From Macrostomum lignano (Eukaryota), in assembly GCA_002269645.1 (NCBI GenBank), contig NIVC01002129.1, forward strand, positions 1 to 64,000: 64,000 nt of DNA, given 5' to 3'. The notes under the pieces were generated by a model that worked only from the letters and a program-made list of their open reading frames with translations, did no database searches and had not been told where the DNA came from. The position numbers were made by a program, and so were the translations under genes. The stretch's first letter is position 1. Each line of letters opens with the position of its first letter. Of the stretch, positions 1 through 64,000 are shown one piece after another.

Positions 1-1304
1 ATTTTCTGCGTTTGTCAATCTCTGTTTCCGTGGTAAAGAATTTGCATAGTTGACCACTTGCTGCTGGTTTTTCAAACGCTCGCTGCGACGAGTAGGAGCA
101 CTTGGTACAACGTCGCTCTTCTTTTCTCGACCTCTTCCTTTTTCCAAATGGCAAGAAACGCTTGAAACCGCCGAAACTGAGTCGCCACAACCGATGCAAC
201 TGCAACATGGTGCTCTCCGAGTGCGACTGCTTCTTCTCAATAAGCTCTGACCAGATACACTAGAGGCTGCAACAGACACAGACTCTAATGTGTTTGCTTT
301 AGCGCTCAGTCGACTACTCCGACGCGTAGCGCAACTTGCCTTCCCAACATCCTTTTTACGCCGACTGCGCCGCGGAACATTTGATGGCACGGACTCTGAC
401 ACACGATCACTTTTAACTGACTCTGACACATGCTCAATTTCAACTGACTCTGCGCTATCCTCCGCGTCAAGATCGACATTCCAATTCCAGACAGAGTTGT
501 TCCGATCCCGAAGCACTTCATATGAATTCGGATGCGCAAACAAACTCGTATTATTTTCCAAGGACTTTGCTTGATTTCTACAACGTCCCTTCCAATGCCT
601 ACTTTGAACTCGGGTCCAGTCTGCAACCTTTTCAAAAGGCGTCATTGGTGGAGCTGGAGGTGGCATCATTACAACAGGATCTTCGACAACATGAACATTC
701 TCGTTGAGAGGGGGCATTTCCACATTCTTGGCGCTCAAATCTCCTTGGCCAGTCGGCCGAACTGAGCTTGCTTCATTAACTTCCAAATCATTGACACGAA
801 CGATTTCGTAGTGTTGACTACCAGGATTAAACAACAATCGAATAGTAGCCAAACGTTCTCCAATATTCGGTCGGGAATAATGGCCAGGCCGCGCTAGATT
901 AAGCATGTTTGACTGATAAATAAACACTTCTAGCCGCAACAGTTCACCAATTAGTTCTGGAACTCCGCATGGCACGTACATACGGGGACGCCTTGTATCG
1001 TCGCGCACTTTTTCCCAATTCAGTCCTGTTTGCATAATTCTTTCCTGATTATTGACATCGCGATGCACCCATTGCTCGAATTCTGCAGCAACCGCATCTC
1101 GAAAATCTTCTACGCTTAGCGATTGATAGGCGGAAAAACCTGGCAGTTCTTGTAATTGTCTCAATATGGCCGTGAAAAAACAGTTGCCGTCACCTCGTAC
1201 ATTCTCAACGCGACACGAAGAAAAAGGAACCCATACAGGTTGGACTTGTACAGCAGCAGTTACATGACCTTCGGCAAAATCCATTGCAGTAGCACCTGTT
1301 TCAT
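1..1304 (-). CDS. Large exon of an OTU-domain protein (3' end outside window)
   Basis: The acceptor ttttacag|AT at 1304 is followed by 434 stop-free codons to position 1. The translation contains VENVRGDGNCFFTAILRQL (OTU catalytic Asp/Cys motif, 1180-1194) and LLFNPGSQHYEIV (catalytic His motif, 802-816). A Ser/Arg-rich tail follows (PRRSRR, TRRSSRLSAK, RRSSRT, TRRSERL). The ORF track misses it because there is no stop inside the window. Confidence 0.8.
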
Positions 1305-1489
1305 CTGTAAAAGAATACAACTCTTAAACAGTGAGGTATGATAATTTTAAGGAATTGAGCATTAATTGTATTTTGCACAAGTCGTAAACACTAAAATCTA
1401 ATTTTCAATATTCGCAAGCAAAGTCAGATGTAAGAAAGAAAATTAACTTGTACTATGCATAGAAATTCAATAAAAAATAAAACTCTCAC

Positions 1490-1860
1490 CAGCACTCAAG
1501 TAGCCTATAAGTTGCTCATTGTAAGCAGCACCAGAATTGGGCACTTCAGCATCACCTTCGACCACGGGTATTCCGAAGCAGCCAGAGCGTCGGCCAGAGC
1601 AGCATCATGTTCAGCTAGCAGGGCAGCCAGACCAGCCTCGTCCAGCTTAATCACAGACTCAGTTTTAGCAGCAGCATCAGCAGAAGCACCAGCTTTAGTC
1701 CCAGCAGCGGCAATAGAAGAGGCAGCAGCAGCTTCCGGTTGTACATCTGGCTCTTGAATCTGTTCTTCGCCAGCAGTTAAATCACCGACAGCAGCAACTT
1801 TAATATTATTCTTGGAGCGGCTCCAGTTTTTCTTCTTCGGCCGTCCGCACTTTTTCGCAC
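1490..1860 (-). CDS. Upstream exon of the OTU gene (AT-hook-like KCGRPKKK plus Ala/Glu-rich linker), apparent 1-nt frameshift
   Basis: Acceptor tttaaacag|GT at 1860 and donor G|gtgag at 1490. It translates as GAKKCGRPKKKNWSRSKNN...EEQIQEPDVQPEAAAASS...DALAA, then needs a frame change near 1573-1577 to continue GIPVVEGDAEVPNSGAAYNEQLIGYLSA. The length of 371 nt is one short of the 372 needed for a phase-1/phase-1 exon. Confidence 0.65.
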
Positions 1861-2145
1861 CTGTTTAAAGTCACAGTAAAAAAGAAATTTATAAATCTAC
1901 CTATATATATATATATATATATATGTCTGTCCATCTATTTCGCTCTAGAGCGTGCCATTCTTGATCAATTTTGATAGCGTTTTTTCTAAACTATTGCAGA
2001 TTTTGCACTGATTATACAGTGGTCAAAATTTCTTAAATCTGCTCAAATTCTAAGGGTGTTAAACATTCGAAAATAGAGTTTCTATAATTATTTTAATGAT
2101 CTGTCAAACAAGGTCAGATTCCAATTGAATTTATTCCCTTTGTCA

Positions 2146-2325
2146 AAACTATTCAGTCGAAACTACTCAGTCGAAACTATTGAGTTCACACTATTCAGTC
2201 AAAACTACTCAGTCAAGATTATTAAGTCTAAACTATTCAGTTGTAACTATTCAGTTGAAATTATTCTGTCTGTCAAAACTATTCAGGCGAAACTATTCAA
2301 TCTAAACTATTGAGTGTGAACTATT
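2146..2325. repeat. Degenerate ~14-bp tandem repeat (aaactattcagt-like); also at 6718-6897
   Basis: Repeated aaactattcagtc / aactattga units are visible. Confidence 0.8.
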
Positions 2326-4211
2326 GATTTGAGCTGCGTCAGTTAAGAGTTTGAAAAATTCACATTTTTAGACATCTGAAAAACACTTTTTTACAGAATT
2401 ACCTGTGAACTATTCAGTGTGAGTTATAGTGTGAACAATTGAGATTTATTGTTTGGTAAATAAATTGTGTAGTGCAGGAACTTTTTAGTTTGTCTGTTGC
2501 CCAAATGGGCAGCCAAGAATGCTAGTAAAAGCTGGTTTCCTAAGGTGTGAATATTAATAATAAAGGTAGGATTGCTTTGAAACTATTCCTGAAAGTAGCA
2601 CCTATCACCTGCAAGTTGCAACAAATGTACAAAACTTACTATTGGCAGCAACAGAAGAAGCACTTGTATCCTTGTTAATGCTAGTGTTGTCCTTGATGCT
2701 GTTTTTGTCGTTGCCCATCCTGTCTAAATAAACATGTTAGTAAATATTTCAGAATGATAAAGAAACTAATTAGCTAAACACAGAAAACATGCTACTCTTT
2801 ACCAAGTTAACTCAACTCTTTTCTGGTGGCAAATTTAGTTAAACTACGAACACTAGCACTGCTACTGGATTGTGGATTAATATGCTGCAGCATAATATAC
2901 TGGCATATAGGCGGTGTGTGCCATGTAGTTTTTGTGCTTTCAACATTTTTTCTTGGATTTAGTGCATATTTTCTAGAGTTTTTTCAGGCATATTCCATGT
3001 TTTTGTACATGCTTCTAGGAATTCTATATCAGCAAAAAAACATCCCTTGGTAAAAATTCACCATAAACTAAGTGTCTAGCACTTTCAAGCATTGCTTGAT
3101 ATAAGGAGCATTGGCATGTATATATTGTCTAGCAAAAATGCTAAATTTATAATAAATTGAGCAGAATTTATAAAAAGTGTCCACAAACTTCTACCATTAA
3201 GCAGAGTACTACAGATATTTGTACTATGCTAAACATATGAAGAAATAAAAAGAATACTTACTTCAAAACTAAAGTCTTAAGTCAAAATTATGCAAACAAA
3301 AGGAAAATTCAAGTTAAATTTGACTGATAACTACAAAATAAAATGTGAAAGGATGAGTACTTTTAAAAGATATATGTAAATATGACTATAATTTATAAAA
3401 ATATGGAGCAAAAAGCAAAGCAGAGAAAAAAAACGTAAATATTTGGCAGAATACAATTAATTAGCTATAAAATAATATTAAAGTACTATACTTCAGTTAT
3501 ATTTCAAATAAAATTTGAAGCTTACACTTACAGTGTAAAACTGATAACAATTGAATATATTACAATTAAAACTTGTACTTGTAGAATATAATATATTGTA
3601 CAATAATTATATATAATGTAGTAGGATACGAATAAATAGCGTAACAAAACCGAATATTATAGCTACAGATTGAAGCTTGAAAATATTTCAGATTTAGATA
3701 GCGTTTGCTTAGATAAGTTGCTTTGAAAATTTGGGGTCAAATTTGTCCTACAGCAATAAACTACTGTTAACATAACCGATTTAAATTTAAATTTTTGTAG
3801 AAATTATAAGGAACAGAACGACTGAAATGTACAGTTTAATTATTTCAAAATTAAATAATTTCGAATTCTATTTTACCTTATTGCTTTCTTCAATTAAATT
3901 TTGTTATACAATTTATAAAATGCCTATTTTCAAAATATACCTCAAAAAGTAAGTTCAACAGCTTTAAAAATGCGCACGTTTTTACACTTCACGGCTCCAA
4001 AAAGTCACCATAGAAGATTTTTGCAGGACGCAAGACTTTTTACGTTACAAAATAGCACTTTTATGTGCATTTTTTATTCAGTTTCAAAAGGCTTTTTAGT
4101 TACCTATTTGGTATTTTTTGTTTTAAAGATTTTTGCGAAATCAGGTCATTTTAACTTGTTACGAAACTGTGGACCCACACTTTTACGCAACGCAATGCGC
4201 ATGATGTCATC

Positions 4212-5266
4212 TTAAAGCACTTGCTAAATGCTATTTATTGACACTACACTGAAGGCCTGGCGTAGGATAGTTAATAAATGGCAGCGTGAAATATAGCAAA
4301 AAAACGCATAGTACCGGAACCTCGTAATTCGGTAAAATGTTAATAGCGTCAAAATACGAATTTTCGCACACTAACGAAGATGGCAGTCATCTGTACGTGT
4401 TTACTGGGCACAATAGTGCTCTTGGAAGCTAAGAACCTCATAGCGAAAATTAATATATTTTCCGCCCTATGTAGTGCTCAAATGGGTTGTTTTTGCACAA
4501 AATCACGTTTTTCGATTTTGAGAGTCAATTAAAAATTTTTTTTGCAACTGACAGACGTGAATGTCACTTTTTCTGAGAGTATTCATCTAGATGTTTCTAA
4601 TAAGTACTAATATGGGTCATTCTTATGCTTCACCTATCCTTAGTATAGGTACAAAGTCATTATTTCATTTCCAGCAAGTCACGTGACCTGGCCTGAGGTG
4701 TACAACGCATCGTGCAATGCCAGCGAACATACACTCAAATTAAAGCACTTTTTAAATGCTAACTATTGACACCACACTGAAGGCCTGGCGTAGCATCGTT
4801 AATAAATGGCAGCGTGAAATATAGCAAAAAAACGCATAACACCGGAACCTCGTAATTCGGTAAATGTTATTAGCGTAAAAATACGAATTTTCGCACACTA
4901 ACGAAGATAGCAGTCATCTGTACGTGTTTACTGGGCACAATAGTGCTCTTGGAAGCTAAGAACCTCATAGCGAAAATCAATAAATTTTTCACCCTATGTG
5001 TGCTCATATAGGTTGTTTTTGCACAAAATCACGTTTTTCGATTTTAAAAGTCAATTATAACAAAATTTTGCAACTGACAGACGTGAATATCATTTTTTCT
5101 GACAGTAGTCATCTAGGTGTTTCTAATAAGTACAAATTTTGGTTCATTCTTACGCTTCACCTATCCTTAGTATAGGTACAAAGTCATTATTTCATTTCCA
5201 GCAAGTCACGTGACCTGACCTGAGGTGTACAACGCATCGTGCAATGACAGCGAACATACATTCAAA
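4212..5266. repeat. Two diverged ~528-bp tandem units (also at about 8784-9838)
   Basis: ttaaagcactt...cactgaaggcctggcgtag starts at 4212 and 4740; a partial third unit starts at 5267. Confidence 0.9.
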
Positions 5267-5824
5267 TTAAAGTACATCTAAAATGTAGTTCAATGACACC
5301 AAGCGCGTCGCGCTCCGGTAATCCGCTCAAAAGTTACAGGCTAAAAAGTATGTTCGATATGCAAGCCCCCGTACCGTCGTTAAAGTACATTTCTGTACCG
5401 GCAGCGACTTCAATAAACTAAGACGAAATTTCAAAATATACATATTGTGCGCAATTTAGTTGTGCACCTTGCCTAAAAAGTCTGATTTTCCTAGCATGTC
5501 GTCGTTTCTTATTTTTTGTACATTTGTATCATGAAAAATACATAAAAATAGCCTAAATCACGTTTATCGACTTTAGCAGTGTATGGCTCAGAGTCAGTGC
5601 AACGAAACGGCTCAAAATGTATTATAAACATGTAGATCTTACCTAAATGACCGCATTCATGTACTTTTTAGAGTCTCGCAACAAGGTTGAATTTCCTTTA
5701 TTTCGGTTCGAATACCTACCCGTCGAATATTCGAATGTAATTAACAGGTGCGAATGTACAGTTAAAGTGAGTATCTTGGTTAAAGTCGTGCGTCATGTAA
5801 GAGTCCCAGGTGCCATTGTTAGAA

Positions 5825-5872
5825 TGACGCAGCTCAAAGGTCGCGCTGACGCGCGACCTTTGAGCTGCGTCA
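5825..5872. other. Perfect 22-bp inverted repeat with 4-nt loop (also 10398-10445)
   Basis: tgacgcagctcaaaggtcgcgc-tgac-gcgcgacctttgagctgcgtca. Confidence 0.95.
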
Positions 5873-6328
5873 GTTGAAAGTTGATAAAAATGCGCATTTT
5901 TTGACACTTAAAAAACACACTTTTACAGAATTACCTATCAAGGTAAGCATTTAGCGGAAAATAACCAATCAGTGTCTTGAAGGTCTGAAAATTCGCCAAA
6001 AGTTGGGTTCAATCAATTTTTGACTCCATATTGTGAATCCTTATTTTTTGAGATTCAAGATTTGGACGGGTCTAAAAAAAGTCACTTTTTTGTTGCCATG
6101 GCAACCAAGACGCGTTGCTATGGAACTTTCACGTCACACATCTTGTAGCCCTAAATGTTTTACGTCCATAGAGGGGTCACACATGGTTTCATCTCAAGTG
6201 GTTTTAACTCTGCATCAATTTTATTTTCTAAAACGTTGATTTTACGTTGGGGGAGTCTCCGGGACATCTTATCTCGGTCTCGTTTGTCCGGAAAAATTGC
6301 CAACGAGGAGCGAAGCGAGCGAAGCGAG

Positions 6329-9300
6329 TCTGTTCTTCGCCAGCAGTTAAATCACCGACAGCAGCAACTTTAATATTATTCTTGGAGCGGCTCCAGTTTT
6401 TCTTCTTCGGCCGTCCGCACTTTTTCGCACCTGTTTAAAGTCACAGTAAAAAAGAAATTTATAAATCTACCTATATATATATATATATATATATATGTCT
6501 GTCCATCTATTTCGCTCTAGAGCGTGCCATTCTTGATCAATTTTGATAGCGTTTTTTCTAAACTATTGCAGATTTTGCACTGATTATACAGTGGTCAAAA
6601 TTTCTTAAATCTGCTCAAATTCTAAGGGTGTTAAACATTCGAAAATAGAGTTTCTATAATTATTTTAATGATCTGTCAAACAAGGTCAGATTCCAATTGA
6701 ATTTATTCCCTTTGTCAAAACTATTCAGTCGAAACTACTCAGTCGAAACTATTGAGTTCACACTATTCAGTCAAAACTACTCAGTCAAGATTATTAAGTC
6801 TAAACTATTCAGTTGTAACTATTCAGTTGAAATTATTCTGTCTGTCAAAACTATTCAGGCGAAACTATTCAATCTAAACTATTGAGTGTGAACTATTGAT
6901 TTGAGCTGCGTCAGTTAAGAGTTTGAAAAATTCACATTTTTAGACATCTGAAAAACACTTTTTTACAGAATTACCTGTGAACTATTCAGTGTGAGTTATA
7001 GTGTGAACAATTGAGATTTATTGTTTGGTAAATAAATTGTGTAGTGCAGGAACTTTTTAGTTTGTCTGTTGCCCAAATGGGCAGCCAAGAATGCTAGTAA
7101 AAGCTGGTTTCCTAAGGTGTGAATATTAATAATAAAGGTAGGATTGCTTTGAAACTATTCCTGAAAGTAGCACCTATCACCTGCAAGTTGCAACAAATGT
7201 ACAAAACTTACTATTGGCAGCAACAGAAGAAGCACTTGTATCCTTGTTAATGCTAGTGTTGTCCTTGATGCTGTTTTTGTCGTTGCCCATCCTGTCTAAA
7301 TAAACATGTTAGTAAATATTTCAGAATGATAAAGAAACTAATTAGCTAAACACAGAAAACATGCTACTCTTTACCAAGTTAACTCAACTCTTTTCTGGTG
7401 GCAAATTTAGTTAAACTACGAACACTAGCACTGCTACTGGATTGTGGATTAATATGCTGCAGCATAATATACTGGCATATAGGCGGTGTGTGCCATGTAG
7501 TTTTTGTGCTTTCAACATTTTTTCTTGGATTTAGTGCATATTTTCTAGAGTTTTTTCAGGCATATTCCATGTTTTTGTACATGCTTCTAGGAATTCTATA
7601 TCAGCAAAAAAACATCCCTTGGTAAAAATTCACCATAAACTAAGTGTCTAGCACTTTCAAGCATTGCTTGATATAAGGAGCATTGGCATGTATATATTGT
7701 CTAGCAAAAATGCTAAATTTATAATAAATTGAGCAGAATTTATAAAAAGTGTCCACAAACTTCTACCATTAAGCAGAGTACTACAGATATTTGTACTATG
7801 CTAAACATATGAAGAAATAAAAAGAATACTTACTTCAAAACTAAAGTCTTAAGTCAAAATTATGCAAACAAAAGGAAAATTCAAGTTAAATTTGACTGAT
7901 AACTACAAAATAAAATGTGAAAGGATGAGTACTTTTAAAAGATATATGTAAATATGACTATAATTTATAAAAATATGGAGCAAAAAGCAAAGCAGAGAAA
8001 AAAAACGTAAATATTTGGCAGAATACAATTAATTAGCTATAAAATAATATTAAAGTACTATACTTCAGTTATATTTCAAATAAAATTTGAAGCTTACACT
8101 TACAGTGTAAAACTGATAACAATTGAATATATTACAATTAAAACTTGTACTTGTAGAATATAATATATTGTACAATAATTATATATAATGTAGTAGGATA
8201 CGAATAAATAGCGTAACAAAACCGAATATTATAGCTACAGATTGAAGCTTGAAAATATTTCAGATTTAGATAGCGTTTGCTTAGATAAGTTGCTTTGAAA
8301 ATTTGGGGTCAAATTTGTCCTACAGCAATAAACTACTGTTAACATAACCGATTTAAATTTAAATTTTTGTAGAAATTATAAGGAACAGAACGACTGAAAT
8401 GTACAGTTTAATTATTTCAAAATTAAATAATTTCGAATTCTATTTTACCTTATTGCTTTCTTCAATTAAATTTTGTTATACAATTTATAAAATGCCTATT
8501 TTCAAAATATACCTCAAAAAGTAAGTTCAACAGCTTTAAAAATGCGCACGTTTTTACACTTCACGGCTCCAAAAAGTCACCATAGAAGATTTTTGCAGGA
8601 CGCAAGACTTTTTACGTTACAAAATAGCACTTTTATGTGCATTTTTTATTCAGTTTCAAAAGGCTTTTTAGTTACCTATTTGGTATTTTTTGTTTTAAAG
8701 ATTTTTGCGAAATCAGGTCATTTTAACTTGTTACGAAACTGTGGACCCACACTTTTACGCAACGCAATGCGCATGATGTCATCTTAAAGCACTTGCTAAA
8801 TGCTATTTATTGACACTACACTGAAGGCCTGGCGTAGGATAGTTAATAAATGGCAGCGTGAAATATAGCAAAAAAACGCATAGTACCGGAACCTCGTAAT
8901 TCGGTAAAATGTTAATAGCGTCAAAATACGAATTTTCGCACACTAACGAAGATGGCAGTCATCTGTACGTGTTTACTGGGCACAATAGTGCTCTTGGAAG
9001 CTAAGAACCTCATAGCGAAAATTAATATATTTTCCGCCCTATGTAGTGCTCAAATGGGTTGTTTTTGCACAAAATCACGTTTTTCGATTTTGAGAGTCAA
9101 TTAAAAATTTTTTTTGCAACTGACAGACGTGAATGTCACTTTTTCTGAGAGTATTCATCTAGATGTTTCTAATAAGTACTAATATGGGTCATTCTTATGC
9201 TTCACCTATCCTTAGTATAGGTACAAAGTCATTATTTCATTTCCAGCAAGTCACGTGACCTGGCCTGAGGTGTACAACGCATCGTGCAATGCCAGCGAAC

Positions 9301-10950
9301 ATACACTCAAATTAAAGCACTTTTTAAATGCTAACTATTGACACCACACTGAAGGCCTGGCGTAGCATCGTTAATAAATGGCAGCGTGAAATATAGCAAA
9401 AAAACGCATAACACCGGAACCTCGTAATTCGGTAAATGTTATTAGCGTAAAAATACGAATTTTCGCACACTAACGAAGATAGCAGTCATCTGTACGTGTT
9501 TACTGGGCACAATAGTGCTCTTGGAAGCTAAGAACCTCATAGCGAAAATCAATAAATTTTTCACCCTATGTGTGCTCATATAGGTTGTTTTTGCACAAAA
9601 TCACGTTTTTCGATTTTAAAAGTCAATTATAACAAAATTTTGCAACTGACAGACGTGAATATCATTTTTTCTGACAGTAGTCATCTAGGTGTTTCTAATA
9701 AGTACAAATTTTGGTTCATTCTTACGCTTCACCTATCCTTAGTATAGGTACAAAGTCATTATTTCATTTCCAGCAAGTCACGTGACCTGACCTGAGGTGT
9801 ACAACGCATCGTGCAATGACAGCGAACATACATTCAAATTAAAGTACATCTAAAATGTAGTTCAATGACACCAAGCGCGTCGCGCTCCGGTAATCCGCTC
9901 AAAAGTTACAGGCTAAAAAGTATGTTCGATATGCAAGCCCCCCGTACCGTCGTTAAAGTACATTTCTGTACCGGCAGCGACTTCAATAAACTAAGACGAA
10001 ATTTCAAAATATACATATTGTGCGCAATTTAGTTGTGCACCTTGCCTAAAAAGTCTGATTTTCCTAGCATGTCGTCGTTTCTTATTTTTTGTACATTTGT
10101 ATCATGAAAAATACATAAAAATAGCCTAAATCACGTTTATCGACTTTAGCAGTGTATGGCTCAGAGTCAGTGCAACGAAACGGCTCAAAATGTATTATAA
10201 ACATGTAGATCTTACCTAAATGACCGCATTCATGTACTTTTTAGAGTCTCGCAACAAGGTTGAATTTCCTTTATTTCGGTTCGAATACCTACCCGTCGAA
10301 TATTCGAATGTAATTAACAGGTGCGAATGTACAGTTAAAGTGAGTATCTTGGTTAAAGTCGTGCGTCATGTAAGAGTCCCAGGTGCCATTGTTAGAATGA
10401 CGCAGCTCAAAGGTCGCGCTGACGCGCGACCTTTGAGCTGCGTCAGTTGAAAGTTGATAAAAATGCGCATTTTTTGACACTTAAAAAACACACTTTTACA
10501 GAATTACCTATCAAGGTAAGCATTTAGCGGAAAATAACCAATCAGTGTCTTGAAGGTCTGAAAATTCGCCAAAAGTTGGGTTCAATCAATTTTTGACTCC
10601 ATATTGTGAATCCTTATTTTTTGAGATTCAAGATTTGGACGGGTCTAAAAAAAGTCACTTTTTTGTTGCCATGGCAACCAAGACGCGTTGCTATGGAACT
10701 TTCACGTCACACATCTTGTAGCCCTAAATGTTTTACGTCCATAGAGGGGTCACACATGGTTTCATCTCAAGTGGTTTTAACTCTGCATCAATTTTATTTT
10801 CTAAAACGTTGATTTTACGTTGGGGGAGTCTCCGGGACATCTTATCTCGGTCTCGTTTGTCCGAAAAAATTGCCAACGAGGAGCTACGCTCGCTTCGCTC
10901 GCTTCGCTCCTCGTTGGCAATTTTTCCGGACTGCACTTCGACCTAACTAG
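6329..10950. repeat. Copy B of the 4.57-kb tandem duplication, ending in a hairpin and CTAG
   Basis: Near-identical to copy A. It includes a duplicated 5' part of the OTU exon (6329-6430), a terminal hairpin at 10859-10931 and CTAG at 10947-10950. Confidence 0.95.
10859..10931. other. 26-bp stem / 21-nt loop hairpin at the end of the duplicated unit (rolling-circle-element-like terminus)
   Basis: Arms gtccgaaaaaattgccaacgaggagc (10859-10884) and gctcctcgttggcaatttttccggac (10906-10931) differ by one mismatch; the loop is tacgctcgcttcgctcgcttc. Confidence 0.9.
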
Positions 10951-12176
10951 CTAGGCCTATAATCTAATTTCAAATCTTGATCATCAATCTTGATCAAAAA
11001 TTTAAATGAATCTTTTTTATTTTTAATTGAAATTTTAATGATTGACCTTAGGCCTATCAGTTTTGTCCATGCTACAATATAAATATAACTAGGCCTAATA
11101 ATACTTGTGCTAATGTTATTAAATTTAAATATCTAATTCTAATAGATTAGCAAATTTATTTGAAAGCTATATTCAATTGGTTTTAAGTGTACTATTGACC
11201 TTAGAATATGCTTGGTATATAATATCTAGCATACTACAATGATAGTATAGTGCTACTATGCCATGGTGAATTTGTGCACTATTGTGTTGGTATATAGTGT
11301 AGGCCTAGCTTTGTTTTTTGCATCTTTAAAATTTCAATAATATTAGACTATTTGATTATTTAGTTAAGAAAAAAATTAGAACAAGTTTCCTTATAAATTA
11401 TTTTTAGGTCTATACCTTTTTAATTTTTCTTAACTTTTCAATTTAGACTAAGCCTAGCCCTAGAATTATCTGTCTATTAGCAAATAAATAGCTAGGCCTA
11501 TTAGACAAATAGTCCAATACCTATGTGAATTATGTTAAATTGCCAGATATAATTAAAAAAGAATACTATTTTTGCTTATTTTTGTCATTTTAAAAAATTG
11601 AATTCGTAACAAGAATGAATAGCTTAATATAATTATAAAGTTCTTTTATAATATTAAACTTTTTTGCATGATTTCAGTTCAAAATTGACAACTATATTAA
11701 CTTAATAATAGCTTTAAAAGAAAAAGATTTTAGCCTCTTAGATTCCTCTTTCAACAACTATTTTATTGTGATCTATTTATCAAGTTATTTATCAAGCTTA
11801 TAAATAATTATTTTTATATGAAAATAAAATTAGATTATGAAAGTAAACTAGGACTCCAAATATAGGCCTATAAACCAAATATAAACTTGATTCCATGTTC
11901 CAGACTACCAGACCATGTGTAACAGAACTGGCCAGGACTACCAAGTGAAGGGCTGACCAATAGGAGGCACAAAGGTTAGCATTATTGAACCATTGATCAT
12001 TGTCAAATAGTTCGCTTTTTCTAATCCCACTAATCTACTTTATGAGTGATAATTTTTCATGTATTACAATGTTGTTTTTGTAAAGCATACATTTTGACAC
12101 AAATTTAAAAATAAGAGATTTGTTAAGAAAAATGTCATCTACAAACAGTCCTTTTACATATCACCCTTCTTTTCAG

Positions 12177-12286
12177 ACGTGATACCAAGTACCCAAATGG
12201 CAGATGCAGCCATCGGGGCACGCATTGGTTGGTACCTGCGAGATGCGAATCAGCGACTGGGGAGGAGGAATGAAGTGCAACAGTGA
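12177..12286 (+). other. Orphan terminal-exon-like segment, possibly BEN/DUF4806-like transposon ORF end
   Basis: Good acceptor ccttcttttcag followed by VIPSTQMADAAIGARIGWYLRDANQRLGRRNEVQQ*. The family resemblance is from recall only. Confidence 0.25.
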
Positions 12287-12349
12287 CAAAAAACAACCTG
12301 CACACTGCTTATTTTCCCCTCATTGGAGGTGGTCCAAAATCCTTCATAG

Positions 12350-12640
12350 GCTCAGACCTACTTTACATGACAGCTGTCAGTGAACCTATCCAGCCTCTGT
12401 CCATTGCTTCTTAAAGCCGACATGCCCAGGTGCCACACTCCTCCAGGTCATCTTTGACCTTATCGTTCTCTTCGCACCCAGTACAGATGTTTGATCCTCT
12501 TCAACCGCGAATCCTCATGCTCCCTAAGTCCCAGCCATTGTAGTCGCCATGCCTTTTCAATGTGATCTTTCCCACTTTCAAGATCCACCTGTTACTCCTG
12601 TTCTCACTATTAAAATCCTGTCATCAACCGCAGCGTCCTT
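12350..12640 (-). mobile_element. Decayed non-LTR retrotransposon (RTE-like) ORF2 3' end
   Basis: The minus strand reads WRLQWLGLREHEDSRLKRIKHLYWVRRER*GQR*PGGVW, resembling the RLxWLGHxxR...DSRLPK..LY C-terminus of RTE-clade LINEs; it contains stops. Confidence 0.45.
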
Positions 12641-13484
12641 ACCTGTCACTCACTGCCGATTCTCCTAATCTGTCGTGACGTCACTGCACCACCTTGGTTA
12701 ATTACCAATTAGAAATATGGGCTAACCCTATTGTAAGATGTAACCATACAGAAGAACCCTACAGATTATAATACTAATTTAAGATTATTTAGATGCCAGC
12801 TCATTGAGCCATTTAATCAGTACTTCTTTTTCTCACATAGTTCTCGCTGTTTGCTGTTATCGAATTTGATTTTTCTTCTTTTTCGAAGAAGTTTTCCTCT
12901 TTATTTTGCAGTGCAATGTTTTCACAGTTCATCTATAATGCTCGCTATAGCTCATTGAGCCCTGTTATCTATGCTTCAATTTTTTTATGCAGTTAGTTGA
13001 CTGTTATCACTGTCACTGTTACCAAAAAGCTCGTAGTTTACAGAAAAATAATACAAATTATACTTTTTTGTAATTCATCTTCTGCTGTTACCTTGTGTGC
13101 CATTATATTAAAACACGATTATATCGTCCATATACTAAAAATGGTTTGTCTTACATACATCCCTTTACTCATTTCAATATTTGTAACTTGCACAATAATT
13201 GAATTTACCGGTTTTTCTACAACTAGCTATAGCGTACTGGCACAAAATGGTATGTCTGTATGATCTGTGTGATTCTGTGCGCTTGTCTATCATTTTATAC
13301 CGGAGCTCGAGTGAAGTTGAACCAATAGTACATTTACCATCTAGCAAAGAATCATTTTAAGCTATTCTACTTGTATATGATAGTTTTTTTATGGCTTAGA
13401 AATTTTTAGCAGGACATTATCGATCAGCAGCAGATAGATTAAATTGCATTTTACGACACGCGAGGGCCGCGAAAACTACATGAA

Positions 13485-13682
13485 ATTGAATACGACATCA
13501 ATACGACATTGCGACATACATACGATGTAAAAACGACGTACATACAATGTCAAAACGACATACATACGACGTCGAAACGATATAAACACGATGTCGAAAC
13601 GACGTAGTAGGGCGGGGAAAAACCACGACATCGAAACGACATCGCAAAACGACGTCGTTTCGACATCGTTTTTCCCAGTGGG
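13485..13682 (-). mobile_element. One terminus of a CACTA/EnSpm-like non-autonomous element with subterminal repeats
   Basis: The minus strand begins CCCACTGGGAAAAACGATGTCG and is followed by many acgacatcg/cgatgtcg repeats in both orientations; no partner end was found. Confidence 0.55.
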
Positions 13683-16651
13683 TAGTGGTCCTTGCCTCGA
13701 CTTCGTCCAGCACACAGGCGCACGACGGTCTTCTGCGCGTTGACCACCCAGGTCAACACTCCCCGCAACGCTAACCAGCTTATCCAGTTGTCGCTGGGCG
13801 ACAGCAGGGCGAAATGATCAGCGTATAGCCCAGCACGTCGTTGACCCACGCAGTAACCAAAATTAACCCACGAAGAACGCGATGCACCCTTGTTTTTCTG
13901 GATGTAGCGGTAGACCTTCCAAAGGTCTAAATATTCTGATTATTAACAGAACAAAGCGAGCAAATTGCACTGACAATTACGCTAATTGAGGGCATGTTTG
14001 CACAGCATCGCAATCTTTTCATCTCTTCATAATTGCAATTGGTGGAGACTTTGCCCTTTAAAGACTTACTGTGTGGAAATTGTGTCCGTTTCTACACTGG
14101 CAACGGCATTGTCGTTGCCAATGGAAACAAGAAGCAATTAATCATTCACTCTACTGCTGATCCTTTGTTTATTGTCAATATTAGGCGTGACCCGGCCTCT
14201 TGCTAAAATTGATGATGGAAAATGACTTCAATCCTGCAGCTGCTTCCAGTGTAAATTTGATTTGCCTACAAGTGCAAATTAGTTCCCTAAGAATCACTTT
14301 CCAAGTAACAAAAGCTGCATTGGGCTTACTGAGGTTAGTTGGCGACGTTGCTAAACATTTATTGCAGAATAATTAAATTTCTGTAGGTTTAGAGGTGCAT
14401 CTGGCACCTGTCGTGCGTCTCCCTCTAGAAACGAAACGTGATCGGCAAACAGGCTCAAATGAAATGATTGGCAACAAGTGATTCACTGTCCCACTAATCA
14501 AAAAGCGATCTGCATAATTATCATGAGACATGAGTGACGCCCAGATAGGAAAACCGGGACTCCACCTAAATAAAGAGGAGCGCCCATGCATCTAAGAGAC
14601 AGAGATACTGGGGCATCTACTGTGCTGTTGCTTCCTAGCATTTATTTTTAGTAAAGCGGTTGCTTGTTTCTTATGGCCTAAGAGAATTTAGTTGCTCGTA
14701 CAGTCAGCCACAGCCTAAAGAAGCGAGAGACAAGCGCGGCGGCTTCGCTCAAACTTCTTACCGCCTTCCACTGCATGCGCATTATTGCAGTAAACTAGGA
14801 CTAGAGTCACTTTTGTTGATTTTGTCGTACAATATACCATGTGGACCTTTGAATCTTCTACAAAAGGTGGCTCACTGCAGTGTCACTGTTTAAGAACGCA
14901 AAGTTATACATGTACTGATGTACATGTATAAAACACCATATTTGTCGAACTAAAAAAATATAGCTAGCTGTACATGTACATACTCACTATACATTTAAAT
15001 TTACATTTTAATGATGGAAACCACAAAGCGAAGCCAAAGATATATTACTTAACGAGTGAATATATAACGATGGAAAAAAAGTTTCTCAAAGATTCAAGTG
15101 AACGAGTATCTCAAGCAGAAAAAGAGAACTCCGGTAGTAATAAAAGTTTGTAGTTTAAAACAAATTTACTAATTAGCTAAGTTTCTTACTTGTATATTTT
15201 CAAAATTCAAGATAAATAAAGAAAAAAACTAGTTAGTTAACAAAAAACTGAAATACTGATTAGATTAATATCTTGTATTGTCGTTTATCGTGTTAATTTT
15301 TGACATTAGGAGCTAATAAACATTTCCTAGACACATCATCCTAATGTTCTATCCAAATCATAATTCTTATCCTGAAACTAAAATTGCATGTCGATAGGCG
15401 CCTTCTTATAATAATAACATAGACTATAGTTTAAAATCTAAAGTGCTATTGTGAAAGTGAAAGCAAAGTATATTCCACGTTTAATGCTTTTAAATATATA
15501 TGAAATTGAAAGTAGAAGCCAAACATATTTTTAGCCACAGTATGATTGTGAGTATCAATGTTAAAAAATATAATACTTAATTTTTTGACATTATGATAAT
15601 GGCATAAAAAGAATTTGTGAAAATATAGCTTATTTAAACGTCTTTTAAAATAATACTTGGTCCTTAAAAGTAAAATTAAGCATATATTTCTTTATGCAAA
15701 ATATATAAATTTAATCTCTTTATTCTATAAAGACATACAATACAAACAATACTATCAAACCAAACTGGCAAGTTGGTAAAATAAGCCTAAGGCAATAAGA
15801 AGCTAAATTTATGTGTACAAAGTTGTATTTATAATAATAAAATTGTAGAATGTAGTCATTACTTAGTATAATTATAATTACTATGATAAAATTATTAAAA
15901 TAGTTAGTATTTAGCTTTAAAACATGGTATAAAATTTTGTATAAAAGAGGGTCAAAGTTCAAGTTGTCACAATGAAAATGAATTTTTTTATATAGCTTAT
16001 AAAGTTATAACTTATGAAACCTAGTCTATATGTATTTATATAGGTTTTGTATTATTATAGATTGTATAGCAATGTCAAAATGCCCTCATTATATAAAAAC
16101 TATTTTTTGCTGTTACACTGATATTTCATATTTTATAAAGCAAAGCTATACAACACTACAAGCCTATCAAATAAGTTTTAGCCAAAATATAGACCAATCA
16201 CTAATAATGTAAGCATTTAACCTAAGAGTTGACAGGTCTTTTAAAACTTTAAAAAGCAATATAGCCCAATTAATGTGTATATCTCTTTTTAGTGCTTCTC
16301 TCTCTCATCTCTAATTTACTTTCTCCTCTCTCCTCTTTTCTTCTTTATTCCCTCACCCCATTTCTCCAACCTGTAGTCATACTTTGGGTTCTCTATCCAG
16401 CGCTTATGGCAAAAAAGTTATCCTATCCTTGAATTAACATATTCATACAACTTTTGTAGCAGAATTTGTTCATATTATATAACCAAATTAAAAATTTTAT
16501 GCTAAGAACCCGTCATGATATCATCGAGTTGTTCAGAAACACTTTCAAACAATTTCTAATCATATGATATCTCCAGAGCCAAACAACAATCATTGTAACA
16601 AACAAAAAGTGCGCCAATTTGAATAAAGCTCAAACATTTGTGAAATAGAAG

Positions 16652-17205
16652 ATGTCGGCGGAGAAGCCTCTCTGCCCGCGCCTGCTCGACTACGTGGTTT
16701 TGATCGGCGCGCGTCTTCCGCCGGCGAGGCAGACCTCGGTCAGCCAGACTCCCGATATTTTGCGCCGATATCCCCCCACAGATCACCGCGACTTCAGCCT
16801 GCCACCCGACGTGGCCTTCTTCTGCCAGCCGGAGGGCTGTCTGGCCCTCGGCCGTCGCCGACGCACAGGAGTTCGCGACAGCAGCACCTTTGTCTTCACC
16901 CTTACTGAGAAAGATTCTGGCTTGGTTCGCTACGGCATCTGCTTGAACTTTTATCGGACAATTGACAAGCGATGGGTGGCCGCGGAGTCAGCTGGGGGGA
17001 CGGGCAGTCTGTCCTCTGACCAGCATCAGTCACAGCAGCCAAGGCGCAGGCCTCAACGATTGCGCAACCACTTGCTAACCAGCCTGTGCATTGTTAGTCA
17101 TCATCCATTCTTTTCCAAATTTCGCGAATGTCTTCAAGTGCTTCGAAAGATTATTGACTGCTGCAATGACAGGTGCGCCTCTTCATCAGCAAGATCGGCT
17201 AATAG
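16652..17205 (+). CDS. MADD: MADD exon 1 (uDENN)
   Basis: [21 protein letters not shown]...FFCQPEGCL...[10 protein letters not shown]; donor AG|gtgag. Confidence 0.95.
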
Positions 17206-17748
17206 GTGAGCTGTTAATGATGGTGGCCTCCAATGTATCCGCTAATCCCTAATCCCAAATCTTTAAACCTCTAGTATGTCCGCTAATCCCTAATCCTCAT
17301 GTGTCCCCGCTAATCCCTAATCCCAAATCTTTAATCCTCCAGTGTATCCGCTAATCTCTAATCCCAAATCTATAATCCTCCAGTGTATCCGCTAATCCCT
17401 AATCCCAAATCTATAATCCTCCAGTGTATCCGCTAATCCCTAATCCCAAATCTATAATCCTCCAGTGTATCCGCTAATCCCTAATCCCTATTCCAATCTC
17501 TAATCTGCTATCCAATTCCGAACTTTTTGGTTTCATCCACAAAATTCAATTTTTTTATTCTGAGTCCACTAATGCCTAATCGCTAATCCCCTTTGACAAT
17601 CCGCAGGGAGACTGTCTGGTCGGTGCTGACCGGGCTGCATCCCGACTGTTCGAGCGCGATGATTCTTCGAGACGTTCGCGAGATTGAAACCTGGATACTC
17701 AGACTGCTCAGCGCTCCCGTGCCCGTGCCTGGCCGCACCAAACTGCAG

Positions 17749-17796
<48 letters not shown>

Positions 17797-17799
17797 TAG

Positions 17800-17848
<49 letters not shown>

Positions 17849-17851
17849 GCC

Positions 17852-17884
<33 letters not shown>

Positions 17885-19701
17885 CACGGACTCCGTCCCC
17901 ATTCCAGCTCACGGTGCTGCCAGAGTCAGACTACCCGCCTCTCCTGTTCGCCCTGCCCGACCGCAGCCGCCTGTCCCTGGCAGATTTCCCCCTGCACCTG
18001 CCTCTGGAGCTGCTGGGCGTGGACACCTGCCTGCAGGTGAGCCTGGCACAGCTGCAATAATTTTTAATCCATTTTTCGCAGCTTCCCTAATGAAGTATCA
18101 ATTTTCATTTGCACATTACAGGTTCTCACCTGCATTCTGTTGGAGAACAAAGTACTCATACAATCGAGGGACGAGAACGCCCTGACAATGAGCGTATTGG
18201 CCTTTGTAGCTATGCTGTACCCTATGCAGTACATGTTTCCCGTGATCCCCCTGCTGCCCACCTGCATGGCCTCCGCTGAGCAGCTGCTGCTGGCGCCAAC
18301 TCCCTACATCATCGGCGTGCCCGCGAGCTTCCTGCTGTACAAGAAGAACTTCTGCCTGCCGTCTGATGTCTGGCTGGTGGACTTGGATGCTAATAAGGTT
18401 GGTGTGCGTTGAGGCCAGCCTCCCAGATCCTCAGTTGCTGGGCCAACAGCCCCCCAGATCCTCAGTTGCTGGGCCAGCCTCCCAGGTCCTCAGTTGCTGG
18501 GCCAGCCTCCCAGATCCTCAGTTGCTGGGCCAGCCTCCCAGATCCTCAGTTGCTGGGCCAGCCTCCCAGAGTGTCAGTTGCTGGGACACCTGTAGCCTTC
18601 CAGATATCCAGGCTGTGAATCGGTTTGACCACTAAATCACTGCAGCATTAGTCTCACATCTGTACAGACATACATGCGCAATAGTCGGCCGATCTGGCCG
18701 ACCGATTTGGCAGCCAATCAAGAAGTCGTAAAAATGCCCACCCGAAAAAATACCAAAGTAGTATTGCTAAGTAGCTAACGAGGCATTTTGACCTATTAAG
18801 ACAGTCATATTTACTCTTGCCGTTTACCCAAATTTGCGTTAATTTAGCTTTAGGGTTTTTATTACATGTAAGTCGCATTTTTGTTAAAACTAAATCGCAT
18901 GGTCGACCGAATTTCGGAGGTTGCGCATGTATGTGTACACAGCTGTCTTGCGCCTTTTACCAGCTGTGTGTTATTTAAATGGAAATTGCTCAGTCAGCCG
19001 TGCTCAATGTTAGCGAAAATCGGTCACGAAGAGGATTAGCGTGGGTGTTAGTCCTGTGCGCCTGAAGTTTCCCTTTTCAGTCTCGAACAGTTCCACAGAT
19101 GGGACTCAGCCCCAACCCCCTCCCCGCGGGATCTCGAGTCGAGTAGCGCCTGTCAAGAGCATATAAAATATATTTCACTTTTCAGCAGACTGGTTCGTTT
19201 GTGTAAATTTGATACACATTGAGCTGTTCTGTGTAGCCAGTCTGTCATAAGAGTGCACTCTAGGCCTAAAAACTTGCTGGCTTTTATTGATGCTAATCTA
19301 CAGTATATGTAGCTACGAGGATATGGTTATATTTATTATAAATATATATTATATGGTGTCGTCTTTCTGCTCCTTTTCTCTTCTTCTCTCCCTCTCGTCT
19401 TTTCTCTCCCCTTTTCCGATCTCTGTATTTCTATATCCATATTTTCATGTTACAAATATATCCCTCGTCTTATCTTATCTCCTTGTTCTCATCTATCTAC
19501 CTTTTCTTATCTCATATCATCTTATTTCATTCTCTTCTCATCTCCCTTTTTCTATCTCATCTCCCTGTTCTCATCTCATCTCCCTTCTCTCATCTCATCT
19601 CCCTTCTCTCATCTCATTTCGTCTTCCTGTTCTCATCTCATCTCAATTTTCTCATTTCATCTCAATTTTCCCACCCCATCTGCCTCCTCTCATCTTTCTC
19701 C

Positions 19702-19771
<70 letters not shown>

Positions 19772-19827
19772 TCTCTCTCTCACTCACTCTCTCTCTCTCT
19801 CTCACTCTCTCTCACTCTCTCTCTCAC

Positions 19828-19875
<48 letters not shown>

Positions 19876-19890
19876 TTTCTCTCTCTCACA

Positions 19891-19944
<54 letters not shown>

Positions 19945-22900
19945 TCTGCAATGTGAAAGTTAGTCTCTTCTTTCGTATGCATCTCCCTTCTATCTTTCTG
20001 AATATTTATTCATGCTTCTCTCTCTCTTTTCCCAATCTTTCATTGTTAGCAAACTCGAAAGTACAGATTCTGTATGAGTCTCTTTATTACTATAAAAGGA
20101 GCAGCAATAATTTAGGATCGTCCAAAAACAGAATTTCTTTATCTAGCTAAAAAAATCGACTAAAAAACTGGCTTGAAGAGAAGCGAATTGTGGCAGCTGA
20201 CTTCCTGGGTCTGCAGTAATAAATATTAATTTACGAGGAGCTTGGACTGCGGCTGTGTTGGTATAGGGAGTGATTATTCAAATGGGTAGAGCGACATTGC
20301 GGAGAATTTAGTGCACTTTTGGAATCGGGAAAAATAATCTAAATTGGGTGAGAATAGAGTGAAATTTAGAGTAAAAACACTGAGAAAATAGTGAGATCTG
20401 TGTGAGAATGGAATAAAATACGTGTGGGAATGGTATGTGAAAATGGAGTGACATTTTGAAGTGAAAATCGAGTGACATTTTTGAGTGAAAATCGAGTGAC
20501 ATTGCGGAGTGAAAATCGAGTGACATTGCGGAGTGAAAATCGAGTGAGATTGCAGAGTGAACATCGAGTGACATTTTGAAGTGAAAATCGAGAGACATTG
20601 CGGAGTGAAAATCGAGTGACATTGCGGAGTGAAAATCGAGTGAGATTGCAGAGTGAACATCGAGTGACATTTTGAAGTGAAAATCGAGTGACATTGCGAA
20701 GTGAAAATCGAGTGACATTATAGAGTGAAAATCGAGTGACATTTTATAGTGAAAATCAATTGAGATTGCAGAGTGAACATCGAGTGACATTTTAGAGTGA
20801 AAATCGAGTGAGATTTCGGAGGGAAAATCGAATGACATTATAGAGTGAAAATCGAGTGACATTTTAGAGTGAAAATCGAGTGAGATTTCGGAGGGAAAAT
20901 CGAGTGACATTATAGAGTGAAAATCGAGTGACATTTTATAGTGAAAATCAATTGAGATTGCAGAGTGAACATCGAGTGACATTTTAGAGTGAAAATCGAG
21001 TGACATTTTAGAGTGAAAATCGAGTGAGATTGCAGAGTGAAAATCGAGTGACATTTTAGAGTGAAAATCGAGTGACATTTTATAGTGTAAATCGATTGAG
21101 ATTGCAGAGTAAACATCGAGTGACATTTTAGAGTGAAAATCGAGTGACATTTTATAGTGTAAATCGATTGAGATTGCAGAGTAAACATCGAGTGACATTT
21201 TAGAGTGAAAATCGAGTGACATTTTAGAGTGAAAATCGAGTGAGATTTCGGAGTGAAAATCGAGTGAGATTGCGGAGTGAACATAGAGTGAGATTTCGGA
21301 GGGAAAATCGAGTGAGATTTCAGAGGGAAAATCGAGTGAGATTTCGGAGGGAAAATCGAGTGAGATTTCGGAGGGAAAATCGAGTGAGATTTTGGAGTGA
21401 AAATCGAGTGAGATTTCGGAGGGAAAATCGAGTGAGATTGCAGAGTGAACATAGAATGGGATTTCGGGGTGAAAATCGAGTGACATTGCAGAGTGACAAT
21501 CGAGTGAGATTCCGGAGTGAAAATCGAGTGAGGTTGCGGAGTGAAAATTCATTTAGAGTCGTTGATTTCCCGGCTCCCATTTGAATAGAATTTCGATTTC
21601 AGCAGAATGTTCAGTTCTCTCAACAAAATTTGGAGAAATCTGTCAAGCCATGGAATCCCCCCCTTTGGGATTTGATGTCTGCCTGCCTCCTGTCAATGTT
21701 TGCGCAGAATTTGCAAGTGGATGGAAATTCGCTTTTCGAGTCCCATCGACCCCCGAGAATTGGAGCAAAAAAAGCTCGGAGAAATTCGAGTTTTTATTTA
21801 AGCTCTCAAATTTTTAAGTCGAGTGTTGGTTCCAAATGCACTTTTGTGCTCGGTGAATAACTTCACTCGATCTCCGCTCGATGGTAAGAGCTTCAGGTCA
21901 TGACTAACTGATCCGTCACTTGCAGATCGTGTGCGCCCAGGATATGACCACGCTGCCTTCGTTGCCCGAACCGGAAGGAACTCATCTGAGGAGCCACCTG
22001 CAGCAGGTGAGCGGCTTTAGCCATACAGCATCTCTATGCGATGTCGTCTGTTGTGCTTGTAGTTGGCACTGTGGCCTTGTCTGTGCGGAACTGATAGACC
22101 TGTGTAGCTTAATGCAACACTGCTTCATCTCTCTCCCGTGTCACAGATCTTCCGCCTCTGGCCCTTCCCTTCTCTGCCACCTTATAATCCTACCTTCTCC
22201 TGTTACTCACCCTCTGCCTCTGCTCACACTCTATCACCGTCTGCCTCTGCTCACACTCTATCACCCTCTGCCTCTGCTCACACTCTATCACCCTCTGCCT
22301 CTCCTCACACTATATCACCCTCTGCCTCTCCTCACACTCTATCACCCCTCTGCCTCTGCTCACACTCTATCACCCTCTGCCTCTGCTCACACTCTATCAC
22401 CCTCTGCCTCTGCTCACACTCTATCACCCTCTGCCTCTCCTCACACTCTATCACCCTCTGCCTCTCCTTACACTCTATCACCCTCTGCCTCTCCTCACAC
22501 TCTATCACCCTCTGCCTCTCCTCACACTCCATCACCCTCTGCCTCTCCTCACACTCTATCACCCTCTGCCTCTGCTCACACTCTATCACCCTCTGCCTCT
22601 GCTCACACTCTATCACCCTCTGCCTCTGCTCACACTCTATCACCCTCTGCCTCTGCTCACACTCTATCACCCTCTGCCTCTCCTCACACTCTATCACCCT
22701 CTGCCTCTCCTCACACTCTATCACCCTCTGCCTCTCCTCACACTCTATCACCCTCTGCCTCTCCTCACACTCTATCACCCTCTGCCTCTCATCCTCCATC
22801 ACTCTCTCCCTCACCCTCTCCATCACCCTTTCCCTCATCCTCACCCTCACCCTCTTTGACACCTCCCTAACCCTATTTCTCACTCTCTCTATCACCCGCT

Positions 22901-25900
22901 CCATCACCTTCCCTATCACCCTTTCCATCACTCTCTCCATCACCCTCTCTCACACCCTCTCCCTTACCCTCTTTATCACCCTCTTCCTTCTCCGTCCCCC
23001 CTTACTCTTCTGTCTGATCTCTCTATTTTCAAGTATTCAAGTGTAGTTTTCATACCTTTTTAAGCATAATAAATTAGCTAAACACCAGATTCTTGCACTT
23101 GATTTTTTGTGTCCTCTCTAACCAGCTATATATTGTTTGAAAACTTTTTTCAGTGCCTTCAGGTAATACTACTATATTTCTTGTACGGTTATGGGCATTT
23201 TATTTGTCTGAAAATGGCACAAACTGTTTTTGCATTGAATGGCTTTTTTGCATGTGCAAGTCGTGGTATACAATTGTTTATTATGGAATACGGTACGCTT
23301 AACTGACTTGACTATTTGCATAAAGATAGTCAGGTAAACATTTCTCCTTTCACTAAAATAAATCAACTATCGGAAATTGGAGCTGACAACCTGTGAGAAA
23401 GAGCTGAGATGCAGGTTTGTTTAAAGAAAAAATTCAAAAGAAGAAAATATATTTTCAATACCTGCCGTTTCATTTGCATCCTTGGTCACCTGTTTTGTAC
23501 CTTGTGTCAGATTTTGTGCCGGAAATTGAATTTTCACAAAAATTTGTCTTGTGTTTTCGTTCGTATTTTGGATTATTCACTTTGTTACTGGTGCTAGGCG
23601 AATTAGGAATACGCATTGTACTTTTTACCTTATTAATGCTTAAGTGACTTGCAGTCCCAGTGTCCGCATTGTCGGAATAATGCCGGAATATTATGCCAGC
23701 ATCATGCCAGACTGAATGTCGCGACGAGATCCAGGCATAATGTTAGCATGAAGTGCCAGTGTAATGCTGCTTTTATGCCAACTTTATGCGACTGATATGC
23801 CTGTTCAATTACGTAGTTAACCAATGTACTTCGTAGCATTGTGGCTGCATTGTTGGAATAATGCTGGCATATCATGCCAGACTGAATGTCGCGACGGGAT
23901 CCAGGCATTATGTTAGCATGAAATGCCAGTGTAATGCTGCTTTTATGCCAACTATATGCGACTGATATGCCTGTTCAATTATATAGTAAACCAATGTACG
24001 TCGTAGCTTTCTGTGGCTCATAAATAATGCAATTGTTGTCCAATTATTACAATGTAGCACTTAACCCTTTTTGAACTCCACAAGGCTTTAATTAGGCTTT
24101 AGGAAATGGTACAAAAGAACTAAATATGAGTGTATTGTAAAAAAGACGGCGCAGAAAAGTATTTTTAACATCGAAAACAATGGTAGGAACATGTTTTTAG
24201 TTCTTTAATTCTTTTATAATTTAACTTAAATAGTAACTTAAATAGCATGGGAAAACAGAAACATAACAACATAAAAATATAAACAGAATATAGCAACAAA
24301 AACAACATACAAAAGTTATAAGCAGATACTTCTTTAAAAGATAGGGTCCCAAATACAGCAAAGAGTCTGAATTCTGTTATTTAAAATGAGAAAGCTTGGT
24401 ATCAAATCGCCTTGGCCGTCACTGAAACTCATTTGGTATAAATTTTGCCAAAGAAATCGACTTTTCAGACAGCTCAGCCAAAGCAGTTGGGTGTAATTTA
24501 CAACAAAGACAAAAACCCTTTACAGTGGAGAAAAAACTTTAACAATTGGCGAACAACTCCCAAACAAACAGAATGTTAGTAATCAACAGGGAAACCAGAC
24601 TGCAAGTTTGCATTGTCAATGAGTGGCGAAATCTGCAGTTGGTTATTCTCAAGACCAGATTTGTAGTCCGCATCTGTTCTTTTAATGCCTACAAAAGTTT
24701 TGTAAACCACCCTATCTTCAGCGAAACTTCTTCAACCTTGACAGTAATTGCATCCCAGCTTCGAAGCATGTGACTTTGAATTTGCATTGTTCAAATTGAA
24801 TGCTCATCTGAAATAAGAAATAATGCATGAATTGGACTTTAGATAACATGTTTTTTTTGGCTTTTAACTCCCACTTACAAACTTTTCTTTTTTCAATTCC
24901 CATAGTCTTCTCCTCTCCTTTCTACCACTTATATAGTTGTCTAATATATATCTATTATTCTTTTCTAATCCCTGTCTTTCCTTCTCTTAGAATCTTAGAT
25001 AAACTGACTATTAAGGAAGAAAATACTTAATACTAATCAATACTTAATATTTAATATTATATACTATAGAATATTTTCCCAATTGGCATAGAATTATGTA
25101 GATAATGCTGCTCCTAGTCCTAGTCTTATCCACATAGTAAACTAATAAAATTGATTGATCTTTGTCAATATATACCATGAAAATAATGTCCCTCTTTAAC
25201 AACATGCTATACTTGCAATATAAAAAAATATTAAACTACACATTAACATAATACACTGCATATTAACTGCTTTTGCTATACTTAATATTGTATCAATATA
25301 TCATATTTAGACATTTAATCATGAAAATATCATGAACATTACAATATAAAAAATAAAAAATAGAATTTAAAAAGCCATAATAAAGTCTTAAACTATGATG
25401 GGAAAAATATATTTATCACATTTTTAATATTGCTAAAAAATTGATATTCAATTTAAATTTTTTGTTTATAGAATTTGCCTTTTTATATTATTATATTATA
25501 TTTATTTTTTGTAGGTAACCAAATAAATCCTATTAAATCAAAATAAATTGGCACTTTATAGTTAAATTAGTAATTAAATAACAAGAATATAAGATATAAT
25601 GCCTAGGTTTATTTTTGGCCATATGGGATTTTTTGGCCCCTTGAAAATCTCATTAGCAATTGGATTTCTGGCATCAGAGGCCAATCTAGCAACTTTATTT
25701 CCCTGTGCCAGTAGCCACTTTCAGAAAATGATTTTACAAGTATAATAAAAATGTTATAGGCCTATTAATCTAAGTTGATGCAAAAACAAAGTTGCAAAAA
25801 TGGACAATTTCAATGTCAATTTAATACCAAGTCCTAAACTGTCTCATTCACATAGTCATATAGTGCATCCATGTTTTAATGAGCCCTAGAAATATCTAGA

Positions 25901-28656
25901 TCCTCAAGAATGTGGGTAGTTGGGTTGCCAGTGGGCAAGCAAAAATAGCCATTGGCAACTGGATTTCTAACCTTAAAAAACCTAGGCTTTATATACATAG
26001 AGTAAATTAAGGGCCTATTCATTAGGCCTAACTTATAAATATAAAAGGTTAAACCTTTTTTTGCCTTATACAATAATATACTATAGGCCTAGCTATGTTT
26101 ATAACCTATAATTAGGCCTACAATGAATTATTATTCTGTCTATAGATATTTAGATAAGTACTTTACTATAAGTAGACCTCTTAAAGGCTTAAGTGTCCCA
26201 GTAAATAAAATAGTTAAGAAACTGGAAAAAGCCTATTGTCTGATTTCAACATTTGTTTCATTGATTTAGATAAAACTTAAAATTAGTTTTATCCTGTTTT
26301 GACAACTGAATATGTAATTGTTTGCTATTTGCAATATAAACTACAAGGAACAGTATTATATCATATCATATTTTAACAGCAATTTATACAACAAAGCAAC
26401 TAAAAACTGGTGTAGGCCCTATATAAAATATGACAAGTACAATATTTCACATAGGCCTATGCCTATAGAGCCTAGGCTAGTACATTAACATATATATAAC
26501 TTCGTAATATCATATACAGCCTTAGAAAATTGTCAGACTGCACCCACTACTATTGCTAGAAACTAATATACAAATGCCTTGTTAGAAAAGGTATTTTTCT
26601 GCGCATACATATAAAAGCCAGTACAATTGATCGAGACAGACTAGGCCTAAGACAAATGAGTGTAAAAAGCATCAATTAAAAATGTGCTATATTTTTGTTC
26701 AATATTGTTCAATATTTAGTATTATAACAAAAAATAAAAACATGTATAACTACTATAGCCAAAAGATAACATAGCTTAAAATAAACCATCTAAATATTAC
26801 TTGTATGACTACTATTTGTAGTCCATTCAGTATATATAAGAAACATGTACAATTCAAATTATATCAAATCGACGAAATGAACAAGCATTTGCATGCTGTA
26901 TATATGCAAAAATTATGAAGACAGTAAAATTTGTCAATGGGTATCTTTGAAGACTATTATAAATTTGGGACTATTCAGGAACCTGCATAAAATCTTTTTC
27001 TTCTAAATTTCTCAAAGTCATATTTTTAGCACTTAATGCCTTAATTGTGCCGTGGCATGCACAGGCCAAATTTATTCCAGTTTGATGCTGCGCCTAAAAA
27101 AGAAAGAATTGCTGGCAAAACTGAAAGCACTTTCAATAAATATCAAACAGATATCAATGCAACACAAATTTGGAATTTTTTTGCTTGTCAAAAATATGCT
27201 GACGCGTCAGCATAATTACGGCATAATGCTGACATCATGGACACTGGGGTTGTAATCAACGCATTGTATTGAATCGCAGAAGTTTCACATTGGATTTGGT
27301 TAATGAAGGGAAGGGTTTTGTCGGGATAGTGAGTGTACATCGGGTCTGGCTGATATGGGGGAGGGTTTTGTGTGGAGAGTGAGTGTACATCGGGTCTGGC
27401 TGATAAGGGGGAGGGTTTTGTGCGGAAACTGAGTGTACATCGGGTCTGGCTGATAAGGGGGAGGGTTTTGTGTGGAGAGTGAGTGTACATCGGGTCTGGC
27501 TGATATGGGGGAGGGTTTTGTGTGGAGAGTGAGTGTACATCGGGTCTGGCTGATAAGGGGGAGGGTTTTGTGTGGAGAGTGAGTGTACATCGGGTCTGGC
27601 TGATATGGGGGAGGGTTTTGTGTGGAGAGTGAGTGTACATCGGGTCTGGCTGATAAGGGGGAGGGTTTTGTGTGGAGAGTGAGTGTACATCGGGTCTGGC
27701 TGATATGGGGGAGGGTTTTGTGTGGAGAGTGAGTGTACATCGGGTCTGGCTGATAAGGGGGAGGGTTTTGTGTGGAGAGTGAGTGTACATCGGGTCTGGC
27801 TGATAAGGGGAGGGTTTTGTGTGGAAACTGAGTGTACATCGGGTATGACTGACAAGTTGGAAGCTTCTGTCGGGAGATTAGGTGTACATTGCCACTCTCG
27901 CCGACTTCCCCTCAGGCTCTAGCTAGCATGAGCATGGCGCAGCCTCAGCCAATCAAGAACCTGGACTCAGTAGTGTCTCAAGACCCAGAATTCTGGATGC
28001 AGCAGCAACAGCAGCAGGCAACTCAATTGCCGCTCGCTTCTCCCGGTAGAGTGGTGTTCGGAAACGACGTTGATTCCGTTGACGTTGCTACCCGAGTTGC
28101 TATGGTCAGATTTTTTAATTCTCCCAACGTGCTCGGCGGTTTCATTGAGCACACTAGAACTCTGAGGCTGCACCCTCGTCCAGTAGTGGCATTTCAATAC
28201 GACGCCTTCGTGCAGTCGCGCGAACGGCTGACGGATTTCACTAAACGCTTGGCCAAAACTCAAGCTGTCGAGTATTTTGCCGAATGGTCGCTGTGCCCGG
28301 ATAACAGCGCGTTTCAGCGGATTCACTCGGGTTTGAGCGACCCGGCGGCCATCGGGGACAAGCCGAAATGGTTCAGCCAGCGGCTGGAGCGGCTGGCCTT
28401 CTCAGTCTGCCGCCCAGATGGCGCTTGCACTTTGCGGTTGAAGCCAACTGGGACTGGCGATGGGCCTGGGGCTGACGCTACCGCCGAGGATGACGCACCC
28501 ACTGGTGAGTGGCCGCGGGTGAGAGGGTACTAGAGTTAGTCAGTTAGTTTATTAGTATTTTGTTTGTTTGTTAGTTAGTTAGTTAGTTAGTTAGTTTGTT
28601 TGTTTGTTTGTTTGTTTGTTAGTCAGTCAGTTAGTTAGTTAGTTAGTTAGTTAGTA

Positions 28657-28721
<65 letters not shown>

Positions 28722-28780
28722 TTAAGTAAGTTAGTCAGTTAGTTAGTTATTAAGTAAGTTAGTCAGTTAGTTAGTAAGTA

Positions 28781-28843
<63 letters not shown>

Positions 28844-28852
28844 CAGTTAGTA

Positions 28853-28891
<39 letters not shown>

Positions 28892-29021
28892 AAGTTAGTT
28901 AGTTAGTTAGTTAGTTAGTAAGTTAGATAGTTAGTTAGTTAGTTAGCTAGTTATTTAGCTAGTTAGTTAGTAGTTAGTTAGTTAGTTAGTAAGTTAGTTA
29001 GTAAGTTAGTTAGTTAGTTAT

Positions 29022-29062
<41 letters not shown>

Positions 29063-29071
29063 CAGTTAGTA

Positions 29072-29110
<39 letters not shown>

Positions 29111-29111
29111 A

Positions 29112-29142
<31 letters not shown>

Positions 29143-29244
29143 AAGTTAGTTAGTTAGTTAGTTAGTTAGCTAGTTATTTAGCTAGTTAGTTAGTAGTTAG
29201 TTAGTTAGTTAGTAAGTTAGTTAGTAAGTTAGTTAGTTAGTTAT

Positions 29245-29289
<45 letters not shown>

Positions 29290-29306
29290 CAGTCAGTCAG
29301 TCAGTC

Positions 29307-29377
<71 letters not shown>

Positions 29378-29394
29378 CAGTCAGTCAGTCAGTC

Positions 29395-29465
<71 letters not shown>

Positions 29466-29466
29466 C

Positions 29467-29521
<55 letters not shown>

Positions 29522-29530
29522 AAGTTAGTA

Positions 29531-29577
<47 letters not shown>

Positions 29578-29578
29578 C

Positions 29579-29645
<67 letters not shown>

Positions 29646-29646
29646 C

Positions 29647-29697
<51 letters not shown>

Positions 29698-32600
29698 AGT
29701 TAGCTGGTTAGTCAGCCAAGCAGTTGGCTGTGATGTCGATAGACCCGGTGACTATCAATCCATGCTAGTGGGAATACACAAAGAGAAATTTAGCTTATAT
29801 ATTCCAATATTTTCTCACTGTTCTCAAACTCAACAATCAAAGGCTTATTAATTGGCAATAATTAGCATTTGGTTTCCGTGGATAAAATTGCATGCCCAAT
29901 TGTATAGGCCTGATGTTAGCCAGCTAAATAATTCTCAATTGCTCATTGAATCCGGCTATTAGAGGCGGTGAGGGGCTGCCACACTGCAGTGTTTGCTTCC
30001 CATTAATTTCTATTGTGTAATTTGTATGACTTTGCATCAATACGGTTTTGCACTTTAAAACATATTTCCGAAGTCACTTTGGCTAAGAATTTTATCGAAT
30101 TGCTATCTAAATTGTGCATCAGCTTCAACAGCAAGCCATGTCAGCAGCAGCAGCTCTGACTCAGATTGCAACAATGGACGAGGTGAGGGCTGTTTTGCTT
30201 AGATAATCAGCTTACAGAATAAGCCCTGAAATTTATTGATTGAAATTTTTGTTATAAACGTTAAAAGTTGTGTTTATATCGACCTGTTGCTACTGTATGC
30301 ATTTTATTGCGCTTAGATATTATTATGACTATTTAAATTATGTTTATTCTTAACTCTTGCTGGGGGTAACCCGGGATACTAAATTTGGATACTCATTTTT
30401 TACACTCGAATAGTTATTTGGGAGACCCTGAAGACCCTGATGATCCTGAAGACCCTGAAGACCCTGATGACCCTGATGACCCTGATGATCCTGAAGACCC
30501 TGATGACCCTGAAGACCCTGATGATCCGGAAGACTCTGATGACCCTGAAAACCCTGAAGACTCTGATGACCCTGAAGACCCTGAAGACCCTGATGATCCT
30601 GAGGACCGTGATGACCCTGAAGACCCTGAAGATCCTAAAGACCCTGAAGACCCTGAAGACCCTGATGATCCTGAAGACCCTGATGACCCTGAAGACCCTG
30701 ATGATCCGGAAGACTCTGATGACCCTGAAAACCCTGAAGACTGTGATGACCCTGAAGACCCTGAAGACCCTGATGATCCTGAGGACCGTGAAGACCCTGA
30801 TGATCCTGAAGACCCTGAAGACCCTGATGACCCTGAAGACCCTGATGATCCTGAAGACCCTGATGACCCTGAAGACCCTGATGATCCGGAAGACTCCGAT
30901 GACCCTGAAAACCCTGAAGACTCTGATGACCCTGAAGACCCTGAAGACCCTGATGATCCTGAGGACCCTGAAGACCCTGATGATCCTGAGGACCCTGAAG
31001 ACCCTGAAGACCTTGATGATCCTGAGGACCCTGAAGACCCTGAAGACCCTGATGATCCTGAGGACCCTGAAGACCCTGATGAATCAGGAGACCCTGAAGA
31101 CCCAGAAAACCTGAAGACCTACAAAAACCTGAAGACCCAGTCGACCTCAGAAGCCTAGAAGACCCCTAAAGAACCTGTTGACCCTGATTTTGCACACCTG
31201 TCTGCCAGATGAGTGTTAACAAGGTAACTCCCCAGATACTATACACTTGTTACAACTGTGTCCGTTAAATATATAAAATTTTCCTTTGCTAAAATTTCTA
31301 CAAACAATCCTAAGTCTATAAATGTACATGCCGTGTCGTTTGTATTCTTCATTGATCTCATATGCATCTTAAATCATGTTGACTTATTTTTGTTAATGAT
31401 ATCTTTTATCTATTTCTCTTGCGTTTGTGTGTCAATTATCGATTTTTATTTGAAAGGATAAACTGACTTTTATCTTCTTTGTAAGAATTTTAATGGCCAC
31501 ACTGCTGGCTCTTTATCTGCTATTGATTAAGCATGCTTTGATGAAGGGCCGATGAGGATGGGATGGGACTGTTTTCCCAGATAAGGACTGTCTGTTCTGG
31601 CACATTATTTAATATTTCTGAAGAGCCGTTTGTCATCTTCAACGTTTTTAGCTCCCATTTTTTGCCATTTCTTTACATCTTTACCACACATTTTAAACCT
31701 TATCCTTCCCGCATCTTTACCATACCCTCAACCCATCCTCTCCACATCTTCACCACACCCTCAACCCATCCTTTCCACATCTTCACCACACCCTCAACCC
31801 ATCGTCTTCAATTCTTTACCACACCCTCAACCCATCCTCTCCAATTCTTTACCACACCCTCAACCCATCCTCTCCAATTCTTTACCACACCCTCAACCCA
31901 TCCTCTCCAATTCTTTACCACACCCTCAACCCATCCTCCAATTCTTTACCACACTCTCAACCCATCCTCTCCGATTCTTTACCACACCCTCAACCCATCC
32001 TCTCCGATTCTTTACCACACCCTCAACCCATCCTCTCCGATTCTTTACCACACCCTCAACCCATCCTCTCCAATTATTTACCACACCCTCAACCCATCCT
32101 CTCCAATTATTTACCACCCCCTCAACCCATCCTCTCCGATTCTTTACCACACCCTCAACCCATCCTCTCCGATTCTTTACCACACCCTCAACCCATCCTC
32201 TTCAATTCTTTACCACACCCTCGACCCATCCTCTCCAATTCTTTACCACACTCTCAACCCATCCTCTCCAATTCTTTACCACAGCCTCAACCCATCCTCT
32301 CCAATTCTTTACCACACCCTCAACCCATCCTCTTCAATTCTTTACCACACCCTCGACCCATCCTCTCCAATTCTTTACCACAGCCTCAACCCATCCTCTC
32401 CAATTCTTTACCACAGCCTCAACCCATCCTCTCCAATTCTTTACCACACCCTCAACCCATCCTCTTCAATTCTTTACCACACCCTCGACCCATCCTCTCC
32501 AATTCTTTACCACACTCTCAACCCATCCTCTCCAATTCTTTACCACACCCTCAACCCATCCTCTTCAATTCTTCACCACACCCTCAACCCATCCTCTTCA

Positions 32601-34864
32601 ATTCTTTACCACAGCCTCGACCCATCCTCTCCAATTCTTTACCACACTCTCAACCCATCCTCTCCAATTCTTTACCACACCCTCAACCCATCCTCTCCAA
32701 TTCTTTACCACAGCCTCAACCCATCCTCTCCGATTCTCTACCACACTCTCAACCCATCCTCTCCAATTCTTTACCACACCCTCAACCCATCCTCTTCAAT
32801 TCTTTACCACAGCCTCAACCCATCCTCTCCGATTCTTTACCACACTCTCAACCCATCCTCTCCAATTCTTTACCACACTCTCAACCCATCCTCTCCAATT
32901 CTTTACCACACCCTCAACCCATCCTTATCAATTCTTTACCACACCCTCGACCCATCCTCTCCAATTCTTTACCACACTCTCAACCCATCCTCTCCAATTA
33001 TTTACCACACTCTCAACCCATCCTCTCCGATTCTTTACCACACCCTCAACCCATCCTCTCCGATTCTTTACCACACCCTTAACCCATCCTCTCCGATTCT
33101 TTACCACACCCTCAACCCATCCTCTCCGATTCTTTACCACACCCTCAACCCATCCTCTCCGATTCTTTACCACACCCTCAACCCATCCTCTCCGATTCTT
33201 TACCACACCCTCAACCCATCCTCTAAACATCTTTACCGCACGAAACCTCCCCAAAAATAGTAGCTCCTAATCTCCCATAATGGTCTAGGTTTAACAAACA
33301 ATTAGTTTTCATCTCATAAATCTGGTCCATTATTCCCATCATCCTCCCCTCCCTCCAAACCACACCAGACGAGAGCGGCCGGTCGGACTACTCAGACAAC
33401 GACGCCGACAATTTAAACGGCGCCAAAGGCAGCGTCGATCGTCTGACTGACAGCTCGTCCTATTCCAGCCTGACAGACTTTGTCTCCGAGATGATCTCGT
33501 CAGAAATCAACAGCGATCACCTGGCAGGTGTGCATGCTGTACCAGCTTCCGGCGCTGCTGTCTTGTCGACAAACGGTGTAGCGATAGCGGCTCCATCGGC
33601 GCCTTCTGCTGCCGCTGGCGCCATCTGCCGGCTCACTGTGGAATTGACGCCGGATATTTTCAACCCGCCCAACTGCCTGCAACTGACTGGCAGCCAGCCT
33701 CCTTTAGCCTCATCAGTGGCTGATCAGGCGGCTAGCTCAGATGAAGACGAATCTGCTGATGCTTCTGTGAGCATCGCTTTTCAGGAGTCATTTTTCATGG
33801 TCTCTCTTATCTGTCTTACCTGATTTCTTATCTGTGTCTTACCTGACTCTCTTATCTGTGTCTTACCTGACTCTCTTATCTGTGCCTTACCTGACTGTCT
33901 TATCTGTGCCTTACCTGACTCTCTTATCTGTGCCTTACCTGACTGTCTTATCTGTGCCTTACCTGACTCTCTTATCTGTGCCTTACCTGACTCTCTTATC
34001 TGTGCCTTACCTGACTCTCTTATCTGTGCCTTACCTGACTCTCTTATCTGTGTCTTACCTGACTCTCTTATCTGTGTCTTACCTGACTCTCTTATCTGTG
34101 TCTTACCTGACTCTCTTATCTGTGTCTTACCTGACTCTCTTATCTGTGTCTTACCTGACTCTCTTATCTGTGTCTTACCTGACTCTCTTATCTGTGTCTT
34201 ACCTGACTCTCTTATCTGTGTCTTACCTGACTCTCTTATCTGTGTCTTACCTGACTCTCTTATCTAACTAAAGTAAGCTACATACAGTATATATCATACA
34301 CGCATGTATACATATGTAATATTTTTCACAAACCCTCATCATTTCAGAAGTCACAAAACGCACATTGCACTGCAGCATCCAGGTTGGGATAAAATTTTTC
34401 TGCTTGCAATATGAAATACGCAATTTGCACGTATTTATAAACCGATTGCACAGTCTAACACCCACCCCCTGCCCATTGAACAGAACCCGGAGCCTCACTG
34501 GTCAGCACCGCCAGCACCCTGTTGGCCTGCCGCCTCGACCGCCACCTCCCAAGCGGATTGGCAGCGTGGGCTCGCATCCCGGGACGCCGGAGGGCGCGCC
34601 GCGGGTTAGCGGCGGCGCCGGCGCCGGCAATTCTGGCGCTGACGAAGAGCAGCGGCATCGTTTGGAACGGCAGGACTCCGCGGCTTCCAATGCTAGCGGC
34701 AACAGCTCTGCCGCGGTGCACCTGTTCGACTCGTTTGCTCTGAGCTCCGCTGAGCAGCAGCAGCAGCAGCACTCTTTGCTGTCCACCACCCAGCAGGCCG
34801 GCTCTGCAATTGGGGAGTTCCTGGGTGAGTTGCCTGTCTGATTCTGTCTGTCTGCCTGTCTCTT

Positions 34865-34895
<31 letters not shown>

Positions 34896-34898
34896 TAG

Positions 34899-34929
<31 letters not shown>

Positions 34930-37900
34930 TTTTGTCTATTGAATGAGCAAGTCGAGATGAAAAGGAACTGAATTGAATATCATTGACTATTTCTAGAATG
35001 CATATTATTTCTGGCTTCCCATGAATAGGGCTTCCATCTAAATATAGATCGAGCCCACCAGTCAGTCAGGAATACTGATGGTTGGTTTCCTTTCGGTAGA
35101 GTTAGAGTTAGTAACATTCTGTTCTTTGGTAACTTTCTTATTGATGAAGGCATGCAACATCGGAATGCCAAGTACTAAATTTAAAAAAAGGCTGACTGAT
35201 ATCTGCCGTGACCGTCTTGATACGCGCATTGATGTTATCTTCACTACTCAAAAGGTGGCCAATTTTGTGACTAGCCTAAAAAGCAAAATCTGTTTGTTTG
35301 CCCTGCTGAGCTGAGGCAGTCGTACATCGATAAGACTGATCGACACCTGTACACTAGGATCGAGGAACACCGCAAGAAGGCTAGCGCGATTCATGACATC
35401 AAACATGATCAAAAGTTTAAAAAAATATCGATCGGATTCAACACCACTACAAACTAAATGTGTTGGAAGCCCTGTGCATTAAACAGTTAAAGCCTACCCT
35501 GAATGTACAACTGACAGGAAGGGGGGCTAGTGCTATTCTTAGAATTTCTTGACTATTCTACGGCTACTTAAAGAATCAAAAAGGTCGCAGTTGGATGGAG
35601 CAAGTTTTAACCTCAATGAAACTTTCTTGTGCAATTGTTTTCATAAGATCGCGAAATAAGAATGAAATTAGATTGGAGGATAAGATTGAGAGGTATATGA
35701 GATGAGATTGATGGATTTGAGAGATAAGATTGAAAGGTGAGAGATGATATTGAGAGATGAGATTGAAAGGTGAGAGATGAGATTGAAAGGTGAGAGATGA
35801 TATTGAGAGATGAGATTGAAAGGTGAGAGATGAGATTGAAAGGTGAGAGATGATATTGAGAGATGAGATTAAAAGGTGAGAGATGAGATTGAAAGGTGAG
35901 AGATGATATTGAGAGATGAGATTGAAAGGTGAGAGATGAGATTGAAAGGTGAGAGATGATATTGAGAGATGAGATTGAAAGGTGAGAGATGATATTGAGA
36001 GATGAGATTGAAAGGTGAGAGATGATATTGAGAGATGAGATTGAAAGGTGAGAGATGAGATTGAAAGGTGAGAGATGATATTGAGAGATGAGATTGAAAG
36101 GTGAGAGATGAGATTGAAAGGTGAGAGATGATATTGAGAGATGAGATTGAAAGGTGAGAGATGAGATTGAAAGGTGAGAGACGATATTGAGAGATGAGAT
36201 TGAAAGGTGAGAGATGAGATTGAAACGTGACAGATTAGATTGAAACGTGAGAGATGAGATTGAGAGGTAAGAGTCGAGATTGAGAAGTGAGACATGAGAA
36301 TATGCGAAGAGATTGTAGATACGAAATTGGAAGATGAGATCTTGAGATGCGATTTTGATAGTTGCGAATGAGAAATAGGATTGGGGATGAAAGCTAGAAA
36401 CGGGAGAGATAAGAATGAGACAAGATCTCTCCCCAACCTCTCTCCAAAACTAAAAAAACCTCAGGCCAGAAGACTTCAGCAGCGCTCAACCGCAGTGGCC
36501 TCCAGTTTGCACCGCTCGGCTCCAAGCGGTCTGTGGTGGAAAACTCGGCACTGATGCGTCAGGCCCAGGGTCTGGTGCAGCAGCAGCAACAGCAGCAGCA
36601 GTTCTCTTCTAACAGAAAATCTTCATCGGCATCCGAAGTGTCGACAACAGCGCCGGCAGATCAGATCTTCCTGAAGGACATCGCCTCCGCGGTTCTCGAT
36701 GGTCAAGGAGTTGGATTTTTGAAAGGCGGTCAATTAAAATCCCTGATGGAGATTGAGTCGCACAGGTGCATGCTGCTGTCTAGGCTGAACCATAATCTGC
36801 TCGGAGACAAGCTCACTGACACCAGCCAGGAGCAGCAGTTGTGCGATCAGCCAGTTAGGAGAGCCGTGTTCAAAGGCCTGCTCACTGTGCTCAAAGCTGT
36901 TGTCACCGGTCTGGAGCGGAGCTACAAAGCCAGAGGCAGGGGCGGGCTGGCCTCGGCCCTGCTGCTGCTTGAGGTGGCGCACACGCACTACTGGCTGCGG
37001 GATGCCAGCGTGGCCAGCAGGAACTCTGCTGATCCCCTGCAGGTGAGGGCTGCGGCTCCCACTGCTTTTGGAGATTGGCATTTGGGGTCTACTCTCTGCC
37101 GAGAGTGGGGATTTTAGTGGGGATTTGAGGGATCTGGAAGGTAATATTGGGGATTTTAGGGATCTGGGATGTGATAGTGGGGATTTGAGGATCTGGGAGG
37201 TGATAGTGGGGATTTAAGGGATCTAGAAGGCAACAGAAGGGATTTAAGGAAACTGGGACCGTGCAGCAGGGATCTAAGGATCTGAGAGCTGATGATGTGG
37301 TATTCGGGAGCTTGAAGTGGAGATTTAGGGATCTGGAATGTGGTAGTTGGGATTTGGGTAATCTGTGAGGATGGAACAGTCAACCTGAGTAGGGTTGAGC
37401 CATTCAGTCTGGTCCTCGCACGCAGAAGCTGTCCCCATTCGGCAGTCAGGACAGCCTGTCAACCACGCCGGGCGCGCCCTCGTCCGTATCGAACTCGGGC
37501 GAGCCGGAGTCCTCCAACTTTGTGGCAACAGTTGGTAAGCAAACTTTATCGATTCGCTCTGCTTTCCAACTTCCTATATTTTAATCCATTTTTTTGTTAT
37601 TTATCCTTTAAAAAATCTGTACATTTCTTCTTGCACTACTTGCTCACTGAATCTTAATAGTAGTATAATAGATTTTTATTCTGAAATGATTCTACGACAA
37701 TATTTTAATGCAATAGCGGCGGATTCAGCCGGGACCGCGGCGGCCACCTCTTGGCTGGGGCTGAAGTTTCTCAGCCTGCTGGGTGGTCCGGAAACTTCCG
37801 GCCGTTACGCCGCTTCCGGCGGTAGTTTCCGGGCGCCTAAACGGCCCGATCGCTGGCGCTGGGAGCCAGTTTTGCCGACTCGGATTTTGCCAGCCGGGGC

Positions 37901-40900
37901 GGCGTCCGGTCTGCGGCCGGCACCCCGCTGGGGCCGGTGTTTGAGGCCGGCGAGTCGGCAGTTATAGCCGCAGGTATTGTTAGTATAGTTTACTTACGAT
38001 AATCTGTCTGTCTCAGCGATTGATTAATCACTTAGTGCTAATCACCGGTGTTGGGGGTGGCGGTTTCCTACTCTCTGGCTACGGATTTTCCAACGCGTAT
38101 TTTATTTATTTATTCATTTATTTTTTTATTCTCACCAGGAAATTTGAAGCAAAATGTCCTAATTTCACTACTCATAAGTAGAAAAATCAGAGTTTTACTC
38201 TATTTTCATTTGTTTCACTTTCATAAATTTTCCTCTCGCAGCCGGCTGGTTCAAGGACATCCGAGAGGTCACCGCGGGCAGCCGAGGTGCCAGTCCCAGG
38301 CGGCTGAGTGCCAGAGGTTTGTCAGAGATAAACAGCATCAGTTTTGTATTGTTATATCTGCTCTATTGTTGTCTACCTATTGAATTGTGTAGGACTTTTA
38401 TAATCTACATATTTTGTTCTTTTATGTAACACTGGTTGATTCGAAATAACCCTGATTCCGGCTTTGAAAAGTTAACTAACTGGCATTATTTATTTATATC
38501 GAAGTTGACTAACCCGATCTGTTGTGCTCTTACAAGTTGTTTTAACGCATATTTATATTTTTCCGCTTAAATTGAATCTCATATTTAAAAAAAATCCACT
38601 TGTTATTATTTCAAGTAGGCAAGCCGCAGATTAATCGATTATAATTTTTTTAAGTTTACTGTACTATTAAACTTTCAAATTTTTTCCACTGTAAGTAAGG
38701 GATAAGTAGCATGATTGAGAACTAAAATTTCATTTTTACGTAGATAATTTTAACTTTAAAATGTTCCAATCATCCTACTGCAAGTAGGCAAGTAACGAAT
38801 TTTACTATTAAAATTTATTTCCATACAAAACGCACCAAGGTCCCCCAGTAATGCTAAACGGAGAGGAATACGAGAATATTGAAATGCGAGGAGCCGGCGG
38901 CTCAGCCTCGCTGATCTCGTCGACAACCTCGGCGCCGGCTTCGGCCACCGGCCCGGATCCGATGCGAGACCTGCGTGTTAGCGGCGGCCTCGGGGGCGAC
39001 GGCGGAGGCGACGCTTCGCCTTCATCAGATTGCGGCGCGCGGCCGCCCCCGGTGGCAAGCAAGAGTCGCTACTCGTCTGGCTGCCGGTACACCACGGCTG
39101 GCCAGCGAGTCCGAACTGTGGGAGCTGTGGGGGAGGACACAGGCAGGACCTACCTGTTCGAGCTCATCTCAGCTAAAGACCGCAGCCAGCTGTGGGATCA
39201 GGTGCAGTTCTGGGAGGACGCCTTTCTCGATGCTGTGGCCGCCGAACGGGACATTGTTGGCATGGATCAGGTCCCCAACGAGATGATGTCCAGGTGGGTT
39301 GCGCTGGATGTAGGGAGATGAATGGAGAATGTAGGGAGAATGAGAGAGATGAAGGGAGAATGTAGGGAGATGATGGGAGAATGTAGGGAGATGATGGGAG
39401 AATGTAGGGAGATGAAGGGAGAATGTAGAAAAATGAAGGGAGAATGTAGGGAGACAAAAGGAGAATGTAGGGAGATGATGGGATAATTTAGGGAGATGAA
39501 GGGAGAATGTAGGGAGATGATGGGAGAATGTAGGGAGATGATTAGAGAATGTAGGGATACGAGGAGAACTAAGGAGAACTCGTATGAAGGGAGAATTTAG
39601 AGAGATGAAGGGAGAATGTGGGGAAATAAAATGGGAATTCAGAGAGATGAAGGGAGAATTCAGGCAGAATGTAGAGAGACGAAGGGAGGCGAAGAGTGGA
39701 ATAGATAGGCAGAAAGGAAAACGGATCAGCTGAGGAAGCAACAAGACCACCCCGCGTGATTCGCAGGTACGAGTCCCTCGGCAAGGCGGAGCGCAAACGC
39801 TTAGAATTGGACGAAGACCGCCTGCTGAGCACAATGCTGTACAACCTGGTAGCATTCATGGTCATGATGCGAGTTGACACGGCCGAACTCAAAAAGAAGG
39901 TTTGTTTGCTAATAAGCTGCTAGGGCCATTTGGAGCTTGTGTGCGTGAAAATTGGCGATTTACATTCATCAGGGCCAACCCAAAAGGCACAGAGTGTGAA
40001 TGTCTAATCATTCTAAGAAAGGGCCTCTGTACATGCCTGTGCACAGTATCGACGCGCCTCTTAACTTTATTTTATCGTTAGGCATGTACACTTCCCTGCC
40101 GAACTCAGAAAGCTTCCAGTTTATGAATAGAGTTTCCAGTTTATGAATAGAGTTTCCAGTTTATGAATAGAGTTTCCAGTTTATGAATAGAGTTTCCAGT
40201 TTATGAATAGAGTTTCCAGTTCATGAATAGAGTTTCTAGTTTATGAATAGAGTTTCCAGTTTATGAATAGAGTTTCTAGTTTATGAATAGAGTTTCTAGT
40301 TTATGAATAGAGTTTCCAGTTTATGAATAGAGTTTCTAGTTTATGAATAGAGTTTCTAGTTTATGAATAGAGTTTCCAGTTTATGAATAGAGTTTCCAGT
40401 TTATGAATAGAGTGTCCAGTTTATGAATCGAGTTTCCAGTTTATGGATAGAGTTTCCAGTTTATGAATAGTCTCTAGTCAGTTTAAACAAAAGTGCCTCA
40501 CCTGAACTCTCGCCAACCGCAGGTGCGCCGCTTGCTAGGCAAGAGTCACATCGGCCTGCACTACAGCCAGGAGATCAACGCCCTCCTTGACCAGCTCAGC
40601 GGACTCTCAGGCAACGATATCGACCTGAAACCGCCATTGAGCAGGTTTATGCAGAAACAGTCATTTGCTGTCCACTGTGGCCAGGACAAAACTGGAGATC
40701 TCCGATTCTTGGAGGTCTGCGACGACTGCTTGATCCTGAGAGCTTGCTCAGGCGCTGTCGTTGACCGATGGTGGTACGAGAAGCTGGTCAACATGACCTT
40801 CTGTCCGAGCACTCGGGTGCTGGTGCTGTGGCGCAAAGACATCGGCAGCTCTAACAGTTGCGCCGACCCGATGCGCAGCACCGCACCGGCTGTTAAGAGC

Positions 40901-43900
40901 GTCTTCTACAGCAAGAAATGCCGTGACGTGTACAATTGCATCCGGGACCAGATGGCCAGGGCTGCTGCTAAGACTGTGCACAGGGCTGATGCGCTGGGTG
41001 AGCCACCACTTCTGGTGTGATGAAAGAGAAGTCTCTCAAAAAGCCTCTCAAATCCACCCCTAGCCTGTCAATTTTACCCCTAATATCCCAAATCTACCCA
41101 TAGCCTCTTAAATCTACTCATAGTCTCTCAAATCTACCCCTAGCCTGTCAATTTTACCCCTAGTATCCCAAATCTACCCATAGCCTCTTAAATCTATTCT
41201 AGCCTCTTACACTGTAAATCTACTCTATCCTCTTAAATCTACTCATAGCCTCTTAAATCTACTCATAGCCTCTTAAATCTACTCATAGCCTCTCAAATCT
41301 ACCCCTAGCCTTTCCAACCTACCCTACCCTCTCCAACTACCCCTAGCCTATATAACCTACTAAAACTTCCGTATAGTGAGCAGACCCTAATCATTATCAT
41401 CCACCCCAAAACCTACCCAACCTACCCCATCCCCAGGCATCGCAGGCGAGCTGGGCAGCCGTTACGAAGTGGTTGAGACCAGCAGCGGAGAGTCCGGCAT
41501 TCTGCAGGTCAGCATGCAGGGAATGCAGCTCACTCTGAGCAGTTCGCCCAAGGTAAATTGCAAATATTTTTGTATTTTCATTGTTGTATCGTTTAAACAT
41601 TTTTACTCAGTTCTACCTCGCAGTTGTCTGTTGTCAATTTACATATACTTACCATTGTTATATTGAAGTTTATAACACAGTACAATATTGATTCTCATTG
41701 ACAGCAGCCAATCTTCATAGAGATGTCCAGCATAAAGCGTTGCTTTGAGAAGCAGCCAAATTTATTAGTTGTTGAAGTTTGCGGTAAGCTGCAGTCGGCC
41801 TAGCTGAGTGCAACACAGTTTTTTTTCAATCGCCTTATTGACTTATTTCTGAGTCATACATGTAGCGCATAAGTTATAACGTTAATTATTCAAGCATTGA
41901 TTAACACAAAGCCATAGGTGTGCGTTACGAGAGGTGGTTGTGTTGGAAAAGTTCTGACACTTAATCTCAACAAAAATATGCACAATCAACATAAGCGTGA
42001 TTAATTCTTAGTAAGAAAAATTTGCCGGTTTAAAATGACACGAATGTGTTTCTGTTCTTTTTCTGTACAATTAAAAGTGTCAGAACTTTCCGGACAGCCC
42101 TCGTATTGCGTTAGAGGTTATTCGCGATGATAATTTTTCCCTAATAATTGACCAAAATCAAAGTCAAGCCCGCCTGCGACTGCACAAACTTTATGGAATC
42201 TACAGTGTGTATGATAAAGTTTTAATTGTAATACATTATAAATTCCATTGTATAATTATAATACGAGTATAAATATATGCCTGGTTTTAGCCTAATATAT
42301 AACTAAAAAGTTATAAACATTTCGCCATTATCATGCAAATTAATTCACCCAAAATCATAGTTTACTAACAGTAGTATATATAAAGCTTAACGCTAAAATT
42401 AATATTTTAACAAACATTTTTAATTTTTTATCAGCATTCGATTTGTTTTTCAGATGTTTCACAATTAGCCAATTTTAATACTCGTTTTAATCTATTTTTC
42501 AGACCCAGAGAAGCGAGAAGTCAGGCAGATGACGTTTCGATCAGATTGCGTAAGCTTAAAATTTTAGAGCAATTTTCCAAAAAAATCCTGTTTTCGTGTC
42601 GTAATGTTGTGATGATCATCATTCTCTCTGACTGTGTTGTTTTCGTCCTCGCTTGTCTCTGTGTTTCAGAGTCTTTTATATAGGGAAGTTATGGAATCAT
42701 TAGGATAGGAGGTTAAAGAATAAATTTATTTGGTTTAGAAAAAAAGTACTCTACTCTTATATTATCATCACTTCTGTTTTTCCTCTCGAAGTGTAATCCT
42801 TGATTATTTTTTGTTTAAATACGCTTTAACCCCACGCATAGTTAAATTTACGGTTTCGGAAATAATTTCAGAAATTTATTAAAAATCGACTAGCTTTAAA
42901 AACTGGCTTTAAAGTAGAACAATAATATCTACTGGAAGAAAATCTAACTATATATATTGTTAATAATAAAAATTCAGGTGCCGGATCTGCTATTACTTTT
43001 CCACCGGGTGGTGTCAGTTCAGGTGCACAAGCGGATGGCCGCCGACAGGACTAATAATAATAATAATAATACCAGCGGCAACAGTGGCTCGCTAAGCTTA
43101 TCCGCCGCCAGTCATGCCGCTTTGTGACATTCGATATCCTATCTATTAATAAAAGTATAGCTGATCAATTACCTATCACATCGGTGCATCGAATTACTTC
43201 TGTGTGTTTAAAATATTAAAATAAATTTTCTTGTGCTCACAGCTAGGGAGTCTGAAAGTATTCTCTGAAAAACTTCAGAAATTATTTTAATTATTGTCAT
43301 CTCCAGTTAGTCGTTTCTTGGGCATTTAATTAGGCTCTTCTTTTCCTACGGAAGTCTTAGTCTATGTTAGTTTTTCATGTCCATTTGTTTCTCAGGCCCG
43401 AAAACTAGGTCTGAGAAATCGTTTGTCAGTGCTGAAGATGAGTTAAATGCCGTAAGAAGACACGACAGCAAAACGTCTAGATGCCGCTGCCCGAACAGTG
43501 TCATCAGAGTCATCTGCAGCTAGATTGGCAGTAGTCATAGATGCAGTAGTGGTGCAAGGATGCAAACAGAATTGATCAACTCAAAATCCAAGTTCGGGCA
43601 AATCCATCTCGCTGTCTCCTTCTGTCTTAGTCTAATAAACAGCTCGATCTATATGTAGTAGGTTCTCTTTAGAGATTTTGTCTATGGCGAATATATAAAA
43701 AAACATTTGTCTATAGATCTGTCTCCACATCCCCGTTGGAAGAACTGGAGATGAAATTTTATCACACCCTCATATAAATGTGTTCTATGGTCGAAGGTCC
43801 TCTGACGCTATTCTCAATTGCCTCGGCCTGATAAAAACGCATCCTCGGACTTTCTTTTCCATAGAACACATTATGGGCGGGAGTGATACTGCACTTAAAT

Positions 43901-45499
43901 TTGATATAAATATCCCTGCTGTGTGTACAATCGCTTACAATGTGCATATTTTCCATATTGTTACGGTACTTGGCAACGAATATTTATTTTAATATTCTTC
44001 AGTATATTTCTGTGTATTTTGTTGTAAGTGTAAGGTGATCATTCCTGTGTTATTTTATATTTTATTTACCATTGAGTTACATTCCTTGTTTTGTATAATT
44101 AACTACTCCATTTATTGAAATAATATCGTAAAACAATGCAATTAATGTTCGATGGCTATGTCTCAGTCCCTTTGATGTTTACTAAATAGTCGACATGGGT
44201 AGGTTGATACTATAGCTTTCATTATATATATATATATATATAAAGATTCAAAAGAATGTAAATGAGCATAACTTAAAGCTTTTACTTAGTGTATTTTTAG
44301 AAGTTTAAAAACAATTTATAAGTTTTAAAATTTCTTATTTTGTTTCTTCTTAATTATCAATACTTCCGCTGCATAAAATAAAATGGTATGGCTAAATAAA
44401 AAATTATTGTCATATTTGTGTTTGTTTAAATGCCATATTCTCCTTGAATTTTTATTACCAGCACACTCATATATATTATATAGAATATGTATACTCATTG
44501 ACAAATTATAATATTAACGTCATCCTCACGTGGCTGTGATCGGTGTCTCTGAGAAATTCAAGCATCGAACTTTTACATTTTTTTGACTCATTTGTTTCTC
44601 CGCCAAATAATATTGTATTTGTTAATATAGATTGCTTCTGGTTGAGTTACTATATACTGTACATCTCTGTGGTGTTTTTGTCTGCCAAATTAATCTCAAT
44701 GAAGCTGTTTAGGGTATTAATACATTTAGCTTGCTTTGTACCTGTCCTGTGATTCCTGTTGTATTGCCTGACTAGTATTTTTCGTTTTTGTCCTTTCATC
44801 TCCTCCCTAGTTGCGCTTATTTATATTCTAAGTGCCATCCTAACCATTCCATTCATTTTTATGCCATTTACAGAAAAACAAAATAAAGACATTTTACGAG
44901 CTAGTATGCTGTACACATATATATTTATTTCAAGATGTGATTTGTTGTGATTTATGAAAAAACATATTGATAAAAACTTTAGAAAAGTTGTTTATATTTG
45001 TTTTTTTATTTATCTATACGAATAGTTTTTTGTGAATATGATTGGGTTTTATTGTACTAATATTATTTAAAAGGTAAATCAATGAATATACATCGGTTTA
45101 ATCCTATCTAGATATTTTATGCCAGCTTCCCAATGACTTCACGTGGTCCTTACAACCCCACTGTGCATATGTATGCAGACTCAGACACTCGTCCAGTTCT
45201 GTTCCGAATCCAAAGCTCCTTAAATGCTAGCGAAACGAAAACTCGTCGGCCCTTATGTATGATATCCACTTAAGTATACTGTAGATCTGCTTTGCCTAGA
45301 GACTGATCGTGTGTACATGGATGGAGCAGGTAAATTAGTTATAATCTATTTCAATTCTAGCCTACCTTTGCATAGGGTGCATAATTATACGTATTCGCAG
45401 TTGATTTCTAAGAAAAAGACATGTATTTTCTTCCCGCAGGCTGAAGAGATCTGCCATTCGTTTGTGCACGCAATAGCCGACAACCTAATGGGCGAATGA
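16652..45499 (+). CDS. MADD: MAP kinase-activating death domain protein (DENN/MADD, Rab3 GEF, AEX-3), 21 coding exons, ~1659 aa
   Basis: Exons: 16652-17205, 17607-17748, 17908-18036, 18122-18397, 21926-22006, 27916-28504, 30123-30182, 33369-33766, 34348-34382, 34484-34824, 36465-37042, 37426-37534, 37717-37973, 38242-38316, 38849-39293, 39767-39899, 40523-40997, 41437-41552, 41705-41783, 42503-42549, 45440-45499. All junctions are GT-AG and phase-compatible, except that exon 13 needs +1 nt. Hallmarks include [100 protein letters not shown] and [14 protein letters not shown]. Confidence 0.95.
17233..17490. repeat. 41-bp minisatellite, MADD intron 1
   Basis: agtgtatccgctaatccctaatcccaaatctataatcctcc, about 6 copies. 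Confidence 0.9.
17607..18397 (+). CDS. MADD: MADD exons 2-4 (DENN core): 17607-17748, 17908-18036, 18122-18397
   Basis: [19 protein letters not shown]; [18 protein letters not shown]; [10 protein letters not shown]...[11 protein letters not shown]. Splice sites are canonical. Confidence 0.95.
17749..17884. repeat. (GTCT)n microsatellite beginning at the donor GT of intron 2
   Basis: Direct reading. Confidence 0.97.
18412..18580. repeat. 28-bp minisatellite
   Basis: gccagcctcccagatcctcagttgctgg, about 6 copies. Confidence 0.92.
18665..18935. mobile_element. MITE with imperfect TIRs and TA flanks
   Basis: TA|cagacatacatgcgcaa ... ttgcgcatgtatgtg|TA, with a 14-bp perfect inverted core acatacatgcgcaa. 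Confidence 0.5.
19360..19940. repeat. Pyrimidine-rich tract ending in (CT)n
   Basis: tctcatctc-like degenerate repeats, then nearly pure (CT)n at about 19707-19940. Confidence 0.95.
20440..21545. repeat. 24-bp minisatellite
   Basis: gagtgaaaatcgagtgacatt(gcg/tta), about 45 copies. Confidence 0.95.
21926..22006 (+). CDS. MADD: MADD exon 5
   Basis: ttgcag|[27 protein letters not shown]|gtgag. Confidence 0.9.
22210..22790. repeat. 27-bp minisatellite
   Basis: ccctctgcctctgctcacactctatca, about 21 copies. Confidence 0.95.
23656..27248. mobile_element. 3.6-kb non-autonomous CACTA/EnSpm(CMC)-type DNA transposon in MADD intron 5
   Basis: Termini CCCAGTGTCC (23656) and GGACACTGGG (27239-27248), with continued imperfect inverted similarity (ataatgccg / cggcataat). 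It has a 2-bp TSD GT on both sides, a ~170-bp subterminal tandem duplicate at 23680-24010 and an AT-rich non-coding interior. Confidence 0.8.
27310..27845. repeat. 50-bp minisatellite
   Basis: gagtgtacatcgggtctggctgata(t/a)ggggagggttttgtgtggagagt-type unit, about 10.5 copies. Confidence 0.96.
27916..28504 (+). CDS. MADD: MADD exon 6 (dDENN)
   Basis: ALASMS...[25 protein letters not shown]...[14 protein letters not shown]...IGDKPKWF; donor G|gtgagt. Confidence 0.95.
28530..29705. repeat. (TTAG)n microsatellite, ~1.2 kb
   Basis: Direct reading; interspersed TCAG/TAAG variants. Confidence 0.98.
30423..31135. repeat. 9-bp minisatellite with 180-bp higher-order period
   Basis: gaccctgaa/gatcctgat units; the ccggaagact variant recurs at 30526, 30706 and 30886. 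Confidence 0.95.
31715..33225. repeat. 33-bp minisatellite
   Basis: tctttaccacaccctcaacccatcctctc(c/g)aat-type unit, about 45 copies. Confidence 0.97.
33369..34824 (+). CDS. MADD: MADD exons 8-10: 33369-33766, 34348-34382, 34484-34824
   Basis: [16 protein letters not shown] matches the MADD SSYSSLxDFVSEM motif; the 35-nt microexon reconciles phase 0 with phase 2. Confidence 0.8.
33805..34265. repeat. 24-bp minisatellite
   Basis: tcttatctgtgtcttacctgactc, about 19 copies. Confidence 0.96.
34836..34935. repeat. (GTCT)n microsatellite
   Basis: Direct reading. Confidence 0.95.
35150..35550 (+). mobile_element. Decayed Penelope-like retroelement 3' end (GIY-YIG endonuclease)
   Basis: [32 protein letters not shown] ... 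[26 protein letters not shown] ... [16 protein letters not shown], with frameshifts; it matches the YIGxTxRxLxxRIxEH and EALxIxxxxPxLNxQ motifs. Confidence 0.75.
35690..36290. repeat. Compound 20+13-bp purine-rich minisatellite
   Basis: gatgagattgaaaggtgaga and gatgatattgaga units alternate irregularly. Confidence 0.93.
36465..37042 (+). CDS. MADD: MADD exon 11
   Basis: [21 protein letters not shown]...[11 protein letters not shown]. Confidence 0.93.
38849..42549 (+). CDS. MADD: MADD exons 15-20 (C-terminal death-domain-named region)
   Basis: [26 protein letters not shown]; [12 protein letters not shown]; [11 protein letters not shown]; [10 protein letters not shown]; [13 protein letters not shown]; GESGILQVS. 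Confidence 0.93.
39310..39670. repeat. 21-bp purine-rich minisatellite
   Basis: atgggagaatgtagggagatg units starting just after the exon 15 donor. Confidence 0.88.
40113..40470. repeat. 20-bp minisatellite
   Basis: agtttccagtttatgaatag, about 18 copies. Confidence 0.96.
41040..41360. repeat. Degenerate 20-bp minisatellite
   Basis: tagcctcttaaatctactca units. Confidence 0.85.
41928..42103. mobile_element. Mariner-derived MITE
   Basis: The right end reads (reverse complement) TA|CGAGGGCTGTCCGGAAAGTTCTGACAC and the left end TA|CGAGAGG...GGAAAAGTTCTGACAC; both ends have TA flanks. Confidence 0.6.
42978..43127 (+). CDS. MADD: Candidate alternative terminal exon of MADD
   Basis: Phase-0 acceptor aattcag|GTG, then 49 codons [34 protein letters not shown]...SHAAL*, with AATAAA at 43148-43153. 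Confidence 0.5.
   Translation: MPDLLLLFHRVVSVQVHKRMAADRTNNNNNNTSGNSGSLSLSAASHAAL
43761..43888. mobile_element. Tiny foldback element with ~30-bp imperfect TIRs
   Basis: atcacaccctcatataaatgtgttctatgg versus ccatagaacacattatgggcgggagtgat, with a 14-bp perfect core. Confidence 0.5.
45440..45499 (+). CDS. MADD: MADD canonical terminal exon
   Basis: ttcccgcag|[19 protein letters not shown], matching the AHEICxS motif at the MADD C-terminus. Confidence 0.85.
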   Translation, partial: AEEICHSFVHAIADNLMGE

Positions 45500-46941
45500 A
45501 GCTATCAGATTGAAACTGTCACATATATATATATAGAATACTTTCACTTAAAAGTTGCGCGTCTATAATATGCTAATTGTAAATACATGTTAATTGCGCA
45601 ATTTTAACTGTGGTTGCTGATAACTTGTTTAACTTTTTAACTCCCATCTATCGTAAATATGAAATATGATTATTTTTTATCATATTTAGATAAGAATATA
45701 AGCGCCTTGTCTGTCTTGAGAAAAAAAACAAGAAACCTCGTACTATTATAATGCAACCCGAAATACTAAAGTTTTGTAAAAAAACAATAAAGGGGACATT
45801 AAATTTATATATAAAAACAAGATATATACTTTGTCAATTGCGAGAATCTCTATATTAATGATACGCTCGTATTTCAGCCAATCAACTACAAAGGAACTTT
45901 TTAGGCTATTTTGCGAATCTACGATCACATTATACGTGCAATCAGATGTGTATCATCTTCAATATGTATGTCTAGATATTTTTTCTTTATTGAAACATTC
46001 TTCCTTTCCGTGTCAACTTAAAAACGCATTAACTTATTTTCATTAATTGGTGTACCTGCTTTATGCTTTACTTTTGGTTGCAGGATCGAATCTATGTGGT
46101 TTTGGCTTTGCATCTATTGTATTGTTTCACTGGAATAGATTGTAAGCATGATTCATTCACAAATCAATTTCAAGGCATTAAAGTGCAATAATGTTTGTGG
46201 TGGTTCTCAATCGAAAGCTAATTATTATTTAAATTGCCTTTTGTTTCAAAAAATTCTAGTTTTTTTTAATCGTGCAGTAATTACTAGATGATGAAATTTA
46301 CAAAAACACTTTGCATTGCGTATGGCTAGAATTTATTATAGCTTGCACTCGACAATAAATACATCCATACTTTATATTCTCCTATCGAGATACAAACATT
46401 TTATGGTTAAAATTCTCTGAATAAAATATTTCCTTTGTTAAATTTTGTTAGTTTTTTTCTTCGAGGTACACTGTAAAACATTACTGATTTAGCTGGTTTA
46501 CTATAAAGAGAAACGCATACAGAGTTAACAAGCTTCCGTAATGCAAATTGATCTTTTTCTGCAAACCGCTGGAATTTTAAATCAATGCAGGAATTAGAAA
46601 GTCTGCTTATTTACACTGTTTATATACGAGCGTATTACTTGCTAGCTTGCTTCAAGCAAGTAAAATATATGTACAAGTATATTGTATCCTTACAGCTTCT
46701 GTTTGCATTTGGTAAACATTTTTGCTAGTCCAAACACACAATGCTAAACTCAATTCAAGATTTTTTTTCAATTTAGAGTTCATCGGAAACACGCAAGATT
46801 TTTAGTTTACTAAAGTGGACTTTTTGTGATTGGCTGCAGATTTGCCATTGATTTGCAGTCTTGAGAAAATAAAACATGCACACAGCTTGCATCTGGGTGG
46901 AATGGAAGACTTCAACAAACCGTGGTCGCGTTAGAATCGGT

Positions 46942-48642
46942 ATGTCAGACCAACAACAGGATGCCGCATCTTTCAGACAGAGGAATCGACTGCTGACTTG
47001 GCTGGCTCCGCTGGAGAACTGCATGCAGAGCAGCTCAGTACACGGATTGAGCAGATTAGTTGGCGACACGAAACCGCTGTACCTTCGCATCGCCTGGCTC
47101 ATCGCTGTCCTTCTCTCGTTCGCTTTCTGCAGTTTGCGCATATTTGAACTCTGCGAACGATTCTCCAGTCGGAACATAGCCTGGACGGTGCGCGAGAACG
47201 CCATCAGCTTTGAGTTTCCGGATCTGTACGTGTGCAATGCGAATCCAATTTCTGGTAGCTTTCCAGGAATTCTCAACTCCTCGTCTATCGGGGTGCTGAA
47301 TCGGTACAGGCGAATGGCTAGAGAGTCGACTGCAAGATTTCGCGACGCTTGGAACCAGTCTGAGCTGGCTCTGTACCCTGCGCTGCTAGTCAACAGCCTG
47401 CCATTCCAGTTCCTGTCGGATCACCTGGCTCACAGGGCCTACCAGACTGTAATCTTTTCCAGCCTAACAACCACCTTTGTTCCGGTGAAGACTTTCTACC
47501 ATCCCCGCTATGTCAACTGCATCAGCCTCAACATGAGCGAGGCCGATCGACTCGTGTCCGGGCACCGGGGATTCGGTGTGTTTCTCATTCTGTTTCTAGA
47601 CTCCCTGCTGTCAACAGTCAGCGATATCGATAGCATCGATTTTCTAAACGGAAATTCCAGTCTGTCTCTTGTGGATTTAGACTGGGATTTCGGCGTGGAC
47701 TATTGGCGCCCTAACGGATTCCACGTATTCCTGACTCCGAAAGATGAGTACCCGAGCGAGCTGGGTGCCCACTTTACTGTAGGACCCGGGCAACAGGCTC
47801 GAGCCCAGGTCCGCATGGAGGACACCGTGTACAATCCTGGCGATTTTCCTGACATCTGCGGCTCCGATGCGGGTAACAAAGGAGAGTCAGACTGGATTGA
47901 TTTTGTTAATCCTTACACTAAAGCGAAAGAGAGGTTTCTAAAGAGCCAGGAAACCTGCTTCTATCAAGAGCTGGCCAGCCTGTATCAGAAGTTAATGAAC
48001 TGTTCGGGCTCCCGAATACCACTGGCCTGGGCTTACCGGCACCTGCCCTATTGTATGAACATCACTAACGGTGAAAGGACACCGATAGACAGTAAATTTC
48101 ATCGACTTCGAAGCGACGCAACCATTGCCGCCTTGCAGAAGTGCGACAAGTTCAAGCGCTGCAAGACCCGTTCCTACACTTACGACTACTCTTCCAGCGG
48201 CCTGACGCAAGACCATACTGCTCAGCAATTCCTTGCCGCCGCGATTCGTAGCAACTACGTGAGTCTAAAATCCACCGGCCTAAAACTGCCAGGCATTGAG
48301 CACCTGCTCCAGCTGAACAATAGTAACAATCTGGAGAAGTTCCGTCAATCGATTGCCCAGATTTCGGTGTCGGCCGTGTCCAGTCAGAGCCGCGAGGTGG
48401 AACTGTCGTTACGCTACAACGCCAACTCGCTGTTGGCGGATGCCGGGGGGATGCTGGGCTTCTTCCTGGGCATGTCACTGCTGTCAATGCTGGAGCTGCT
48501 GGAACTCCTGCATAACTGCGCCCGCTACGTCTGCCGCAGTTGGAAAAAACGCGTCCTTGCCAACGATGAGAAGTCGACGACATCCATGCAACAGACTGAG
48601 CCGGAAACGATTGATGGCACCACAACCGCGTCCGAAGTTTAA
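46942..48642 (+). CDS. Intronless DEG/ENaC (ASIC-like) amiloride-sensitive sodium channel subunit, 566 aa
   Basis: Pre-TM1 SSSVHG motif, TM1 LRIAWLIAVLLSFAFC, FPDLYVCNANP, HPRYVNCISLN, and TM2 SLLADAGGMLGFFLGMSLLSMLELLE with GxS filter. The first true ATG is at 46942; the track ORF begins at an upstream GTG. Confidence 0.93.
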   Translation: MSDQQQDAASFRQRNRLLTWLAPLENCMQSSSVHGLSRLVGDTKPLYLRIAWLIAVLLSFAFCSLRIFELCERFSSRNIAWTVRENAISFEFPDLYVCNANPISGSFPGILNSSSIGVLNRYRRMARESTARFRDAWNQSELALYPALLVNSLPFQFLSDHLAHRAYQTVIFSSLTTTFVPVKTFYHPRYVNCISLNMSEADRLVSGHRGFGVFLILFLDSLLSTVSDIDSIDFLNGNSSLSLVDLDWDFGVDYWRPNGFHVFLTPKDEYPSELGAHFTVGPGQQARAQVRMEDTVYNPGDFPDICGSDAGNKGESDWIDFVNPYTKAKERFLKSQETCFYQELASLYQKLMNCSGSRIPLAWAYRHLPYCMNITNGERTPIDSKFHRLRSDATIAALQKCDKFKRCKTRSYTYDYSSSGLTQDHTAQQFLAAAIRSNYVSLKSTGLKLPGIEHLLQLNNSNNLEKFRQSIAQISVSAVSSQSREVELSLRYNANSLLADAGGMLGFFLGMSLLSMLELLELLHNCARYVCRSWKKRVLANDEKSTTSMQQTEPETIDGTTTASEV

Positions 48643-49029
48643 CGACGTCAATGGCGACAAATTTTAAAACTAACTGAGAAGTCTGGATTCGTTTATTTAA
48701 ACAGTGCCAGAGCTTGACTGCCAAGGACCAGTAAATTAGGGACATAACATTCACATTAGCACCGTGTGTACTCTAAACTGTTTTGTTGTAGAGTGCATTG
48801 CATCGATTGATATTTAACTCGTATGTCACAGATAATCTTGAGACGCGAAAAATTCGCCCAGAAACAAATATATTAAAGAGATGGAAAGAAAGGTAATAAG
48901 TTTGCTACATTTGGCAGAAGCGTCTCCAGAAGCGCTTTTTCCTCAATCTATGTCAACCAAACAATGTTCTGGCTGCATGTGATCGTCGTAAAAACAATTA
49001 AGCAGAATGTATTTGAAATCGTTTACAAT

Positions 49030-49520
49030 TAAGAGTTTCCATCACGCCAAAGTGTATCAAAACAAAACATGGCATTTAAATAAACTTTCTTAGAACGTGA
49101 TACAACGGGGTAACTTCCAATGGCCATTGTTAATTGCTTAACAATTATTTTGTGAGACCTTGCAGGTAGCGACTTGGTATAACTGAAACTTTTACGTCTA
49201 ATAAAAGCAATTGATTTGTAGAAATGGAAGATTCTCCTCTGAGTCGAGAAAATCACATGAATCGATAATTTACAAGCTGATTGTTTGCCGAAATGAAATT
49301 TTACCGTCAGTTATTCGAAAAATAATCAACGACTTAATGATCTTCAGATTTATTAAATTTTATAAATGTGTTTTGGATGTTTCGATCTGCTTGGTTTCTT
49401 GATTCTGCATATATTTTCTTCTTGGCTAGTTGGATGTGTTCATGCATTATCACATCCTGCTCGATCCAATATGATATAGAATACTGACTGTTGGGGAGAG
49501 TTAGAACAGTAAAGCACGAA
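49030..49520 (-). mobile_element. Possible second decayed Penelope-like fragment
   Basis: Minus-strand pieces MHEHIQLAKKKIYAES and SFSYTKSLPARSHKIIVKQLTMAIGSYPVV resemble the RT-to-GIY-YIG linker; heavily degraded. Confidence 0.3.
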
Positions 49521-49959
49521 GATCCGTTTGTATAGGGCACTATGCACACCTTTCGAGAGTGCACTCTGCAGAACATCGCTGGAATTAGTTTGCCAATTGT
49601 CAATGCAATCGATTGAGTGTACATACTTATCAATTTCCAGTCGTCACTGCGATTATAGGTGTAGAAATTACCAACTATTCTCTAGCTGGTACTCCAAAGC
49701 GCCTTCAGACGCTACAGCCAATTCTAAAAGCTATTTAATTATAAAATGCATAATTAGGTTTCATAGAAGTATATAAATGTAGTTTGTCAAGATATTGTCA
49801 GCGTCAATAATATAAATGTATTAAGATCTTACAAATCGGTTTTGTGTTTGAACTGACGTTTGATAATTCAAGGAGACATTTTCCGGTGGTGAGTCGGTTG
49901 ACTCAACACACCTGCCTGTTTCATTATTTATTCATTATGTCTATTTAAAACTGTAATTT

Positions 49960-51354
49960 TCAAGGCCGCTGCTAAAATTCCCAATGCAAACTATATAGTT
50001 AAAATATACACATTGAGACAGTATTCCCCACCCCTCCTCCAACAATCCCACCATTAGCCTTGGCCTGAAATCGAACAGATAAGAACCATAAGATAAACCC
50101 ATAAGGGATGTGAACTTGATAGTAATCATTAGAAATGCCTCCTGTTCTAGTACGCGGATGTCGCGAAGTGGTACGTAAAGCTCGACAGCTTCTCAATTCA
50201 CTTAGTGTAAAAATCCTGGCATCGCAAAATTCGGACGGAGAACAAGGACTTCATTTGATTGGGAGTGTCCGTAATCGCGGCAAGGTCGTGCGTCTTACGA
50301 GCGTGTTAAAATTTTCTCTACAGGCCTCGTGCGATGCTGGGACTTCAGTGTCGAAGCCACCGAAGTCGACACTCTTCGCCACCATGCTGCGCGCATCGTT
50401 CACATCCGCCTGATTGTCAATGCCATCATCGATTTCCTCGTTGTCATCTTCGAAGTCGTCGTCTAATCGCTGACGCCTGCGGGTTTTTAGTCGAACGGCG
50501 TCGTCTTTCGACATCTGTACACCTGTTGGTCGCTGCTGCAGGATGCTTGCACTGGCGCCCAAATTTACGACGCATTTCCTGAACGATATGACTGCTGTTG
50601 ATGTCAGCATCCGTTTTTCATGTGCATCTCCTTAAAACGTCGGATAATCTTTGAGCGCCAGAAGGTTTCGGAAGGGTCTTTTAGACCGGGATACGTTGCA
50701 ACAATTGCCTTGCACACATCGGTGAGATGGCTGCGTGAGACGTATGGGTTGCTGTGGGAGACGTAATCCGACAAAATGTTTTCAACGATGCACTTTAGGA
50801 AGAGGTTGAGAAACGTCGCATTGTTTTTTTTTAAATCCGAGCTTTTTTCAGGATGGATTCGAAGATTACGAAGCGTATCTCAGTGAGGCTATCCAACCTT
50901 GGCAGTGGAAAAACGGCAGGCCATGGCAACCTCGCCCTTTCCTGATCGTCGTTAGTGCACCCATGGGGTGGATGAGGCGGACAAAGCAATCGGTTTTGGC
51001 ACCGCATCTGGACACGAATTTCTGGGTGTTATAGATGCAGATGCTGCTAGAAAAGTTGCTGGCTCGCTGCGCAAAGTCAGAGAGCAATTCTCCTTGTAGA
51101 AGAAAGTAGACATTCTTCCCTTCTTTTGCGACTTCCGGAATAAGTTCGTCGTCATCAATCTCGAATCCATCTGCAGTAACGATGCGCACATTTTCCGCAT
51201 CGATAATGTCCAACTTAGCACACCCTTCTGTGCGCAGGTAATTAATGGAGAGACCTGAAGCTGGTAACATCATTACAGGTTAAGACAGGTCATGACAGGT
51301 TAAGGGTCCAAAAATAGAATTCGGACCCTTTCCGGACCTTTTAGATTTACAGTG
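49960..51354 (-). mobile_element. Decayed CACTA/EnSpm-like element end with disrupted ORF (CIDE-N-like N-terminus, SAMD3-like segment)
   Basis: The minus strand starts CACTGTAAATCT at 51354. The ORF from 51273 has VRIVTADGFEIDDDELIPEVAKEGKNVYFLLQGE; after frameshifts it continues SRSHLTDVCKAIVATYPGLKDPSETFWRSKIIRRFKEM. Confidence 0.5.
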
Positions 51355-51466
51355 CGGTACTTAGCGAGGACATCTTTTCTACTCTTGCTTGCTCCAGTGA
51401 TGTTTCTATTCTTCAGCAGTACATTCAATTAACATGCAGCGGACGACAGCAAGGTTCGGAATCAGT

Positions 51467-51506
51467 TTAGTTAGTTATTTAGTTAGTTAGTTAGTTAGTT
51501 ACTTAT

Positions 51507-51537
<31 letters not shown>

Positions 51538-51538
51538 T

Positions 51539-51605
<67 letters not shown>

Positions 51606-51616
51606 TTTAGTTAGTC

Positions 51617-51671
<55 letters not shown>

Positions 51672-51672
51672 C

Positions 51673-51735
<63 letters not shown>

Positions 51736-51765
51736 CATTTAGTTAGTCAGTTAGTTTTTTAGGTA
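51467..51765. repeat. (TTAG)n microsatellite
   Basis: Direct reading. Confidence 0.97.
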
Positions 51766-52191
51766 GTTAAGACCTAAGGTTTCTTGGTTTTTGAGTGAGT
51801 AATTATTTTACTTTTTTATCGTATTGGTGCGCTTTCAGACTTTTCAGAACTGTTCAACAGTGCCAATTTTCGCGCGAATTTGAATTAGACTTCATTTAAT
51901 AAGCGAAAAGTATTAACACTTATCCGCCCTGTTCAATGGAGTTTCATGAAATCTGTTTAAAAACATCCGAGTACAGTTACAGATCGGATTAAATTATTTA
52001 GGTCTCCACCAGTTTTATTAAAAGGTAAAATATTACATTAAACGGTCAACGATGAAAGAAAACTGTTCTCTTGCTGATGCATTGTGAAGTGAATCGGATG
52101 TTCTCTCACATTCTGCAAGGCTTGAAGAAGAAGCTTATAAAATAGTTATCTATGCCGTGTATATATTTAATTGAAGTGCCCGTAAGTTGCT

Positions 52192-55100
52192 TCAATTTTG
52201 AGGCAGTAAGAGATGATGCTGTTGCTGCTGCGCCTGCGGTTGCTGCTGCTGCACAAATCGGTCAGGAGTGAGTTCCTTGTTGCCAGCAGTGCAGTCTCTC
52301 ACAGCGGCAACCAGATCGTTGCGTCCCATGCGACTCAGGGCATCACTGAGCTGATCCACCAGGCTCCCTCGCTCCGGAGCGGCACAGGTTCGCTTCCAGT
52401 ACAGCAGAACTCGAAATGTAAAATTGCTGCTGCTGCCACCAGCGCCGCGGGTCGAGATGGTCTCGAAGCCCAGAGCGGACACGGCACTCTCGGGAATTCC
52501 CAGTTCGGCTGCCAGGGTCACCCCCTGCTGAATCTGCTCGGCCAGAGTCTGCAGGCTACGGCGACTCAGCGCGCGGGGCTCGCGACCGTCTGAAGGATTT
52601 TTTGGGTTTTGGAAGAATCCAGATCTATAGCTATGATCTATAGGTGTGATATATAGGTGTGATCTATAGCTGTGATCCATAGGTGTGATATATAGGTGCG
52701 ATCTATAGCTATGATCTATAGGTGTGATCTATAGCTGTGATCTATAGCTGTGATCTATAGGTGTGATCTATATCTGTGATCTACAGCTGTGATCTATAGC
52801 TGTGATCTATAGGTGTGATCTATATCTGTGATCGATAGCTGTGATCTATAGCTGTGATCTATAGCTGTGATCTATAGCTGCGATCTATAGGTGTGATCTA
52901 TATCTGTGATCTACAGCTGTGATCTATAGCTGTGATCTATAGGTGTGATCTATATCTGTGATCTACAGCTGTGATCTATAGCTGTGATCTATAGCTATGA
53001 TCTATAGCTGTGATCTATATCTGTGATCTACAGCTGTGATCTATAGCTGTGATCTATAGGTGTGATCTATATCTGTGATCGATAGCTGTGATCTATAGCT
53101 GTGATCTATAGCTGTGATCTATAGCTGCGATCTATAGGTGTGATCTATATCTGTGATCTACAGCTGTGATCTATAGCTGTGATCTATAGGTGTGATCTAT
53201 ATCTGTGATCTACAGCTGTGATCTATAGCTGTGATCTATAGCTGTGATCTATAGCTGTGATCTATAGCTCCCATCGTCCCCTCCCACCGGGCACTCACGA
53301 GCTGGCTGGGCGTTCCTCTTCGGTGCCAGCAGTCGCTGTTGGCTCTCCAGCCGGGCCTGCTGCGGGTCCAACTCGTAGATCCGCAGCTTAAGAATCCTGG
53401 GATAATGAAACCAACCGCCTGGTTTCTGCTGATCGTCCTGTCGGTTTCCGGCACTTCCGGCCGCTTCATCGGCGTTTTCGCTGTCCAGAGCGGCCGGCGG
53501 AGGCGGCGGAGGCGGCGGCTTGAGGTCCAGGTACTGCTTCAACGCGTGGAAGCCAACGCTGAACTCGTGATTGGACAGGACTTTGCCGGCGGAGCTGAGC
53601 AGCTTCATGGAGCCTCTGTTGTCCGGTTTGTTGGGTTGCAGTGGGAATATGATTGAATGGGATTTTTGTGTGATTTCGTAGAGTAAGATGGGATTTATTA
53701 GGGATAAGATTGGGATTTCTTAGGGATCAGATGGGATTTCTTAGGGATAAAATGGGGTTTCATAGGGGATCACATTGGATTTCGGTAGGATCAGATGGAA
53801 TTTCGTTGGGACCAGATGAGATCCCAAAAGAATCCCGAACTTCTAAATCTCATCTCTCTAGAGTCCTAAACTCTAAGAACCTTCGAAAACCTTGTCTTAA
53901 CTCACCTAAACGTAAGCGTCTCATTCCCTGCCTTGTCCACCAGCTTCGCCTCGGCCGTCTCCTTCCTGTCGCCCTCGTCCTCGGCCAGCTCCAACAAGTA
54001 GGAGAAAAAATCCGACACGATGGTCACCGTGCGATCTGTTGGCACCAGCTCGAACACGACGGGATTGTCGGCGAATCTCTGGTGATACTGGAAGCTTACG
54101 CGGTCTCCGGCCTGACTGTCGGGCGTCTGCTGCAGCTGAAAGTCGCCCGTCAATTCGACGCTGAAGCTGTCGCCTTCGCGTAGCAACAGCTGCTCGGATC
54201 TGGTCATCTCGGCTGCCGCGGCGGCTGCGGCAACTGAGGCCGCGTTCTGGCGTCCGGCTCTGACGGCTCGGTCGACTCGAGCGCCAGTCGGTTGCAGCGG
54301 CGGCAGCAGCTGCCATCGAAGAACGTCTTGACCGTCGATTGGTCCGGCCTCTGATGCTGATGATGAAGGTTTCATTGCAACAAAATCTAGGGACTCTTTT
54401 CATCTGCAGGATGCTTGCTATCTGGGGTTGCTTGCTATCTGGGGGATGCTTGCTATCTGGGGGATGCTTGCTATCTGGGGGATGCTTGCTATCTGGGGGT
54501 GCTTGCTATCTGGGGGATGCTTGCTATCTGGGGTTGCTTGCTATCTGGGGGATGCTTGCTATCTGGGGGTTGCTTGCTATCTGGGGGATGCTTGCTATTT
54601 GGGGGATGCTTGCTATCTGGGGATGCTTGCTATCTGGGGGATGCTTGCTATCTGGGGATGCTTGCTATCTGGGGGATGCTTGCTATCTGGGGATGCTTGC
54701 TATCTGGGGGATGCTTGCTATCTGGGGATGCTTGCTATCTGGGGGATGCTTGCTTGCTATCTGGGGGATGCTTGCTATCTGGGGGATGCTTGCTATCTGG
54801 GGGATGCTTGCTATCTGGGGGATTCTTGCTATCTGGGGGATGCTTGCTATCTGGGGATGCTTGCTATCTGGGGGATTCTTGCTATCTGGGGATGCTTGCT
54901 ATCTGGGGGATGCTTGCTTGCTATCTGGGGGATGCTTGCTATCTGGGGGATGCTTGCTATCTGGGGATGCTTGCTATCTGGGGGATGCTTGCTATCTGGG
55001 GGATGCTTGCTATCTGGGGATGCTTGCTATCTGGGGGATTCTTGCTATCTGGGGGATGCTTGCTATCTGGGGGATGCTTGCTATCTGGGGATGCTTGCTA

Positions 55101-58100
55101 TCTGGGGGATGCTTGCTTGCTATCTGGGGGATGCTTGCTATCTGGGGGATGCTTGCTATCTGGGGGATGCTTGCTATCTGGGGGATGCTTGCTATCTGGG
55201 GGATTCTTGCTATCTGGGGGATGCTTGCTATCTGGGGGATGCTTGCAATCTGGGGGATGCTTGCTATCTGGGGGATTCTTGCTATCTGGGGGATGCTTGC
55301 TATCTGGGGATGCTTGCTATCTGGGGGATTCTTGCTATCTGGGGATGCTTGCTATCTGGGGGATGCTTGCTTGCTATCTGGGGGATGCTTGCTATCTGGG
55401 GGATGCTTGCTATCTGGGGGATGCTTGCTTGCTATCTGGGGGATGCTTGCTATCTGGGGGATGCTTGCTATCTGGGGGTTGCTTGCTATCTGGGGGATGC
55501 TTGCTATTTGGGGGATGCTTGCTATCTGGGGATGCTTGCTATCTGGGGGATGCTTGCTATCTGGGGATGCTTGCTATCTGGGGGATGCTTGCTATCTGGG
55601 GGATGCTTGCTATCTGGGGATGCTTGCTATCTGGGGGATGCTTGCTTGCTATCTGGGGGATGCTTGCTATCTGGGGGATGCTTGCTATCTGGGGGATGCT
55701 TGCTATCTGGGGGATGCTTGCTTGCTATCTGGGGGATGCTTGCTATCTGGGGGATTCTTGCTATCTGGGGATGCTTGCTATCTGGGGGATGCTTGCAATC
55801 TGGGGGATGCTTGCTATCTGGGGGATTCTTGCTATCTGGGGGATGCTTGCTATCTGGGGATGCTTGCTATCTGGGGGATTCTTGCTATCTGGGGATGCTT
55901 GCTATCTGGGGGATGCTTGCTTGCTATCTGGGGGATGCTTGCTATCTGGGGGATGCTTGCTATCTGGGGGATGCTTGCTTGCTATCTGGGGGATGCTTGC
56001 TATCTGGGGATGCTTGCTTGCTATCTGGGGGATGCTTGCTATCTGGGGGATGCTTGCTATCTGGGGGATGCTTGCTATCTGGGGATGCTTGCTATCTGGG
56101 GGATTCTTGCTATCTGGGGGATGCTTGCTATCTGGGGATGCTTGCTATCTGGGGGATGCTTGCTATCTGGGGATGCTTGCTATCTGGGGGATGCTTGCTA
56201 TCTGGGGGATGCTTGCTATCTGGGGGATGCTTGCTTGCTATCTGGGGGATGCTTGCTATCTGGGGGATGCTTGCTATCTGGGGGATGCTTGCTATCTGGG
56301 GGATGCTTGCTATCTGGGGGATGCTTGCTATCTGGGGGATGCTTGCTATCTGGGGATGCTTGCTATCTGGGGGATTCTTGCTATCTGGGGGATGCTTGCT
56401 ATCTGGGGATGCTTGCTATCTGGGGGATGCTTGCTATCTGGGGGATGCTTGCTATCTGGGGGATGCCTGCTATCTGGGGATGCTTGCTATCTGGGGGATA
56501 TTTTCTATTTAGGGGAAATGCCTAATGAAAATTGTCTTTTTGTTACTCCCGTTCTCACCTGCGGCAGTAGCTGAAGACGCGTCCGCTGCACCCTCCGGCA
56601 GAGGCGCGCAGCGGACACACAGAGCCCAGCGTCGCCTATCGAACGCGATGAAGAGATTCAGCTGTCCCGGGCGTCCAGTGTTCAGCGCCTCCAGGTGCTG
56701 CAGGCCCAGCACGGCTCTCGGCAGTCGGGCGGGAATCGCGTCTACGAAGCAAAACCTGGCCGCCAGCTGTTTCGACTCGAGGCTAACGGTGGTTCGAGTC
56801 AGCCTCGGCGAGGCGCGCTTCAAATCCAGCAGGGTCCACTGGCCGCCCACGTCGGCGTCTAAACGGAAGGCGACGGCGAGTCGAGCGGTGGCTTCCTTGC
56901 GTTCGCTGTCTCGCAGCCAGGCTGGCAGAGGCAGCTTGACGGTGACACCTCGTCGGATCGGAGTCGCGTCGTCGTCTTCGGCGGCGTGGTCGTGATCGTC
57001 GTCACAACGGAAACTGTACATCGGGGTGAGGGCGGCGATGTCCATTGTTTCGGAGCGGCGAAGCTGGCGAGCGAGGGCAGCGCCTTTGTCCGTGAATGGG
57101 AGGATCTGTGGGATGGCATTTGATGGAATCTCAATCGTTTTACTCAACCAGTTGATCAAATCAATCAAACCAATCAAACCAATCAAATCAATCAAATCAA
57201 TCAAATTTATCAGCTCAATCAAATCATAAATTTATCAATCAAGGAATTACCCTCAGTTTAAACAGTCTGGGCACTGGGAAGGCATTCTTGGGCACCCGCA
57301 GCGACACGCATTGGTCGATGCGAAAATCGATGAGCCCTCCGTTCGGAGAGATCTGGAAGGTCTCCTCCACTGGAGACAGCAGCATCATGTACGTTCCAAG
57401 GCTGCGAGTGTCCACTCTGATGCTGGAGTGGTCCGCCTGTGGATTAAACAGAATATTTTGGATAAAAAAATGCTTCGAATTTTAACAAAAAAATTGAGTG
57501 AGTCAATTAAACTACTATCAGTAGAATAATATATCTATTGGGGATTTTCCACGTTTAGTATAGTGGACTAGCAAGCTGCGCCCCCAACAAAGACAAAAAT
57601 ATGAATATTGAGCTATTGTTAATTGCTCAAGGAAACTGAGGCTAAAAGTAAAAAGCATCCGCCCTGAAAGTCAGCTGTTTACAGGGTGATTCGTTAAAAT
57701 GGTCGAACCCTAACCCTACCCAAACACTAACAATAACCCTGCTGAGGGTTACAACGTTTCAGCAACTCTCCCATGTGCCTGCCTTGACAACTCAGCCATT
57801 CCACCCCCCCCCCCCCCAATGAACCATGGCATTTTAGCAGCTCCTCCACGAGTACTTTACAATTTGACAGGGCGAATCGCATACTTGAGGGCCTGAGTGC
57901 ACAAGGCAGGGCCGCTGTACACCCGTGTGAGCGTGTGTATGAGTGCGTACAGTACTGGCATGTGTAGTGACTGGCTGCTAGCTGGTTATTCAGCAGCATT
58001 CACTAGCTTTCCCTAAGAGTGCTGTGGTCCGCTGCACAGCAGCTCAGTCCACCTGATCTAGTGAGAGAGTTACCCTGTGCTGGGCCTAAGTGTTTACTGC

Positions 58101-60148
58101 CCGATGACTCATCGCCTGAGCAGGCGTGGGCAGCCACACTCAATGTCTTCCCACTCGCGCTGAGGAGGCGTAGCAGGATGACTCATCACCTGCGCGGAGT
58201 ATAATGACTGCCTAGAGGGAGTACGACTAAACAGGATGACTCATCCGCCCATGTTCTATTTTTAGCACAGAAAAGCACGTGACTGTGCACACACACTGTG
58301 CGTGGCCACTGACCTTGAGTCACGCCACTGCTGCGTGACAGGGTTGCCTTATTTGGAAGTTGGCCTTGAATCACGCGTCGCTCGCATGATTTTAGTGACC
58401 AAATAAGGAAGTTTCACGCGCTCACCGCATGAAACTCACTCTTTTGGGGGTCCGCTTGGCTATAAATACGGAGCATCTGCGAGCCATTTTTCTCCAGACT
58501 GCGTCGTCTCGCGGAGCATCGTGGCTGACTCGAAAGCCTTCTCCGAGCTCTCCTCTCTCATTTCAGGTTTTTCAGGTTTTCAGGTTCGAGCAGCATTCTA
58601 CTAAGACGATCAACTGTCGAGACATTTTTCTGATTTGCCTTTGCTCCGAGCGACTTCGTTATTTTATTTCAGGTGACGGATAGACAACTCTGCCGACGCG
58701 TCGAGTCCGCACACCAAGGTGGCAGCAACCCTACCAAGTCAAGGCTAACGTTTTAGGTTCATTATCAGGCAAATCGATAGGTAGTACAACGGTGCTATCT
58801 AGCTACTTCAGGAGCAGCGGGTTCTATTTCTAGGAACATCTTCAAGAACCCGAGAAGAAGCATAACAAATGTGCTGAGTCAGCGGCATTGGAAGCGGATT
58901 GCAACTATGAGAAGCCTGAGTGAACTTTTCGCAGAAGGATAAACTGTGGAAAACCCGCGTAAAAACCATGGAAAAACCGGCTTTGCTGAAACGGAAATTT
59001 TCTACTTGTTTTTCGAATCTACGGACGCCACAGTCCCACTTGAAGTGTCGGCGCCTCACCTCCAGGTTGCTGGCCGGAAGTTCCTTCCAAGGCGCTCCGC
59101 CGCCGCTGCCTCGGTGCAGCAGCCGCAGTCTACTGAACTGGCTTGGCTCGCCTTCTGGCAGCTTCAGCGGCAGCTTCAACGCCAGCTGGCATCTTAGGCT
59201 GCGCACGCTGGGGCTGGCGAGCTGGTAGACTGGGGAGACCAGGCGTTCCATCTCGGCTAGGCGAACGGTGAAGTCTGACAGCTCGGCTGGTTGCACCGAG
59301 CTGACGGTGATGCTGTCGTTGCGGCTGAACCCGCCGGCCTCCGGGATGGTCAGGCAGCCGCCGTCAGGCAGCTGGTAGCGACCGCCGCGCTTGCCCGGGC
59401 GAACTTGGATGGATCGGCTGCGAGTTTGATGGATTTGGATGGTATTCGGGTTGCTATGCAGGATATTCGGGTTGCTATGCAGGATATTCGGGTTGCTATG
59501 CAGGATATTCGGGTTGCTATGCAGGATATTCGGGTTGCTATGCAGGATATTCGGGTTGCTATGCAGGATATTCGGGTTGCTATGCAGGATATTCGGGTTG
59601 CTATGCAGGATATTCCAGTTGATATGAGAATATTCGGGTTGCTATGGGGGATATGTAGGTTGCTATGGAGGATATTCAGGTTGCTATGGAGGATACCCGG
59701 GTTGCTATGGACGATATTTATGTTGCTATGGAGGATATTCGGGTTTCTATGGAGGATATTCGGGGTTGCTATGGAGGATATTCGGGTTGCTATGCAGGGT
59801 ATTCGGGTTGCTATGGCGAATTCATGAGCGTATAGGAGAATTAAAGTCTCAGAAGGGAACTCAGTTTCTATGAGAGATACTGAGGCTTAAAAAGAAAATA
59901 ATGTTTTCTAAGAACAGCTAGTGTTTCCATTGAAGCTCACTTCACATCCGGTATGCAGGATTCTTCAGCTTCCCCTCCGCCGCCGTCCCCTGCAGCTTTC
60001 GACTTGTCAGAATCCGCCACCAGCTGAAGGTGGTGCGTCTTTGAACCGTTGGATTGAGCGGCAGCTGAAGCTGTCTTCTGACGGCGCTGCTGCACTGCCG
60101 AAGTGTTCGGACTGCGCTTGGCAGACTGCACTGAAGCTCTGGCTGCTG
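52192..60148 (-). CDS. ZU5-ZU5-UPA-like-Death domain protein (DTHD1/PIDD-like), 7 exons in window, 5' end missing
   Basis: Exons (-): ~60148-59941, 59417-59060, 57436-57251, 57105-56559, 54356-53906, 53615-53299, 52589-52192. All are GT-AG and phase-compatible, ~820 codons. ZU5-like segments: PGKRGGRYQLPDGGCLTIPE...LVSPVYQL...LKLP and ISPNGGLIDFRIDQCVSLRVPKNAFP...LTPMYSF...VTVKLPLP. The last exon encodes a death-domain-like helical unit (LAAELGIPESAV...RVLLYWKR...LSDALSRMGRNDLV). Confidence 0.8.
52621..53268. repeat. 13-bp minisatellite
   Basis: gatctatagctgt, about 50 copies; rare variants recur at a 247-bp spacing. Confidence 0.96.
54408..56500. repeat. 17/18/22-bp G-run minisatellite, ~2.1 kb
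   Basis: atgcttgctatctgggg(g) units with occasional extra cttg. Confidence 0.98.
57145..57240. repeat. (ATCAA)n-like short repeat
   Basis: Direct reading. Confidence 0.85.
58104..58468 (+). promoter_or_regulatory. Cluster of AP-1 sites followed by a TATA box (promoter- or LTR-like), antisense within the death-domain gene intron
   Basis: ATGACTCAT at 58104, 58178 and 58236, TGAGTCA at 58316, CACGTG at about 58276, TATAAATA at 58461-58468. Confidence 0.5.
59435..59815. repeat. 21-bp minisatellite
   Basis: ggatattcgggttgctatgca, about 18 copies. Confidence 0.95.
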
Positions 60149-60179
60149 CTTGAGGTGAAGAAGGAGCACTTGGTTGAGG

Positions 60180-63100
60180 GAGAGTCGCAGAGGGAACTGA
60201 GAGAACTGAGGGAGAGTCACAGAGGGAGCTGAGGGAGAGTCACAGAGGGAGCTGAGGGAGAGTCACAGAGGGAACTGAGGGAGAGTAACAGAGGGAACTG
60301 AGGGAGAGTCACAGAGGGAGCTGAGGGAGAGTCACAGAGGGAGCTGAGGGAGAGTCACATAAAGAACTGAGGGAGAGTCACAAACTGAGGAAGAGTCACA
60401 TAAAGAACTGAGGGAGAGTCACAAACTGAGGAAGAGTCACATAAAGAACTGAGGGAGAGTCACAAACTGAGGAAGAGTCACATAAAGAACTGAAGGAGAG
60501 TCACAAACTGAGGAAGAGTCACAGATAGAACTGAGGGAGAGTCACAAACTGAGGAAGAGTCACACAAAGAACTGAGGGAGAGTCACAAACTGAGGGAGAG
60601 TCACATAAAGAACTGAGGGAGAGTCACAAACTGAGGAAGAGTCACATAAAGAACTGAGGGAGAGTCACATAAAGAACTGAGGGAGAGTCACATAAAGAAC
60701 TGAGGGAGAGTCACATAAAGAACTGAGGGAGAGTCACATAAAGAACTGAGGGAGAGTCACATAAAGAACTGAGGGAGAGTCACATAAAGAACTGAGGGAG
60801 AGTCACATAAAGAACTGAGGGAGAGTCACAAACTGAGGAAGAGTCACATAAAGAACTGAGGGAGAGTCACAAACTGAGGAAGAGTCACATAAAGAACTGA
60901 GGGAGAGTCACAAACTGAGGAAGAGTCACATAAAGAACTGAGGGAGAGTCACAAACTGAGGAAGAGTCACATAAAGAACTGAAGGAGAGTCACAAACTGA
61001 GGAAGAGTCACAGATAGAACTGAGGGAGAGTCACAAACTGAGGAAGAGTCACATAAAGAACTGAAGGAGAGTCACAAACTGAGGAAGAGTCACATAAAGA
61101 ACTGAGGGAGAGTCACAAACTGAGGAAGAGTCACATAAAGAACTGAGGGAGAGTCACAAACTGAGGAAGAGTCACAGATAGAACTGAGGGAGAGTCACAA
61201 ACTGAGGAAGAGTCACATAAAGAACTGAGGGAGAGTCACAAACTGAGGAAGAGTCACATAAAGAACTGAGGGAGAGTCACAAACTGAGGAAGAGTCACAT
61301 AAAGAACTGAGGGAGAGTCACAAACTGAGGAAGAGTCACATAAAGAACTGAAGGAGAGTCACAAACTGAGGAAGAGTCACATAAAGAACTGAAGGAGAGT
61401 CACAAACTGAGGGAGAGTCACATAAAGAACTGAGGGAGAGTCACAAACTGAGGAAGAGTCACATAAAGAACTGAGGGAGAGTCACAAACTGAGGAAGAGT
61501 CACATAAAGAACTGACGGAGAGTCACAAACTGAGGAAGAGTCACATAAAGAACTGAGGGAGAGTCACAAACTGAGGAAGAGTCACAGATAGAACTGAGGG
61601 AGAGTCACAAACTGAGGAAGAGTCACATAAAGAACTGAGGGAGAGTCACAAACTGAGGAAGAGTCACAGATAGAACTGAGGGAGAGTCACAAACTGAGGA
61701 AGAGTCACATAAAGAACTGAGGGAGAGTCACAAACTGAGGAAGAATCACATAAAGAACTGAAGGAGAGTCACAAACTGAGGAAGAGTCACAGATAGAAAT
61801 GAGGGAGAGTCACAAACTGAGGAAGAGTCACATAAAGAACTGAGGGAGAGTCACAAACTGAGGAAGAGTCACATAAAGAACTGACGGAGAGTCACAAACT
61901 GAGGAAGAGTCACATAAAGAACTGAGGGAGAGTCACAAACTGAGGAAGAGTCACAGATAGAACTGAGGGAGAGTCACAAACTGAGGGAGAGTCACAAACT
62001 GAGGAAGAGTCACATAAAGAACTGAGGGAGAGTCACAAACTGAGGAAGAGTCACATAAAGAACTGAGGGAGAGTCACAAACTGAGGAAGAGTCACAGATA
62101 GAACTGAGGGAGAGTCACAAACTGAGGGAGAGTCACATAAAGAACTGAGGGAGAGTCACAAACTGAGGAAGAGTCACAGATAGAACTGAGGGAGAGTCAC
62201 AAACTGAGGAAGAGTCACATAAAGAACTGAGGGAGAGTCACAAACTGAGGAAGAGTCACATAAAGAACTGAGGGAGAGTCACAAACTGAGGAAGAGTCAC
62301 AGATAGAACTGAGGGAGAGTCACAAACTGAGGAAGAGTCATATAAAGAACTGAGGGAGAGTCACAAACTGAGGAAGAGTCACATAAAGAACTGAGGGAGA
62401 GTCACAAACTGAGGAAGAGTCACAGATAGAACTGAGGGAGAGTCACAAACTGAGGAAGAGTCACATAAAGAACTGAGGGAGAGTCACAAACTGAGGAAGA
62501 GTCACATAAAGAACTGAGGGAGAGTCACAAACTGAGGAAGAGTCACAGATAGAAATGAGGGAGAGTCACAAACTGAGGAAGAGTCACATAAAGAACTGAG
62601 GGAGAGTCACAAACTGAGGAAGAGTCACATAAAGAACTGAGGGAGAGTCACAAACTGAGGAAGAGTCACATAAAGAACTGAAGGAGAGTCACAAACTGAG
62701 GAAGAGTCACATAAAGAACTGAGGGAGAGTCACAAACTGAGGAAGAGTCACATAAAGAACTGAGGGAGAGTCACAAACTGAGGAGAGTCACAGATAGAAC
62801 TGAGGGAGAGTCACAAACTGAGGAAGAGTCACATAAAGAACTGAGGGAGAGTCACAAACTGAGGAAGAGTCACAGATAGAACTGAGGGAGAGTCACAAAC
62901 TGAGGAAGAGTCACATAAAGAACTGAGGGAGAGTCACAAACTGAGGAAGAGTCACATAAAGAACTGAGGGAGAGTCACAAACTGAGGAAGAGTCACAGAT
63001 AGAAATGAGGGAGAGTCACAAACTGAGGAAGAGTCACATAAAGAACTGAGGGAGAGTCACAAACTGAGGAAGAGTCACATAAAGAACTGAGGGAGAGTCA

Positions 63101-63922
63101 CAAACTGAGGAAGAGTCACATAAAGAACTGAGGGAGAGTCACAAACTGAGGAAGAGTCACAGATAGAACTGAGGGAGAGTCACAAACTGAGGGAGAGTCA
63201 CAAACTGAGGAAGAGTCACATAAAGAACTGAGGGAGAGTCACAAACTGAGGAAGAGTCACATAAAGAACTGAGGGAGAGTCACAAACTGAGGAAGAGTCA
63301 CATAAAGAACTGAGGGAGAGTCACAAACTGAGGAAGAGTCACAGATAGAAATGAGGGAGAGTCACAAACTGAGGGAGAGTCACATAAAGAACTGAGGGAG
63401 AGTCACAAACTGAGGAAGAGTCACTGATAGAACTGAGGGAGAGTCACAAACTGAGGAAGAGTCACATAAAGAACTGAGGGAGAGTCACAAACTGAGGAAG
63501 AGTCACATAAAGAACTGAGGGAGAGTCACAAACTGAGGAAGAGTCACAGATAGAACTGAGGGAGAGTCACAAACTGAGGAAGAGTCACATAAAGAACTGA
63601 GGGAGAGTCACAAACTGAGGAAGAGTCACATAAAGAACTGAGGGAGAGTCACAAACTGAGGAAGAGTCACAGATAGAACTGAGGGAGAGTCACAAACTGA
63701 GGAAGAGTCACATAAAGAACTGAGGGAGAGTCACAAACTGAGGAAGAGTCACATAAAGAACTGAGGGAGAGTCACAAACTGAGGAAGAGTCACAGATAGA
63801 AATGAGGGAGAGTCACAAACTGAGGGAGAGTCACATAAAGAACTGAGGGAGAGTCACAGATAGAACTGAGGGAGAGTCACAAACTGAGGAAGAGTCACAG
63901 ATAGAACTGAGGGAGAGTCACA
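60180..63922. repeat. 41-bp (18+23) purine-rich satellite, ~3.7 kb
   Basis: gagggagagtcacaaact + gaggaagagtcacataaagaact, about 90 units, with recurrent cagatagaact variants. Confidence 0.98.
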
Positions 63923-64000
63923 GAGTTGAAATTGGGAGAAGACTTAAGAGGGAAAACGGGAATTAAAGTCAGTGAACTTTATCTAAAAAGACGCAGTCTC

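Follow-up and report, generated by a model that had tools for sequence, protein, structure and literature searches.

An HLE2 Helitron in Macrostomum lignano with an unusual rearrangement of its front end

The described systems closest to the locus reported here are the Helitrons of group 2 (HLE2, Helitron2). Helitron2 elements carry a 5' hairpin, their 5' repeats lie within 0-2 bp of the end, and in some HLE2 elements the ORF is reversed (PMC3627910). Members of the group also have an asymmetric pair of terminal inverted repeats and a 3' hairpin, and insert at T/T sites with no duplication of the target. The 5' hairpins of Fusarium Helitron2 have GAA loops (PMC5148889), duplicated 5' ends have been reported for the HLE2 group, and DUF6570 is an HLE2 marker (PMC11417382). 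The mechanism of HLE2 elements has so far been inferred from the HLE1 element Helraiser, whose circles must be double-stranded for integration (PMC5876387).

The window, by which we mean the whole stretch of DNA analysed (64,000 nucleotides of contig NIVC01002129.1), contains the front of an HLE2 Helitron with an unusual front-end rearrangement. The RepHel gene of this element is represented by the following features, the basis of each being given in brackets.

1..1323, minus strand: open frame of 441 aa running off the window edge, with an OTU-like protease domain (about 780-1260) and then the low-complexity linker of RepHel (domain scans).
1488..1864, minus strand: exon 2 of the RepHel gene, containing the duplication breakpoint 1758/1759 (gene models, alignment).
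2638..2718, minus strand: predicted first coding exon, 27 aa, of database gene models of the RepHel family (identity).

Judged by its sequence matches, the leftward ORF is the OTU-bearing front of an HLE2 RepHel gene. A sequence-only reading of the window had linked the hairpin described below to an HUH, rolling-circle type of origin and had looked towards an autonomous HUH partner; the link holds, in that an HLE2 RepHel gene begins in the window, and the partner is found in cis, window 669-1 being identical at 223 of 223 residues to database protein P0010. Beyond the shared stretch, P0010 continues with DUF6570, an HUH Rep of the GSPH type and a PIF1 helicase (Pfam: Helitron_like_N, E 8.7e-30; DUF6570, E 2.1e-18; PIF1, E 5.9e-27), and Helraiser (7lcc) matches over the helicase (E 1.8e-13). 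Its Rep motifs, FFVTLSAAD, RIEYQSRGSPHVH and YLIKYATK, are of the Helentron/HLE2 type (SAA..W at motif 1, GSPH at motif 2) when set against the published alignment (PMC4067079 supplement). Helitron_like_N is present in 29 and DUF6570 in 26 of 32 relatives; motif 2 reads GS in 31 of the 32, the remaining one being truncated before this motif, and is not of the GLPH type that marks HLE1. The joining of HUH and PIF1 domains in one RepHel is thus a property of the family seen through P0010, the core of this copy lying off the window. Pfam scans of P0009, P0010, P0011 and P0013, gene models that could be incomplete, gave no AP-endonuclease domain.

The 27-aa exon has AG/GT splice sites and is identical at 27 of 27 residues to P0001, P0002 and P0009. 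Exon 2 has a 1-nt frameshift near 1566, in a C run, relative to model P0001, and matches the N-terminus of P0011 weakly (32% over 75 aa, E 0.049). The Kazal domains of P0001, P0002 and P0009 were considered as part of the element and rejected (best window match E 0.12; absent from P0010, P0011 and P0013); they are treated as probably host exons from nearby that gene prediction joined to the element.

The front 4.57 kb of the element is duplicated in tandem, with a 43-nt inverted insert at the join. The following features lie to the right of the breakpoint.

1759..6285, minus strand: body of copy A, running on leftwards into the remainder of the RepHel gene (alignment).
5823..5874, minus strand: second hairpin within the unit, with a 24-bp stem, one mismatch, a 4-nt loop and a GCGNNAGC apex on the same strand (fold and stem search).
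6286..6328, plus strand: 43-nt inverted templated insert, comprising the outer arm and 17 of the 21 loop bases, the reverse complement of 10889-10931 (alignment).
6329..10858, minus strand: body of copy B, the duplicated 5' segment, ending inside exon 2 (alignment).
7290-7210 and about 6431-6329, minus strand: duplicate exon 1 and partial exon 2 of copy B (alignment, gene models).
10859..10931, minus strand: intact hairpin of copy B, probably the terminal hairpin at the left, ORF-upstream end of the Helitron (fold and alignment; terminal role from composition).
10883..10907, minus strand (the RepHel coding strand): three GCGNAGC mini-hairpin motifs, GA-spaced, starting at 10907, 10898 and 10889, at the hairpin apex (motif definition of PMC13037366).
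10932..10957, minus strand: probable element boundary, with a candidate TT at 10946-10945 (CpG counts, GC change point).

The hairpin of copy B is as first described, with a 26-bp stem and a 21-nt loop, apart from one stem mismatch (25/26). It folds with an energy of -29 to -33 kcal/mol (z about -8), equalled by 0 of 200 shuffles of either strand. A stem search of the window found only three distinct stems of at least 16 bp, and the duplication breakpoint falls inside one of them; the proposal that the hairpin marks this breakpoint holds. The second hairpin is duplicated at 10396-10447, and in both hairpins of the unit the mini-hairpin apices lie on the ORF strand. Near-identical apex sequences occur in microvirus intergenic DNA (L001, L002), as short, weak matches (E 0.03-4). 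The 12-nt loop motif turned up unrelated work only in the literature, and it is absent from the supplements of PMC11417382 and PMC4067079 in their text, figures aside. Twelve Rfam covariance matches in 1-16000 were rejected, all being below the gathering score and to generic hairpin-shaped miRNA models.

GC and CpG content change sharply at 10940-10957, which suggests that the hairpin forms the end of the HLE2 element lying upstream of the ORF. The CpG-rich zone is unbroken from 4212 up to the hairpin and then ends sharply: there are 54 CpGs in 9900-10946, the last of the dense zone at 10939, and 1 in 10947-11900. The GC change point is at 10957, so that composition breaks 9-26 nt outside the stem; the minus-strand TT at 10946-10945 lies within a boundary placed by composition alone. 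The ORF strand would be the transposed strand, although the reversed ORF of some HLE2 elements weakens this assignment. No partner inverted repeat of at least 11 nt was found within the window, the other end of the element lying beyond it. Among 80 loci of relatives kept, with their flanks, from prokaryotic genome contigs, only L003 spans Rep and helicase, and since it begins 132 nt before the match it offers no comparable left end. Neither the hairpin nor the unit had a match in these 80 loci; plasmids gave no match to 10800-10960, and for the 35-nt apex 33 plasmid records, none better than E 1.

The geometry of the insert is precise. As the sequence-only reading had stated, 6286-6328 is the exact reverse complement of 10889-10931 (43/43), carries the right-arm diagnostic base (G6291) and is cut in mid-loop to join the start of copy B. 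The insert holds 17 of the 21 loop bases, and the join is at 6329, the equivalent of 1759. The two orientations differ at 10 of the 43 positions, and copy A has the inverted form at all 10 and the colinear form at none; the 17 inverted loop bases (6312-6328) were reproduced in 0 of 200,000 shuffles. The loop junction, at a G/C context, has 0 nt of microhomology, while the other switch point is a 5-nt window at the stem base, with 5 nt of microhomology. Return at the stem base is compatible with 6 of 27 slots (0.22) and so is not strong evidence for a targeted nick. A 6-bp fold-back crosses the loop junction, as it does at 36 of 6,199 possible breakpoints (5.7-8% by a looser definition), and is noted as a post hoc curiosity. 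The A/TC context at 1758/1759, considered as an HLE1-like start, occurs at 68 of 6,284 positions, and the protein is HLE2; it was not used.

The claim that the two copies hold flip and flop forms of the hairpin stands in part: loop and arm are indeed inverted in copy A, but this is a half-arm keeping 43 of 73 nt, which cannot refold (-9.4 kcal/mol, z 0.06, 102 of 200 shuffles equally good), and the window has a complete hairpin in one orientation only. An isolated inversion next to a duplication junction is also the trace that ordinary template switching, or an artefact, would leave.

On balance, and with little better than even confidence, we take the region for the upstream end, relative to the ORF, of an HLE2 element of autonomous type, from which the RepHel gene (OTU, DUF6570, HUH Rep, PIF1) runs leftwards out of the window, and we attribute its present structure to a single double template switch. 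Reading on the ORF strand, the element would have been copied from its end, the probable left terminal hairpin, to 1759; at that point the growing strand would have switched to the loop of the terminal hairpin, folded in a single strand of the same sense. Backward synthesis through 17 loop bases and the outer arm would have brought it to the stem base, and there, with the new arm mimicking the inner one, it would have returned to the element. The outcome would be the 4.57-kb tandem duplication with its 43-nt inverted insert. Two settings for the switch strike us as about equally likely: a strand-displacement fork of RepHel, which would keep the displaced 5' end close to the growing 3' end, or an ordinary host fork that had stalled. 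Inverted loops arising from template switching at hairpins are documented, although the published definition has the inversion spanning both stem halves with the loop length kept (PMC8794818); here a single arm with 17 of the 21 loop bases is inverted before a 4.57-kb jump, and the likeness to such a template switch is confined to the first junction. Were the change one concerted event, the rest of the copy A hairpin should be absent, and it is not found elsewhere in the window. The blunt loop junction counts against such a switch, as a polymerase switch normally needs microhomology. Overall, the rearrangement is most likely a one-off copying slip and not a parvovirus-like replication origin.

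The other readings are taken in falling order of probability. A technical artefact, either a chimeric molecule or read formed when a polymerase switched at the strong hairpin in amplification or sequencing, or else an assembly error, is unlikely, though of appreciable probability. Aligned over 4,530 columns, the bodies of A (1759-6285) and B (6329-10858) have no substitution and 3 gap columns, the differences being one TA unit and one C within a run, and such differences in TA and C runs are the error type typical of long-read consensus; the frameshift in the C run of exon 2 and the blunt junction point the same way. Given the absence of substitutions an artefact fits equally well, but a very recent real event would leave the same identity, and the insert has no base errors and returns to the element in register at the base of the stem, whereas simple fold-back reads would produce a long inversion and not a 43-nt one with a same-strand jump after it.

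A bolder account, which we hold to be distinctly unlikely, would see the locus as a frozen HLE2 intermediate, in which a displaced 5' hairpin, held by RepHel at the displacement fork, is copied backwards, recurrently creating duplicated and inverted left ends; the triple GCGNAGC crown on the displaced strand might then act as a signal in single-stranded DNA, convergent with those of ssDNA phage origins, to load RepHel or to prime the second strand of the Helitron circle.

It is improbable that the family keeps two hairpin isomers, through Rep-dependent resolution or arm-to-arm switching at the origin, copy A being a damaged flip form in front of which a flop 5' fragment, copy B, was added. The inversion does start no more than 5 nt from the inner stem base and includes the base that distinguishes the arms, an HUH enzyme is encoded in cis, and self-insertion is a proposed source of multiple 5' termini in Fusarium HLE2. 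Against this, the flip form amounts to the unfoldable 43 of 73 nt, the loop position at which insertion would have happened reads G/C and not the T/T preferred by HLE2, two events would be required, and cleavage and joining by Helraiser are confined to the top strand (PMC5876387) whilst the insert is bottom-strand sequence. A literature search found no report of a flip/flop Helitron hairpin and turned up polinton-like viruses instead. Self-insertion of copy B into the loop of copy A, leaving the remainder behind, was rejected for this locus, the hairpin arm having only three exact occurrences in the window.

About as improbable as the isomer account would be chance overlap of a host template-switch duplication with the Helitron front, the hairpin being a separate small repeat or flanking DNA that acted as a fragile site; we rate it low. 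About 3.6 kb, with AT-rich DNA and several internal repeats, separate the hairpin from the first predicted exon downstream, and no family alignment joins it to the Helitron, but the continuous CpG-rich zone stops abruptly just outside it, the apices of both unit hairpins share the ORF strand, and HLE2 elements are expected to have terminal hairpins. An endogenous parvovirus or AAV-like terminus, with rolling-hairpin replication and GAGC repeats as Rep-binding element, is largely refuted: the inverted loop beside an imperfect palindrome and the small palindromes within the loop recall one, but the linked protein is a RepHel with PIF1 and not a parvoviral Rep, copy A cannot refold, none of the 25 ORFs scanned (of 68 of at least 120 aa) has a parvoviral Rep/NS1 or capsid domain, and the loop repeats, proposed as an AAV Rep-binding element, contain no tandem GAGC/GCTC (longest run 1), where AAV elements need more than (GAGC)3 (PMC11359079).

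As an HLE2 Helitron with a well-resolved front-end rearrangement, the locus has value for annotation and is otherwise of modest weight. If the structure is real and other copies share its geometry, it would offer direct sequence evidence on how HLE2 handles its left hairpin and comes by multiple 5' ends. The strand-specific mini-hairpin crown is a candidate signal for converting or protecting the displaced single strand.

FoSTeS/MMBIR events are duplications with templated inserts at their junctions. Hairpin mutations by template switching (PMC8794818) share with this locus an inverted loop and an opposite-arm base in register; unlike in these systems, one switch here is local and the other jumps 4.57 kb without microhomology. 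AAV and parvovirus flip-flop termini (PMC11359079) likewise show a loop in both orientations beside an HUH-encoding element, but here there is no complete second isomer and no (GAGC)3, the helicase is of another family and no capsid was seen. The origins of ssDNA phages (PMC13037366) have the same GCGNAGC motif, also strand-specific, although the likeness is short and statistically weak and a role in the Helitron is putative.

Helentrons sensu stricto (PMC4067079) share the Rep motif signature and OTU, whereas gene models P0010 and P0011 have no AP-endonuclease domain. The closest likeness is to HLE2/Helitron2 (Bao and Jurka, PMC3627910; FoHeli, PMC5148889; HELIANO, PMC11417382), with RepHel, GSPH-type motif 2, DUF6570, an upstream OTU, PIF1 and an ORF-upstream hairpin with GAA triloops in common, in a group where duplicated 5' ends are known. 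In contrast to those elements, the hairpin here is longer (26-bp stem), bears three mini-hairpin motifs and ends 9-26 nt inside the boundary suggested by composition, as against 0-2 bp from the end; the duplicated 5' part measures 4.57 kb as against typically <200 bp in Fusarium, and the hairpin of the inner copy is replaced by an inverted half.

The hairpin that closes copy B (10859-10931) consists of a 21-nt loop on a 26-bp stem with a single mismatch, and is highly stable (z about -8, with none of 200 shuffles as good on either strand). The reverse complement of 10889-10931 recurs at the end of copy A (6286-6328, 43/43 bases), and all 10 orientation-informative positions of this insert are inverted, including the arm-specific G6291. 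The sequence-only reading had described this inversion accurately, base for base, and took the pair as flip and flop forms. The inverted orientation holds, but the second full isomer does not: copy A retains a single arm with 17 of the 21 bases of the loop, a remnant that does not fold (102/200 shuffles as good). What the window holds is therefore a complete hairpin plus an inverted fragment rather than a pair of isomers. Read on the ORF (minus) strand, the order is the end hairpin, 4.57 kb of element, the complement of the loop plus the outer arm, and then, starting at the inner stem base, the element once more.

The stem-base junction lies inside a 5-nt shared window, and microhomology is absent from the loop junction. 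A 6-bp fold-back at 6319-6340 spans the loop junction, the GCGAAG of the insert pairing with CTTCGC at the equivalent of 1765-1770; such a fold-back would arise at 36 of 6,199 breakpoints (5.7-8% in a looser test). The two bodies, 1759-6285 and 6329-10858, differ by three gap columns and no substitutions in 4,530 columns. This identity, broken in run length only, fits an artefact, a reading that is unlikely though not negligible.

One double template switch would yield exactly the observed order. The growing strand would depart the element at 1759, move onto the folded hairpin in a single strand of the same sense and copy it in reverse, from loop to stem base. Since the new arm matches the inner arm at 25/26 positions, the growing strand would then rejoin the element in register at the inner stem base. 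Template switching that inverts loops is documented (PMC8794818). The switch might be tied to the element's own Rep-helicase (RepHel): if the enzyme stays on the displaced 5' end while the helicase advances, the hairpin would be held at the fork, which could explain the absent microhomology. For Helraiser, PMC5876387 and PMC4778049 describe cleavage, joining and transposition of the top strand, and 3' truncations. Stalling of a host fork at the hairpin would give the same structure without RepHel, and the sequence data fit both variants alike. The window has just three distinct long stems, this hairpin among them. Under a uniform model, the strand would come back at the stem base with a chance of 0.22, so a nick there is not proven. 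It is distinctly unlikely that the inversion-duplication is a recurrent RepHel-coupled event. The circovirus ‘melting-pot’ model is a related idea. Programmed flip/flop isomers in the family of this element would call for a further event, for a target other than TT and for chemistry on the bottom strand, and are improbable.

The hairpin had also been linked to an HUH endonuclease, and this link was borne out by a search for an autonomous partner, which found an HLE2 RepHel gene in cis. Its parts within the window are:
1-1323, minus strand: ORF of 441 aa with an OTU-like domain
2718-2638, 1864-1488 and about 1304-1, minus strand: exons

The OTU assignment draws on a Pfam match of only E 0.01, Atlas matches to OTU clusters (0.93), the presence of OTU in four of six library matches, and a conserved GDGxC with a His close to the end. 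Part of the window ORF matched two gene models at 99-100% identity (2 of 696 candidates). A second search, with the Rep region of these two, drew 32 proteins out of 4,843 candidates; 29 of them carry Helitron_like_N and 26 carry DUF6570, and the nearest named ones are flatworm (Macrostomum lignano) proteins at 53-63%. The database protein P0010 (1,797 aa; 18 member sequences, possibly copies or re-annotations) is identical to window 669-1 at 223/223 residues and continues into DUF6570, Helitron_like_N and PIF1; a domain scan found no AP-endonuclease domain in it. In the alignment of PMC4067079, its Rep motifs agree with the rows for Helentrons and not with those for Helitrons. PMC11417382 describes DUF6570 as a marker of HLE2, and P0011 combines OTU and RepHel in a single protein that runs collinear with the ORF of the window (E 1e-23). 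So the autonomous HUH partner in cis is, judged by these similarities, a RepHel of the HLE2 (Helitron2) type; in this copy the catalytic core lies left of the window. Exon 2 has a 1-nt frameshift relative to the gene model P0001 (window 1565-1568, near 1566), which is either real inactivation or an assembly or consensus error. Three gene models (P0001, P0002 and P0009) join RepHel to Kazal-repeat host exons not present in the window, which suggests another element copy inside a Kazal-repeat gene. A full DUF6570-Rep-PIF1 span (L003, 133-3936), on a contig of 4.4 kb assigned to an archaeal MAG, is probably eukaryotic HLE2 contamination.

Indirect evidence makes the hairpin probably the terminus of this Helitron. 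There are 54 CpGs in 9900-10946 versus one in 10947-11900, the last of the dense zone at 10939, and GC drops from 0.39 to 0.24 at a change point at 10957. On the ORF strand there is a TT at 10946-10945; HLE2 insertion at T|T is reported in PMC11417382. Counting against a terminal role, no partner repeat of at least 11 nt for the hairpin occurs in the 64-kb window. A prokaryotic genome scan gave, among 80 loci, one short RepHel contig, which lacks a left end. A hairpin unrelated to the Helitron is quite improbable. The parvoviral model was not upheld, and an AAV-like terminus is extremely improbable: AAV requires more than (GAGC)3 (PMC11359079) but the longest GAGC run in the hairpin is 1, the linked helicase is PIF1, and no parvoviral family was found in the 25 of 68 ORFs of at least 120 aa that were scanned, the other 43 lying mostly over tandem arrays or in alternative frames.

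On the ORF strand, the hairpin apex carries three GCGNAGC motifs with GA spacers; no other triple of this kind occurs in the window, and 1.22 Mb of prokaryotic loci contain five. PMC13037366 describes GCGNAGC mini-hairpins as unusually stable, poorly bound by SSB and present at ssDNA phage priming sites. The element has a further strong hairpin:
5823-5874, duplicate 10396-10447: GCGNNAGC apex on the ORF strand, z -10.8

A 35-nt apex query against phage records (E up to 10) matched 45. Twelve are small ssDNA-type viruses (nine distinct), all matched on the plus strand as deposited, with 11 of the matches lying outside any annotated gene; the remaining 33 are larger or unclassified genomes, 17 of them related mycobacteriophages, and include the best match (E 0.002, within a gene of a 56-kb virus). 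In eight of the nine distinct viruses, the motif strand is the gene strand in six, unannotated in one and opposite to local genes in one, with 43 mini-hairpins on the motif strand versus five on the other, about 11 of the 43 sitting in the matches themselves. The resemblance (E 0.03-4) is in the chance range, for loci chosen after the fact and with no denominator, and is a lead only. Strongly one-stranded, mostly intergenic mini-hairpin clusters in microviruses, an inovirus and a pleolipovirus (L001 401-434, L002 401-421, L083-L088 near 701-724) are possible second-strand origins.

The window is animal DNA with spliced genes and many minisatellites. Its other features are:
16649 to about 41000 (16649-41020): DENN/MADD gene, exons scattered among minisatellite-filled introns
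46873-48642: amiloride-sensitive sodium channel ORF, 589 aa
4212-5301 and 8784-9873: CpG-rich tandem pair, about 528 bp, 91% identity, one TCACGTGA site in each
6092-6105 and 10665-10678: perfect palindrome lying some 180 nt inward of the terminal hairpin
2122-2332 and 6694-6904: some 12 degenerate copies of a 14-bp unit in tandem, within the intron that separates exons 1 and 2
1902-1924: TA microsatellite adjoining the exon 2 acceptor
13476-13680: array of 22-bp tandem units that ends in a stem of 21 bp with a 40-nt loop (13588-13669)

The 528-bp pair is a candidate promoter duplication, its TCACGTGA sites being E-box-like; the palindrome fits an RFX X-box-like pattern. The 22-bp array is likely a small non-autonomous repeat. 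One arm of the second hairpin forms the end of a 78-bp module that recurs in direct orientation at 2328-2404 (83%) and may be left over from an older 5' duplication.

Hairpin template switching in general is already known, as are duplicated left ends in HLE2 (PMC5148889); a search of open-access text, passages of PMC13085455 included, turned up no case in which a Helitron 5' duplication carries a piece of its hairpin in inverted form. Helitron2 elements have a 5' hairpin (PMC3627910), and the Fusarium 5' hairpins have GAA loops (PMC5148889), in line with a terminal hairpin here. Two further points count against a terminal role: in some HLE2 the ORF is reversed (PMC3627910), and the Helitron2 hairpin is described as 0-2 bp from the end, whereas the stem in the window lies further from the compositional boundary. 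The element adds a new member to the HLE2 group.
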